64,000 nt of DNA from Verrucomicrobiota bacterium (lineage in GTDB: Bacteria; Verrucomicrobiota; Verrucomicrobiia; Opitutales; Coraliomargaritaceae): contig JBCBZJ010000015.1 in assembly GCA_039815375.1 (NCBI GenBank), positions 1-64,000 on the forward strand, written 5' to 3'. The notes beneath the pieces are model-generated. The model was given only the letters and a program-made list of their open reading frames with translations. It ran no database searches and was not told the DNA's origin. Below, in pieces: positions 1-64,000 of the stretch; position 1 is the stretch's first letter; the number at the start of each line of letters is the position of its first letter. The position numbers and the translations under genes were made by a program.

Positions 1-150
1 CCAGACGGATAGACACAAAACGGCTGAACTCGCAAGATTTGGGCCTTCATTGTTGCTAATGGCGAACACCCATTGCCACCCAACTGCGATCAGGGCCGCA
101 TCAAATGCCAGAATGTTTGGCCAAGCCCAAAACTCAATTTTCGTGTTCAT
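1..150 (-). CDS. Membrane protein, N-terminal part (runs off window start)
   Basis: Manual translation from ATG at 150: MNTKIEFWAWPNILAFDAALIAVGWQWVFAISNNEGPNLASSAVLCLSVW, open to base 1; hydrophobic; co-oriented downstream of the glycosyltransferase. Confidence 0.6.
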   Translation of the reverse strand, partial: MNTKIEFWAWPNILAFDAALIAVGWQWVFAISNNEGPNLASSAVLCLSVW

Positions 151-203
151 TCGGTTCAGCGATTCCGAAGGGGTCCAGCGTATTTGCTGCTAGCTGCGCA
201 GTT

Positions 204-1331
204 TTAGGCTTCGTCAACAACGGCCTGTAGCTCTGTAGCAAAATCACGAACTATTCCATCCCAGCTGAGGGTCTCCGCGGTCTCTCTTGCTGCAGTTCGG
301 ATCGCAGGCCAGTTTTCCAGGTCATCGATTGAACGATTCAAAGAATCGAGGAAGTGGGCCTCGTCGTCGTAGTTTGCCAAGTAACCATTTTTGCCGTTCT
401 GAATAAACCTGCGGGGTGCAGCATAGTCGTAGGCCAGCGTGACAAGTCCCGACGCCATCGCCTCAGTGACGACGTTGCCAAAGGTTTCGGTTACACTTGG
501 GAAGATGAAGATATCGCCCGAGGCGTAGTGCTTTGCTAAGTCTTCACCTTGCTGCATTCCTGAGAAAATGAAATCGGGGTGGGCCTTTTCGAGTTTGGGA
601 CGTTCGGGGCCGTCTCCGACAAAGACGCAGGCGACTTCCGGCAACCTGTCCTTAACTGCTTCAAAGGCCTTCGCCGCGAGTGGGATGTTTTTTTCCGCGG
701 CTAGTCGACTGACGAAGATAGCGACGATACCACCCTCACCAACGCCCCATCTTTGCCTCAGGTCGAGGTTGCGTTTTTTCGGATCGAAAAGCTCGGTATC
801 GACGCCCCGGCCAAGTAGGCGAGTGCCTTCAATTCCCATTTGGTCGAGCTTGGAAATCACATCCTTGGAGGGGGCGAAAGTGCGCTTTGTCCTATTGTGA
901 GTTTTACGGAGGAAGCCCTGCACCATTTTTTCAAGAATGGGCAATTTGTAATGCTTCATATATTCGTGAAAATTGGTGTGGAAACCGGAAACCACCTCGA
1001 GATTCAGGTCTTCTGCGGCGCGTATCGCTGACTGGCCGAGTGGACCTTCTGTGGCGACATAGATAATGTCGGGGCATGTTTTCTCCCAATGTGCTCGGAG
1101 CTTGGTTCTGCAGGGAAGACCAAATCGTAGGCCATCATAACCGGGTAAAGGCAGCCCGGTTACAATAAGGGTCTCGTCATAAGTGGCGTTTTGTGCCTCG
1201 GAACTCTGGCGGGGGCGCACGATGTCCACGCGGTGTCCCTGGCGGGTGAGTTCTCCGCTGATACGGTGCAGGGTCATCGCGACACCATTCACTTCTGGTG
1301 GATATGTTTCGGTGACGATGCTTATATTCAT
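204..1331 (-). CDS. GT-B glycosyltransferase family 4
   Basis: N-terminal TETYPPEVNGVA; C-terminal FPSVTETFGNVVTEAMASG (E-x7-E) motif. Confidence 0.9.
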   Translation of the reverse strand: MNISIVTETYPPEVNGVAMTLHRISGELTRQGHRVDIVRPRQSSEAQNATYDETLIVTGLPLPGYDGLRFGLPCRTKLRAHWEKTCPDIIYVATEGPLGQSAIRAAEDLNLEVVSGFHTNFHEYMKHYKLPILEKMVQGFLRKTHNRTKRTFAPSKDVISKLDQMGIEGTRLLGRGVDTELFDPKKRNLDLRQRWGVGEGGIVAIFVSRLAAEKNIPLAAKAFEAVKDRLPEVACVFVGDGPERPKLEKAHPDFIFSGMQQGEDLAKHYASGDIFIFPSVTETFGNVVTEAMASGLVTLAYDYAAPRRFIQNGKNGYLANYDDEAHFLDSLNRSIDDLENWPAIRTAARETAETLSWDGIVRDFATELQAVVDEA

Positions 1332-1416
1332 GACCGGTTCAGTGATTGCTTTGTCGCGGTTGTCGCGCAGATTTTCAACTGTTTCTTTTACTTGTCGCCT
1401 TTATTACTGAATTAAC

Positions 1417-2301
1417 TTGGCCAAAACACTACATATTATCACCGGCCCAACTGCGGTCGGTAAATCCGATTTCGCTCTTGATTATGCCGAGCAGCACAAC
1501 GCTGAAATTCTTTCCTGCGATGCTTCCCTGGTTTATCGACACATGGATATCGGCACAGCAAAGCCGACAAAGGAAGAGATGGCACGAGTTCCTCATCATA
1601 TGATCGATATCTGCGAAGTCGACCAGCCCTACAATATTGTGGCCTTTGATGGAGCAGCTCATCGGGTAGTGCAGGAGATTACTGCCCGGGGAAAGTCTGT
1701 TGTCGTAACGGGCGGCAGTGGTTTTTACCTGAAAAGTTTTCTAGCGCCGGTCATAGATACGATTTCGGTTTCGGATGAGGTTCGTGAAGAGGTCGAGAGG
1801 ATCTATGCTTCCTTCGGATTGGGCGGCCTCTTGTCTGAATTGAATACCCTCAGTCCTGAAGGTATCGGGAATTTGGATACGAAAAACCCTCGTCGTGTGC
1901 TGCGTGCGTTGGAGAGGTGTATTGCCTCAGGAAAGTCATTGCCTCAACTCCAAGATGAGTTTGCTGCCCGTCCTGAACCATATTCGGATTTCGGGAAATG
2001 CCTGATACTTCTTGAGCGCGAACCTGAGAGCTTGAAGGCGCGCATCGCTCAACGAGCAGAGAAGATGCTGGCTTCAGGTCTGGTCGATGAGGTGCGTTCT
2101 TTACAGCAGCTGGGCATCGAGCAAAATCCAAACGCAGCCTCGGCGATTGGTTACCGAGAAACCTTATCTTTTCTTAGAGGCGATCTGCATGAAGAAGAGC
2201 TCTTACCCGAGATTATTCAAAACACGATTCACCTTGTTAAAAAACAGCGCACTTGGTTTCGCACGCAGATTCGCCAACCAAATGAAGTTATTCAATTTTG
2301 A
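1417..2301 (+). CDS. miaA: tRNA dimethylallyltransferase
   Basis: GPTAVGKS P-loop, MDIGTAKP, GGSGFYL, NPRRVLRALE, KKQRTWFR; TTG start. Confidence 0.95.
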   Translation: MAKTLHIITGPTAVGKSDFALDYAEQHNAEILSCDASLVYRHMDIGTAKPTKEEMARVPHHMIDICEVDQPYNIVAFDGAAHRVVQEITARGKSVVVTGGSGFYLKSFLAPVIDTISVSDEVREEVERIYASFGLGGLLSELNTLSPEGIGNLDTKNPRRVLRALERCIASGKSLPQLQDEFAARPEPYSDFGKCLILLEREPESLKARIAQRAEKMLASGLVDEVRSLQQLGIEQNPNAASAIGYRETLSFLRGDLHEEELLPEIIQNTIHLVKKQRTWFRTQIRQPNEVIQF

Positions 2302-2406
2302 TTTCGCTTACATTCGTTAGGAGCGAGCTTTATGATTCCAAAATTAACCATTGTTGAGCAGTGTTCGAAATGAAAATAAAACTAGTTTTAAGAACGTTAA
2401 ATTAAA

Positions 2407-3321
2407 ATGTCCCCCCTGAGGCAGTTTACTCATGAACCACTCAAGGTCGCCCCGTCGAGGCGGATGCATCGGTTCTTCGTGATTTGTTACTGGCTGGTGC
2501 CGACTCTTGTCTTGTTGCTCATCATTCTGGGGTCGAGCATCTTTGTTATTGTGAATCTCAGGCCCGAGTCCGTTCAAGAAGAAGAGACTGATTCTTCCCA
2601 GACGAGCTTCAATACGACCTTCGCCTCTTCTGCGATTATGGGCCAAGGGCAATTGCTCGAGACCTACGTGGAAGCAATCGGCGGACGCGATGTGCTTATG
2701 GATCTGAGATCGCTTCGTCGCGACGGCACGATTCTCGGCAGAGATAGTGAAGAAGAATTCGACTTTCAATTAATTGCCAGCTTGCCGGATAAATTAGCGT
2801 TCTCGTTGGAGTCCAGCGATGGCTCGCGGAAGCGTTTCCTTCTTAACGGTGCGGTTGCCTGGCAGGTGGTCGAAACAGAGGAAGGCATTCGTCAGATTGT
2901 GCTTCTCGAAGAGAGACCAACTCAAGCGATGATCAAGGCCTCTCGCCTTTATGATCCATTACTTGAATTAGCTCTCGGCGGGCAGGGGGTTATTCTTGCA
3001 ATTAACGAGTTGAAATACAACGGCGTTGAATGTCTGGAGATTACCAAGATGCAAGCCGATGGCTCTACACTGCAGTGCTTTTTGAGCAAGCGCACGTTTT
3101 ACTTGATTGCTGTAGAAGAGACAGTTGATGAGGGCGGAGAAGCTATCGACTACAAGACAATTTACAGTGATCACCGGATGGTATCCGGAATTGTGCAGCC
3201 GTTCAGAAAGAAGGCATATAAGAACGATATACTTTTAGATGACAGGATGATTCGATCCATCCGAGTCAATTCCGGAGTAATGTCTTCGCTTTTTAAAGTG
3301 CCTGAGGATTTGGTGCCGTGA
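2407..3321 (+). CDS. Membrane-anchored hypothetical protein, possible LolA-like/lipoprotein-sorting fold
   Basis: N-terminal TM helix; YVEAIGG and YSDHRMVSGIVQPF motifs resembling outer-membrane lipoprotein-sorting-like proteins. Confidence 0.5.
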   Translation: MSPLRQFTHEPLKVAPSRRMHRFFVICYWLVPTLVLLLIILGSSIFVIVNLRPESVQEEETDSSQTSFNTTFASSAIMGQGQLLETYVEAIGGRDVLMDLRSLRRDGTILGRDSEEEFDFQLIASLPDKLAFSLESSDGSRKRFLLNGAVAWQVVETEEGIRQIVLLEERPTQAMIKASRLYDPLLELALGGQGVILAINELKYNGVECLEITKMQADGSTLQCFLSKRTFYLIAVEETVDEGGEAIDYKTIYSDHRMVSGIVQPFRKKAYKNDILLDDRMIRSIRVNSGVMSSLFKVPEDLVP

Positions 3322-4461
3322 TCATAAGCCCTTGATCCGATGCATGTCCCTAAATTTGCGTGGGGACATTTGCGTGTGCTTTTTGAACCATGCCGAAAAG
3401 TGATGTGGTTCCGGGTAGCCGCAGTCTTCTCCTGTCCTGGTTATTGTTTGATTTGTCTGGAGAAGCAGTTCCTTCGCTCTGCCAAGGCGCATGTCACTAA
3501 TCATCTGGTAGGGACTTTTATCCAAGCCTTCACGTGTCGCCATCTCGAGAATTCGTCGAGACACGCCTAGCCGTCGGCAGAGTTGGGCAACATCAAAATC
3601 TGCTTTCCAAAAGGAGTCTTCAATCGTGCGTTCTGCACGTTCGGCGAGCTGCGACTGCCGCGAAGGAAGGCTTGATGCTCGCGCGATTAATTTGGCGGCT
3701 ATTGTAGCGTGCTCCACAGATCCAGGCGGGGTATTTTTTGAATTCAGCAAGTTCTTCATCATTTCGGCAGCGAGAAAGCCGATCCGACGTGCGGGTATGT
3801 CAAAACTGCTGAGACCAATTCCAGCAAAAGTGGATTCTGTCGGATCATTGCCAATTCCGATGACCAGAATATCCTTGCCGACTTTCAATCCAACCAGAGA
3901 AGCTTCGTTGCAGAGTTCACGTGCGATGCGGTCGCTGGAACACAGAACGCCGACCGGTTTTTTGAGCTTCTGGAGCTGCTCTAGTTGTTGCCTGCGTGAT
4001 AGTCGCGGCTCCAGGGCTCGATAGTTGTCGTGCGGGCAATTTATTGCGAAGTGCTTTCGACGTATCTGGTTAAAATACGCATGGTCCCGCCCGATGAAGG
4101 CGAATTCCTTGGCTCCATGTTCGATCAAATGTGATGCAGCTGAGGTTCCGATTGCAGCGTCATCCAGACAGATACTCGGGACAGTCTTGATTTCGGAAAA
4201 ATTGAATAGGTTGACGGCTGCGACTTTTCTCCTGGAGAGCCCGCGTAGCCATTCGTCGCTCACGAATGTTCCGATTGCACCGCACAAGCGCCCCGATTCA
4301 GCCAATTCGATCAATTTCTCTTCAAAGCCGAAATTTAGCGGCAGCAATTGCCAGTTTAGTCCCGCCCCCTCAACAAAATTGGAAGCACCACTGAAAACTT
4401 CGGCGGCGTGCCTAAAATTCATATCATAGGCAATGGCTATGATCTTAGACTCATTTATCAT
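3322..4461 (-). CDS. XylR-type transcriptional regulator (LacI-like ligand-binding domain + AraC HTH)
   Basis: Periplasmic-binding-like N-terminus (DDAAIG, VIGIGND); C-terminal AraC signature CGYPEPHHFSAWFKKHTQMSPRKFR. Confidence 0.85.
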   Translation of the reverse strand: MINESKIIAIAYDMNFRHAAEVFSGASNFVEGAGLNWQLLPLNFGFEEKLIELAESGRLCGAIGTFVSDEWLRGLSRRKVAAVNLFNFSEIKTVPSICLDDAAIGTSAASHLIEHGAKEFAFIGRDHAYFNQIRRKHFAINCPHDNYRALEPRLSRRQQLEQLQKLKKPVGVLCSSDRIARELCNEASLVGLKVGKDILVIGIGNDPTESTFAGIGLSSFDIPARRIGFLAAEMMKNLLNSKNTPPGSVEHATIAAKLIARASSLPSRQSQLAERAERTIEDSFWKADFDVAQLCRRLGVSRRILEMATREGLDKSPYQMISDMRLGRAKELLLQTNQTITRTGEDCGYPEPHHFSAWFKKHTQMSPRKFRDMHRIKGL

Positions 4462-4539
4462 ATGAAATTCGCATATATATAAATAAAATTACGTAAATAC
4501 GAAAAGACTTTCTTTCCTGAGTTTATTAATATGCTCTCC

Positions 4540-5553
4540 ATGAAAAAAGCACTGATTACCGGAATTACCGGTCAGGACGGATCCTACCTCGCTGAGCTAC
4601 TCCTTGAAAAGGGCTATGAGGTGCATGGAATTATTCGGCGGGCATCGACCTTCAACACAGACCGTATCGAGCACCTCTACAACGACCCTCATGTTAACGG
4701 GACCAAACTTTTTCTCCATTACGGCGATCTAGCCGACGGCGTTCAGATGGTGAAGTTACTTTACGGTCTCCAACCGGACGAGATCTATCACCTAGGTGCA
4801 CAGAGCCATGTTCGTGTCTCCTTCGACGTGCCGGAATACACTGGCGATGTGACTGGAATCGGGACTTTGCGCATTCTTGAGGCGATTCGTGAAACGGGCC
4901 TCAATAAGTGTCGTTTCTACCAAGCTTCGTCTTCGGAGATGTTTGGACTGGTTCAAGAAGTCCCTCAGACCGAAGAAACGCCTTTCTACCCTCGTTCACC
5001 ATATGGTTGCGCAAAGGTTTATGCCTATTGGTTGACGGTGAATTACCGCGAATCCTACAATTTGCATGCGACTAATGGTATTTTGTTCAACCATGAGTCT
5101 CCGCGTCGCGGCGAGACTTTCGTTACGCGAAAGATCACCCGTGCGGCGACTCGGATCAAGATGGGGCTCCAGGATAAACTCTATCTCGGCAACCTCGATG
5201 CACAGCGTGATTGGGGTTACGCCAAGGAATATGTCGAGGCAATGTGGCTTATGCTTCAGCAGGATAGCGGGGACGATTATGTAATGGCCACTAATGAGAC
5301 CCACTCGGTCAGGGAATTCGTCCAGGAGACCTTTGCACTGCTCGACCTCGATTGGGAAAAATATGTGGATTACGACAAGCGCTATGAGCGTCCCGCAGAG
5401 GTTGATCTCTTGATCGGTGACCCCTCCAAGGCGAAGCGGCAGCTCGACTGGGAGCCTAAGGTCCGCTTTAAGGATCTGGTTAAGATTATGGTCGATGCAG
5501 ATCTGGTAATCGCGAAACAGGAACTCGCTTATCAACAGGCCATCAATGCATAA
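4540..5553 (+). CDS. gmd: GDP-mannose 4,6-dehydratase
   Basis: [51 protein letters not shown]; alternative ATG at 4531. Confidence 0.97.
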
Positions 5554-6493
5554 AGAGACTAGAATCTACGTCGCTGGTCATCGTGGAATGGTCGGTTCGG
5601 CAGTTGTTCGGGCTCTGGAGGCGAAAGGTTGCGCGAATCTAATTACCCGCACACGCAGCGAGCTCGACTTGACCAGCCAAATCGCGGTGCGCGATTTTTT
5701 CGATTCGGAGAAGCCGGAGATAGCTGTTATCGCGGCGGCACGTGTTGGAGGGATACATGCAAATAACACCTATCCGGCCGAATTCATGTTCGAGAATCTG
5801 GCTATCGCACAAAACACTATTCACGAGGCCTACCGGGCGGGAGTCAGGCGCCTCCTCTTTCTCGGCAGCACCTGCATCTATCCGAAGATGGCGCAGCAGC
5901 CAATCCTTGAAGAGTCTTTGCTGACTGGTCAGCTTGAGCCAACCAATGAGGCTTATGCGATTGCCAAGATCGCAGGTCTGAAACTCTGTCAGTTTTATCG
6001 TCGCCAGTATGGTGTGACCTATCACTCGGCAATGCCGACCAATCTTTACGGTCCCGGAGATAACTATCACCCCAAAAACTCGCACGTATTGCCTGCATTG
6101 ATACGTCGTTTTCATGAAGCCAAAGTCAACGATGATGGTGAGGTGGCGATTTGGGGCACCGGCTCACCTTTGCGAGAGTTCCTTCATGCCGATGACGCTG
6201 CTTCCGGCATTCTTCACTTGTTACAACTCGAGAACCCTCCCGATTGGGTTAACCTCGGCTGCGGGAAGGATGTTTCCATTGGTGAACTTGCGAAACTAGT
6301 CAAGAAGGTGACCGGCTTTCAGGGACAGTTGACTTTTGATACGTCCAAGCCCGACGGTACGCCTCGAAAGCTCACAGATATTTCGAAAATCAAGGAAACC
6401 GGTTGGACACCCAGAGTCTCAATCGAAGAGGGCGTGGACATGGCCTATCAGTCTTACCTGCAGGAAAAAGCCAGCGGTAGACTAAGGGAGTGA
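5546..6493 (+). CDS. fcl: GDP-L-fucose synthase
   Basis: [49 protein letters not shown]; overlaps gmd end. Confidence 0.96.
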
Positions 6494-6543
6494 GTTAAAA
6501 TTCTCCTTTTCAAAGCGCCCGCTTTACGCGAGCGTTGTCTCTT

Positions 6544-7707
6544 ATGATTACAACTACCGATGCCTTAGCCACTGCTGTGCGCCGTGCGCGTGAAGCAGGA
6601 GCAGTCGGTGTCGACACTGAATTTATCTGGGATCGCACCTTCTATCCCACACTAGGTGTGGTTCAAATCGGCTACCCGGACGGTGAGGCCCTGCTGATCG
6701 ATGCACCTGAGATTGACGATTGGTCGCCGCTTGCAGAGCTCATGTCGGATGCAAATACGGCTAAAATCCTTCATGATGCGCAGCAGGACCTAAATATTCT
6801 GCACCGCGCCTGCGGTGGATTGCCTAAGAACGTTTTCGATACGCAGCGTTCAGCAGGTTTTGTCGGGCTTTCTTCAACCATTTCTTTGAGCGAAGTGCTT
6901 AAGACCATGCTGCGGATCCGTCTTGCCAAAACCGAAACCCGCTCCGACTGGACCGCGAGGCCGCTTACCGAAGCACAGGAGAAATATGCGAAGGACGATG
7001 TAGCGCATTCGGTCGAGCTCATGCTCAAGATCATGAAGAAGGCTGAAAAGCTTGGCCGTGGCGAATGGATCAAAGACGAGATGCGTGAGCACGAGAACGA
7101 GGTGCTCTATGAAGAAAAGAACCCTGATCTGGAGATGCCCCGCGTCCGCGGTAGCGGATCGCTCACCCATCAACAACGTGATATGCTTCGTGCGCTTGGA
7201 TCCTGGCGTGAGTTGAGGGCTCGTGAGCGAAATCTTCCCCGGAGTTTCATCCTTTCGGATGACGCCATTATTTCTCTGATCAAGAAGCCGCCTTCACAGC
7301 CCGATGACATCCGCCCGATGAAGGGCCTGAGCGAACGTAACGCCGATCGCAATCGAGGCGCCATATGGAAGGCGATCGAACGAGGTCGGAGCCGCGATCT
7401 TCCTCAGCTGCCAAATGGGCGTCATCAAGGTCCGCAACCAGACGATGGTTATGAAGCGCGTGTTGATCTTGCTCTCGCTTATATTAAGGGCACTTGCCTT
7501 GCGGCAAAAATCGACCCGGCGCTTATCGGCAACCGGGCAGAGATCACGACCTTCATTCTCGAGATTGAAAATGCCTGTCCAACTCGTCATCGCCTGCTCT
7601 CCGGTTGGCGTGGCGAGTTCTGCGGAAAGGCATTGCAGGGCCTGCTCAATGGAGAGGGCTGCATATCGATTGATAACGAATCGAAGCTGCCGAAATACAT
7701 TGCTTAG
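6544..7707 (+). CDS. rnd: Ribonuclease D (DEDD 3'-5' exonuclease + HRDC)
   Basis: VDTEF, HDAQQD, FDTQ, SDWTARPL, YAKDD, WRE..AR..NLPRSFILSD. Confidence 0.9.
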   Translation: MITTTDALATAVRRAREAGAVGVDTEFIWDRTFYPTLGVVQIGYPDGEALLIDAPEIDDWSPLAELMSDANTAKILHDAQQDLNILHRACGGLPKNVFDTQRSAGFVGLSSTISLSEVLKTMLRIRLAKTETRSDWTARPLTEAQEKYAKDDVAHSVELMLKIMKKAEKLGRGEWIKDEMREHENEVLYEEKNPDLEMPRVRGSGSLTHQQRDMLRALGSWRELRARERNLPRSFILSDDAIISLIKKPPSQPDDIRPMKGLSERNADRNRGAIWKAIERGRSRDLPQLPNGRHQGPQPDDGYEARVDLALAYIKGTCLAAKIDPALIGNRAEITTFILEIENACPTRHRLLSGWRGEFCGKALQGLLNGEGCISIDNESKLPKYIA

Positions 7708-7828
7708 CGTTCCGAGTATTCTGCTAAAGAAATCTCCCCATACAGATATATTCTAATAAAGCATCCGTTTGATGCGTTGTTCATGTGAAACCGCCAGGTA
7801 GCGCTGCCCGGCACTCACCCGAATCACA

Positions 7829-8350
7829 ATGAAAAATGAACAACCAAATCCCAATTCTGAGTGGGTGCGCTCCCTTGTGGAGACCCATGCGGCCGACCTT
7901 ACGCGTTATGCCGCTTCCATTCTTGGCGATGACGATGCCGCCAAGGATGTTGTGCAAGATAGTTTTGTTCGCCTCTGGCGCGAACCACGCGAGAAAGTTG
8001 AAGATCATGTTCGGCCCTGGCTCTTTCGTGTCTGTCGGAGCCGTGCGCTTGACCTGCGCCGGAAAGGAGTGCGCATGAGCCCGCTCACCGATGCTCAGGC
8101 TGCGATGAGACCCGCAGAAGGTCGCGGTCCAGAGGAGGCCGTCGAACGGCGTGACAGTCACGCTCAGGTCATGGACTTCATGCAGCAACTGCCCGAAAAC
8201 CAACGTGAGGTCGTCCGACTGAAGTTTCAGAATGACCTTAGCTATAAGGAAATCGCAACTGTCACCGACCTCTCTGTCACAAACGTCGGTTTCCTGCTTC
8301 ACACCGCATTAAAGACCCTCCGTGCCCAGGTAACTGCTTCCGGAGAGTAA
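7829..8350 (+). CDS. ECF sigma-70 factor
   Basis: [13 protein letters not shown] (region 2); [20 protein letters not shown] (region 4). Confidence 0.93.
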
Positions 8351-8368
8351 GCCGAAAGGACAAATACC

Positions 8369-10564
8369 ATGAATATTTCAAAAGAAGATCCCATTTTAAC
8401 CGCTTTCGCACTTGGCGAAATCCGTGATCCGAAAGAACGCTCTGAAGTTGAACAAGTTGTTGCTGCAGATCCCGAGCTGGAGGCCGAGGTTCAGAGTATT
8501 CGTAGCATGAGTGAACAGCTCTCCGCTGCTTTCCATTCCGAAGCCGTTCCCGAGCTCAGCGAGTTCGAAAAAGCCAGCCTGCAGGCCGTTCCGGAACCGA
8601 AGCGTTCCTGGGTGCGTGTGCTCATTTCCTGGCCAGTCGTTACGACCGCAGCGGCAGCGGTGCTTGCCCTGCTTCTTATTCCGCAGGTTGGAAGTGTCCG
8701 ATTCGAGGAGATCTCCGAATTGGAACAGGGCCAGGAAACTGAGCCCGTTGTCTCTCGCTACCGAGAGCTCAATGTCGATATCCCTACTGAATCAATCGAG
8801 GGCACGCCGCAACCGATTAATGTGCCTGGTTTGGAGCCCGCTCCGACCAAAGCACCGCGCATGTTGGTGCCGGTTCAGGAAGGAAGTGCTGTGTCTGACA
8901 GACGCCTCTCTGGTCAGGATGAACTTGAACTCGGTTTAGCTGAAAGCACAAAGGGCAAAGCGCTGGGCTATGTGTCTGGAGATGAGGTCAGTAGCTCTCC
9001 AGGCGTTGTGACTGAGTCCAATTTGTCTACGGCGGCTAAACCACCACGTTCTAGATCGTTTGGGGCTTTTGCAGACATGGATCTAACTAATAGTCTGGCA
9101 GCTCCGGTTCCGCAGGCTGGGGAGCGGACCGAATGGAACACCGAAAAGTATGATCCGATTGACGATACCGATTTCCGATCGCCGCTGGTCGCACCGCTTT
9201 CGACCTTTTCGATCGATGTCGATACGGCCAGCTACGCCAACGTCCGTCGCTTTCTCAACCAAGGGCAGTTGCCGCCAGCGGATGCCGTGCGCATCGAGGA
9301 GCTGGTCAACTACTTCAGTTACACGGATGCCGCACCCGTGGAATCCTTGGAAGAAGGTGGTGATCCTTTCGCTGTGCGCATGGCGCAGGCCACCGCTCCG
9401 TGGAATGACGAGCACCGTTTGCTACGCGTCGCCCTTAAGGGCTACGAAATGCCGTGGGAGGAGCGTCCTGCTTCCAATCTGGTCTTTTTGCTCGATGTAT
9501 CCGGATCAATGGACAGCACGAACAAGCTGCCGCTGGTTAAGGAGGCTATGCAGATCCTGACTGACCGCCTCGATCAGCGGGACCGCGTGGCCATCGTAGT
9601 CTACGCAGGTGCCTCCGGCCTGGTGCTTCCCTCGACGACAGCCAACAATACGGAGACGATCGAGCACGCGCTCAATCAGCTCAATGCGGGTGGCTCCACT
9701 AATGGGGGTGCCGGAATCAAGCTGGCTTACAAGGTGGCCCGAGAAAACTTTGTCGAGGGCGGCAATAATCGAGTGATCCTTTGCACCGATGGGGATTTCA
9801 ACATCGGCCAAACCAACCGTAGTGAGCTGACTGAGATCGCCTCCAAAGAGGCCGAAGAAGGCGTTTCTCTGACCGTTCTCGGTTTCGGTATGGGCAACTA
9901 CAAGGACGACATTCTTGAAGATCTTTCCAATAAGGGTAAGGGTAGCTACGCCTACGTCGACTCTCGGGCTGAAGCCCGGAAGGTCTTTCTGGAGGACCTC
10001 GCCAGCAATATCTTCAAGATTGCCAAAGACGTGAAGATCCAAGTCGAGTTCAATCCGCAGCAGGTTCAAGCGTATCGACTGATTGGATACGAGAATCGCC
10101 GTCTGAAGGCTGAGGACTTCAATAACGACAAGAAAAAAGCCGGTGATATCGGCCCGGGACATACGGTGACGGCCTTCTACGAGATCGTTCCCGCTGGCAG
10201 CGAGTTTGAGCTCCCCGGTGTAGACAAGCTGCGCTACCAGCAAGAGTCGGAGACTGAAGTCGCTTCAGGAGAAGTGGCTACCGTTAAACTCCGCTATAAG
10301 ACGCCGGAAGCCGACAAGAGTCGCCTGATTCGCCGGACAGCGCACAGCGAGGATGTGGTCGAGTTTGAGCAAGCGAATGACGACTTCCGCTTCGGTGCAG
10401 CGGTAGCTGCATTCGGTTTCAAACTCCGTGCTTCCGATACCATCGGCGAATTCAGTTATGCACAGATTGAGCAGATTGCGACCGGAGCGATTGCCGAGGA
10501 TCCCGGTGGCCACCGTTCCGAGTTTACCGATTTGGTTCGGAAAGCAGAGCAGTTTAGCAAGTAA
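8369..10564 (+). CDS. Membrane-anchored von Willebrand factor A protein (YfbK-like), putative anti-sigma partner
   Basis: N-terminal LTAFALGE helix, TM helix, [17 protein letters not shown] motif [27 protein letters not shown]. Confidence 0.88.
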
Positions 10565-10584
10565 GCTATCTCAGCTATCCAATT

Positions 10585-10614
10585 AAGGAGTCGCGAGTTC
10601 TCGCGGCTCCTTTT
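10585..10614 (+). terminator. Intrinsic terminator between convergent genes
   Basis: AAGGAGTCGCGAG-TT-CTCGCGGCTCCTTTT hairpin followed by a T run. Confidence 0.7.
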
Positions 10615-10619
10615 GCGAT

Positions 10620-11492
10620 CTACCCCTTGTAGGCAAAGGCTTCGACGCCCTGGACATCAAGGCCGTCGATAACAAAGACCTTGCCGGCATCTGCTTCGAC
10701 CTTCGACTTATGGACGCCCGTAGTGACGAAAAGTCGGTCCAGCTTGGGGCCACCGAAGGCGCAGGCGGTCGTCTCGACTGCAGGGATATCGACCTGCTGT
10801 AATTTTTCTCCGGAAGTTGGATCGAATCGCACCACGCAGCCGCCGTGGCAGAAGGCCACCCAGATCTTATCTTCAGCGTCGATTGTCATCCCGTCGGGTG
10901 AGCTATCGTAGCCGGCAGCATCCGTATCGACCACGACGCGTGCATTGGAAATATCCCCGGTTGCAATGTCGAAGTCATAGGCCCGGATCTGTCGGGTTGG
11001 TGTATCTATGTAATACATCGTATCTGCTGACGCATTCCAGCAGAGGCCGTTGGAATTCGTTACTTCCGGGATCTTGAGGCTGAGCGTGCCGTCGTTCTCG
11101 AGGCAGTAGCAGTTTGCATCGCCTGTTTTTTTCACGAGGCTGATCGTTCCAGCCCAGAAGCGACCGGACGGATCGCATTTGCCGTCGTTGAAGCGGTTAT
11201 CGGGACGTTTGTCGGCCTCGGGGTCGGCGAGAGGAGTCTTTTCTCCGGTCGTCAGGTCGAATGCATAGATGCCGCTATCTCCCGCACAGAGGTAGCTGCC
11301 GCTGGCGCGCGGCACGACAGTGCCAATGCGTTCTCCGATTTCATAGATTGTCTCTTCTCCGGTTTCAGGGTCGAGTTCGACGAGCGTGTGCCCCTCGATG
11401 TCGACATAGACGAGTTTATTCTGCCACCAAATGGGACCCTCGCCCCAATTGGATTGGCGTGAGCCAATGGTTTGAACGGTGATTTCTGTCAT
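10620..11492 (-). CDS. SMP-30/gluconolactonase/LRE family protein
   Basis: GEGP, RFNDGKCDPSGRFWAGT, SNGLCW, PDGMTIDAE, CAFGG. Confidence 0.92.
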   Translation of the reverse strand: MTEITVQTIGSRQSNWGEGPIWWQNKLVYVDIEGHTLVELDPETGEETIYEIGERIGTVVPRASGSYLCAGDSGIYAFDLTTGEKTPLADPEADKRPDNRFNDGKCDPSGRFWAGTISLVKKTGDANCYCLENDGTLSLKIPEVTNSNGLCWNASADTMYYIDTPTRQIRAYDFDIATGDISNARVVVDTDAAGYDSSPDGMTIDAEDKIWVAFCHGGCVVRFDPTSGEKLQQVDIPAVETTACAFGGPKLDRLFVTTGVHKSKVEADAGKVFVIDGLDVQGVEAFAYKG

Positions 11493-11599
11493 GCTGTGTG
11501 ATGGATTTGAAAGCTTGGTTGGAATGCGTAAAGGAGTTATTTACATCGCCATCTCGCTCTCAACTTTCTGCGTGTCGGTGCAGGATTTACAATCAGGTT

Positions 11600-12019
11600 T
11601 TAGACTTCGGGCTCAAAACGGCCTCCGTAGCCGGGTTGGTATAGGCGTAAATTCAACTCTTTTGCCATAATATCGAAATGTACGTCTTTGGCATAGACCC
11701 GGCAGCCTATTTCGAGAGCCAGGCTGGCGATGAGTATATCGTTCCATGGGAGCGTCTTGCCCCTGTCACGCAGGCGCCATGCATTTAGCTTTGCACTTTC
11801 CCAATGCCGCTCTTCGATGCCTCGGTAGGGAATACAATCGAACCAGAACTGGAGCTTCTTACGGTCTTCCTTTCGGGCACCACCCATAAATTCCAGCTTT
11901 ACCGGGCTGCACCAGACCGCTTCGAACGCTTCGAGCAGGTTTTCAAGCCCGACCTTGTAGGCTAGGTCGCCATCGCGGCGACTAGCCTCGATCCAGACGG
12001 ATGTATCAACGAGAACCAT
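11600..12019 (-). CDS. vapC: PIN-domain toxin (VapC)
   Basis: MVLVDTSVWI, E, D.LIA, D.HF acidic PIN residues; downstream of a small antitoxin gene. Confidence 0.9.
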   Translation of the reverse strand: MVLVDTSVWIEASRRDGDLAYKVGLENLLEAFEAVWCSPVKLEFMGGARKEDRKKLQFWFDCIPYRGIEERHWESAKLNAWRLRDRGKTLPWNDILIASLALEIGCRVYAKDVHFDIMAKELNLRLYQPGYGGRFEPEV

Positions 12020-12099
12020 TGAAGTGAACGTGATGGTTAAATTGGTTGGGGTGCAGTCTGGAGACTTCAGTCTAATTCTGAATAATTAGAAAAATAGAC

Positions 12100-12303
12100 C
12101 TAACCATTACCCTCTTCAATTTCGTCGTTCGTGGCAGGGTAGTCGAATGCGCCTTCGCGCAGTAAGGTGCCGAATTCCCTGGCCTTTCTCTGGTTGACAA
12201 ACTCTGTCACGGCTTGGGCTACAGCGGGACTTTTTTTCGACTCACCCGTAATCCGCGCCAAGTCCTCCAAAGTGGCTTCATCAATTTCTACAGTAACTCT
12301 CAT
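12100..12303 (-). CDS. vapB: VapB-family antitoxin
   Basis: 67 aa, MRVTVEIDEATL...KSPAVAQAVTEF ribbon-helix-helix-like sequence; upstream of PIN gene. Confidence 0.85.
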   Translation of the reverse strand: MRVTVEIDEATLEDLARITGESKKSPAVAQAVTEFVNQRKAREFGTLLREGAFDYPATNDEIEEGNG

Positions 12304-12358
12304 GCGTCTAAAAAAGCACAAAAATCATCAAATTCAATGTAATTTTGATGCAAAAAGC

Positions 12359-13795
12359 TTACTTTGGCTCGAGATCGAAACCTTCCTTGGAATCTTTCAC
12401 AACCCAACCTTTTGCGAGGAGAGCATCGCGAAGCTCGTCCGCCTTGCCCCAGTCTTTGGCCTGCTTGGCTTCCCAGCGTTCTTGCGCGATGGTGATGATC
12501 TCTTCGGGAGCGTCGATTTTCTTCTGCTCGACAGTGAAGAGCTCGAGACCGAGCGCATAAAGGAGACTGCCGAATGCGCGCAGCATATCGCGCGCACCGT
12601 TTACATCCAGCGAGGCGGCCGGGTTCGAAGCGATCACGCCGAAGATTGCACCCATGCAGGCGGCTGTGTTCAGATTGTTACGCAGTGCGTCCCAGGCTTT
12701 GGCGAAACGACCGAAGTCTTCCGGTGCATCTTTAGTAATGTAATGGGCGAGTGCGTCTTTGCCTTCACCTGTTTTCGCGAGGAGCGATTCGGCAAAGCGC
12801 TCCAGGCGAGTGAGGGCACTTTGTGAGGCGTTGAGCCCATCGAAAGTAAAGTTGAGTTGTTGGCGGTAGCTACCGGAGACCAAGGTATAGCGTAGAGCCA
12901 TTGGGCTAAAGTCCTTTGCTATCAAGTCATCGAGAGTGTAAAGGTTGCCTAGGCTTTTGGACATTTTTGAGCCTTCGACCATAAGATGTGCGGTATGGAA
13001 CCAGTGGCGGCAGAATTGGCGGCCATGGGCACATTCGGACTGAGCGATCTCGTTTTCATGATGTGGAAAGCAGAGGTCGATACCGCCGCCGTGTAGGTCG
13101 ATTGTAATACCTCCGAAGGAAGCTTCGACCATGGCGGAGCACTCCAGATGCCAGCCGGGACGACCTTCGCCCCAGGGGCTTTGCCAAAAGTTCTCGCCGT
13201 CTTCGGGCTTGCGTGATTTCCAAAGCGCAAAGTCGGCGATTGATTCCCGGTCATATTCGTCGGCATCATTGCGTTCACCTGCAGAGTTCTCATTCTGTGT
13301 CTTTATCTCCCGCTGCTTGAGCTTGGAGAGCTTGCCATAGTCGGGAAAAGAGCTGACACGGAAGTAAAGTGAGCCGTCTTCGGTTGCATAGGCATGGCCT
13401 TTTTCGACGAGTTTTTCGGCGAGTTCGATTTGTTGCGGGATGTGTTCTACCGCGCTGGGCTCGATAGAGGGTGGAAGCATATTCAGGGCCGCGCAATCAG
13501 CTTGGAACTTCTCCGTCCACTTGTTAGTGAAATCTGCCAGCTTCAGGCCTTCGGCCTGGGACTGACGAATGGTCTTGTCATCCACATCGGTGATGTTGCG
13601 CACGTGCATTACATCGATGCCTGCCACTTCCAGCACACGTCGCAGCACATCCTGAATCAAGAAGGTGCGGAAGTTGCCGATGTGGGCAGGGCCATAAACC
13701 GTTGGCCCGCAGCAATAGATGTGGAATGGCTTCCCCGCTTCCGGTACGAGGTCTTTAACGGAACGGCTGTAAGTGTCGTATAATTGGACGGACAT
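12359..13795 (-). CDS. cysS: Cysteine--tRNA ligase
   Basis: CGPTVY, HIGN, DFALWK, GRPGWHLECS, FPHHENE, KMSKS; start at MSVQLYDT. Confidence 0.97.
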   Translation of the reverse strand: MSVQLYDTYSRSVKDLVPEAGKPFHIYCCGPTVYGPAHIGNFRTFLIQDVLRRVLEVAGIDVMHVRNITDVDDKTIRQSQAEGLKLADFTNKWTEKFQADCAALNMLPPSIEPSAVEHIPQQIELAEKLVEKGHAYATEDGSLYFRVSSFPDYGKLSKLKQREIKTQNENSAGERNDADEYDRESIADFALWKSRKPEDGENFWQSPWGEGRPGWHLECSAMVEASFGGITIDLHGGGIDLCFPHHENEIAQSECAHGRQFCRHWFHTAHLMVEGSKMSKSLGNLYTLDDLIAKDFSPMALRYTLVSGSYRQQLNFTFDGLNASQSALTRLERFAESLLAKTGEGKDALAHYITKDAPEDFGRFAKAWDALRNNLNTAACMGAIFGVIASNPAASLDVNGARDMLRAFGSLLYALGLELFTVEQKKIDAPEEIITIAQERWEAKQAKDWGKADELRDALLAKGWVVKDSKEGFDLEPK

Positions 13796-13811
13796 CCTGC
13801 CATCAAATGGC

Positions 13812-13894
13812 AGAGTGAGTCTGAAAGTGAAGGTGAAAGTGAGCCAGGAAATGAGTGATTTTTCACTTTCACTCTCACTTTCACTTGTCACTCT
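13812..13894. repeat. Imperfect palindrome built from 6-bp (NNGTGA/TCACNN) units
   Basis: AGAGTGA GTCTGA AAGTGA AGGTGA AAGTGA ... TCACTT TCACTC TCACTT TCACTT GTCACTCT. Confidence 0.8.
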
Positions 13895-13901
13895 TTCCGT
13901 C

Positions 13902-14912
13902 ATGGCAGAAAGCTACAAACTCGACCTGACTCGTCGTCCCCGTCGTATGCGCCGGACTGAGGCCTTGCGTTCACTCGCAAATGAAACCTCTGTGCAGGCA
14001 GGCAATCTGATACAGCCGCTCTTTGTGATTGAAGGGGAGGGAGCAGCTGAGCCGATCGCATCGATGCCGGGTCAGTTCCGCCTTCCTGTTTCCAAGCTTG
14101 TCGAAGAGTGTAAGCAGCTCGCTGACTTGGGCATTCCCTCAGTGGCACTCTTCCCGCGTCTAGACGGTTCGGTCAAAAGTGATGATGGTCGAGAAGCAAC
14201 CAATCCGGACACTTTGGTGCTTCGTGCTATTCGAGCTTTGAAAAAGTCCGTTCCGGAAATTGCAGTGATTACGGACCTGGCATTGGATCCCTACACGACT
14301 CATGGCCATGACGGACTTTGGGATGCTGCAGCGCAGGATTTGGCCAATGATCCTACTGTAGAGGTGCTTGCGGAGATGGCTATTTTGGCTGCGGAAGCAG
14401 GTGTCGATGTCGTAGCACCTTCCGACATGATGGACGGCCGCGTGGGTGCCATTCGAAATGCGCTCGATGGAAATGGTCACGAGAAGACGCTTATTATGGC
14501 TTATTCGGCGAAGTTCGCTTCAGCTTTTTACGGTCCTTTCCGTGATGCTGTTGGCAGTGCTGCGAGTGCAGGAACGCATGCACTCGATAAACGAACCTAC
14601 CAGCTCAATCCCGCAAATCGTCGTGAAGCGTTAACCGAGGTGGCCTTGGACGAGGAGGAGGGCGCTGACATTCTGATGGTGAAGCCGGCCGGTCCTTACT
14701 TGGATATCATCCGCGAGGTTCGAGAAGAAACGGATCTCCCATTGGCCGCCTATCAAGTTTCCGGTGAATATGCTCAGATTATGGCAGCTGCCGAAAAGGG
14801 ATGGCTCGATCTAGAGCTTTGCCGTAATGAATCGATTCTTGCGATTCGGCGTGCTGGCGCGGATATGATCTTAAGCTATTTCGCGAAAAGTTTTGCTCAA
14901 TCCGAGTCCTAA
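13902..14912 (+). CDS. hemB: Porphobilinogen synthase
   Basis: RPRRMR, DLALDPYTTHGHDG, APSDMMDGR, YSAKFASAFYGPFRDA, MVKPA, YQVSGEY. Confidence 0.97.
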   Translation: MAESYKLDLTRRPRRMRRTEALRSLANETSVQAGNLIQPLFVIEGEGAAEPIASMPGQFRLPVSKLVEECKQLADLGIPSVALFPRLDGSVKSDDGREATNPDTLVLRAIRALKKSVPEIAVITDLALDPYTTHGHDGLWDAAAQDLANDPTVEVLAEMAILAAEAGVDVVAPSDMMDGRVGAIRNALDGNGHEKTLIMAYSAKFASAFYGPFRDAVGSAASAGTHALDKRTYQLNPANRREALTEVALDEEEGADILMVKPAGPYLDIIREVREETDLPLAAYQVSGEYAQIMAAAEKGWLDLELCRNESILAIRRAGADMILSYFAKSFAQSES

Positions 14913-14952
14913 TAGCTTACGTAAAAAATGATCTAGACTGGGAATTCTGTTG

Positions 14953-15140
14953 GAGGACGTTCAATAAAATCTAATTATGGTAACTCTCCAAAGCAAAGTG
15001 GACGAAATCGAGTTCGCAAACGATGTGGATGTCGATTTGCTACGCCATCTTCATTTTATTACGTCCGCTTCACTGACTTCGATTTCGAGACGCACAAGAA
15101 CTAAAGTAACGCTTTTAGTAATTTATTAGACACACATCTT
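14953..15140 (-). mobile_element. MITE-like dispersed repeat, copy A
   Basis: Aligns end-to-end with the reverse complement of 19924-20095 and partly with 30069-30154. Confidence 0.75.
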
Positions 15141-15246
15141 GGATGTCGGAATCTGCAGACATTCTTTAGAGGTCACGTTTTATGCGATGCACGGGATACT
15201 TGCCCTATCCAACAGAATGCTGGAAAGTCCCTCTGCATTGTTCGGA

Positions 15247-16305
15247 TCAATCCTCTTTGTTCTTTCTTGAGCGGTGCTTGTCTGCGTATTGCCGCTTGCG
15301 AGCAAGTTCACGCATATCCACTGCTGGATCGTCCTCCTCAAAAATCTCCTGACCGATGATATGTTCCATAACGTCCTCCATTGTGATGACCCCGGACATG
15401 GATCCGAATTCGTCGACTGTAATGGCAAGTTGTTGGTGGTTCTTCAGGAAGGTTTGTAGCGCATCATCAGCCGTGGCTGTATCAGGAACAAAGATTGCCT
15501 CCCCGGCGAGCTCAGCGATTCGGAGGTTGTCGCGATCTTCAGCCTTTGCGCTCAGTATGTCGCGGCGGCGGACGATACCGGTGATGTTGTCGGTCTGATT
15601 CCGGTAAACGGGGATTCGGGCGAAGGGGATGTTGCTGCCTTTCTTGAATACACTTCCGATTGTATCATCAGCATCGACCGCATAGACCACAGTCCGTGGC
15701 GTCATGATTTCGTCGACGAGTATCTCATCGAGGCTAAGTGCGTTATTGATCACCTCCCGTTCATTCGAGGTCATCGTGCCTTCTTTTTCGCTCTTTTCCG
15801 CCAGCAACATGATTTCCTCGTCGCTGTCGGTTTCCTGCTCTTCATTTTTTAGAAGGAAGCGAATCAAGAGGCCCACGATCTTGGAGACTGGCGTCATGAT
15901 CGTGCAGATCCAGCTCAGCGGATAAATGAGCACTGGTTGTAGGCTGCTACGATAAAGCACGCCGACATTCTTTGGTATGATCTCGGAAATAAAGAGGATG
16001 GCGATCGCCATGATGAGCGATACGTTGTAAAGCACGTTAGTGCTTTCAGACCAGATTTGCACCGCGAGTCCGCCAACGATAGTTGCCCCTAGTGTGTTTG
16101 CGATCGTGTTGAGGCTTAGAATTGCCGAGCTGGTTTCTTCAATTTCCAGTTTGGCTTTTTCGAGTCTTTCGCCGACTTTCGCATGCGTTTTCTTCAAGCT
16201 CTCGATCTCTGCAGTGGTAGTGCTGAGGATCATAGCCTCAAGAATCGAGCACAGAGCTGACACACAGATGGTGAAGGCTATGGCTAGAATAAATGCGATG
16301 ATCAT
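15247..16305 (-). CDS. CNNM/DUF21 + CBS domain protein (hemolysin/CorC-like)
   Basis: SALCSILEA, ILSLNTIANTLGA, SEIIPK, IMTPR, RIPVY, VDEFG..SGVITMED. Confidence 0.9.
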   Translation of the reverse strand: MIIAFILAIAFTICVSALCSILEAMILSTTTAEIESLKKTHAKVGERLEKAKLEIEETSSAILSLNTIANTLGATIVGGLAVQIWSESTNVLYNVSLIMAIAILFISEIIPKNVGVLYRSSLQPVLIYPLSWICTIMTPVSKIVGLLIRFLLKNEEQETDSDEEIMLLAEKSEKEGTMTSNEREVINNALSLDEILVDEIMTPRTVVYAVDADDTIGSVFKKGSNIPFARIPVYRNQTDNITGIVRRRDILSAKAEDRDNLRIAELAGEAIFVPDTATADDALQTFLKNHQQLAITVDEFGSMSGVITMEDVMEHIIGQEIFEEDDPAVDMRELARKRQYADKHRSRKNKED

Positions 16306-16510
16306 TGCGGGTGCGTATGGGCTGCCGGTTCGGGTCCGGCATTTGAGCTCTACCCAGCACGTATCTGTGTTCTGCAAGGGTTATTTATTCTTTCAAGCAT
16401 ATTTGCTTATTTACTAACTAAGTCGTCCGGATAGTGATTTCGCTAAATACTTGACCGCGTTTCCAAGCACTCTCTATTCTAACCTAATTGAAATTTCACT
16501 GTATCCCTAA

Positions 16511-17017
16511 ATGAAAATACGTTTACCCTTAGTTTCTGCTCTTTTCAGCATCTTACTGCTTGGCGGTTGCCAGCACTTTGAGACAGGCCTGCCTCAGGAG
16601 GTGATCATCCTTTCCTACCCAACTGAGGCAAGCGTCTACATCAATGGCGAGCCCGCTGGTATAACCCCTTTAACCACGGCACTTCCTCGCAAGGTCAATC
16701 ACGAGATACGTCTCGAAAGATACGGCTATAATAAAGCAGTAAAATATTTCACACCGGTTCTCAACGGTAAGGCGGATAACTTTATACGCTTCGGCCTGTC
16801 TGAGGATTTAGGATACTATGTCGACTTGGAGCCTGGCACGATGAAAGCCAAGATGAAGAGCGATCTGGTTCCCGGTTCCGTAGGTTCCGACCCATTCGAG
16901 AAGATGGCACTACAGGCTTTGAAGGCAGATACTATGCTCGAAGCCGGCGAGATATCAGCTTTGGAGCATCGGTATATCATCGAGCAAATTGTCGACTTTT
17001 TCGAGTCGCAAAACTAG
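16511..17017 (+). CDS. PEGA-domain lipoprotein
   Basis: Lipobox LLGGC; SYPTEASVYING..G.TP...HEIRLERYGY. Confidence 0.8.
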   Translation: MKIRLPLVSALFSILLLGGCQHFETGLPQEVIILSYPTEASVYINGEPAGITPLTTALPRKVNHEIRLERYGYNKAVKYFTPVLNGKADNFIRFGLSEDLGYYVDLEPGTMKAKMKSDLVPGSVGSDPFEKMALQALKADTMLEAGEISALEHRYIIEQIVDFFESQN

Positions 17018-17041
17018 CTCGCGGTGCTTTGTTTCAAATCC

Positions 17042-17422
17042 ATGAGCGAAGTTCCGGCTGATTTAGTTTATACGAAAGACCACGAGTGGCTGAAGGTCCA
17101 TGAAGATGGAACAGCCACAGTTGGCATCACAGACTACGCACAGGAGAGTTTGGGCGACATCACCTTCGTCGAGTTCCCTGAGGCCGGTGAATCCTTCTCG
17201 ACGGGAGACACTTTTGGCGTTGTTGAATCTGTAAAAGCTGCATCCGATCTCTATATGCCGGTTGAGGCAGAGGTTATCGAGATCAATGAAAATGTGGATT
17301 CTGAACCGGAATTACTCAATCAGGACCCTTACGAGAGGGGCTGGCTTTTGAAAATCAAGATTACAGATTCTTCGCAGTTGGACAGCTTGCTGAAGGCGGA
17401 TGCTTATCGGGGTATCATTTAG
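17042..17422 (+). CDS. gcvH: Glycine cleavage system H protein
   Basis: YTKDHEW, VGITDYAQ, VESVKAASD lipoyl-lysine motif, NQDPY..GWL. Confidence 0.96.
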   Translation: MSEVPADLVYTKDHEWLKVHEDGTATVGITDYAQESLGDITFVEFPEAGESFSTGDTFGVVESVKAASDLYMPVEAEVIEINENVDSEPELLNQDPYERGWLLKIKITDSSQLDSLLKADAYRGII

Positions 17423-17525
17423 TTTAGCCCAACATCAGGTGCCATTAGACCATAGTCTACCCCGGTAAGATTTTCTTCTTGGCGGGTTCACTCTTAGGGT
17501 TTGTAAGGCTATCCTGCTAATTTAA

Positions 17526-17630
17526 GAACTTTTGGCGAGATCGGCAGGTTGGATGAGCTGCAAGCAACAGTGGGTGACTGAAAACCTGTTAGAAGAAAAT
17601 CGCATCCTTAAAGAACAGTCCGGCACGATG
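17526..17630 (+). pseudogene. Remnant of the N-terminus of an integrase-core (rve) transposase
   Basis: Translates ELLARSAGWMSCKQQWVTENLLEENRILKEQSG, resembling the AGW.N.QQ..I.YL.EENR.LKEQ start of PVC integrase-core transposases; preceded by a stop, no catalytic domain follows. Confidence 0.55.
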
Positions 17631-17981
17631 CGCTCAATGCGCCCTCAGGTAGAAAAACTTAGCTTGCTGATAATCCGGCATTTTGCCTTGTGTTCATGAA
17701 AAGAGAACAGGGCGTGATCTCCTCGGCGCATGGCTCAAGCCAACCTCTTGCAGTGGCCTTCATATGCGCACTTGCGCGGAGTGAACTGGCGCAACTGCGC
17801 CGGTCATCTTAAGATTTGGCCCTAGGAGCGATTAGGAGACGGTTGCCATGCCTTTCCGCACTTCAAGTCTTTGTTCAGCGCTCTTGTATCTTACAGCTCA
17901 TGCCTAATCGGAATGCTGTAATTGTGTGATTTTCCGAGCTATGTCGTTGACGATTTAAGCGAACTTACCACAGAAGGACGG

Positions 17982-19904
17982 ATGGAATTGAAGGAAGCGG
18001 GAAGCCGTGCCTGGACAACGGCAGATGCCACGAACTACTACGGCTTGAATCAATGGGGAGGTGGGCATTTCTCGATCGATGATGACGGATTTATCCAAGT
18101 TTGTCCTTTGCGGGACCAGAGAACGATTCGTATCGCAGACATCGTCAAGGAAGCTATCAGTAAGGGGCTAAAGCCTCCTCTCACGATTCGTATTCAGGAC
18201 CTTCTCCGGACACGGGTCATTGAATTGAACAAGCTCTTTGCTGAAGCGATTCAGGACGAGAAATACGATGGTTCTTACCGGGGTGTTTTTCCGATTAAGG
18301 TAAATCAGTTGCGGGAAGTGGTTGAAGAAATCCGCGATGCCGGGCGGGAGTTTCATTTTGGGCTCGAATGTGGAAGCAAGCCGGAGTTGATGATCGCGCT
18401 GGCTATGCACAAGGATCCGAAGTCGCTCATTATTTGCAATGGCTACAAAGACGAAGAGTTTATCCGCCTGGCGCTATTCGGACGTATCCTGGGCAAGGAG
18501 ATCTACCTTGTTGTAGAGCAGCTCAGCGAAGTCCAACGCATCATCGAGATATCCGGAAAGCTCGGAATCGAGCCGTTGATCGGGTTCCGGGTTAAACTAT
18601 CCACGACAGGTGAGGGCAAATGGGCCAGTTCTTCCGGCGAAAATGCCAAGTTCGGCCTTACCAGTCCTGAGATTGTCGAAGCCTCCCGCCGTATCAAGCA
18701 GGCCGGACTCACGGAGAGCTTGCGTCTGGTTCACTTTCACATCGGGTCGCAGGTGCCGAATATTCAGACGATTAAAAAAGCCACGGTTGAGGCGACGCGC
18801 TTCTATTGTGAGTTGAAGAAAATGGGCTTCCCGATGGAGCTGCTGGATGTCGGTGGGGGACTGGGTATCGATTACGATGGTTCCCGAAGCAACTACGAAA
18901 GCTCGATGAACTATACGATGCGTGAATATGCCCGCGATGTGGTGTATAACGTAAAAAATGTCTGCCAGGATGCAGGTGTTGATGTGCCGGACCTGATTAC
19001 GGAGAGCGGCCGGGCGATTGTTGCACCGCACTCGATTCTGGTCACCGAAGTGTGCGACAGTATTTCCAAGACCTCGGTCCTGCCTCAGCCGCCAAAAAAG
19101 AATAAGCAGAACCTTATCCTCCGTGACCTGGAAGCGATACTTGTCAATGAACATGGTTCCAGCCCCTTGGAGCGTTTCCACGATGCGCAGCAAAAGAGAG
19201 AGGAGGCTGATCATCTCTTCAGTCTGGGTTATCTGGACCTGAATGATCGTGCACAGGTGGATGCGCTCTACTGGCAGATTTGCGAAGAAGTCTCGAACCT
19301 GTCGAAGAACGGTTCGTATACGCCGGAAGAACTCGAGTCGCTACCGTCGATGATGGCAGACCAGTATGTCTGCAATTTCTCGGTGTTTCAGTCGTTGATC
19401 GACCATTGGGCTTGTGATCAGCTGTTTCCGGTGGCCCCTTTGCAGCGTCTCGACGAGAGCCCGGACATCGACGCGACCCTCGTCGATATTACTTGTGACA
19501 GCGAGGGTAAGGTTTCGATGTTTACCGATGTGGAGGATGTTCGCCACACCCTCCGGCTTCATTCCTTGAAGCCGAATGAGCCTTACTATCTTGGTGTGTT
19601 TCTGGTGGGAGCGTATCAGGATATCATGGGGGATCTGCACAACCTTTTTGGTCGAGTGAATGAGGTTCACGTCTTTCTTGAAGATGACGAGGAGGACGGC
19701 TTTTACATCGAAGATAGTATTAAGGGATTTTCTACCTCTGATGTGCTCGGTTTTACCCAATATGACGGGCACATCCTGACCCGGCAGATGAAAAAGCAAA
19801 TTGATCGTGCGACCAAGGCCGACCGGATCAAGCCGCGTGAAGGAACAAGGATGCTCGACGAATATGCGGATTTGCTGCGCGGGCATACATACTTGGCGAC
19901 TTAG
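17982..19904 (+). CDS. speA: Biosynthetic arginine decarboxylase
   Basis: FPIKVNQ PLP lysine, GSKPE, CNGYKD, HFHIGSQ, DVGGGLG, ESGRA, DITCDSEG, GAYQDIMGDLHNLFG. Confidence 0.96.
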   Translation: MELKEAGSRAWTTADATNYYGLNQWGGGHFSIDDDGFIQVCPLRDQRTIRIADIVKEAISKGLKPPLTIRIQDLLRTRVIELNKLFAEAIQDEKYDGSYRGVFPIKVNQLREVVEEIRDAGREFHFGLECGSKPELMIALAMHKDPKSLIICNGYKDEEFIRLALFGRILGKEIYLVVEQLSEVQRIIEISGKLGIEPLIGFRVKLSTTGEGKWASSSGENAKFGLTSPEIVEASRRIKQAGLTESLRLVHFHIGSQVPNIQTIKKATVEATRFYCELKKMGFPMELLDVGGGLGIDYDGSRSNYESSMNYTMREYARDVVYNVKNVCQDAGVDVPDLITESGRAIVAPHSILVTEVCDSISKTSVLPQPPKKNKQNLILRDLEAILVNEHGSSPLERFHDAQQKREEADHLFSLGYLDLNDRAQVDALYWQICEEVSNLSKNGSYTPEELESLPSMMADQYVCNFSVFQSLIDHWACDQLFPVAPLQRLDESPDIDATLVDITCDSEGKVSMFTDVEDVRHTLRLHSLKPNEPYYLGVFLVGAYQDIMGDLHNLFGRVNEVHVFLEDDEEDGFYIEDSIKGFSTSDVLGFTQYDGHILTRQMKKQIDRATKADRIKPREGTRMLDEYADLLRGHTYLAT

Positions 19905-19923
19905 ACTATAGTCTGCTAAGTTC

Positions 19924-20095
19924 AGGATGTGTCTAATAAATTGCTAAAGGCGTTACTTTACTTCTTGTGTGTTTCGAAATCGAAGTCAGCGAAGCAGAAA
20001 TCGACATCCAAATCGATTGCGACCTCGATTTGGATGTCGATTTAGCCCACCTTGCCTTGGAGAGTAACCAGAATTAGATTTTATTGATCGCCCTC
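19924..20095 (+). mobile_element. MITE-like dispersed repeat, copy B, with perfect 19-bp internal inverted repeat
   Basis: AAATCGACATCCAAATCGA (19998-20016) / TCGATTTGGATGTCGATTT (20025-20043); similar to copies A and C; imperfect terminal inverted repeats ending AATAAA. Confidence 0.8.
20052..20080 (+). promoter_or_regulatory. Putative sigma-70 promoter inside the repeat, facing tilS
   Basis: TTGCCT (20052-57), 17-bp spacer, TAGATT (20075-80); tilS ATG at 20104. Confidence 0.5.
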
Positions 20096-20103
20096 TCAGC
20101 CCC

Positions 20104-21555
20104 ATGTCGGAAAAAGTAAAGTCCATCAATTGGCCCAGTGCAGCGCAGGCGCTGATCGAGAGGGTCGGGCCTTCGTCGATGGAGCCTTCGGTTTTGGACT
20201 GTCTGCGTTCTACCGAGAACAAGCCCGTCATGGTGGCTTGTTCAGGTGGTGCTGATTCGGTTTTCATGTTGTGTGCACTTTTTGCGCGCGCGGATGAGCT
20301 TGGCCTCAACTTACATCTGGCGCATTATAATCATCGCTGGCGTGGGCAGGCGTCCGAATTGGATGCTGAATTTGTTCGCTCTCTGGCCGATGCGTTTGGT
20401 CTGCCTTTTCACTTGGCTCAGCGTCCTGATAATGAGGCGGCATTTACCGAGACGACGGCACGTTCGCTGCGCCTCGCGTTTCTCCGAAAGGTTGCTCGTA
20501 AGATTGGCTGTCAACATATTGCCTTTGGCCATCAGCTTGACGACATTCTGGAAACTCAGCTGCAAAGGCTGGCCCGTGGTTCGGGAACCGAAGGTCTCGC
20601 CGCTCCCAGACCTGTGGCCACTTTCGACGGCAAGCCGATGCACTTACGTCCTTTGTTGAAGTTGCGCTCCGTGGACATTCGCATGGGCTTGAACTCCCTC
20701 GACATCCCATGGCGGGAAGACAGCTCCAACGAGGATGCCTGTATCGCGCGCAATGCGCTTCGGCACGACGTAATTCCCGAACTCACTGATGCGCTGGATC
20801 GAGACCCGTCAACCGGAGCGGCCCGTAGCCGCGCACTGCTCGAAGAAGATGCTGCGGCACTCGACCAGCTGGCTCGTGAGCGTTTGCCGGAAGCCTTCAG
20901 TGGGGAGAGTGTATTAAAACGATCGACGCTCCGTTCTCTGCCTATGGCGCTCTTGCGTCGGGCACTTGCCGGTTGGTTGAACGCCCACGGATTGATGGAT
21001 TCTTTCAGTGCGCCTGCGATGGATTTGTTGATTGGTTCAATACTGTCGAGTGCTGCTAGTAATCGTCAGAGCGCAGGTGCCTCTTTCATCCGTATCGACT
21101 CGGAGAGCATTTGTATTGAGGAGGATGAAATCGAAACACCGCTCCAGCACGTTCAGTTCGAGCCTGGTGAGGCGGTAGTTCTTTCTAATGGTTTTTTGAT
21201 TGAATCGGAAAGGCTTGAGCTTGATGACAAAGTACGGGCCGAGATACTGAGCGGTTTGATTGATCCTGAGGCTGAGGCGGTCTTGGTTGTTCCGTGTGAT
21301 GACCCGCTTGATGTGCGCGGCTGGCAGCCGGGTGATCGCTTTCGCCCGCTCGGTGCCCCGGGAACGCGCAAATTGAAAGACTGGTTTATCGACCGCCAAA
21401 TCCCGAAGAAGGAACGAAATCAGCTTCCAATTGTCACTACCTCGGCCGGGGAAGTCATCTGGGTGCCCGGCTTCCCTCCTGCGGATAAACTTAAGATCCT
21501 CAAAGATACCAAACTGGCTCTTAGGTTGACTTACCGCCCTAGAAATCCACGTTGA
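20104..21555 (+). CDS. tilS: tRNA(Ile)-lysidine synthetase
   Basis: ACSGGADS PP-loop, HYNH, GHQLDD..ET, RPLL, REDSSN, RN.LRH, C-terminal RKLKDWFID. Confidence 0.95.
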   Translation: MSEKVKSINWPSAAQALIERVGPSSMEPSVLDCLRSTENKPVMVACSGGADSVFMLCALFARADELGLNLHLAHYNHRWRGQASELDAEFVRSLADAFGLPFHLAQRPDNEAAFTETTARSLRLAFLRKVARKIGCQHIAFGHQLDDILETQLQRLARGSGTEGLAAPRPVATFDGKPMHLRPLLKLRSVDIRMGLNSLDIPWREDSSNEDACIARNALRHDVIPELTDALDRDPSTGAARSRALLEEDAAALDQLARERLPEAFSGESVLKRSTLRSLPMALLRRALAGWLNAHGLMDSFSAPAMDLLIGSILSSAASNRQSAGASFIRIDSESICIEEDEIETPLQHVQFEPGEAVVLSNGFLIESERLELDDKVRAEILSGLIDPEAEAVLVVPCDDPLDVRGWQPGDRFRPLGAPGTRKLKDWFIDRQIPKKERNQLPIVTTSAGEVIWVPGFPPADKLKILKDTKLALRLTYRPRNPR

Positions 21556-21564
21556 CCCGTTCAC

Positions 21565-23625
21565 ATGTCTTCAGAGAATAAAACACCGCAAAATAACAAT
21601 ACTGGAAACAACGGCTCACCACAGCGTTTTCAGCCTAAGGTGCTGCTCATTTATCTCGTTATTGTAGCCGCCATCCTGACTATCTGGTTTGCCAACCCCA
21701 GTGGTGGTGGGAACGTCAAACAGTTGACCATCAGTGAACTTATTCAGGAAGTAAAGGATGGGACGATCGGCGAGGATGACGGCGTCATGGAGCCGGACCC
21801 ATCTTACGGGCGCGATGGCTATGTGATTTCCGGTGAAATGCGTAATCCGCTTTGGACGGAGCAGGAAGATGGAGTCATTGTCGCGGCTGATACGCCGGAA
21901 AAAATTCGTTTCAGTTCACGTGGCCGGCTGACAGAAGAAGATTTCCTTCTCGTGCGAGAAGTTCTTAAGGAGAAGCGTGCGAGCACTGCGATGCAGGACA
22001 TTCTTATCAGCTTCCTTCCCTTTGTTCTGATCATCGGACTTCTGTATTTCCTTTTTGTTCGCCAGCTTAAGAATGCCGGACGTGGTGCAATGAGCTTTGG
22101 CAAGAGCAAGGCCAAGATGCTGACCCGCGAGAAGGATTCGGTAACGTTTAAGGACGTTGCCGGTTGCGACGAAGCTAAGGAGGAAGTCTCCGAAGTGGTC
22201 GATTTCCTAAAGGACCCGAAGAAGTTCCAGCGAATTGGCGGCCGTATACCGAAAGGTGTGCTCATGGTCGGCCCTCCGGGCACCGGTAAAACACTCCTTG
22301 CCAAGGCCGTCGCTGGTGAAGCGGAGGTCCCATTCTTTTCCATCTCAGGTTCCGACTTCGTCGAAATGTTCGTTGGTGTTGGTGCTGCCCGTGTTCGTGA
22401 TATGTTTGAACAGGGCCGCAAGAACGCGCCATGTATCGTTTTCATCGACGAGATTGATGCGGTGGGTCGCCAACGCGGTGCCGGTCTCGGTGGCGGCAAC
22501 GACGAGCGCGAGCAAACACTCAATTCGCTTCTCGTTGAGATGGACGGCTTCGATGGCCATGAAGGCGTCATCATCATCGCAGCAACCAACCGACCGGATG
22601 TTTTGGATAACGCGCTTCTACGTCCCGGTCGCTTTGATCGCCAGGTCACCATAGATTTGCCAGATCTGAACGGTCGCCACGAGATTTTGAAGGTCCACGC
22701 CAAAAAAATTGCACTCGCAGAGGAGGTGAATCTGGAGCACGTGGCCCGAAACACCCCAGGTTTCTCGGGCGCTGATCTTGCCAATCTCTTGAATGAAGGT
22801 GCGCTGATTGCCGCTCGTTACAACAAAAAGGTTGTCGAGATGCAGGACATCGACGAAGCCCGCGACAAAATTTCCTTCGGTCGTGAACGCCGCAAGTTGA
22901 TGGATGACGAAGATCGAAAGATCACGGCTTATCATGAAGCAGGCCATGCGATCGTTCAGGCTGTCGTCGATGACGGGCACTTGCCCGTCCATAAAGTGAC
23001 AATTATTCCACGCGGTCAGAGCCTCGGTTCGACCATGTTCATGCCGAAGAAGGATGTTCTGAACCATTCCAAGCGCCGTCTGCTCAATCAGATTTGTTGT
23101 GGTATGGGTGGCCGTGCTGCTGAAGAAATCGAAATGGGTGACATCACTTCGGGGGCTTCGGGAGACATTCGCATGGTGACTAAGACCGCACGTCACATGG
23201 TCTGTGACTGGGGGATGACCGATCTTGGTCCGGTCGCTTATGGCGAGAATAAAGATCATGTTTTCCTTGGTCAGGAGGTCGCTCGCTCTCAAAATTACAG
23301 TGAGGAAACGGCTCAGAAAATTGATTCGGCTATCCACACGATCGTGGATGAGCAATACCACCGCAGTCTCGATATTCTGAATGAGCACCGCAAGGCGCTT
23401 GATGTCTGCGCGCAGGCTTTGCTCGATCACGAGACGATTGATGGCAAACACGTCCATGAGATTCTTGAGTTTGGGGAAATTCGCTCGCCCATTATCAAGC
23501 GTGAGATTCCTGAGCCTGAAGCAGAGGAAGATGAGAAAGAGGCTGACGTGAAAGAGGCTGCTTCTGAAAAGAACGATGAGGGTGGTCTTGCCGGCGAAGA
23601 AGCACCGGCTGGCGCTCCTGCGTAA
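21565..23625 (+). CDS. ftsH: ATP-dependent zinc metalloprotease FtsH
   Basis: Two TM helices, [25 protein letters not shown]. Confidence 0.98.
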
Positions 23626-23689
23626 CATTTTGTTTTGTCTCGAAACCGTAAGTGGATCGGCTAGCTTACGGACTCACTTGAAAGACTGC

Positions 23690-24610
23690 GTGGATACCGA
23701 ACTTACTTACACTGTCGACGACTTGAATCGTCTTGAGTTCAGTGGAACACCGCTTGCAGTCATCGGTCATCCGGTTCGTCACTCGGTCAGTCCGGCGATG
23801 CATAACGCTGCAATCGAGGAGCTGCGCGCTGTCGGTAATCGCTTTAGCGACTGGGTGTATTATCGCTTCGATGTGCCACCGGATGAGTTTGCCGATGCAG
23901 TTCCGCTCTTCCATCAGCATAACTTTCTCGGGCTGAATTTGACTATACCTCATAAAGTTCAGGCCATGGATCTAGTAAAGGATGTGTCGCCTGATGCCGG
24001 GCGTATGGGTGCCTGTAACACGCTTGTGTGGGATCAGTCTGGCTACGATGGTTTTAATACTGATGGTTACGGTTTAAAGAAGGGCTTACTTGAGGACTTG
24101 GACTTTGAGCTAAAGGGGGGCACGGTTGTTCTTCTGGGCTCCGGTGGTGCGGCCCGTGCTGCTGCGGTGCAGTGTGTGCTTGAAGGATGCGCAAAACTCT
24201 ATGTTGGCAACCGCACGCTCTCTAGACTCGACGGGCTTATGTCTGTGGTAAATGGAATGCCGGGTTGTGATTGTGCAGAAGCGTTCCCTCTGGCCGAGCC
24301 TCCCCAGGAGCTTCCCGAGACGGGTGTCCTGATCAATGCGACTTCTCTGGGCTTAAGGGAGGATGATCCTGTGCCGTTCGATATTTCTCTACTGCCGGAC
24401 GGTTGGAAAGTCTATGATATGATTTATAACCCGTCTGCCACCAACCTGATAAAGGCGGCCGCAGATCGTGGGCTTTCCTTCGCTAACGGACTCTCCATGC
24501 TCGTTCACCAAGGGGCTCGTTCACTGGAAATATGGTCGCATGCCGACGTCGATTCTCATGCAATGATGGAGGCAGCTTGTCATGCCCTGAAACAGCCGCT
24601 GAGAATGTAG
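23690..24610 (+). CDS. aroE: Shikimate dehydrogenase
   Basis: GHPVRHSVSP.MHN, NLTIPHK, NTDG.G, G.GGAARA, NATSLG, DMIYNP, GLSMLVHQG; GTG start inferred. Confidence 0.93.
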   Translation: MDTELTYTVDDLNRLEFSGTPLAVIGHPVRHSVSPAMHNAAIEELRAVGNRFSDWVYYRFDVPPDEFADAVPLFHQHNFLGLNLTIPHKVQAMDLVKDVSPDAGRMGACNTLVWDQSGYDGFNTDGYGLKKGLLEDLDFELKGGTVVLLGSGGAARAAAVQCVLEGCAKLYVGNRTLSRLDGLMSVVNGMPGCDCAEAFPLAEPPQELPETGVLINATSLGLREDDPVPFDISLLPDGWKVYDMIYNPSATNLIKAAADRGLSFANGLSMLVHQGARSLEIWSHADVDSHAMMEAACHALKQPLRM

Positions 24611-24623
24611 AGATAAATCACCT

Positions 24624-25544
24624 ATGTTAGAGACCTTTGAAATCGTGAATGAGGAACTGCCGTGGTTCTTTGCCAGCATGAGTTTCATCTTTGGAGCTTT
24701 GGTCGGCAGTTTTCTAAATGTCTGCATTTACCGCATTCCGGCAGGGCGCTCCATCATCTTTCCTGGTTCCACCTGTGCTTGTGGCGAGGCGATTCCCTTC
24801 TATCACAACATCCCGATTTTTACCTGGCTTCTGCTTAGGGGGAAGGCGCATTGCTGTGATTTGCGTTTCAGTGTGCGCTACCCGGCGATCGAGCTGCTGA
24901 CGGCATGCCTGTTTCTCTGGACGTGGCTGACTCATCCGCCACTCGTAGCTTTGGTCGGTATGCTGTTCGTCTCCTTTCTGATTTGCGCGACCTTTATTGA
25001 TCTCGACCATATGATTATACCTGATCGATTTTCAATCGGAGGCATGGTGATCGGCGTAGTTATCTCATTTACGGTGCCAAGCCTGCATGGCTACGAAGGT
25101 GTCTGGTTGGGTACTGGTATTCAGTCGACGATTACTTCAATAATAGGCGCTCTGATCGGTGCAGGGTTGGTCTACTGGATCGCGGTGCTCGGTGAGATTG
25201 TCTTTCGGAAGCCTGCAATGGGTGAGGGTGATGTGAAGTTTGTCGGTTTCATCGGTGCCTTTTGCGGATGGCAGGGCGCGGTTTTTGCCATGTTCGGCGG
25301 TGCTTTAATCGGGTCTGCCGTTCTTTTGCCTGTCCTACTTCTCGGTCGCTTGTTCGGCTGGAAGCAGAGTATTCAATACGATGATGAAGAGACAGGAGAG
25401 ACTAAGACTGAGGAAGTTGCCTTTGGTGCAGTTGTTCCCTTTGGTCCCATGTTGGCTGCGGCCGGGCTCGTTTACTTCCTTGGTTTCAGCAAGGTCGTTG
25501 ATGCCTACTTCGCAGATTTAGCGGGCTTTTTCTTTGGCGTCTAG
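24624..25544 (+). CDS. pilD: Prepilin peptidase (A24)
   Basis: GSFLNVCIYRIP, NIP, RYP.IE, IDL, MGEGDVK, PFGPML. Confidence 0.93.
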   Translation: MLETFEIVNEELPWFFASMSFIFGALVGSFLNVCIYRIPAGRSIIFPGSTCACGEAIPFYHNIPIFTWLLLRGKAHCCDLRFSVRYPAIELLTACLFLWTWLTHPPLVALVGMLFVSFLICATFIDLDHMIIPDRFSIGGMVIGVVISFTVPSLHGYEGVWLGTGIQSTITSIIGALIGAGLVYWIAVLGEIVFRKPAMGEGDVKFVGFIGAFCGWQGAVFAMFGGALIGSAVLLPVLLLGRLFGWKQSIQYDDEETGETKTEEVAFGAVVPFGPMLAAAGLVYFLGFSKVVDAYFADLAGFFFGV

Positions 25545-27328
25545 TCTCGTTCTATCGTTTCTTCGATGGCGTTTTGCTGTCGTGCGATGTCATGTAAGGT
25601 GACAATGCCGAGGAGTTTGCTGGAATCCTTCCGGCTAACGACCGGGGCCTGCAGCACATCTTTGATGACGAGGGTGTTGGCGGCATCGCGTATCGAATCA
25701 TCCGGGCGGATGGAGATGATTTCTTGCCCAGCCAGTATCTCGTGCAGTGGAGCATCGTTGTCTGCAGCGACTAACTCCTCGAGCTCGTGATGCATGATCA
25801 TCCCGATTAATTCTTGAGAATTCAGATCAGCTATGACCGGGTAGCCGTGATGGATGTGGCCGCTATCTCTGATCGCTTCGAGATTTTCCAATGCATTGAA
25901 GGTTCCGGTCGCAGTCCTGCAGTCGTGCGTCATGATCGTGCCGACAGGTAGGTTGCGCCAGTCCTGTTGACCACGATAAGCAGGAAGCTTCTTTAAGCTG
26001 ATGCCGTCTTGGAGAAGCAGCGCGTCGTAAATCGGGACTTGGCGTAGCTTGACCGAAATTATGTAGGCAAGGAAGTTGCCGATCATCAAGGGTAGGATGA
26101 GCGAGTAGTTATGCGTCATCTCAAAGATGATTAGCACGGAGGTGAGTGGGCATCGAATAACCGCAGCGAAGAAGGCTCCGGTGCCGAGAAGTGCGCAGGC
26201 GGCTGCAACAGAACTATCCAGCTCAAAGAACTGGACTATCAGTGCGCCAAAAAGGCCACCTAACATGCTTCCGAGAAAGAGGACTGGTGCGAAAATACCG
26301 CCGCTGGCACCCGAGGCGTAGCAGATCGCGGTGGCGAAGAACTTGCCAATGAAAAGAAGGAGCAGAACATGCCAAATGAGGTGCCCGTTCAGCGCTGCAT
26401 TCAAATCGTTGTAGCCGATGCTGAAGACACCATCGTTACCGGCGGTGAATTGCCAAACGGTTACTCCGATCAGGCCAACACTTAGGCCACCGAGAGCCGG
26501 TTTCGCCCAGACAGGAAATTGCTGCCATTGTTTGAAGCGCCCGCGGAGGATGAGCAACAGGCTGGTGAAAGCGTGGCCGAGCAAGCCGGAGGCCGGACCG
26601 ATGAGCAGACAAACCAGCATCCACCACGAAGTCTCGAAAATTTCAGTGGTGGCGTGAAGGGCGCTATGATTCCCCAATAGACTGCGCTCGACCACCGCTG
26701 CGACGACCACTGCGATAAGAATACCGCCGAGTGCCTTACTGCTGAAGTTGTTGTCGAACAGCTCCTCGAAGACAAATGTAATGGCAGATATCGGTGCATT
26801 GAAAGCCGCTGAGATACCTGCTCCCATACCGACTGGGACCATTGCCTGCACCCGCAGCTTGCCGAGGCCGAAGAGTCGACCGAGTTTCGAGGAGACTGCG
26901 CTGCAGATGTGGACGGTGGGGCCTTCGCGGCCCAGGCTGTTTCCGAAAGCAACCGAAATGGTGCCGATGATGAAGCGCCAGAACGCTTCGGAGGTCTTAA
27001 TCACCCCGAATTTCTGATGGTAAGCCGCCTTGGTCTGAGGAATACCGGAGCCTGTTGCTGTCGGCGAAATATGACGAATCATCAGCCCCACGACGAGTCC
27101 GGCTACTGCCGGAGATAGAATCATGGCGGGAATGGCCCAGAAACCGAGCCCTTGATAGAAGCCGAAAAGTCCATCAAAGAGCACTGTAATCGCGAGGTGG
27201 AAGCTGACACCAATCAGTCCACAGACGACACCTGCACAGATGCAGAGCATCAGGAATCGCTGGCCGTCATCAAAACGACCCCGCATCCAGTTAGGCAGAT
27301 TGTTTAAACTAAAGGATTCCCTGGCCAT
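25541..27328 (-). CDS. CLC-family chloride/proton transporter with CBS pair
   Basis: GSGIP, GREGP, AFNAPI, FEE, GGIFAP motifs; C-terminal CBS domains. Confidence 0.93.
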   Translation of the reverse strand: MARESFSLNNLPNWMRGRFDDGQRFLMLCICAGVVCGLIGVSFHLAITVLFDGLFGFYQGLGFWAIPAMILSPAVAGLVVGLMIRHISPTATGSGIPQTKAAYHQKFGVIKTSEAFWRFIIGTISVAFGNSLGREGPTVHICSAVSSKLGRLFGLGKLRVQAMVPVGMGAGISAAFNAPISAITFVFEELFDNNFSSKALGGILIAVVVAAVVERSLLGNHSALHATTEIFETSWWMLVCLLIGPASGLLGHAFTSLLLILRGRFKQWQQFPVWAKPALGGLSVGLIGVTVWQFTAGNDGVFSIGYNDLNAALNGHLIWHVLLLLFIGKFFATAICYASGASGGIFAPVLFLGSMLGGLFGALIVQFFELDSSVAAACALLGTGAFFAAVIRCPLTSVLIIFEMTHNYSLILPLMIGNFLAYIISVKLRQVPIYDALLLQDGISLKKLPAYRGQQDWRNLPVGTIMTHDCRTATGTFNALENLEAIRDSGHIHHGYPVIADLNSQELIGMIMHHELEELVAADNDAPLHEILAGQEIISIRPDDSIRDAANTLVIKDVLQAPVVSRKDSSKLLGIVTLHDIARQQNAIEETIERD

Positions 27329-27342
27329 TGGCCGAAGTAGGT

Positions 27343-27370
27343 AAAAATAAAGCCCGTATAGACGGGCTTT
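27343..27370 (-). terminator. Intrinsic terminator after tRNA-Tyr
   Basis: Minus strand AAAGCCCGT-CTAT-ACGGGCTTTATTTTT. Confidence 0.75.
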
Positions 27371-27371
27371 G

Positions 27372-27461
<90 letters not shown>

Positions 27462-27528
27462 TGAGGAAAAGCAGGAGACAGTAGGTCGCCGGACGGCCTT
27501 GCCAAGTAATTTTTTGGAAATTTCTGAT

Positions 27529-28734
27529 TTACAACGATTCTTCGACCGGCAGCTCGATGATCTGCCATGGGAGGCCACGTAGGTTGAGCTCCTGCATAAA
27601 GGGGTCTGGGTCGCGTTGTTCCATGTTCCAGACTCCTGGCTCTTTCCAGAGCCCTTTCAGGATCATTTGAGCGCCGATCATGGCTGGAACCCCAGTGGTG
27701 TAGCTGATGGCCTGACTGGAGACTTCTTTATAGCACTCCTGATGGTCGCAGGTGTTGAAAATAAAGATGCGCTTTTTTTGGCCGTCCTTGATGCCTACGA
27801 TGTCGCAACCGATGCAGGTCTTGCCCTTGGTACGGGGGCCGAGGCTAGCGGGATCAGGGAGGACAGCTTTCAGGAATTCAATCGGTTGGACCGGCTGCCC
27901 TTGGAAATCAATCGGCTCGATTGAGGTCATCCCGACATTTTCGAGCACTCGCAGATGGTTGAGATATTTTTCGGAAAAAGTCATCCAGAAACGGATACGC
28001 TTTAGACCCTTGATATTCTGGCAGAGCGACTCCATTTCCTCGTGGTAGAGTAGGTAAGCGTCCTGCGGACCGACGATGGGAAAGTCATAGACCTGATGCA
28101 CACTCATCGGTGCGACTTCCTTCCACTGACCTTCTTCCCAGTAGCGTCCGTTCTGCGTAATCTCGCGGATATTGATCTCCGGATTGAAGTTGGTCGCGAA
28201 GTGGTAGCCGTGATCGCCTGCGTTGGCGTCGAGGATGTCGATAGTTTCGATTTCGTCGAAGAGGTGCTTCTGTGCGTAGGCGCAAAAGACATTGGTCACA
28301 CCAGGATCGAAGCCGGAGCCGAGCAGGGCCGTGAGCCCCGCATCCCTGAATCGGTCCTGGTAGGCCCACTGCCATTTGTATTCGAACTTCGCTTCGTCGG
28401 GTGGTTCGTAGTTGGCTGTATCAAGGTAGTGGACCTTGGCGGCGAGACAGGCATCCATCAGCGGCAGGTCCTGATAGGGCAGGGCCACATTGATTACGAG
28501 CTCGGGTTGCTCGGCCTCCAGGAAAGCGGTAGTGGCTTTGACATCATCAGCGTCGATTGCGGCAGTTTGAATGCGAATGCCAATCTTCGATTCAACATCG
28601 GCTGCAATTGCTTCGCACTTCGCAAGGGTTCGGGATGCCAGAACGATATCCGTAAAGATCTCAGACATCTGAGCGCACTTGTGGGCGACCACATTTCCGA
28701 CTCCACCTGCCCCAATTATGATGACCTTTGACAT
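27529..28734 (-). CDS. Saccharopine dehydrogenase family protein, likely carboxy(nor)spermidine dehydrogenase
   Basis: IIGAGGVG, NVALPYQD, YLDTANYEP, GFDPGVTN, FATNFNPEINIRE, YHEE, SYTTGVPAM. Confidence 0.88.
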   Translation of the reverse strand: MSKVIIIGAGGVGNVVAHKCAQMSEIFTDIVLASRTLAKCEAIAADVESKIGIRIQTAAIDADDVKATTAFLEAEQPELVINVALPYQDLPLMDACLAAKVHYLDTANYEPPDEAKFEYKWQWAYQDRFRDAGLTALLGSGFDPGVTNVFCAYAQKHLFDEIETIDILDANAGDHGYHFATNFNPEINIREITQNGRYWEEGQWKEVAPMSVHQVYDFPIVGPQDAYLLYHEEMESLCQNIKGLKRIRFWMTFSEKYLNHLRVLENVGMTSIEPIDFQGQPVQPIEFLKAVLPDPASLGPRTKGKTCIGCDIVGIKDGQKKRIFIFNTCDHQECYKEVSSQAISYTTGVPAMIGAQMILKGLWKEPGVWNMEQRDPDPFMQELNLRGLPWQIIELPVEESL

Positions 28735-28889
28735 GGCACACAGGTTGATGGCTTGGAGTTAAACTGAAAAGAACTGAATTTAATGAACTCAGAATTTCAC
28801 TGATGTTCACTTGTGATTCGCGTGGATAAGTGTCGATTAGTGGTGAACTTGACTTGGAATAGAGTGCGGATACGTCATCTCTAGTTGAT

Positions 28890-29516
28890 ATGCAGCAATT
28901 TAAGCTTATTCTGAAATATTCCTTCGTGATCGCATTTGCGGGGGCTCTCTTACTTGTAGCTATGCCTGATCGTCCAAAACCACCAGAACCTTCCGATGTG
29001 AACGTCAGTGAATGTGCATCTGCTTGCGGATTACCGTCTTATGCCGACCTTAGCGGCGACGAATTCCCGATTCAGCGCACGGAAGAAGAGTGGCGCGCGA
29101 TGCTGACCGAGCTACAATACCACGTAACACGGAACCACGGCACAGAGCGTCCGTTTAAAAACGAATATCACGATAATAAACGAGTCGGGCTCTACCGTTG
29201 CGTGAGTAGTGGAGCGCCGCTTTTCAGCAGCACTGATAAGTTTGACTCGGGGACGGGCTGGCCAAGCTTCACAAAGCCGATCGATGAGCGATTGGTTGGC
29301 GAGAAGCGCGACACAAGCTTCGGCATGGTTCGCGTCGAGGTGCACAGTGCACTTTGTGGCTCGCATCTCGGCCACGTCTTCCCTGACGGTCCAGCTCCGA
29401 CCGGATTGCGCTACTGCATCAATTCAGCTTCACTTAGGTTCGAGGAAACCGAGACAGAGGAAGATATCAAGGCTCTCGCCAAAGCATGGTATGATCAGGA
29501 AGAGACGAATCATTAG
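28890..29516 (+). CDS. msrB: Peptide-methionine (R)-S-oxide reductase with N-terminal signal/TM
   Basis: [37 protein letters not shown]. Confidence 0.95.
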
Positions 29517-29598
29517 TATCTCTTCGATTTGATATTGTTACGATGGTTAATTATATCCGAGGTTGCCTGAATGAGACGACAACAGATCGGCGAACCAG

Positions 29599-29749
29599 CA
29601 GATTAAGAAACAATCTCCCCGGTATGAGCATGTCGATGCCTTGGATGGCGTAGACTTTCATCCACGAAATCGCTACTACACACAGGTTCCCGCAGGGGTG
29701 CCTCCACTCAAGTCCTGAGCTCAACTTTATCGAAAGACTTGATAGGGTT
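29599..29749 (+). pseudogene. Decayed IS630-family transposase fragment
   Basis: QIKKQSPRYEHVDALDGVDFHP...VPP, then a one-base shift to SSPELNFIERL, matching IS630 D.A.FH and LP.YSPELNPIE.LW motifs. Confidence 0.6.
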
Positions 29750-30068
29750 TGCGTGCTTCACGTAAAGGACTGGTGGGTAGATCCCGGGCGGGTCGTCGGT
29801 ATTTGTTTGGTATGCGCTTCAGCAAACGCCTCCCCAGGTCTCTGTATAACGACAGAGTTAAATCGAAATGATGCAAACGAACTTCAAAAACATGATATCG
29901 AGTGACGTCATTGCTTTTTTATAAGCCACATTCCTAATGCAAAGCATTAGAAATGTGTTCACCCAAATGGTGTTTTCGAACTGTTCCGGTTCCGGCAGTG
30001 GCCGGACCGGTCTTGTCGCTTCCCATCAGAGCTGCAGTCACGTAGGATTATACGTTTCTGCGCTCTTC

Positions 30069-30154
30069 GGTTGCCGATTTCCGCTTTGCTGACCTCGATT
30101 TCGCGACACACGAGAAGTAGGGTAACGCTCTTATCGGTTTATTAGAAAGCCCCT
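30069..30154 (-). mobile_element. MITE-like dispersed repeat, copy C (half element)
   Basis: GATTTCCGCTTTGCTGACCTCGATTTCGCGACACACGAGAAGTAGGGTAACGC...TTTATTAGA aligns with 15065-15130 and with the reverse complement of 19924-20010. Confidence 0.7.
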
Positions 30155-30334
30155 TGGATTTGAGTGCCCTCAGGAAGATTTCGAAAAGGAACCGATAATC
30201 ATGAACAACGGTGAACACATAATTTGCCCAGATGAAGCGCAGCTGGCCCAGCATCTAAACTGAGAGAAGCATCGTGAGATTTCGGAGCAAGGAAAGCTTA
30301 CAAAATGAAAAGTGATTTTTCAGGACATTATTTA

Positions 30335-32035
30335 CTAGCGGCCGAACCGTGTCGGTTTGGGTGTTTGCATCAAATAGATGTCCTGAACACGGTCTTCGCT
30401 TTTCTCAAGGGAACGGAGCACATTACGAAATGCGTTGCGAGCCCTCCAGGATTCGGCTGCAAACTGAAATATTGGTTGGTTGTCTCGAATTGCACTTGCA
30501 AGTTTCTTACTAATTTCCCGATCAGTCAGTGCGCTGTATTTGGAAAGGTATTCCTGTCCTCGACGAATGTAGTATCTCCACGATTCTTCGTAACGCCCGG
30601 CGTTGTAAATCAATGCTGCATCTTCCAATGTTTTTTGAACAAATAGAATTGCATCGACTGTGGAAATATCTCCCTCAGGTAACTCCATAGGGTCAGGGAT
30701 AACTTCATCTATCACATTGATCAATCCGTTGAATCCTTCGAGGTCAGTTTCTGAAATTGAGATTCCGTTGATTGTGCGTTGATCGTTTTCTCGAATCAAA
30801 TAAATCGGCGCACCATGTATCGTCCGCAATTTATTGTAGGGCTTGCTGTTTTCGCTCACATGCTTGCCTGTTATAACATGTCTGGCGAGCAATCCAAAGA
30901 TTGCTTCACGGTTTTCTCCCGTTGGATTTGCTACAAGCTCAGCAACTGCTTTGTCTTTCCAGGCATCATTGGTAGGAGCAAAAATTGTAAAGTTGCTAGT
31001 CGATGCGACAGGTAGATCAAGGCCGCTGGCCTCAAGGAGCGAAACTAAAGTTGTGAGACGGTTGTCTCTCTTGAGTAGTTGCAATAGTCCTTCTTCGACC
31101 GGAGGTATGACTGTGTCGATAACGTGGACTATCCCGTTTGCACAGGGTAAATCAGCTTCAATAACTTTAGCTCCGTCAATAGTTGCTTCGCCATCTACTA
31201 CTTTAAAATTAAGCTGTTGACCGAACGCAGACGTGGGCGTGACTCCAGAGACTCCCAAACTACGGAAGCCAGGGACTTTTCCAGCACCCAACACACCTTC
31301 GGTAATGTGATGTTTAATGATGTCCTCAAGGCGTTCATCATTTTCGGGTAGGAACAACGAATCTACAAAACCCGCTGGAAGCTTTTTAAAAGCAGCGTCC
31401 GTAGGAGCAAAAGTAGTGTAGAGGCCATGCATGTTCTGGAATAGTTTGCCTTGGCGACTTGCTGTTATTGCTCGGGTAAAAATGGTAAATCTTCCATCTT
31501 TTTGCAGCCGTTGGAACAAATCATCTGTTGTGGGAGTTAGAACCGAATCAATCAAATACAGGACACCATTAGAGCACTGGATCGGTTCTCCAATAAAACG
31601 TGCGTTTCCAATTTGACTCTCGAGATAATTGATCGAGGTAAATTGACTAGTCTGTGTTCTAAGAAGAGCGTATTTTTCCAATTCAAAAGGAGACGCTGAA
31701 AATCCCAGGACATGGAAGTTAAATACTTCCTCTAAACGGTCATCATTACGGGGATCGAGTAGCGTCTGGATGGCACCTTGAGGCAATTTTTCGAAAGCAG
31801 AGTTTACAGGAGCAAACACAGTAAAACGTTCTCCGGTTCGTTCTGAGAGCCGTGACCCAGTCTCAGTCTTTTCCAACAGGTCTAGGAAATTGCTTAGGCT
31901 TTGGTTTTCCCGAACTATACGGCCAATGGTTTTTGCTTCAGCAGGATTAGCGGCGTGGGTGCTTTGGGGAACCAGACAAGAGAAGATTGTCACGAGGCAA
32001 GTTATCTTAATCAGTAGGGCAGTTTTCATAAGCAT
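30335..32035 (-). CDS. Secreted fasciclin (FAS1) domain protein, three repeats plus helical C-terminal domain
   Basis: Signal peptide; three T.FAP.(N/D).A(F/W) ... NG.(V/I)..ID.V units. Confidence 0.9.
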   Translation of the reverse strand: MLMKTALLIKITCLVTIFSCLVPQSTHAANPAEAKTIGRIVRENQSLSNFLDLLEKTETGSRLSERTGERFTVFAPVNSAFEKLPQGAIQTLLDPRNDDRLEEVFNFHVLGFSASPFELEKYALLRTQTSQFTSINYLESQIGNARFIGEPIQCSNGVLYLIDSVLTPTTDDLFQRLQKDGRFTIFTRAITASRQGKLFQNMHGLYTTFAPTDAAFKKLPAGFVDSLFLPENDERLEDIIKHHITEGVLGAGKVPGFRSLGVSGVTPTSAFGQQLNFKVVDGEATIDGAKVIEADLPCANGIVHVIDTVIPPVEEGLLQLLKRDNRLTTLVSLLEASGLDLPVASTSNFTIFAPTNDAWKDKAVAELVANPTGENREAIFGLLARHVITGKHVSENSKPYNKLRTIHGAPIYLIRENDQRTINGISISETDLEGFNGLINVIDEVIPDPMELPEGDISTVDAILFVQKTLEDAALIYNAGRYEESWRYYIRRGQEYLSKYSALTDREISKKLASAIRDNQPIFQFAAESWRARNAFRNVLRSLEKSEDRVQDIYLMQTPKPTRFGR

Positions 32036-32265
32036 GTATCCTGTTTCTTTTTCATTACTTACAAATAGATCTCTAAATCTTTTGCGTGAAGTAATCTCAG
32101 GCCTGCTTAAACCAAAATTAAAATAGCTTTTTGAGCGTTAGTAATTTCTGTTGGAAAAGGGCGCACATCCTACCTGGAAAGGTATAAGTTTTCATCCGAA
32201 TCTACCGAAATTGCTGCACTCAGGTGTTGCCTTAAAATCATATTTTTAGAGATTTGGCAGCTTCT

Positions 32266-32763
32266 ATGGTTAAGGTTCTCCAGCTGATTGTCCTTATTGT
32301 TGTCTTCGTTCTCGGATACAGCTTCGGGTCTTTTACCTCCGAAGAAAAGTCGGAGTCGCCTGAGAAAGACAGATCTCCTCAGGGTCAAGTTGAGTTCCAG
32401 GGAACGGCTGCCGAACGCGGGTTGCTGATCACTGCCCCTGTCACAGCTCAAACACTGGAAGTGATTGAGCAGCCCAATAGCGGAGCTCTGCAGGAAGCGC
32501 GACCTACCGTGACAGCACCATTTGACGGCCGGATAACTCTAACAAATTTGGAAGGGGCAAAACTGGACGTCACACTTGTCGATGCGGATGAGAATACAGT
32601 GAAGATTCGGCGCGGTAGCGACCTACGGGAGTTCACTATCAAACTGGACACGCTTCAACCCGCAGATCGCCAAGCCATTGAGAATTGGCGATCAGCTCGA
32701 GAACCCGCATCTAAGGAGCCTGACGAGGTGGACCTTGATGCAATCTTCAGTATCTTCAAGTAA
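32266..32763 (+). CDS. Membrane-anchored protein with SHD1-like domain
   Basis: N-terminal TM; LTNLEGAKLDVTL...VKIRR.SD.REFTI.LDTL..ADRQ.I pattern. Confidence 0.65.
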   Translation: MVKVLQLIVLIVVFVLGYSFGSFTSEEKSESPEKDRSPQGQVEFQGTAAERGLLITAPVTAQTLEVIEQPNSGALQEARPTVTAPFDGRITLTNLEGAKLDVTLVDADENTVKIRRGSDLREFTIKLDTLQPADRQAIENWRSAREPASKEPDEVDLDAIFSIFK

Positions 32764-34641
32764 CTACTTCGCGCTGAGCTTCTCAAGGATCTCGTAGTTG
32801 CGCTGTAGCATCTCGCTGGGGTCTTCGAGGAGACCGGCAGCGACTCGTGCGTTGTCGAGGATTTGTTTGCTGATGAGCGTAGCAAGCTCTCCGTCTGACT
32901 CACGGAGTCCGGAAAGATTCTTGACCAGTGCGTGGCGCGGATTGACCTGAAGCTTCACGGGAGGCTCACCGCCCATGTCAGGGCCGCCTGCCTTTTGCTG
33001 CATTGCCTTCATCATTTTGCGCATTTGCGAGGTCATCATTTTGTCCGCATTAACGATCATGGCCGGGCTGCCGACGAGACGATCGCTGGCGGTGACTTCG
33101 CTGACGTCGTTGCCGAGTCTTTCTTTGATGAACGTGCAGAGTGCTTCGGAGTCGTCTTGGGCGAGTGCTTCGGCTTTGTCGGTGTCGACTTCAGGTGCAA
33201 TGGCGTCAAGGTCGATGTCGTCGGAGTCGGCGGAGACGAAGTTCTTTTCGTCGAAGGCGCGGGCATGGTTCATGACGAATTCGTCGATAGGCTCGTAGAG
33301 ATAGAGCACCTCGATGTTGCGCGCCTTGAAAGCTTCGAAGTATGGGCCGGACTCGATTGCCTGGCGGCTGGCACCGGATAGATAGTAAATCTCCTTCTGG
33401 CCTTCCGGTGCCCGCGTCAGATAGTCAGCGAGGCTCGTTGTTGTGCCTTCTTCAGTATATGAGGATTCGTAGCGGAGCAGCTTGAGGAGCTGGTCGCGGT
33501 GAGTGAAGTCGGTGGTCACGCCTTCCTTGAGGAAAATACCGAAGTTCTTCCAGAAGTCGTCATAGACCTCTGGTTCTTTCCTGGCCTTTTCTTCGAGGGT
33601 CTTGAGGAAGCGCTTGGTCAGGACCTTATGAAGCTTCTGGATGAGTGAGCTGTCCTGCATCGACTCGCGGGAAATGTTGAGCGGCAGGTCGGCACTGTCG
33701 ACGACACCGCGCACAAAGCGGAGCCATTCCGGGAGCAGGTTCTTGGGGTCGCTGTCGATCAGGACCTTACGGCAATAGAGAGAAACGCCCGGCTCCATGC
33801 GGCCGAAGCCGAAACCTTCCATGTTTTCGTTTGGTGCGAAAAGAAGTGCGTTGATTTCCAGCGGTGCATCAGCTGAGAAGTGGAGCCAGAAACGTGGCTC
33901 GTCGAAAGCGTTGGCCTGGAACTTGTAGAACTCCTTATATTCGTCATCGGAAATCTCGCTTTTATTCTTGAGCCAGAGCGCACCGATGGTCGCGACTTCT
34001 TCGCCATCGACTTTGACGGGAAACTGAACGAAAGCGGAGTATTTCTTGATGATTGATTCGAGGCGGTCCTTTTTACCAAATTCTTTGAACTCTTCCTTGA
34101 GCTTGATCACGATACGCGTGCCGCGGCGCTCACCCTCGACGGTTTCGATTTCGTAGGCGCCGGAGCCGTCGCTGGACCATCGGAAGCATTCGCCTTCAGT
34201 CTGCCAAGTGCGGGTATACACGTCGACCTTCTCAGCAACCATAAAGACGGAGTAGAAGCCGACCCCGAACTGGCCGATCAGGTTCTCGTTTCGCTCGCCG
34301 GATTCCTTGAGCGCGTTAAGAAAAGCCTTTGAGCCGGAATGTGCGATGGTGCCTAGGTTCTCGACCAGTTCCTCTTGTGTCATGCCGATACCGAAGTCAC
34401 GAATCGTGATCTCGCCTGCTTCTTCGTCTGCTGTGACTTGAATCTCGAGGTCGAGGTCGGCGTCGAAGATTTCCTTTTCGGTTAGCTGGGTGTGACGCAA
34501 TTTCTCGGTTGCGTCGGAGGCGTTGGAAACGAGCTCGCGGACGAAGATCTCTTTGTCCGTGTAGAGCGAGTGGACGACGATATCGAGGACTTGTTTGACC
34601 TCTGCTTGGAACTCGTGGCGTTGAGGTGCAGTTGTGCTCAT
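32764..34641 (-). CDS. htpG: Hsp90 chaperone
   Basis: [50 protein letters not shown]. Confidence 0.98.
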
Positions 34642-34689
34642 AATTGAGATAGGATATTTTTGAATTAAGATTTAGCGGAAAATTATGTA

Positions 34690-34878
34690 TTACCGAAACT
34701 GGTTTTGTTCCGGACGGTATTTGTAGCCAGCGTTTGCAAGGCAGGCGCTCAATTTGTCTTTATCGACATCGTGGGTTAGGCAGAGGTCTTCAAGCGAGTC
34801 CGCGTGATTTCGAAGCTCGGTGTTTACCAATCCGACGAGAAGATGCGGGTCTGTGGATTCAAACTTCGTCCAAACCAT
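34690..34878 (-). CDS. DUF4250-like small protein
   Basis: DP.LL...VNT.LRN...SLEDLC...GY.Y..EQNQF pattern. Confidence 0.8.
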   Translation of the reverse strand: MVWTKFESTDPHLLVGLVNTELRNHADSLEDLCLTHDVDKDKLSACLANAGYKYRPEQNQFR

Positions 34879-34892
34879 TTTTGTCCGGCAAA

Positions 34893-36563
34893 TTATTCGA
34901 GCTCTTCATCCGGTTTTTCGCTTAAGCCGCGGAAAACAAGTTCGTTCGTCAAATCAGTGCGGGTTGTGAAGCTGGCCCAGCGTTCAAGCATACCTCGGGA
35001 TTGTGCTAGATCTGGATCGTCTTCTGCAATCTCGGGCGTTTCCTTGCTTTCAACATAAACGAGTGTGCCAATCCCGCCAAGTGTGAGCATGGGTGAAACA
35101 TCGCCGGCACTCATACTTTGTGCTTGCTGAAGGGCAGAGCGGTTGAGTTCGACCGGTGCATTCCTGACTTCGAAGTCTTCAAAAGTGCGGGTTGTGAGGT
35201 TCAGTGCTTCTGCAGCTTCAACGAAAGCTGTGTCAGCGCCGACGGCTGCTTCAAGCTCGGCCTTGATGGTTTCGCCCTTTTCGCTGAAGAGGCGGCGTTT
35301 TTCGTCGGCAGCAAAGTCTGCAGCAACTTCTTCCGCCACGGCCTCGTAGGCTGGAATCTCCGGAGCGATACGACCCGTGTAAATAAGCACTGCATATCCC
35401 CTGCCAACCTCGTAAGCGTCCGAGAAATAACGGTTTTCGCTAAGGCCAAATGCTGATTGTAGCATTTCGGGTGATGGCGGGAGTGTTTCTGCATCTGCCG
35501 CAGTGAATGGCTCGATTTCAGTCAAGCTGAGGCTGGAATCTTTTAGGAGTTGGTTGAACCTCTCGGAATCGTTCGCGATTTCGTCGCGGTAGAGCTGATA
35601 AGCGAAGGCTTGAGCCGCTTCGTTCGCTGCACGCACAGCTTTTTCATCAGCAAGGCTGGTAGCGACAGCATCTTGCACTTTTTCGAAAGTGACAGGTTCC
35701 GGTTCGGGCGCTTCTTCGCCCTCTACAGCTTGGGGAATGGGGTTTGCGGCTTCATATGCAGCAACAAAGGAGGCGCGGTTGGCAACGAAGTGCTCGCGTA
35801 ATTCTGCTTCGGTTGCTTCGGCGCTCTGCTCGCTGTAATTATCAGAAGCAAACAGCACATAGCTGGCCTTGATCCGTTCAGGAATTTCGTAGCGCTGTTT
35901 GTTTGTCTCGTAGTAAGCGGTAAGGGCAGCCGGGTCTTCTGTCAGTTCAGGTTCAAACTCATTGTAGGGAAGCTCGGCAACGGCAAGACTGAGCTTGGTT
36001 CGGTTGCGCTGTGCTTGTGCACTGGTTTCAGATGGAAGCAGATAACCGGGCCCCGAAAGTGCCTGAACGACTTGTTCGATCCGAAAGTCTTCTTCTAGGA
36101 CATTGATTACCAGGCCTTGTGGGGTGCCTGGGTTCGACTCCATTTGATCAACGAATCTAGTGTAAGCATCCGGGCTAAATGAACCGTCGGGTCCACTAAA
36201 GGCGTTTTTTGTTTTGATATACTCAGCGAGCGTTTCCTGAGCCGGTGTGGGAACACCGATTTCGTCTGCCAGATGAAGCATGGCTATGCGGCTGGTCAAC
36301 TGCCCCTGGAACTGTTCGTTGCTGCGGAACTGCTGATTGTTGAGCATCGCGCTCAGAGAGACTTTTTGAGACAGCGCCTCGGCTTCCAATGAGGAGTTGA
36401 GGTCGAAGCCATAGAAGAGGTTTTCTTCGTATCCAGATTTGTCCACGGTGCAGCCGGGGCTGTTACCAATGGTGAAAACGAAGGCCACAATGATGACGGT
36501 CAGTAGGGTGAGGAATATCCAGCGCCCGTGGCGGATGAGGTGATGTTGAATCCAGGAAATCAT
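34893..36563 (-). CDS. PpiD/SurA-like membrane-anchored periplasmic chaperone
   Basis: N-terminal TM (LLTVIIVAFVF), YYETNK.RY..PER.KASYV, acidic helical body; start at MISWIQ. Confidence 0.75.
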   Translation of the reverse strand: MISWIQHHLIRHGRWIFLTLLTVIIVAFVFTIGNSPGCTVDKSGYEENLFYGFDLNSSLEAEALSQKVSLSAMLNNQQFRSNEQFQGQLTSRIAMLHLADEIGVPTPAQETLAEYIKTKNAFSGPDGSFSPDAYTRFVDQMESNPGTPQGLVINVLEEDFRIEQVVQALSGPGYLLPSETSAQAQRNRTKLSLAVAELPYNEFEPELTEDPAALTAYYETNKQRYEIPERIKASYVLFASDNYSEQSAEATEAELREHFVANRASFVAAYEAANPIPQAVEGEEAPEPEPVTFEKVQDAVATSLADEKAVRAANEAAQAFAYQLYRDEIANDSERFNQLLKDSSLSLTEIEPFTAADAETLPPSPEMLQSAFGLSENRYFSDAYEVGRGYAVLIYTGRIAPEIPAYEAVAEEVAADFAADEKRRLFSEKGETIKAELEAAVGADTAFVEAAEALNLTTRTFEDFEVRNAPVELNRSALQQAQSMSAGDVSPMLTLGGIGTLVYVESKETPEIAEDDPDLAQSRGMLERWASFTTRTDLTNELVFRGLSEKPDEELE

Positions 36564-37062
36564 GACTAGCAGAAAATCGAAACCGGCGAAGGTTAGGTGC
36601 GCCCCTAGGACTGTCAACCCCATGCTAACAGGAGTGCGATTGCATGTGTTACGCAAGACTCAGCGAAAATACCTTTCTGGAAAGGTCAAAATGAGCCTTG
36701 GCTAGATTTCTCGTTGACGGGCTCAACACTCATTTTTCGAGTTTCCCGCCTTTGGGAGGGTAAAGTCACGATTATGGCGTTTCGGGCACTTTTCATTGAT
36801 TTGATTGGTGCTCGGTAAAGCTTTGTTCCAGTATTACGATAGCGTCACTAGCCATAGATGAAAGGGTAGATTCTGTCAGGATGACGCTTTGGCTTAGTGA
36901 ATACACCGGATCGCTTGGAACTTTTTGTGCAGGAACGACTTGGCAAAGCTGCCAACTACCACGAATCATTCAGAAGCAGTTTTGGGAATGCGATCCAGAA
37001 ACAATGCAAAAGGCCAGCTATTCTCGTGATTCTTGCAGAGTCCTCTAGTTTACTTCGTTGAA

Positions 37063-38487
37063 TCAAATCAATTCGCTGAGTTTCAGATTGGCTTGGGCGC
37101 AGTTCTTCAACGAAACGACATCATCCAAATAGGCACGAACAGCTGAGTCGACCGTGGCGACGATTTTCGTGCCCTCGTTGTTGCCGTAGGATTCAAAGCT
37201 CTGCTTGAAACTTCCAAGTGTGACTGTTTCAGCCGGACGTCCGGGCTGGTAAGCGCGGTTGCGTTCTTCCTCAATGGTTTTGCCCTCAATCGGATTAAGG
37301 TAACCGAGCTCGCAAAGGCGAGCGATGCTGGAGTTCATGATGTGGCTGGGCACCCTCAACCTCTGGAGAATTTCACTGGCCTGAATCGGCCGCTCACCCT
37401 TTTGGAAACGTCTCATCGCCATGAGAAGGATACTCAGCGATATGGCTTCTCGGGCTCGTTCACTGATCTTCTGCCAGGCATTTTCATTGGTCAGATAGTC
37501 GGCGTTTTGAACTGCATAGGTGACTTGGCCACCAAGTAGAATGAGAAGCCAGAAAACGTAGAGTCCCAGCATCAGTACAACGATGATGCCGACTGAGCCA
37601 TATAGGCTATTGGTCTGAACAACCCGGTCTACATAGAGGAACGATACGAGTCGGTAGAATTCGAGCGAAAGGACGACGACAATACTTCCGCAAAAAGCAG
37701 GGCCCCATTTTACCTGTGTGTTTGGAATAAATCTGAAGAAGACCGCCAGCAGCGAACTGATCATTATGAAGCTAATGATTGGAGCAAACAATAGAAAGAG
37801 ATTCGCCAGCAGTTCACCCATGGGTAATGTTTCCATGCGCGAAACAACTGCATTCAGGGTGATTAGTGTTACAGAGAGTGTGCCGAGCACTGCACCCAGA
37901 CTGATAAATGTCCAGTAGGTGACAATGCGTTCCCCGAGTTTACGCCCCTGTGTGACGCCCCACAAAGTGTTAAACGAGCCTTCGATTGAGCTGAGCACTT
38001 GCAGGCCGATGACAAAGAGCATGATAAGACCGACTGCTCCGACCGCTCCGGATGATGCAGCTTCACTGAATTGCCCGATCATCTGCAAGACCTGTTCTTC
38101 CATTGCGTTTTCTGTATCGCCTGCCTCGAGTTCAATCTGAGGTGCCGCCCAAGCGATCACATCGTAGATGCGCGCCAGAATAACTTCTTCGCTCCCTTTC
38201 TCGAGTGCGAAGCCGGACACCATGATACCGAGTGCGACAAGTGGACCGATCCCGATGAGTGAGTAGAATGTGAGCGCTGCGGCCTGAACCGGAATCTTGT
38301 TTCGCCTCAATCCCTGCCAGGTGAGTGTGAGCACACGCAAGAGATGGTAAAGACGTGCCCGCACGGTTTTTCGACCGAGGTGTTCAAGCTCCCAAATGTC
38401 GCGCCCCATCAAAGCTTTGGTGCGGTGGGCGTATTGCTTGATCTCACTTAAGCCCAAGGACATTTTCTTTGAATTCTCTTCTGCCAA
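37063..38487 (-). CDS. YihY/BrkB family membrane protein with C-terminal winged-helix extension
   Basis: AAALTFYSL, IEGSFNTLW, PNTQV, YGS, LYVFWLLILLGG. Confidence 0.88.
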   Translation of the reverse strand: MAEENSKKMSLGLSEIKQYAHRTKALMGRDIWELEHLGRKTVRARLYHLLRVLTLTWQGLRRNKIPVQAAALTFYSLIGIGPLVALGIMVSGFALEKGSEEVILARIYDVIAWAAPQIELEAGDTENAMEEQVLQMIGQFSEAASSGAVGAVGLIMLFVIGLQVLSSIEGSFNTLWGVTQGRKLGERIVTYWTFISLGAVLGTLSVTLITLNAVVSRMETLPMGELLANLFLLFAPIISFIMISSLLAVFFRFIPNTQVKWGPAFCGSIVVVLSLEFYRLVSFLYVDRVVQTNSLYGSVGIIVVLMLGLYVFWLLILLGGQVTYAVQNADYLTNENAWQKISERAREAISLSILLMAMRRFQKGERPIQASEILQRLRVPSHIMNSSIARLCELGYLNPIEGKTIEEERNRAYQPGRPAETVTLGSFKQSFESYGNNEGTKIVATVDSAVRAYLDDVVSLKNCAQANLKLSELI

Positions 38488-38510
38488 AACACGAGGCTAC
38501 AAGACCGTAG

Positions 38511-39320
38511 CTATTGCGCGATTAGATTGATTTGGACGATACTGTAGAATTCGTCGAAGCGCCCACTGATGGCAAGGTAAGCAAGAATACCGTTGCAGCC
38601 AATTCCCATCAGGATTGCGGCAATCATGACGGAGATTTTCTGAGTTATAGTGGCGAGGAAAACACCAATCCCGCCCAGTCCAAAAAGTAGCATAAGTTGA
38701 GGGTCGCCGATCGCCCATCCGAGGTAGACGCCGAAGCCCAACCCGATCATACTACGTCCGCGGATAAGGGGGTAGATATCGGTAACGGATAGAAGGAGCA
38801 GGACTGCCATAAAAAGGTCGAACACACCGAGCAGAAGGAAGGGGTAGTTGGGTAAGCTGGAGTAGAGCTGCTCGTCGACTGCTCCCTGAATGATGGCAAG
38901 GTGTGGGAAAATGAATGAGACGGCCGAGAGCAGCATCATCAGGCCGAGTGTCATGGATGCAAGGGCGACGGCGCGCTCGAAGCTTTTTTGGCTTTGCCTC
39001 AGGTGGCGGGTTTCCTTGGTATCGGCTTCCGCTGCCTTAAGCATATCCTCAACGTTGATTCCATCTTCCTCCTCCGCCTCTTCATTCTCTGAAGAATCTT
39101 CATTGTCTTCGATTTTCAAGCTGAGTTTTTCGCGCTCGGGGAAGACATGAGTCTTGAGCTCTTCATTGAGTGCAATCGGGATCCATTCTTCTTTGGTCTC
39201 GTCGTAATAGAGGGTGTTTTCCGTGATCTGCCCGGCATCGGCCAGCGTTGCAAGTTTCGCCACGTCGAAGGGACCTCGCGACTCGTCCTGTTCCGGAGTT
39301 CGGATGTAGTATTCAGCCAT
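38511..39320 (-). CDS. GYF_2 (DUF4339)-like domain membrane protein
   Basis: YYIR..E.RGPF...L..LA..GQIT..TL.Y.....W N-terminus; about 5 TM helices. Confidence 0.7.
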   Translation of the reverse strand: MAEYYIRTPEQDESRGPFDVAKLATLADAGQITENTLYYDETKEEWIPIALNEELKTHVFPEREKLSLKIEDNEDSSENEEAEEEDGINVEDMLKAAEADTKETRHLRQSQKSFERAVALASMTLGLMMLLSAVSFIFPHLAIIQGAVDEQLYSSLPNYPFLLLGVFDLFMAVLLLLSVTDIYPLIRGRSMIGLGFGVYLGWAIGDPQLMLLFGLGGIGVFLATITQKISVMIAAILMGIGCNGILAYLAISGRFDEFYSIVQINLIAQ

Positions 39321-39642
39321 CTTATAAAGATTAAATGAAGGTTCCTTGTTTTGCGCAGTTATTCCTTGTTTTTGATGAACGATTGGAGGGTATCTAAAAT
39401 CGATTCATGGCGCAGTGATTTTGATATATAGTGCTGTATTCCCACCTTCTTGCAGGTAATCTCTCGAATTCTTCGAGCAAGCTCCTTCTGTGTCTACCCA
39501 GTATGTCTTGGAGGTCGACGAGTTTTTTTGAAAACATCAGTGCTATTGTTCATGAAATAGTGAGCGCTTTCTTGAGTCTATTTGTTCATCCTGCACGCCT
39601 GCGAAGGAAGGCCAAGCTTATATCCGTTTACGGTCTATTGAC

Positions 39643-39672
39643 AAAAAAGCCCCTCCATTGCGGAGGGGCTTT
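39643..39672 (-). terminator. Intrinsic terminator of ppdK
   Basis: AAAAAAGCCCCTCC-ATTGC-GGAGGGGCTTT. Confidence 0.85.
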
Positions 39673-39696
39673 GTGAAATGAAACCTAAAAGAAGGA

Positions 39697-42438
<2,742 letters not shown>

Positions 42439-42648
42439 GGGAGCGACCGTATATGTGGATCGAGTTGGGTCCGAATTTGCCGTCTTAGGGCGCCTTCGGA
42501 GCGGAAAAACGGTGTAGCAAATCTATTTCGAGATCGCTGTCAATGGATTAGGACTTCCCTTGGCGTTAAGATTGAGAAACCGATTGGTCTAGAATAATGA
42601 ACTCATTGGGGTTGCCAGTCGGCGATGCAGTTGCCTTTTTCCTTCCGA

Positions 42649-43737
42649 ATGAGCGATAAGCCACCGAACGACGAAGAAGAGAACCTGGGTTCTGACGAGC
42701 CGAAGGATGATGCCTCTTTGCCCGAAGACGAAGTTCAAGGAGAGTTCGATGGCATGGACGGTGAACAGGCGGACGAGACCTCACCCCTTCCCGATGAAGA
42801 AGTCTCGGAAGACTACGGTCTTGATGAGAGGGATGCTCCGAAAGAGCCACGCTCGGTAGCGAATCGGCAGACGGAAGAGTCCGACAATACCGAGGACATC
42901 GTTGACTGGGAAGACGACTACTCAGACGATTACTCGGACGACTACTCGGATGATGACGAGGATGAAGAGAACGGAAACGGGATGTCTTTTCTCGATCATC
43001 TGGAAGAGTTTCGTTGGACGGTTGCCAGGAGTGCGATCGCCTTTATTCTTGGGGTTGCGATCGTCGTGATCTTTCACAAAGACATTGCTGATTGGATTCA
43101 GATTCCATTACACAAAGCATATGGTTCCGCAGAGGTCGCTCGCGATAACTTGATTACTTACAAAGCGATGGGGGTCATTACCGTCTTCTTTCAGATCGCT
43201 TTGCTTGGAGGACTGACCTTGTCCATGCCCTTCATGCTCTATTTTGCCGGGAGTTTTGTTGCTCCGGGTTTGACTGACAAGGAAAAGAAGATTTTGCGCC
43301 CGTCCTGTTTTGCCGCGTTTATCTTATTTTTAACCGGGGTGGCCTTCGCGTTCTTTATCATCCTACCGCTGGCGCTTGGATTTACAGTGCGTCTGAATCA
43401 GAGGCTCGGCTTCGATATTTTTTGGGCAGCCTCGGACTATTATAATATGGTGGTTTGGTTCTCGTTGGCGATAGGAGCCTTCTTTCAGTTCCCTCTCATC
43501 GTTGTGCTGCTTGTTTATATCGGAATCCTGACGACTGAGAAATTAAGACGTGCGCGTCGACTCGTTTTCGTCGGACTAATGATCTTTTCGGCGCTGGTTT
43601 CCCCGGGAGGGGATCCGATTTCCCTGACCGTAACGACTGGCTTCATGTACGGGCTCTATGAACTCGCGATCTGGGTCGGTAGTCGAATCGAGGCCAAAAA
43701 GCGCGAGGCGGAGCTTGATGAGCGAGAGGAGGAGTAA
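42649..43737 (+). CDS. tatC: Twin-arginine translocase subunit TatC with long acidic N-terminal extension
   Basis: [28 protein letters not shown]; 6 TM helices. Confidence 0.93.
42913..42948 (+). repeat. 12-bp coding tandem repeat x3 (DDYS)
   Basis: GACGACTACTCA GACGATTACTCG GACGACTACTCG. Confidence 0.85.
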
Positions 43738-43909
43738 CTCTTATACCCTCTCTGCACTTTATCTGGCCAAAACATAGGAGGCACCGCGCTCTGAAACGAG
43801 CGAAGCACTTTGTGCGCGTGCTGCACTACAACCGACTAAAATGATCTGTAGATAGGGTCAGAAAAACTCAGACGCTGTACTTTGCCTGATCGTGCTTGGC
43901 TGGGCAATT

Positions 43910-44935
43910 TTAGGGCAGTTTCAACACCATAATGTAACTACCTATGTCTTCATCATCAGTGCCGAGGATAAATCCGTTACTAACAGAGTCGCCCACAAAT
44001 TCTATGGCTTCCACCTTTTTACCATATCCGCGAATGAATAGATCCGTTAATGGTATGTAAGGCTTTTGTGCATCTTCAAAGTTGCTCACACTAATAAATT
44101 CACCGATCTCGTATAACGTGCTGGCAAATGGACCATCATCGCCACCATCGAATGCTGAGGAGATATAAGTAGTGCCTTCCGGGTTTGAAATTTTTAAATC
44201 CGATACGAGTCGAGTTTGTGAATCATTGCTCCACTTGGGCCGTGGCCATTTAACATCATCCTGCTCAATGTAATACTTTTTCGAATCATTGAAGGAAAGT
44301 TCGGAACTGCTATTAACAAAGTCAGCCGCAAACATACGCGCCGAATGATCTCTCGACCCTCGGCTTGACCAGACAATTTTTGTATTGCCACTACTTTGGT
44401 TCACAAAAAAAGCGACCGACTCGATTTGCTCTGCGCTACTGTTCTTGCCGGACAATGTTAATTTTCCCTCTCCAGCGAGCAGGTTATCAATCTGGTCAAT
44501 GCCGTTTATTGTAAAACGCCAGTAGCGACCGCTGGAGGTTGTAGCGACGAACTGTTGATTCAAATCAAGTGTATTGGGAACAGCTGCAACACTTTCTAGG
44601 TCTTTGAGATTATCGGGATAGCCAGTGGGCCAGATGAGTTCGATTACTCCGATCACTTTAAAATTACTATCCAGATTAATCATCACCGTTCGGGGCTCAT
44701 CGCTATTTCTGTTATCAAGCACCCCCAGGAAGCTGTAAGCAGCGTTGTGTCTGGGTGGAGTAATGCGAGCTAGGCCCGACAATCCTTCAAGGGGCCCTGG
44801 GGAGGGAGAAGTAAATTCCAATTTTTGCCAGCGCCCCTCCTCGTTTGCTACAATCAATGGACTGAAGCTCAAAAAGCCTAAAAATAATAATAAGTGATTT
44901 AAGCTTAGGAGGCGTGAAGGTTTTATTGGATACAT
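43910..44935 (-). CDS. Secreted hypothetical protein, possible beta-propeller; AT-rich
   Basis: Signal peptide; repeated GLSG / DLES.A / IES.A / KVEAI / GTDDE motifs reminiscent of phytase-like propellers. Confidence 0.55.
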   Translation of the reverse strand: MYPIKPSRLLSLNHLLLFLGFLSFSPLIVANEEGRWQKLEFTSPSPGPLEGLSGLARITPPRHNAAYSFLGVLDNRNSDEPRTVMINLDSNFKVIGVIELIWPTGYPDNLKDLESVAAVPNTLDLNQQFVATTSSGRYWRFTINGIDQIDNLLAGEGKLTLSGKNSSAEQIESVAFFVNQSSGNTKIVWSSRGSRDHSARMFAADFVNSSSELSFNDSKKYYIEQDDVKWPRPKWSNDSQTRLVSDLKISNPEGTTYISSAFDGGDDGPFASTLYEIGEFISVSNFEDAQKPYIPLTDLFIRGYGKKVEAIEFVGDSVSNGFILGTDDEDIGSYIMVLKLP

Positions 44936-45143
44936 TATTTTCGGTGGATTTATGCTGAATTTAACTCTGGTTAACGCGGTTAGTAAGAATCTAAATGAGG
45001 TCAAATAAATAACGGTAAATAAATATGAGTCGTCCGCAACTCCAGTAGGCGTAGGTTCATGTTAGGCTTCTCGCAGTAGAAGAGTATAGCGACTTTGAAC
45101 TTGTTCTGTTTTGGGTGACCGACCACTTAGCATCGAAAACACG

Positions 45144-45222
45144 AAGGTAGGGACGGCTGCCCTCAATCGTCCACCGTGCCTGTCCGATGTGATGGACGCC
45201 CGAGGGCAGGCGTCCCTACCTT
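45144..45222. repeat. GTAG-family REP doublet (REPIN-like)
   Basis: 30-bp arms AAGGTAGGGACGGCTGCCCTCAATCGTCCA / TGGACGCCCGAGGGCAGGCGTCCCTACCTT (4 mismatches); each arm is GTAG plus an internal GGACG...CGTCC palindrome. Confidence 0.8.
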
Positions 45223-45327
45223 TCTGGGAACGCCTTCATTCGGCAGCCTCTTTTCAGGGCACCCAGCACTGCATCGCGAAATTCTCCGGCTCTTTCGTCC
45301 GGGTAGGCGACTGTAGATTCGTGTGCT

Positions 45328-45356
45328 AAAAAAAAGCCGCCCGGATCGGGGCGGCT
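45328..45356 (-). terminator. Intrinsic terminator
   Basis: A8-GCCGCCC...GGGCGGCT on the plus strand gives a hairpin plus U-run on the minus strand. Confidence 0.8.
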
Positions 45357-45378
45357 CTCAATAAAATGTTTATCCAGC

Positions 45379-45627
45379 TTACTCAGCCTTTTCAGCTCTT
45401 TGTTTGAGCTGGTCCATCAGCACAACAAGGAACATGTAAATGGCGAACCAGAAGGTTGCCGCTACAGGGAATGCGGCGAAACAGGCCTGCGCCTGAGCAA
45501 TCAGCGGGTCTGGCGAGAAGGTGAACGGGCGCAGGGTGAAAGCCATGAATCCATAGAAGCAGAGCGTGAGAGCATTCGCAATCACATGGTGCACGGGCTT
45601 AAGCAACTGTTGGTAGGACTTTTCCAT
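45379..45627 (-). CDS. Small two-TM membrane protein
   Basis: 82 aa, two hydrophobic helices, followed by a terminator. Confidence 0.65.
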   Translation of the reverse strand: MEKSYQQLLKPVHHVIANALTLCFYGFMAFTLRPFTFSPDPLIAQAQACFAAFPVAATFWFAIYMFLVVLMDQLKQRAEKAE

Positions 45628-45672
45628 TTCTTCTCTAGCCAATGGCCGAGTGCTCGGCTGTCAAAACGAAAG

Positions 45673-46608
45673 TTACGAATCAAGTCCTCGATTTTCTTTG
45701 CGGCTGCTTATGACAAATGCTGCAGAGCATAGACCAGCTAACAGAGCAAATAGTCGGAATTCGGGCACGGGGTTGGCAGCGATGAAGGCATCGATTTCTT
45801 CCGAATAATTTCCCAGATAAGAGAAACCGCTGAAATTCCCAACCGATGAGAACCAGTTTAGCCCGATTATGGTCAGGCCACCCATGCCGTCATCAACCAA
45901 CACCGGGCCGCCTGAATCACCGGCTCTGAGGAAAGCCTCGGAACTTACGTAATTCGGATCGAGGACATCGTCATACACAGCGACTACTGCCTCGTGGGTT
46001 CCTTCATAATCAACCCACCAGATATCCAGTACATTCCTGCCAACAGCGATGTCCTGGGTCGTATCCCAGCCGGGAGTCGGAGAACGCCCGAAGATAAAGG
46101 CTGTTTCTTCATAGTAGGGTGCGGAAGAGATATCGTATGCTCCGCTTGGAAAAGCCTGGTCGAAGGTTTCCGTTGCGTAATCGTAGTAAGCGTAGTTGGA
46201 GGGCAGAGGTGAATCCAGAACTCCAATCCGTACGTCGCTTGAGCCGATCTGCTGGCTGCTTTGAACGGTTCTTGTAGTTGAACCACCTAAAGGATCATTC
46301 GATGCATAGAAAGTAACCGACTGACCGTTGTTGGGGAAAAAGGTCGAATGCTGCACCGAAAGGAAGACATTCGGGCTGATCATGGTCAGCCAACGACCGT
46401 CGGTGTCTGAGTCAGTCAATGGTGCTTCATCTGCAATCGCAACTCCTGAAAAGTCCAATCCGGCTCCAATGAACGATGCGTCGTTGGCGAACCTGTCGTT
46501 CGTTAGCGTATCAAAGTTGTCGATATTGATAGCTCCGTTCACGGAGCTGCACAAAAGAAGTGTAACGAGCAGGGTAGTTATGTTCTTGAGGGGAAACACC
46601 CTAGACAA
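45673..46608 (-). CDS. PEP-CTERM-type exported protein with trypsin-like serine protease motifs
   Basis: Signal peptide; FLSVQH, SDVRIG, GDSGGP; C-terminal PVPEF + TM + basic residues. Confidence 0.8.
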   Translation of the reverse strand: MSRVFPLKNITTLLVTLLLCSSVNGAINIDNFDTLTNDRFANDASFIGAGLDFSGVAIADEAPLTDSDTDGRWLTMISPNVFLSVQHSTFFPNNGQSVTFYASNDPLGGSTTRTVQSSQQIGSSDVRIGVLDSPLPSNYAYYDYATETFDQAFPSGAYDISSAPYYEETAFIFGRSPTPGWDTTQDIAVGRNVLDIWWVDYEGTHEAVVAVYDDVLDPNYVSSEAFLRAGDSGGPVLVDDGMGGLTIIGLNWFSSVGNFSGFSYLGNYSEEIDAFIAANPVPEFRLFALLAGLCSAAFVISSRKENRGLDS

Positions 46609-46640
46609 ACTGCATATTTCTTAAGATTTGTAAACCTGCA

Positions 46641-47396
46641 TTACTGCTTAGCTCTGAGCCCAATCAGAAACTCGCGGTTGCCATCCGTGCCCTTGATGGG
46701 CGAGTCCGTTGTTCCGATGAGTTCGGCACCTGGCAGCTCAGAGAGTGCAAAGTTGCGGATTTCGCTGAGCACACGCTCATGTATGGCCTCATCGCGAATA
46801 ATCCCGCGAGCGGCATCGACTTCCTCTTTTCTGGCTTCGAACTGAGGTTTAATCAGTGCGATCAGGCAGCCGCCTGTTTCCAGGAATTGCCAGACTGCGG
46901 CCAAAACTTTAGTCAGCGAGATGAAAGACAAGTCCATTACAATAAGCGGATAGGTATCGCAGGGTAGGTCGCCGGGTTTGAGGTGGCGTGCATTCGTCTT
47001 TTCTAAATTGGTGACGCGTGGGTCCTGAATCAGTTTATTGTGCATCTGGGCTCGACCCACATCAACACAGGTCGCGCGGATTGCTCCGCGTTGAAGACAG
47101 CAATCGGTGAAGCCGCCTGTCGACGCGCCAACGTCGAGAATGTGAAACCCTTCGACTGGAATCTCAAATTCATCCAAGAATCCTTCCAGCTTTTCACCGC
47201 CGCGACTAACAAAACGCGGCGGTTTTTCGACGATTAGTTCGGTATCCCGGGAAAGTGCTCTTCCGGGTTTATCCAGTCGTTCCGTGCCGAGCAGAACCTT
47301 GCCCGCGAGGATGAGCGCCTTTGCCTGCGAGCGGGAGTCTGCCAGACCTTTATCAACCAGTAGTTCATCCAGGCGAATCTTCTTGTTGGCCGACAT
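46641..47396 (-). CDS. tlyA: TlyA family rRNA 2'-O-methyltransferase
   Basis: S4 domain [49 protein letters not shown]. Confidence 0.95.
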
Positions 47397-47533
47397 TATT
47401 TATTATCCAAGCTCTGGAATCGTTTTTTTCGCAGTTTTGTATGTATGGTATTTTCGATACTCAGAAGTTTCGAAAATAAGGATTTCAACTAGAGACTCGC
47501 AATCTTTTTGATCCTGACAATATTAGTAAGCCT

Positions 47534-48958
47534 ATGTGTCTTAATCGCATCCCCTTATATATTCTGATTTTCTTTGTTCTGACCAATGGCTCTTTTTCAC
47601 AAAATCGTATAGGAACGGGTGAGGTCAAAGAAATCTATGAACAGTATTGCCTCTCCTGCCATGCCGCTGATCTGAAAGGCGGTCTGGGTAATTCACTGTT
47701 GGACCGGTCCACTTGGAAAATGATCGGTCCGGATCTCGATTTTATTGATTATGTGCTCGAAGGTCAGGTTGAACTTGGGATGCCTGCTTACAAGGGTGTT
47801 CTGACTCGGGCACAAGTTCGCTCGCTTGAAGTTTATATTGAGGAAAAGCGCGCCATGGATGATGCGCTACCTGCTCCTGTGGCAAATGAAGGAACGTATG
47901 AATCAGGTGGATACAGATTCAAGTTGGAAACAGTTGTAGAAGGCTTGGAAATTCCCTGGTCGGTGGCGTTTCTCCCCAGTGGTGGTTTGTTGATTACGGA
48001 GCGGGACACGACAGATTTACACCTTTATCAAGATGGTAAGCTGCACCCGCGAGTCGAAGGTATTCCGGATGTCTGGAACAAAGGCCAAGGTGGGCTGATG
48101 GAGGTCGCGCTCCATCCTGATTACGAGCAAAATGCTTGGATTTATCTAGCTTACTCGGGCCGGAGCCCGGAAAACACCGAAGGTAAGGAAGTTGGCATGA
48201 CAAAAATTGTTCGAGGCCGTATTGTGGATCACATCTGGACAGATCAGGAACTTATCTTTGAAACGCCCACTGAAATGCATTCTCCATCGGGGGCTCATTT
48301 CGGCACTCGTCTTGTCTTTCAGGATGATTATCTCTTTTTCGGCATTGGTGACCGGGGCAACATGAACTCTGCTCAGGATCTGAGTCTTCCCAATGGTAAG
48401 ATTCACCGCATTTTCGACGATGGGCGGATACCCGAGGACAATCCCTTTGCGGAGAAACCAGATGCATACCCAACCATCTGGACATTGGGGAACCGCAACC
48501 CGCAGGGGCTTGATGCGCACCCCGTTAGCGGCGAACTCTGGGAAACGGAACATGGCCCGAGAGGTGGTGATGAGCTGAATTTGATCGAACCGGGCCTGAA
48601 CTATGGCTGGCCGGTCATTTCCTACGGTATGAATTATAACGGGAAACCAATTACTGATAAAACCGAAGCACCCGGCATGGAACAACCCGAATGGCAGTGG
48701 ACGCCATCCATCGCGGTTTGTGGAATCGATTTCTACGAAGGCGACCGATTCCCGGAATGGAAAAACGACCTATTCGTCGGTGGCCTGGCTTCTCAGGAGC
48801 TGTGGCGAATACAGATTGAGAACGGCGAGGTCGCCTCGAAGGAAATTATTCTAAAGGATGAAGGCCGCGTGCGTGATGTTGCGAATGGTCCGGACGGATA
48901 TCTATACGTTGTGCTCAATAAGCCGGACAAAGTTGCTCGGCTTGTTCCTGCCGAATGA
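47534..48958 (+). CDS. PQQ-dependent sugar dehydrogenase (YliI/GdhB-like) fused to N-terminal cytochrome c
   Basis: CLSCH heme motif; [45 protein letters not shown]. Confidence 0.9.
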
Positions 48959-49794
48959 AACGACCAGTCGTTGTTTTTAGCTACGACTCGGGATCGCTCG
49001 GCGAGGCACTGGCAGGCGAATTTGATTTGCCGTTAGTTGATGCTTCCGGGCTAAAAAAGTCCAGAGCCAAGGACCGGTTGTGCTTTTACCAACAGCATTC
49101 TGTCGAGAGCCGATTTCTAGCTTTTATCGTCTCGGAAGGTGCAGTGCGCATTGCTTTAATCGACGAAACTAAAGTGCTGGCCATTGAAGCCGATTTTACC
49201 GGAGCGACGGTCAGCTATCGGAGGAAGCACGGAGGAGGTTCAGGACAAATGATCGCCAAAGCAGTAGGCATCAAGTCGGGATATGTGCCTGCCGTTCTGG
49301 ATGCGACTGCAGGACTTGGTGGCGATGCTTTCGTGCTTGCGAGTCTTGGTTGCGAAATGACGTTAATCGAGCGTGTGCCAAGTGTTCGGGCTATATTGAG
49401 GATCGGTTTGCAACGCGCTAAAGAGCACCAAGAGGATGCACAACTAGTAGAAACCCTGGAGCGGATGAATCTTTTGGAATTTGATAGCCGTGATTATCTG
49501 AAGCTGCTGCCCGAAAAATCCCGACCTGATGTAATCTACCTCGATCCGATGTTCCCTGAACGAACCAAGTCGGCTGCGGTAAAAAAAGAGATGCGAGTCT
49601 TTCACGAGCTGGTTGGCGCAGACTCGGATGCCTGCGAGCTCCTGCCCCTGGCCTTGGAGAGCGTGCGTTGCAGAGTCGTCGTCAAACGTCCGAGAATTGC
49701 TCCTGTATTGGCCGGAGCCTCGCCGAGCTATGTTCTCAAAGGGAAAAGCAATCGCTTCGACATCTATGTAAAGGAAAAGCTGCCGGATAGTTGA
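48955..49794 (+). CDS. rsmJ: 16S rRNA m2G1516 methyltransferase
   Basis: [45 protein letters not shown]. Confidence 0.9.
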
Positions 49795-49824
49795 CCTCAG
49801 CACTATTTTCGTTGGGCTGAAGCC

Positions 49825-50934
49825 ATGGAACCAAATTTTGAGAAACTAGCCGAAGTCTTGACCGGCTTTTCCACCAATTTACAGAAGGATGAACGCGTCC
49901 TGATCGATGCTTTTGATATCCCTGACTCAATGGTCGTCGCTCTGGTGCGTGCCGCTCGAGAGCGGGGGGCCGTGCCCTTTACAAATATCCAGCGAGCTCG
50001 AATCAGTCGGGAGCTGGTAAATGATGTGGATGTGAACCAGTTCGAAACGCAAGCTGGCTGGGAGCTGGCCCGTATGGAGAAGATGGACGCTTACATTGCC
50101 ATTCGGGGCTCGGATAACATCTTCGAAATGTCAGACGTGGATCCGGTCAAGGTCAACCGAGTGATGCGTGCGATGAAGCCAGTTCTCGACCATCGCGTGA
50201 ACAAGACCAAATGGGTGATCCTACGCTGGCCGACGCCGGCCATGGCTCAGCAGGCCATGATGAGCACGGACAGCTTCGAAGACTTTTTCTTCCGTGTCTG
50301 CACTCAGGATTACTCGCGCATGACCGAGGGCATGGCTGCTCTTAAGGAACTGATGGCGGCGACGGATCAAGTTGAACTGAAGGGTCCTGAAACCGACTTG
50401 CGTTTTTCCATCAAGGGCATTGGTGCAATCGCCTGCGGCGGAACCCATAACATTCCTGACGGCGAGGTGTTCTCCTGCCCGGTCAAGGACTCCGTTGAGG
50501 GAGAAATCACCTACAATGCACCGACGGTTTATCAGGGCGTCTCTTTTGATCGTATTCATCTTAAGTTCGAGCAGGGTAAAATCGTCCACGCCGACGGGAC
50601 CAACGCCGATCGGTTGAACGAGATTCTCAACTCCGACGAAGGCGCCCGCTACATCGGAGAATTCGCAATCGCCTTTAACCCCCATATTCTCGAGCCGATG
50701 CGCGATATCCTCTTTGATGAGAAGATTGCGGGCTCTTTCCATTTCACCCCCGGCCAAGCCTACGAAGAGGCTGACAATGGGAATCGCTCGCAGGTCCACT
50801 GGGATATGGTCCAGATCCAGCGCCCCGAGTATGGTGGTGGTGAAATCTGGTTCGACGGCGAGCTCATCCGCAAGGATGGTCTCTTTGTGAAGGATGAGCT
50901 GAAGAAGCTGAATCCGGACTATTTGCTCGCCTGA
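49825..50934 (+). CDS. Aminopeptidase, M29 family
   Basis: [34 protein letters not shown]. Confidence 0.92.
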
Positions 50935-50993
50935 TAGAAAAATAAGCTAGGAGGCTTGCCCTCAAGCCTCCGCGTCGTTTTCAATCTACCTGA

Positions 50994-52151
50994 ATGGAGC
51001 AAGGTTATCAGGTTATCGCACGCCGCTGGCGCCCGAAGCAGTTCGATGAGCTGGTAGGGCAGGACCACATTGTCCGCACGCTGCGCAATGCGATTGAAAC
51101 CAAGCGTATTGCCCATGCCTACCTGTTTGTTGGCCCGCGCGGCACGGGTAAGACCAGCACGGCCCGGCTTTTCGCCAAGGCCCTCAATGCAGAGGGTGGG
51201 CCCAGCGCCAAGCCGGATAACGAATCCGAAATCAGCAAGGCCATTATGGGTGGTTCCTGCATGGACGTGATCGAAATCGACGGTGCCTCCAACAACTCCG
51301 TCGATCAGGTCCGCGATCTGCGCGAAGACTGCCAATACGCGCCCACTCAATGCACTTATAAGATCTACATTATTGACGAAGTGCATATGCTTTCTACTGC
51401 TGCATTTAATGCGTTGCTCAAGACACTTGAAGAGCCACCCGGGCATGTGAAGTTTTTCTTTGCGACGACTGAGGCGCACAAGGTTCTACCGACCATTGTT
51501 TCTCGCTGCCAGCGCTTTGAGTTTCGTCCCATTTCGGATGCTGTTATTGCGGAGAAACTTCTTCAAATTTCTGAAGCTGAAGGTATCAAGGTCGAAGCTG
51601 AGGCACTGAAGTCCATCGCCCGCCTCGCCAATGGCGGGATGCGTGACGCGCAGTCCATTCTTGATCAAATGATTTCCTTTTGCGGGAGCGAAATCAGCGA
51701 AAGCGATGTGCTTGATGTCTACGGTCTGGTTTCTTCCGAGCGCATCGCTGAGCTCGGTAAAGCTCTGGGTTCGCTTGATTTCCCCGCTATTATTGCAGCA
51801 GTTGATGGTTTTGTCGAAGAAGGGCGGGACCTCTATCGCGTCTTGCTCGATCTTGAAGCTCATGCCCGTGGGGCTTTACTTGATGCCATTCAAAATGGTG
51901 GCTCAACAGAAAAGCTTGGCACCAGTCTAAGCACCGAGTCGATCATGCGAATGCTGGATGCACTCCATCGTGGTGAGGCATCCGTCCAGAAAGGACTTTC
52001 TGAAAAGGTTAACTTCGAGGTCGTGCTACTTAAGGCGGCCGAGGAGTCCCGCTCTCGGGCCATTGATAGTCTGATTAAACAAGTCTCTGCGGCTGCTTCG
52101 ACAGGCTCAGGACAATCCGGCGGCGGAACCGGCGAAAAAAAAAAGCCCTAG
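50994..52151 (+). CDS. dnaX: DNA polymerase III gamma/tau, zero-frame (short) product
   Basis: [50 protein letters not shown]; ends GEKKKP-stop after an A10 run. Confidence 0.96.
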
Positions 52152-52516
52152 TTCCGCCACCGCCTAAAAGCGAAGCTGCCTCCGAATTGGAGGACGATGC
52201 TTTGCAGGTTGCGGTCGAGCAAAGTGGGGTGGGTTCACCGGCACTTGGAGAGCAGCCTGTTGTCGGTGCCGAGCGAACCACCTCCGAATCAGAAGAGGAG
52301 CGCTTTGCTGCCTATGCCGAAATGGAAGCCGCGGCACCGCTTGAGGTGGCTGAAGCGTCTCCCTCACTTCAGCCGAGTGCGAAGGCTGAACCTAGTCTCA
52401 CTCTCCAAGATGCCGCCAAGTGTCTCAGCCCGAAAGTCCTTCAGGCGCTGGAGGACCAATTTAATGGCAGTCTTACCGAGGTGCGTGCACCGGACGACAA
52501 AGACCAGTTCTTCTAG
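52145..52516 (+). CDS. dnaX: Putative -1-frame C-terminal extension of DnaX (tau-specific tail)
   Basis: Frame is open from the A-run to TAG at 52516 (123 aa): Pro/Ala/Glu linker, then [20 protein letters not shown]. Confidence 0.7.
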
Positions 52517-52565
52517 AAATTTACGGTTGACGGGCAGGGTGCTGAACTCAACCTCCTTTCCTTTG

Positions 52566-52644
<79 letters not shown>

Positions 52645-52850
52645 ACCTAGGCCGAAGCTTCGGCTGGCTGCGTTGCTGCATTTATCTTGTTGATCTAGCA
52701 GTTGTATAGCCTTTCGGGAGGCTATTGGATAGGTCAACTTAGAGTCGTTTTCCAGTTTGCAACAGCCTGGTAAGTAATTGGGACTAGTTACACATGAGGT
52801 CGAAATATTCTTTGATCTTGTGGCTGCTGAAATCCATAGTTTCATAGATA

Positions 52851-54983
52851 ATGACTAGAATCGCATTTATTTTCGGCCTTTCTGCGGCACTGTTTCCGAG
52901 TCTATTTGTAGGAGCAACGGGTGCCGATCCGCAGTTTGATTCACCTACGTCGGTTCTTAGCACCAAAGAGGGTATTGTTTACGCGATGGGAGCTCCGATT
53001 CCTGAATACCCTCCGATCGACAATCCGATCCTTTCTTTCGATCAGATTCTGCAACCCTACAGTGGGCCCATTGTAGTCGATCAGAAGAACGAGAACATTT
53101 ACAATAAGGTGATGACCGGCTATCAAGGTTGGTTCGGGCATAAGGACGACGGCTATAATTTCGGCGAACGGCATTGGGGGAAGATTTTGGACGATCCGCC
53201 GCGCTGCACAGTCGATCTGTGGCCCGATATGAGCGAGCTCGATGACGATGAGAAATATCTGACCAATTTCAAATACCCTGACGGCACTCCCGGAATGGTC
53301 TTTAGCTCCCGCAACAAGAAAACTGTTGTCAGGCACTTCAAATGGATGCGTGAGCACAACATCCACGGTGTATTCAAGCAGCGCTTCGGCGCGCGCTTCG
53401 TAAATAACAAAGGTAACTACTATGAATCGGCTGACGACCTTCAAGTGCTTTCACATGTCCGGGAAGGTGCGAATCGCTACGGTCGTCTATTCGCACTTAT
53501 GTATGATGTTTCGTTCAATGCTGCGACGGTGGACGGTATGATTGAGGACTGGAAGAGGCTTTATCACAAAATGCGAATTACGGAAACACCAGCCTACATG
53601 AGGCACCGAGGTGGGCCAGTAGTGACTTTTTGGGGTTATGCCGACAAGACCCGAGATTGGGACCCGGTGGCCGCTGAGAAGCTTTTCAAGTTCTTCAAGG
53701 ACCCTGCGAACGGTGGTTGCACGATTATGGTCGGTGTGCCGGATAACGATTGGGCGCGGTGGGATGACGAGCGGATGGAACTGCTCAAGAAGTATGTCAC
53801 CATCGTCAGCCCGTGGACGGTGGGCCGCTACCGCTCGCCGGAAGATGCACGCAAGTTTTTTCGCAACAGAGTCCCCGGAGATTTGGCGGTTACGCGTGCC
53901 AACGATTTGGACTACTATCCGGTGATCTTTCCCGGCTTCAGTTGGACTAATCTGAAGCAAGGTGCCGAGCTCAATCTAATCCCGCGCCTCGGTGGGCGGT
54001 TTTTGTGGACGCAGGGGGAGCTTATAAAGGAATATGGAATCAATATGGTCTATGCGGCGATGTTTGACGAAGTGGACGAAGGCACTGCGCTGTTCAAGGT
54101 CACGAACAACCCACCGATCGGGCGCTTCGCCACTCTGGAAGGATACCCGAGCGATTACTATCTTCGACTTACAGGCTTGATTGGGCAGATGGTGGCCGGG
54201 AAGTCTGTGCAGTTTCCAAATATCACACCTGAGCCTGATACTTATGTGCCTCTATCATCTCTCGAATACTATCAGGATGCAGATTACTTTTCCGAAAGTA
54301 TCACGAGTGCATGGAAGGAAGTCTTCGAGCGTATCCCGGTGATCGTGGATAGCGAGGATTATGGGAAATGGGCACTTTCGCTCAACAATGTGTCTTCCGT
54401 TCTCAACATGTATTTCCGTCCGTGGCAGGACATTGTTAAGATAAAGCCCAGTAAATATGTTCTGGTTATGGCTCAGCAGCGCGATCGTTTTACGACTGGC
54501 GATGTGCCTATGTCCAAGCTTACCGACTTTATCAAAAAGTGCATGCGCGAGGGAACTCTACTTCTCGTTATGTCGGATTCGAGGAATCCGCTGCAGGCCC
54601 CTGATCGTGGTTCGGCTGCTGAGGCAATTGGTTTTAGAATATCTGATCAGCGGGGGTCTAGTGACTGTACCGTCCAATTCGATGAAATACTCGGGAAGCA
54701 GTTAGCAAAATGGACTTGGAAAAATCCCCACGGTAATACGCCCGCAGCGCGCCTCATGAGAAAAGAAGATTATCCGCAGGCGATCAGTTATCGCTCGCTC
54801 GCCATGGTATACTCGGCAAGCGGAGAGTATATTGGAGATGCGGCCGCCGTAGTTCAGCCTGGAGAGGAATTTGGTTCCGGTAAAATAGTTTACGTCTCCA
54901 GTATGCTCACGACGCTACCGGGTTCGTGGAAGAAGCGATTTCTCGAAGGCGTGATCAGCGCTATTGCTGAGCTCTTGGGTTGA
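52851..54983 (+). CDS. Secreted glycoside hydrolase, GH71/GH99-like, with extra C-terminal domain
   Basis: Signal peptide; KVMTGYQGWF, HF.WM, QRF, MYD, SPWTVGRY, PVIFPGFSW.NL, AMFDEVDEGTA. Confidence 0.8.
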   Translation: MTRIAFIFGLSAALFPSLFVGATGADPQFDSPTSVLSTKEGIVYAMGAPIPEYPPIDNPILSFDQILQPYSGPIVVDQKNENIYNKVMTGYQGWFGHKDDGYNFGERHWGKILDDPPRCTVDLWPDMSELDDDEKYLTNFKYPDGTPGMVFSSRNKKTVVRHFKWMREHNIHGVFKQRFGARFVNNKGNYYESADDLQVLSHVREGANRYGRLFALMYDVSFNAATVDGMIEDWKRLYHKMRITETPAYMRHRGGPVVTFWGYADKTRDWDPVAAEKLFKFFKDPANGGCTIMVGVPDNDWARWDDERMELLKKYVTIVSPWTVGRYRSPEDARKFFRNRVPGDLAVTRANDLDYYPVIFPGFSWTNLKQGAELNLIPRLGGRFLWTQGELIKEYGINMVYAAMFDEVDEGTALFKVTNNPPIGRFATLEGYPSDYYLRLTGLIGQMVAGKSVQFPNITPEPDTYVPLSSLEYYQDADYFSESITSAWKEVFERIPVIVDSEDYGKWALSLNNVSSVLNMYFRPWQDIVKIKPSKYVLVMAQQRDRFTTGDVPMSKLTDFIKKCMREGTLLLVMSDSRNPLQAPDRGSAAEAIGFRISDQRGSSDCTVQFDEILGKQLAKWTWKNPHGNTPAARLMRKEDYPQAISYRSLAMVYSASGEYIGDAAAVVQPGEEFGSGKIVYVSSMLTTLPGSWKKRFLEGVISAIAELLG

Positions 54984-55080
54984 GTGTTTCCATATCGCCA
55001 AGGCCTGAAATTTTCTAGAGTGAATTAGAGGTATTCGGGCTGAAAGACTTTCTCAAAGTGATTTCTTCGAGAATATGGTC

Positions 55081-56484
55081 TCACTCTGATGGGAAGGCGC
55101 CAAACTGTTGATCGAGACGCTTCTTCATCAGGCCTCGAATTGAAGCGTATTCAGGATTTTCTGCCAGGTTGTAGTGCTCGCCTTCGTCGTTGCCATGGTT
55201 GTAGAGCTCAACGCCGTCTTTCCCGTTTTTGCCCCATTCAGTGTAGCGCCATTCGTAGCTCCGAACCGTGCGGCCGATCCTTCTGCCGCCATTCACCTGG
55301 GTAAAAGCAGCGTCTTTGTGTTTCGCTTCCGGATTCTGGAAAACGGGATTCAGACTTTTACCGGATAACTTATGCGGAGGCGCTAAACCTGCAAGGTCAG
55401 TCAAAGTGGGATAGAGGTCGATAAATTCCATGATAGAATCAGTCGATTTCCCCATGCCGTCTTTGTTGGGCACCCAGATTATCATAGGTGCACGTGCCCC
55501 GTCTTCAAAGAGCGTAACCTTGTTCCACCAGTCTTTCTCACCGAGATGATAGCCATGGTCTCCCATCAGAATAACGATAGTCGAATCCCAAAGCTCCAAG
55601 CGATCAAGTGTATCCATGATTTTTCCGACTTGTGCGTCTGCGAAGCTAACACCGGCATGGTAGGCACGTTTGAATTCAACGCGCTCCTTGTCCGTGAACA
55701 TTTTATCAAACGGGATATTAGGAAGCGCATATTTTACCAAGGGGCTCCGGTTCTCGGGCTCTTCGGGAAGGGTGGTGCTGCCCTCCGGATAATAGTCGAA
55801 ATATTTTTTGGGCGCGAAGAAGGGATCATGCGGCTTGTGTATTCCATAGCCGATGAAGAAGGGCTTGTCTTTGTTCTCTTCCAAAACCCGAACTGTCTCG
55901 GCGGCGATCTGCCCATCCGGTTGATCGATATCATCCCCTTCGGTTGCTTTCCAGCTGGCCCACGGGACTTTGCCACCGGTGAGGTTTCGTCCTTCGCCTT
56001 TGCGCCCCAGGCGGGTGGTGTTTCCCAGCGCATCGTAAAAATAGTCCCATGACTGCGGGTCTTCGAATAAGACGCGCTGGTCCGGATTATCGACACTTAA
56101 GTGGAATATCTTCCCCAGCCCAGCCGTGAAATATCCGTTCTCTCTAAAAAGCTGTGGTATTGTTACAAGATCAGGCTGTATCCTGCGAAATGGGATTGTG
56201 TTGCTGGTTATGCCGACTTCGTCCGGTCTAAGGCCCGACAAAAAGGATGATCTGCTTGGGTTGCAGACTGGATACTGGGAGTAGGCATTTTCGAAAAGCA
56301 TGCCCTTCTTTGCCAGACGATCGATATTGGGTGAATGCACTTCATCCACGCCATAGCAGCCGAGCTCTGTTCTCAGGTCGTCGATTACGATCATTAGAAC
56401 ATTTGGTTTGTCCGATGATGCCAGTGTGGATGCTGCCGAAAACAGGCTAATGCATAGCACGAGGAGGTAGTGCTTTATTCTCAT
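55081..56484 (-). CDS. Formylglycine-dependent sulfatase (iduronate-2-sulfatase-like)
   Basis: [28 protein letters not shown]. Confidence 0.92.
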
Positions 56485-56563
56485 TTCTTCTTTTTTAACT
56501 AAATGCCTTTTGTATCTTACCGTGGAGTCTTAGACTTTATCGAGTGAATAAAGAGTTTTGCCG

Positions 56564-57925
56564 CTACATCTTTTTCTTCTTCTCTGATTTGACGTAATTC
56601 TGCGGAAGAGTGCTTCCCCAGGCTTTGAGCTTCGTGCTTAATTTGTCAAAGACAGCGGTCTTGGTCTCTGCTAAGTTCGTGCTTTCTGTAGGGTCTGTTT
56701 TTAGATTGTAGAGTTCAGCTTCGCTACCATTGCGATTGCGGGCATTAAGATGCAGTTTCCAGTCGCCGTCACGCATGACTATCGGAGAGTTTTTGCTGCT
56801 GAATTTCCAGAAAAGCGGAGCACCTCGTTCGCGACTTTCGCCAAGCCAGATGTCGGATATGTCCTGTCCATCAAGGTTGTCCGGAACTTTCTCGACACCA
56901 GCAATAGAACAGAGAGTGGGGAGCCAGTCGATGAAGGATGTGACGCTTTCGGTGTCGCGACGTCCAGCCGGCACTTTGCCCGGCCAACGGATAATGAAGG
57001 GAACACGAGTGCCGCCTTCGTAAAGGTTGTGCTTTGCACCACGAAAAATACCGGCATAGCCCAGCATATTATTGGAATATTGACGGTGACCCTTGCCGCT
57101 GAGAATCACAGGTGCAGGACCGTGATCGCTGGAGAAGACGACAATGGTGTCATCGCTAATTCCAAGCTCGTCGAGGGCTTTCAGCACTTCGCCGACATTG
57201 AGATCAACCGAGTAGACGTCTCCCAGATACTGGTGCATGGAGGCATCTATATCGCCGCCGATTTGCAGACACTCATCAAATTTCTTCTGCATAGTGTCCG
57301 AGAAGTCCGAGCGTTTCACTTTGACTTCGATAAACTTGCTGGCGAGTTCAGGGACGACGCTAACCGGAAAGTGAGTGCTATGGCCCCAGATATTTACATA
57401 AAAGGGTTGGTCCTTGTTTTCCTTAATAAACTCAATCGCGCCACGGAACAGTCCTGCGTCCCGTCCCATCGGGTCGGTCTTTGTCGAGCCAATTACCTCC
57501 ACCTGATCGATGCCATACATGCCATCGACTTCAGTCTCTTTCGGACCAATGTGCCACTTGCCGAAGTGCCCTGTTGCGTAGCCCCGCTGTTTGAGCAGGC
57601 TTGTAATCGTTTCAAGGTCCTGGAAACCAAAAGAAGCGGCATACTTTTTATTACGTGCCGGATAAATGCCGGTCATCAGGCCTGTGCGGCTCGGGTTACA
57701 GGTCACACCAGTCACGTAGTGTTGCATGAAGCTAGTGCCTTCTGCAGCGAGTCGATCAAGATGTGGTGTAACCGCATAAGGGTGCCCATAGGATGCAAGA
57801 TCCGCGTAGCCCAGGTCGTCCTGAAAAATGAAAACGATGTTTGGCGGACGCTCGGCCGATGCTTTGAGTGCGCAGGCGATTAGCACAAGGATGCAAAGAT
57901 GAATAATGTTAACGGAGGGTATCAT
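56564..57925 (-). CDS. Formylglycine-dependent sulfatase (arylsulfatase-like)
   Basis: DDLGY, CNPSR..LMTG, GKWH, SDHG, K..LYEGG.RVP. Confidence 0.92.
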   Translation of the reverse strand: MIPSVNIIHLCILVLIACALKASAERPPNIVFIFQDDLGYADLASYGHPYAVTPHLDRLAAEGTSFMQHYVTGVTCNPSRTGLMTGIYPARNKKYAASFGFQDLETITSLLKQRGYATGHFGKWHIGPKETEVDGMYGIDQVEVIGSTKTDPMGRDAGLFRGAIEFIKENKDQPFYVNIWGHSTHFPVSVVPELASKFIEVKVKRSDFSDTMQKKFDECLQIGGDIDASMHQYLGDVYSVDLNVGEVLKALDELGISDDTIVVFSSDHGPAPVILSGKGHRQYSNNMLGYAGIFRGAKHNLYEGGTRVPFIIRWPGKVPAGRRDTESVTSFIDWLPTLCSIAGVEKVPDNLDGQDISDIWLGESRERGAPLFWKFSSKNSPIVMRDGDWKLHLNARNRNGSEAELYNLKTDPTESTNLAETKTAVFDKLSTKLKAWGSTLPQNYVKSEKKKKM

Positions 57926-58113
57926 ATAGGGCTTATCGAAATTGTTGACTAGATAGTTAAGACTTCTAAACGGTCTATTTGTGCATTTTCAGATATAATT
58001 CTGCAACTGTAATGGTTGGTTCCGGCAACTTTTGCACTTAATTGAACAGTCGGAGGACTCGAGAGCTTGAGGGATTACTCTGCCATAGGCCGATGCATTA
58101 CAGCCTTTTCGCT

Positions 58114-58266
58114 TGCCAAGCCCTTCCGCGCTGGTATCCCTCTCCGCTTTCCCGCTCGGAAGGGGTGAGGAAAGAGTTAGAAGTATACAAAATAAACCAA
58201 CCACATCACAACTAAAAGAAACGTTCGTTTCTCCCCGGGCTGATTGCCTAGGGCTTTGAACATCAA
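58114..58266 (+). promoter_or_regulatory. Putative rpsB promoter and structured 5' leader
   Basis: TTGCCA at 58114, TGGTATCCC extended -10-like element, hairpins CTTTCC...GGAAAG and CCCGGGC...GCCTAGGG; rpsB leaders are known S2 autoregulatory sites. Confidence 0.35.
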
Positions 58267-59118
58267 ATGAATACAACACCAAAAGACCTCCTCGACGCAG
58301 GCGTTCACTTCGGTCACCAGCTTCGCCGCTGGAATCCAAAGTCCAGGCCCTACGTTTACGACAACCGTAACGGAATCTCCATTATTGATCTGGAGAAAAC
58401 ACATGCTCTCCTCGAAAAGGCCTGTGAAAAGATCGAGGAGCTCGTCTCTTCCGGTAAGGATGTGCTTTTCATTGGCACGAAAAAGCAAGCACAGGAAATC
58501 GTCCGCGAAGCGGCTACGGCTTGCCAAATGCCCTTCTGCGTGAATCGCTGGATGGGTGGAGGCCTTACCAATTTTGCCACGATCAAGACCTCGCTCACGA
58601 AATACCGCAAGTTCCTTAAAATGGACGAGGAGGGTGAGCTCGAGAAGCTTCCTGGTAAGGAAGAGGCTGCCATCCGCCGCCAAATGAGCCGGATGAACCG
58701 AAATTTTGAAGGTATTCTTGAAATCGAACAGCTCCCTGCAGCTGTTTTCGTGATCGATACCAAAAACGAAGAAATCGCTGTCGCTGAAGCCAACCGCCTC
58801 GGTATCCCTGTGATCGGCCTCGTTGATACAAATTCCGACCCGACAGTTCTCGACTACCCGGTCCCTGGTAACGACGACGCCGTTAAGTCGATCCGCATCA
58901 TCGTGGAGACCATTATGGAGGCAGTTCAGGAAGGTCTTGCCAAGCGTGAGGCGAAGAAGGTTCAAAAGACCGCTGGCCCAATCGTTCGTGAGCAAGTCTT
59001 CGAGCAACAGGAAGATGTCGAAGTGACTCTCCCTGCTGGCTATGGTGAGGACGAGGAGGAGAAGCCGGCTGCTGAAGAGCCCGCTGAAGCTGCTCCCGAA
59101 GCCACCGAAGAAAAGTAA
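58267..59118 (+). CDS. rpsB: 30S ribosomal protein S2
   Basis: AGVHFGH, WNPK, GTKKQA, RWMGG.LTNF, DTNSDP, PGNDDA. Confidence 0.98.
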   Translation: MNTTPKDLLDAGVHFGHQLRRWNPKSRPYVYDNRNGISIIDLEKTHALLEKACEKIEELVSSGKDVLFIGTKKQAQEIVREAATACQMPFCVNRWMGGGLTNFATIKTSLTKYRKFLKMDEEGELEKLPGKEEAAIRRQMSRMNRNFEGILEIEQLPAAVFVIDTKNEEIAVAEANRLGIPVIGLVDTNSDPTVLDYPVPGNDDAVKSIRIIVETIMEAVQEGLAKREAKKVQKTAGPIVREQVFEQQEDVEVTLPAGYGEDEEEKPAAEEPAEAAPEATEEK

Positions 59119-59138
59119 TTACCCAATTCAAACATACA

Positions 59139-59732
59139 ATGAGTGTTCAAATTAATGCTAAACAGGTAGGCGAGCTGCGCGAAAGCACAGGTGCCGGTCT
59201 GATGGACTGTAAAAAGGCGTTGGTCGAAGCTGAGGGCGATTTCGATCAAGCGGTCGAACTGCTTCGCAAGCGTGGTGTAGCCAAGGCTGCAAAGAAGGCT
59301 GGTCGCGAAGCCTCCGAAGGCCTTATCGATACCTACATCCACCTCGGTGGTAAGGTTGGCGTGCTGACGGAAATCAACTGTGAGTCTGATTTCGTTGCCA
59401 AGACCGACGACTTCAAGCAATTCGTTAAAGATATTTCCATGCACGTTGCGGCAGCTAGCCCGGTTTGCGTCTCTCGCGAAGACATCGACCCGGCACTACT
59501 CGAAGCCGAGCGCAAGGTTGCTGAAGGTCAGGCCGAAGGTAAGCCTCCGCAAGCAGTCGAAAAGATTGTTGAAGGTAAGCTCAACAAGTATCTCAGCGAG
59601 AACTGCCTCCTGGAGCAGGCTTACGTCAAGAATCCTGACCAAACCATCCAGGAAGTGCTGACCGAAAAGATCGCCAAGATGGGTGAAAATATGGTGATTA
59701 AGCGTTTCGCGCGCTTCCAGATCGGCGCATAA
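59139..59732 (+). CDS. tsf: Elongation factor Ts (short form)
   Basis: LRESTGAGLMDCKKAL, EINCESDFVAK, GKP..VEKIVEGK. Confidence 0.97.
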   Translation: MSVQINAKQVGELRESTGAGLMDCKKALVEAEGDFDQAVELLRKRGVAKAAKKAGREASEGLIDTYIHLGGKVGVLTEINCESDFVAKTDDFKQFVKDISMHVAAASPVCVSREDIDPALLEAERKVAEGQAEGKPPQAVEKIVEGKLNKYLSENCLLEQAYVKNPDQTIQEVLTEKIAKMGENMVIKRFARFQIGA

Positions 59733-59761
59733 GAATCTCCCTAGTTTTCTGTTTTGGAGAA

Positions 59762-59791
59762 GCCCGCTTTCGAAAGAGAGCGGGCATTTTT
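59762..59791 (+). terminator. Intrinsic terminator of rpsB-tsf
   Basis: GCCCGCTTTC-GAAA-GAGAGCGGGC-ATTTTT. Confidence 0.85.
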
Positions 59792-59794
59792 GTC

Positions 59795-60247
59795 TTAGGG
59801 GATATCGATATTGCTGATCGCGTCTCCCGCTTTCTCTGCAACCGATCCAATGATTTCGCTGAGAAATGCGGCTGCATCAATTGCGTCAAAACTCGTCATG
59901 CTATCAAGAATGTGCCCCAGCGTTCGTTTAACTCCGAATATAGCGAAGAGGGCAAAAAAGATCGAAAGCACGACAAAGATGCTTCCACCCAGAGGTTTGC
60001 CGTTCGTGAAACAAAGATAGCTCAAGTAGCCGGAGCCACAGCATAACGCCCAGGAGGCACCACGAACCGACCTCGGCATGATTTGGACTCTCAGATTTCT
60101 GAGTTCGTCCTCATTCAGAAGGTGACCCTCTCTTTTGGACGCTCGAATTCCTGCTGATTGGATGCGTTTCCTAAGTGTCTTGGTATTTCTCAAAGTAAAG
60201 TGGGTTGGAAAGAGAACTCGTAGCTGTTTGCTTGTATTCTCGGGCAA
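59795..60247 (-). CDS. Small membrane protein (start uncertain)
   Basis: Two hydrophobic segments in the C-terminal half; fills the gap between the tsf terminator and the trpS promoter region. Confidence 0.55.
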   Translation of the reverse strand: MPENTSKQLRVLFPTHFTLRNTKTLRKRIQSAGIRASKREGHLLNEDELRNLRVQIMPRSVRGASWALCCGSGYLSYLCFTNGKPLGGSIFVVLSIFFALFAIFGVKRTLGHILDSMTSFDAIDAAAFLSEIIGSVAEKAGDAISNIDIP

Positions 60248-60342
60248 ACAGATCGCAAGTTCATCTTAAAGTGCTTTTTCAGGGCTACCGATGAAGATAA
60301 GTATAAGTTGACAAGCCTGTCGCCGCCATCGTCAATCGCGTG

Positions 60343-61413
60343 ATGAGTGATGAAAAGCCTGTTATCTTAACCTGTGCCCAGCCGACAGGTGTATTGACCC
60401 TTGGTAACTACCTTGGTGCGGTAAAGAATTGGGCGACCATGCTGGATGACTACAACTGCTACTTCGGTGTGGTTGATTTACATGCTATCACGGTGAAATA
60501 TACCCCGGCCGAGCTGCGGAAGAACACGCTCTCCTGTGTGGCTCAATACATTGCTTGTGGTCTTGAACCAGAGCGCTCCAATATCTTTATTCAATCCCAT
60601 GTTATCGGGCATACTGAGCTGGCCTGGTTGTTGAGCTGTATCACGCCGATTGGCGAGCTCCAGCGGATGACTCAATTCAAGGAGAAAGCGGCCAAGCTGG
60701 GCTTTAAGGTCGCGGAAGAAGACGATTCGAATGAGCTTAAGTTCTCCCATGAGGGTGCACGTGCTCAGGCCTCGGTGAATTCCGGCCTGCTCATGTATCC
60801 CGTGTTAATGGCTGCAGATATTTTGCTCTACAACGCGGATGCCGTTCCGGTCGGCAACGACCAACGCCAGCACCTCGAGCTTTGCCGCGATCTGGCTCAG
60901 CGTTTCAACCACAACTACTCAGATACCTTTACCATTCCTGAGCCTTTTATTCCGAAGGCCGGTGCGCGCATCATGTCACTTCAGGATCCGATGCGCAAGA
61001 TGTCGAAAAGCGACGAAAATCATAACGCGACGCTTTTTATACTCGACGATCCAAAAGTGCTTCAAAAAAAGATCATGAGTGCGGTGACGGATTCCGGTAG
61101 CGAAATTAAAGCGACAGAGGATAAGCCTGGAGTTTCGAATTTGCTTCAGGTTTATTCGGCTTCCTCTGGCCGGGAAATTGCCGAGATTGAAGAGGCCCTC
61201 GCAGGCAAAGGCTACGGCGACTTGAAGAAGGAGGTGGCCGATGCGGTCATCGCCATGCTCGAGCCGGTGCAGGCCAAATACAAAGAGCTTATCGGGGACA
61301 AAGGCTATCTTGAGAGTGTTCTCAAAAACGGTGCCGGAGCGGCACAAAAGCGGGCCTACAAGGTCTTGGGCAAAGTATATCGTAAGGCTGGATTTGTGGA
61401 ACGTCCACGTTGA
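60343..61413 (+). CDS. trpS: Tryptophan--tRNA ligase
   Basis: QPTG.LTLGNYLGA, VDLHAIT, RMTQFK, YPVLMAADIL, VPVG.DQ.QHLE, KMSKS. Confidence 0.97.
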   Translation: MSDEKPVILTCAQPTGVLTLGNYLGAVKNWATMLDDYNCYFGVVDLHAITVKYTPAELRKNTLSCVAQYIACGLEPERSNIFIQSHVIGHTELAWLLSCITPIGELQRMTQFKEKAAKLGFKVAEEDDSNELKFSHEGARAQASVNSGLLMYPVLMAADILLYNADAVPVGNDQRQHLELCRDLAQRFNHNYSDTFTIPEPFIPKAGARIMSLQDPMRKMSKSDENHNATLFILDDPKVLQKKIMSAVTDSGSEIKATEDKPGVSNLLQVYSASSGREIAEIEEALAGKGYGDLKKEVADAVIAMLEPVQAKYKELIGDKGYLESVLKNGAGAAQKRAYKVLGKVYRKAGFVERPR

Positions 61414-61489
61414 CCGCTTTAGAAAAGAAGGTTGATCGGTCGGTCGTAGTCCATTTTACTCTGTTCTCGAAAAAGCGACTAGCCCCTGA

Positions 61490-62782
61490 ATGCATCCAGA
61501 CGACGATTCGCAGACGACACTTTCCAAATGGCCCTTTATTTTGGGGGACATTTTGCTCGTCACTACTGCGCTCGCCATTGCGATCCTCGGTGAGTGGCAA
61601 CTGACAGAGTGGCAGATCGCATCCTGCGTCATTGCGGTTGCACTTGGTGCCGCTCTATTTGTTTTGCCTTACATTGTAGAGTATCAGGTTCGTGTTCGGG
61701 AGGAGCAGGAAGATCGCGCTGGAGATCTTCGTGTTTTAGAGCGGCACGTTCTTTCCGCCGAGCAGGCGATTGATGGGATAGACGCCCGCATACGTGCACT
61801 CGAGGCAGCAGCTGCATCTGCTGCATCCGCTGGGGAGCCAAATTTTGTTTTGGCTGATGTATTTGGCCAAAAGCTTGAACAGCTTGCGAAAGAGCGTGCC
61901 GCTCAGGACAATGTTATTGGGGCACTTGAAAAGGAGATCGAAGCTCTGCCCAATAAGATCCCGGTTGCCTTCGATCCTGCCATCCTGGAGCCTCTGCAAG
62001 AGCGGCTGACAGCCTTGGAGAAGCGCCCAGTTGCTTCGTTGCCTAAAGAGATTCCGGTTCCGGTAAAAACTGCCGATCTAAAAGCTGAGGATTCACCGGG
62101 ACCTCCAGCTAGGAAAAAGGTGCTGGCAAAGCCTAAAAAAACCGTCTCTCAAATCGAGCGACCGAAACGCTCAACTCGAGAGAGACATAAGCCCGAGGAA
62201 TCGCGACTTCTAAACCGTGCGATCAAAGAGAAACAGGATAGCTCATCAAGCGCGGTAAGCCGAATCATCGAATCCAGTCCGCAAGAGGAACTTGTTGAAA
62301 AGAAGAGTCCTCAAGCTCCGAAAAAGGAGGCGGTCGAGAGCTCCAAAGAGGAAGCCTCCCAGCCGGCTCCGGAGAAGAAGGAAACGCCCGCGAAAGTCGC
62401 GAAACCAGAGCCTAAAGAGGAAACTATCGATCTGAATGCTGAAGTTCCTGTCTTGGATTCCTCAGACATGCTTTTCGACGAGCCTGCTCTAACTTCGCCA
62501 GCTAGGAAAACCCGGGCCAAAAAGACCGACGCTGTGTTGACTGCGTCGGTTTTCATTGGAATCGGCAACAAGCCCTATCTTCGAGGCAATGGCGCAGGGC
62601 TCAATTGGGATAAAGGAGTCGCCATGGAATTTCAGGAAATTGGCAAATGGCGTTGGGTCGCTTCGCCTGATTTGGACGGAGAACTTGAGGTGCAGCTCTA
62701 TCGCAACGACGAGGATCCCGACAAATCAGGAAAGTACAAACTTAAGCCCGGGCAGAAACTCGAGGTCTCGCCTGTTTTCTGA
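61490..62782 (+). CDS. Membrane protein: 2 TM, coiled coil, low-complexity linker, C-terminal beta domain
   Basis: TM hairpin; C-terminal IGIGNKPYLRG.G.GL.WDKG motif resembling a CBM20-like fold. Confidence 0.7.
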   Translation: MHPDDDSQTTLSKWPFILGDILLVTTALAIAILGEWQLTEWQIASCVIAVALGAALFVLPYIVEYQVRVREEQEDRAGDLRVLERHVLSAEQAIDGIDARIRALEAAAASAASAGEPNFVLADVFGQKLEQLAKERAAQDNVIGALEKEIEALPNKIPVAFDPAILEPLQERLTALEKRPVASLPKEIPVPVKTADLKAEDSPGPPARKKVLAKPKKTVSQIERPKRSTRERHKPEESRLLNRAIKEKQDSSSSAVSRIIESSPQEELVEKKSPQAPKKEAVESSKEEASQPAPEKKETPAKVAKPEPKEETIDLNAEVPVLDSSDMLFDEPALTSPARKTRAKKTDAVLTASVFIGIGNKPYLRGNGAGLNWDKGVAMEFQEIGKWRWVASPDLDGELEVQLYRNDEDPDKSGKYKLKPGQKLEVSPVF

Positions 62783-62828
62783 TCCGGCACTTGCCTTTCC
62801 AGACTTAGATAAGTATCAAGGAGTCTGC

Positions 62829-64000
62829 ATGAGCAAGAAGGACAACTTGAAATTGCCTATTGATCCAGCGGATCTCTTAGCAGCCTTGCCCGACGCAATT
62901 GTGGTTCATGATATGGAGAATCGCGTTCTTTATTGGAGCCGTGCTGCAGAAAAACTCTATGGCTGGAGCGCTGAAGAAATCGAGGGCCGCCCAGTTGAGC
63001 CGATTTTCTACCTTGAACCGTCTGAGCGTCAGCTCGCTGTTGAGTTGCTTCGTGATACCGGCTTCTGGTCTGGCGAACTCCGGCAGTTCGACCGTGATGG
63101 TCATGAATACCTTATTGATGTTCGCCAACAGTTGTATCGTGATGAAGGCGGTGAGCCCGTCGCGGTCTTTTCCTTTAATCGTGATATAACCGAGCAGCGC
63201 AGGCAGGCGGATGCTGCTGAACGGGCGCATCATATCCAGTCTTCCAGTATTCTAGCTGGTGGCATTGCTCACGAGCTGAATAACGCGCTCGCGCCGATCA
63301 TGCTTTCTGCGGCGATGTTGGAACGCTCAATGGACGACGATAAAGCCAGAAGGATGCTCGCGATGATCGAGAAATGCGCATCTAAAGGAGCAGACTTGAT
63401 TTCTGATTTGCTGGCGTTTGAGCGAGGTAAATGGGGTGCCCGTAAGGTGATTAGTAAAGCTCAGATAAGCAAAGGGATTGAATGCGCCAGAGATTCTGTC
63501 GTGCCCGAATCGGTAGAATTGAATACTTCGCTTGCCGAAGACCTCTGGGAGTTTCAGGGAGAAGCCTCTGAATTGGGAGAAGCCTTTGAGCACGTTATGC
63601 AAAACGCTTGTGAGGCAATGCCGGATGGCGGCTATTTAAACATCGAGATTTCGAATTGCTTGTTCGATGAAAACTTCTCCAACCTTGCACCTGAAGCGAA
63701 AGTGGGTGCTTATGTGAGCATTGCTTTTAAAGATACCGGGTTCGGTATCGAAAAGAGCATAATAGACCGCGTGGCAGAGCCTCTCTTCACGACGAAGGAA
63801 CCAAAGCGGGACCATGGATTCGGGCTCTCCAAAACGCATGCTATCATTAAGGGGCATAATGGATTTATGGTTCTCGATAGCGAACGTGGTGACGGGACTA
63901 CGCTGACATTTTATCTGCCAGCCCACGCTAAGGCCGGAAAGTCAGACGTTGAGCAGTCTCAGGCGGCGGTGGAGGATTATACATCAGGTGCTGATCGGCT
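62829..64000 (+). CDS. PAS-domain sensor histidine kinase (runs off window end)
   Basis: Manual translation: MSKKD...LPDAIVVHDMENRVLYWSRAAEKLYGW (PAS), LAGGIAHELNN (H-box), NACEAMPDGG, DTG.G, FTTK, G.GL; absent from the ORF track because there is no stop in the window. Confidence 0.9.
   Translation, partial: MSKKDNLKLPIDPADLLAALPDAIVVHDMENRVLYWSRAAEKLYGWSAEEIEGRPVEPIFYLEPSERQLAVELLRDTGFWSGELRQFDRDGHEYLIDVRQQLYRDEGGEPVAVFSFNRDITEQRRQADAAERAHHIQSSSILAGGIAHELNNALAPIMLSAAMLERSMDDDKARRMLAMIEKCASKGADLISDLLAFERGKWGARKVISKAQISKGIECARDSVVPESVELNTSLAEDLWEFQGEASELGEAFEHVMQNACEAMPDGGYLNIEISNCLFDENFSNLAPEAKVGAYVSIAFKDTGFGIEKSIIDRVAEPLFTTKEPKRDHGFGLSKTHAIIKGHNGFMVLDSERGDGTTLTFYLPAHAKAGKSDVEQSQAAVEDYTSGADR

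Follow-up and report, generated by a model that had tools for sequence, protein, structure and literature searches.

The dnaX gene in the window, that is the whole 64,000-nt stretch of DNA that was analysed, from a marine bacterium, is split between two reading frames at a run of ten adenines. The split and its A10 run are genuine and form a recoding site, conserved among relatives, in a gene that is essential. Plain reading of the gene gives a gamma-length protein, and comparison of the site with its orthologs suggests that slippage of RNA polymerase on the A10 run probably gives the longer tau subunit.

The zero-frame ORF (50994..52151, + strand) encodes a gamma-length protein of 385 aa with an AAA+ core, lid, collar domain III and a short linker ending EKKKP. 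It is identified as DnaX by matches to Pfam PF13177 and PF22608, a weak match to PF12169 and a score of 408 bits against TIGR02397 (cut-off 250), and the host genome gave no other strong match to DnaX. Its end reads GGC GAA AAA AAA AAG CCC TAG, with the A10 run at 52135..52144 (+) and the TAG stop (52149..52151, +), which ends gamma on unslipped (A10) mRNA, 4 nt past the run. A stop closes the -1 frame 24 codons ahead of the zero-frame stop, but from the run to a stop at 52514-52516 this frame is open and adds a tau-specific tail of 123 aa (52145..52516, +) that begins ALVPPPPK and consists of an acidic Pro/Ala-rich linker and a terminal motif, for 507 aa in total. The sequence thus bears out the run, stops and product lengths given in the first-pass annotation, which had also proposed that the long product needs recoding and that one extra A would yield it. 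Modelled transcripts support this proposal, as those with A11 join the tail to give 507 aa and those with A8 give 506 aa, while A7, A9, A10, A12 and A13 all give 384-391 aa. A +1-frame stop TAA (52165..52167, +) would end a gamma of 390-391 aa on A9 or A12 mRNA. Within the run and in zero-frame phase lies the heptamer A_AAA_AAG (52139..52145, +), a possible -1 ribosomal slip site. The gene is flanked by a 9-bp hairpin, terminator-like on both strands, at 50950..50971 between the upstream gene and dnaX, and directly downstream by a tRNA-Ala(GGC) gene (52569..52644, +) starting 52 nt past the tau stop. Runs of this kind are rare, the 3.56 Mb host genome containing two A/T runs of at least 10 in total, the dnaX A10 and a T10 behind a GC hairpin, and no run of nine or more A's was found in dnaX codons 1-345 in 202 loci (209 kb in all).

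Conservation of the site was examined in the host family, meaning the family of the source genome, where 101 genomes were searched and 90 dnaX loci examined, 11 of the 101 genomes having been left out of the set (5 without a dnaX match, 5 fragmentary and G022). A set of 79 named loci, used solely for taxonomy, places the named relatives in Opitutales (Puniceicoccaceae, Coraliomargaritaceae and Lentimonas). Aligning related dnaX genes for a conserved run and frame break, as the first-pass annotation had proposed, revealed a run with an open -1 tail at 89 of the 90 loci, 85 with A10 and four with A9, the latter having the first A substituted and the frame the same. The sole exception (L051) has A3 at the site and its contig ends ~120 nt further on. 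In all 89 run-bearing loci the tail, 89-154 aa long, is open right from the run, and a variable linker leads to a conserved motif at the end (alignment A1). The heptamer A_AAA_AAG is in zero-frame phase at 72/89 loci, with an AAC ending at the other 17. The codons of the run are GAA/CAA, AAA, AAA, AAG/AAC in 85/89 loci and never include GAG/CAG or an inner AAG, although the same genes use GAA:GAG at 1302:1287 and AAA:AAG at 637:712, and by this comparison the synonymous sites of the run are evidently frozen. In 89/89 loci the zero frame ends no more than 8 codons past the run. The +1 frame is likewise closed within 14 codons in 89/89, compared with 65% of control positions, and within 6 codons in 79/89, compared with 40% of controls, with stop positions and stop codons that vary.

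Homopolymers are error-prone, and a few loci of the order (L138, L141, L145, L150 and L151) differ in frame from their close kin, which raises the question as to whether the split could be a product of faulty assembly, or whether a continuous A11 allele undergoes phase variation at the DNA level. We regard both as hardly credible for the host family, where A11 occurs in none of the 89 loci. A contig of run X1, possibly the source of the DNA, spans the A10 with no difference, and a contig from a second sample (X3, depth 2.5) covers 52069-52222 gap-free with one substitution at 52127; no indel at the run was found in the DNA contigs of the two samples. The presence in 89/90 loci of the run and of an open -1 tail ending in the conserved motif argues that the split is not an assembly error, an explanation which the conserved run and the indel-free contigs largely refute. 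The first-pass annotation had named as counting against recoding an A11 allele, continuous relatives without the run or an extension without homology to DnaX C-termini, and none of these was found in the host family.

The -1 tail is identified, by homology to the ends of continuous DnaX proteins, as the tau C-terminus, in agreement with the earlier suggestion that the extension resembles one. At P<=0.01 a profile built from host-family -1 tails alone matched 23/37 continuous Opitutales DnaX tails, 18/26 +1-frame ortholog tails and 6/15 continuous DnaX from other orders, compared with 2-3% of shuffles. An hhalign comparison of alignment A1 with DnaX C-termini of other orders gave E 6e-5 and a probability of 65%, and one of the other-order proteins in that set (L130) aligned to the gamma/tau model PRK14965 up to position 574/578. 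The homology lies in the conserved terminal motif (52391..52513, +), two helices followed by a further 11 residues; in a model of 62 residues the helices span 26-32 and 35-45 with pLDDT 85-92. No significant match to the tail was found in Pfam, NCBIfam or PDB sequences (three profiles) or by Foldseek (62-residue model). Each of the three profiles lines up in register with the E. coli tau tip, but at E 0.1-0.15, values that are not significant and serve as a hint only. By eye, the Opitutales tail is shorter than that of other orders and is without the extra folded domain ahead of the tip. The C-terminal part of E. coli tau is described as binding Pol III alpha and DnaB (PMC4756838, PMC11470591), and by analogy the tail may bind Pol III alpha here. 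The DnaE C-terminal domain of the host genome is encoded at G000:C11:47156-47509 on the minus strand. In two small-genome Opitutales (L240, G409; L242, G408) DnaX is 389-399 aa long with the motif fused almost straight to the collar, the run and linker are gone and the protein represents a minimal tau.

The tail ORF has in-frame starts of its own, and the tail might accordingly be a separate small protein whose translation from TTG 52187 or ATG 52322 would be coupled to the gamma stop, with no fusion made. The first-pass annotation had recorded only a TTG start; TTG 52187 is indeed the first, followed by TTG 52202, but GTG 52229, ATG 52322 and later GTGs are also in frame. A locus from another order (L114) has a homologous tail ORF with its own ATG past the stop and no run. 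Across the host family, however, the position of the first in-frame start varies between codons 1 and 76, and 3/89 loci have no such start, which makes a separate tail gene unlikely there; an ATG precedes the motif in only 46/89 loci, the -1 frame stays open as far back as the run in 89/89 and the run itself would be left unexplained, so that a separately made tail is very improbable as the explanation of this locus. The L114 gene belongs to family f14, whose dnaX genes lack an A run and stop at 365-371 aa (L114, G108:C9; L113, G118:C15). In L114 the ATG of the tail ORF lies one base past the stop (TAA T ATG), possibly giving a separately translated tau tip; in L113 a search for a tail found none. 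A further gene from another order (L115, G258:C2:1666700-1669300) has a dnaX that is divided between the zero frame and the +1 frame within a GC-rich linker lacking an A run; this split was seen in a single genome and may be an assembly error. As L115 is split and L113 and L114 end at gamma length, all without a run, a split need not require one.

In order to place the site in a wider context we examined 181 Opitutales loci from 37 families, three duplicate loci having been removed. The wider sampling took in 30/61 of the family f7 matches (plus L112) and 30/32 of the one-per-family matches, with frames called by profile match and, for L230, L240 and L243, by eye. The tail lies in the -1 frame in 116 loci, in the +1 frame in 26, in the zero frame with a run in 31 and in the zero frame without a run in 6, with two unclear (L051, at a contig end, and L148, with N's in the tail); none of the counts in this study is to be read as a p-value, since kin are not independent. 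Run lengths were 8 A (1 locus), 9 (25), 10 (145) and 11 (3), giving at least 8 A in 174/181 and 9-11 A in 173/181. Every split-tail locus of the order has a run of 9-11 A, and within the order the run is missing only where tau is in frame. No run of at least 8 A was found at the equivalent place in 18 loci from other orders. Counted by family, 18 show the zero frame with a run, 12 the -1 frame, 5 the +1 frame and 6 no run, with families f4 and f7 each showing all three frame states. The +1 state is found in 8/8 genomes of genus g24 and in 14 g40 loci, and whole genera of f7 have the zero state; being common to multi-genome clades these states are not isolated assembly slips, though singletons may be errors.

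The states also appear to have changed repeatedly. A FastTree phylogeny of 109 rows gave 16 frame changes among the 84 run-bearing rows, and an IQ-TREE phylogeny of 30 rows, picked after seeing the FastTree result, gave at least 6. On the same 30 picked rows, neither the +1 rows (p-AU 5e-94) nor the -1 rows (p-AU 0.004) form a single clade. Both non-tau frames are closed within 15 codons in 143/150 loci of the order, and among the one-per-family loci both are closed within this distance in 19/24 compared with 21% of control positions. On this evidence it is fairly likely that the slippage site goes back to the root of the Opitutales and has since been kept at 9-10 A, that the tau tail drifts among the three frames, with polarity being an interchangeable state and not a design, and that only lineages with tau in frame have lost the run. 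If so, tau would need one added A, one A fewer or two more, or no slip, depending on lineage, and the Opitutales would be the largest natural series of transcriptional slippage in an essential gene. In the zero-frame loci, mostly of f7 and close kin, the 40 nt immediately before the run are more strongly folded than shuffled sequence in 9/16 (mean z -2.3), possibly as a nascent-RNA hairpin that tunes slippage; the -1 class is without such upstream folding.

The mechanism that probably operates at this locus would begin with RNA polymerase slipping on the A10 run to produce transcripts with 11 (or 8) A's, which would join the -1 tail and encode the 507-residue tau. Transcripts with 9, 10, 12 or 13 A's would run into a stop a few codons further on and encode gamma, so that a single gene would supply both clamp-loader subunits, of about 42 and 54 kDa as estimated from their lengths. 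We infer both the transcriptional nature of the slippage and the ratio of the products. The strongest of four points for RNA polymerase slippage is the floating frame of the tail, as the same run serves -1, +1 and zero layouts, which fits a frame-blind transcriptional process and which a -1 ribosomal shift alone cannot explain. The reversed polarity at this locus would then reflect just one of the three frames, interchangeable with one another, in which the tail behind a single slippage site can lie. Opposite shift directions within one gene family are treated as a mark of transcriptional realignment by Antonov 2013 (PMC3711429), and the frame switching within Opitutales fits that description and so favours realignment here. 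The run also reaches the usual slippage threshold, given as nine A's in PMC1088944.

A second route to tau would be -1 ribosomal frameshifting, acting as the main source at A_AAA_AAG with help from the overlapping A_AAA_AAA, with the +1 and zero relatives using another route. An in-phase run ending of A_AAA_AAG (86) or A_AAA_AAC (19) is present in 105/111 loci of the -1 class, and A9, the shortest run in the host family, is exactly two overlapping heptamers. Stimulatory signals are in mild excess in this class, with SD-like pairing of -6 kcal/mol or stronger in 22/111 loci compared with a background of 8%, and downstream folding at z < -2 in 15/111 compared with 3/111 control windows, the latter being a weak and not conserved excess. 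A 2016 review (PMC5009743) moreover names Chlorobium phaeobacteroides as a candidate for the reversed layout whose stimulators resemble those of E. coli. Ribosomal slippage would however need only six of the A's, and the run is held at 9-10 A, longer than the heptamer; orthologs with the same run need a +1 shift or none, and the third frame also closes early. Most -1 loci are without stimulators, neither a Shine-Dalgarno nor a hairpin stimulator of the E. coli type being conserved across the 111 -1-class loci, and at this locus SD pairing is only -5.0 kcal/mol, with two small hairpins. We therefore consider it unlikely that ribosomal frameshifting is the main source of tau, although the heptamer and the mild folding and SD excess suggest that ribosomes may add to the output of RNA polymerase slippage. 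The first-pass annotation had given the two slip signals equal weight; both are present, and it is the frame switching across the order and the lack of conserved stimulators that tip the balance towards transcription.

For the host genome the result amounts to an annotation fix, since a plain gene call omits the essential tau, here and in most of the host family. What the analysis adds is a natural three-frame series within one bacterial order, which provides comparative support for transcriptional over ribosomal slippage, the mechanism of reversed dnaX being a suggestion only in PMC3711429 and described as ribosomal in PMC5009743. The series also supports the view put forward in PMC4756838 that selection favours the production of gamma as well as tau. 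We found no publications on Opitutales dnaX slippage or three-frame switching in a search that most subscription literature lay outside, and the terms "Opitut" and "Coraliomargarita" are absent from the main and supplement text of PMC3711429, whose screen included 4 Verrucomicrobia genomes and whose Figure S3 is a picture.

Several further observations touch on slippage and on the replicase in these genomes. Four A9/T9 runs in the host genome lie within long stop-free frames of 242-1327 codons (G000:C9:33133, C11:289381, C24:18022 and C39:60734). In a genome of the same genus (L183/L184, G017:C4) dnaE1 is apparently in two frames near its 3' end. The host genome also carries a second DnaE (G000:C30:14869-18168, +), which we take to be an error-prone, DnaE2/ImuC-like polymerase from its C-terminal signature. 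The second DnaE is relevant because E. coli gamma has been linked to the access of error-prone polymerases (PMC4756838).

With respect to known systems, E. coli dnaX has the same A_AAA_AAG heptamer at the gamma/tau border, but with A6 only, a continuous tau and a conserved upstream SD and downstream hairpin, whereas the gene described here has A10, reversed polarity and stimulators that are not conserved. Thermus thermophilus dnaX, in which transcriptional slippage occurs at A9 (Larsen 2000 as described in PMC1088944 and PMC5009743), shares with the present site a run of at least nine A's and nearby stops in both non-tau frames (here at 52149 and 52165), and its continuous layout is shared by 31 Opitutales loci. 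Unslipped mRNA gives tau in Thermus and gamma here, and slippage was demonstrated there while we infer it here. A dnaX split at a poly-A tract, with slippage proposed to restore tau, has been described in Blochmannia (PMC3017870). That genome is reduced, AT-rich and has many tracts of this kind, and its dnaX indel falls past the ribosomal site, within the part that only tau contains; the run here, in contrast, is unique in its genome and marks the end of gamma. The closest parallel is the set of 17 two-ORF dnaX genes spread over 12 genera, each in the -1 layout and nine with A10, for which Antonov 2013 (PMC3711429) proposes transcriptional realignment, and which recurs in PMC5009743 (Atkins 2016) and PMC4066793 (Sharma 2014; GeneTack COF_239165634). 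As in that set, a gamma-length ORF, here of 385 aa, ends just past the shift site, a second ORF in the -1 frame encodes the tau C-terminus so that recoding is needed for tau, and a poly-A run marks the junction (7-10 A there, A10 here). The layout flagged in the first-pass annotation as the reverse of the E. coli arrangement is thus present but not novel, being the headline dnaX result of that 2013 study, to which this locus adds a member. Unlike those 17 genes, all of which are -1, the Opitutales orthologs show -1, +1 and zero.
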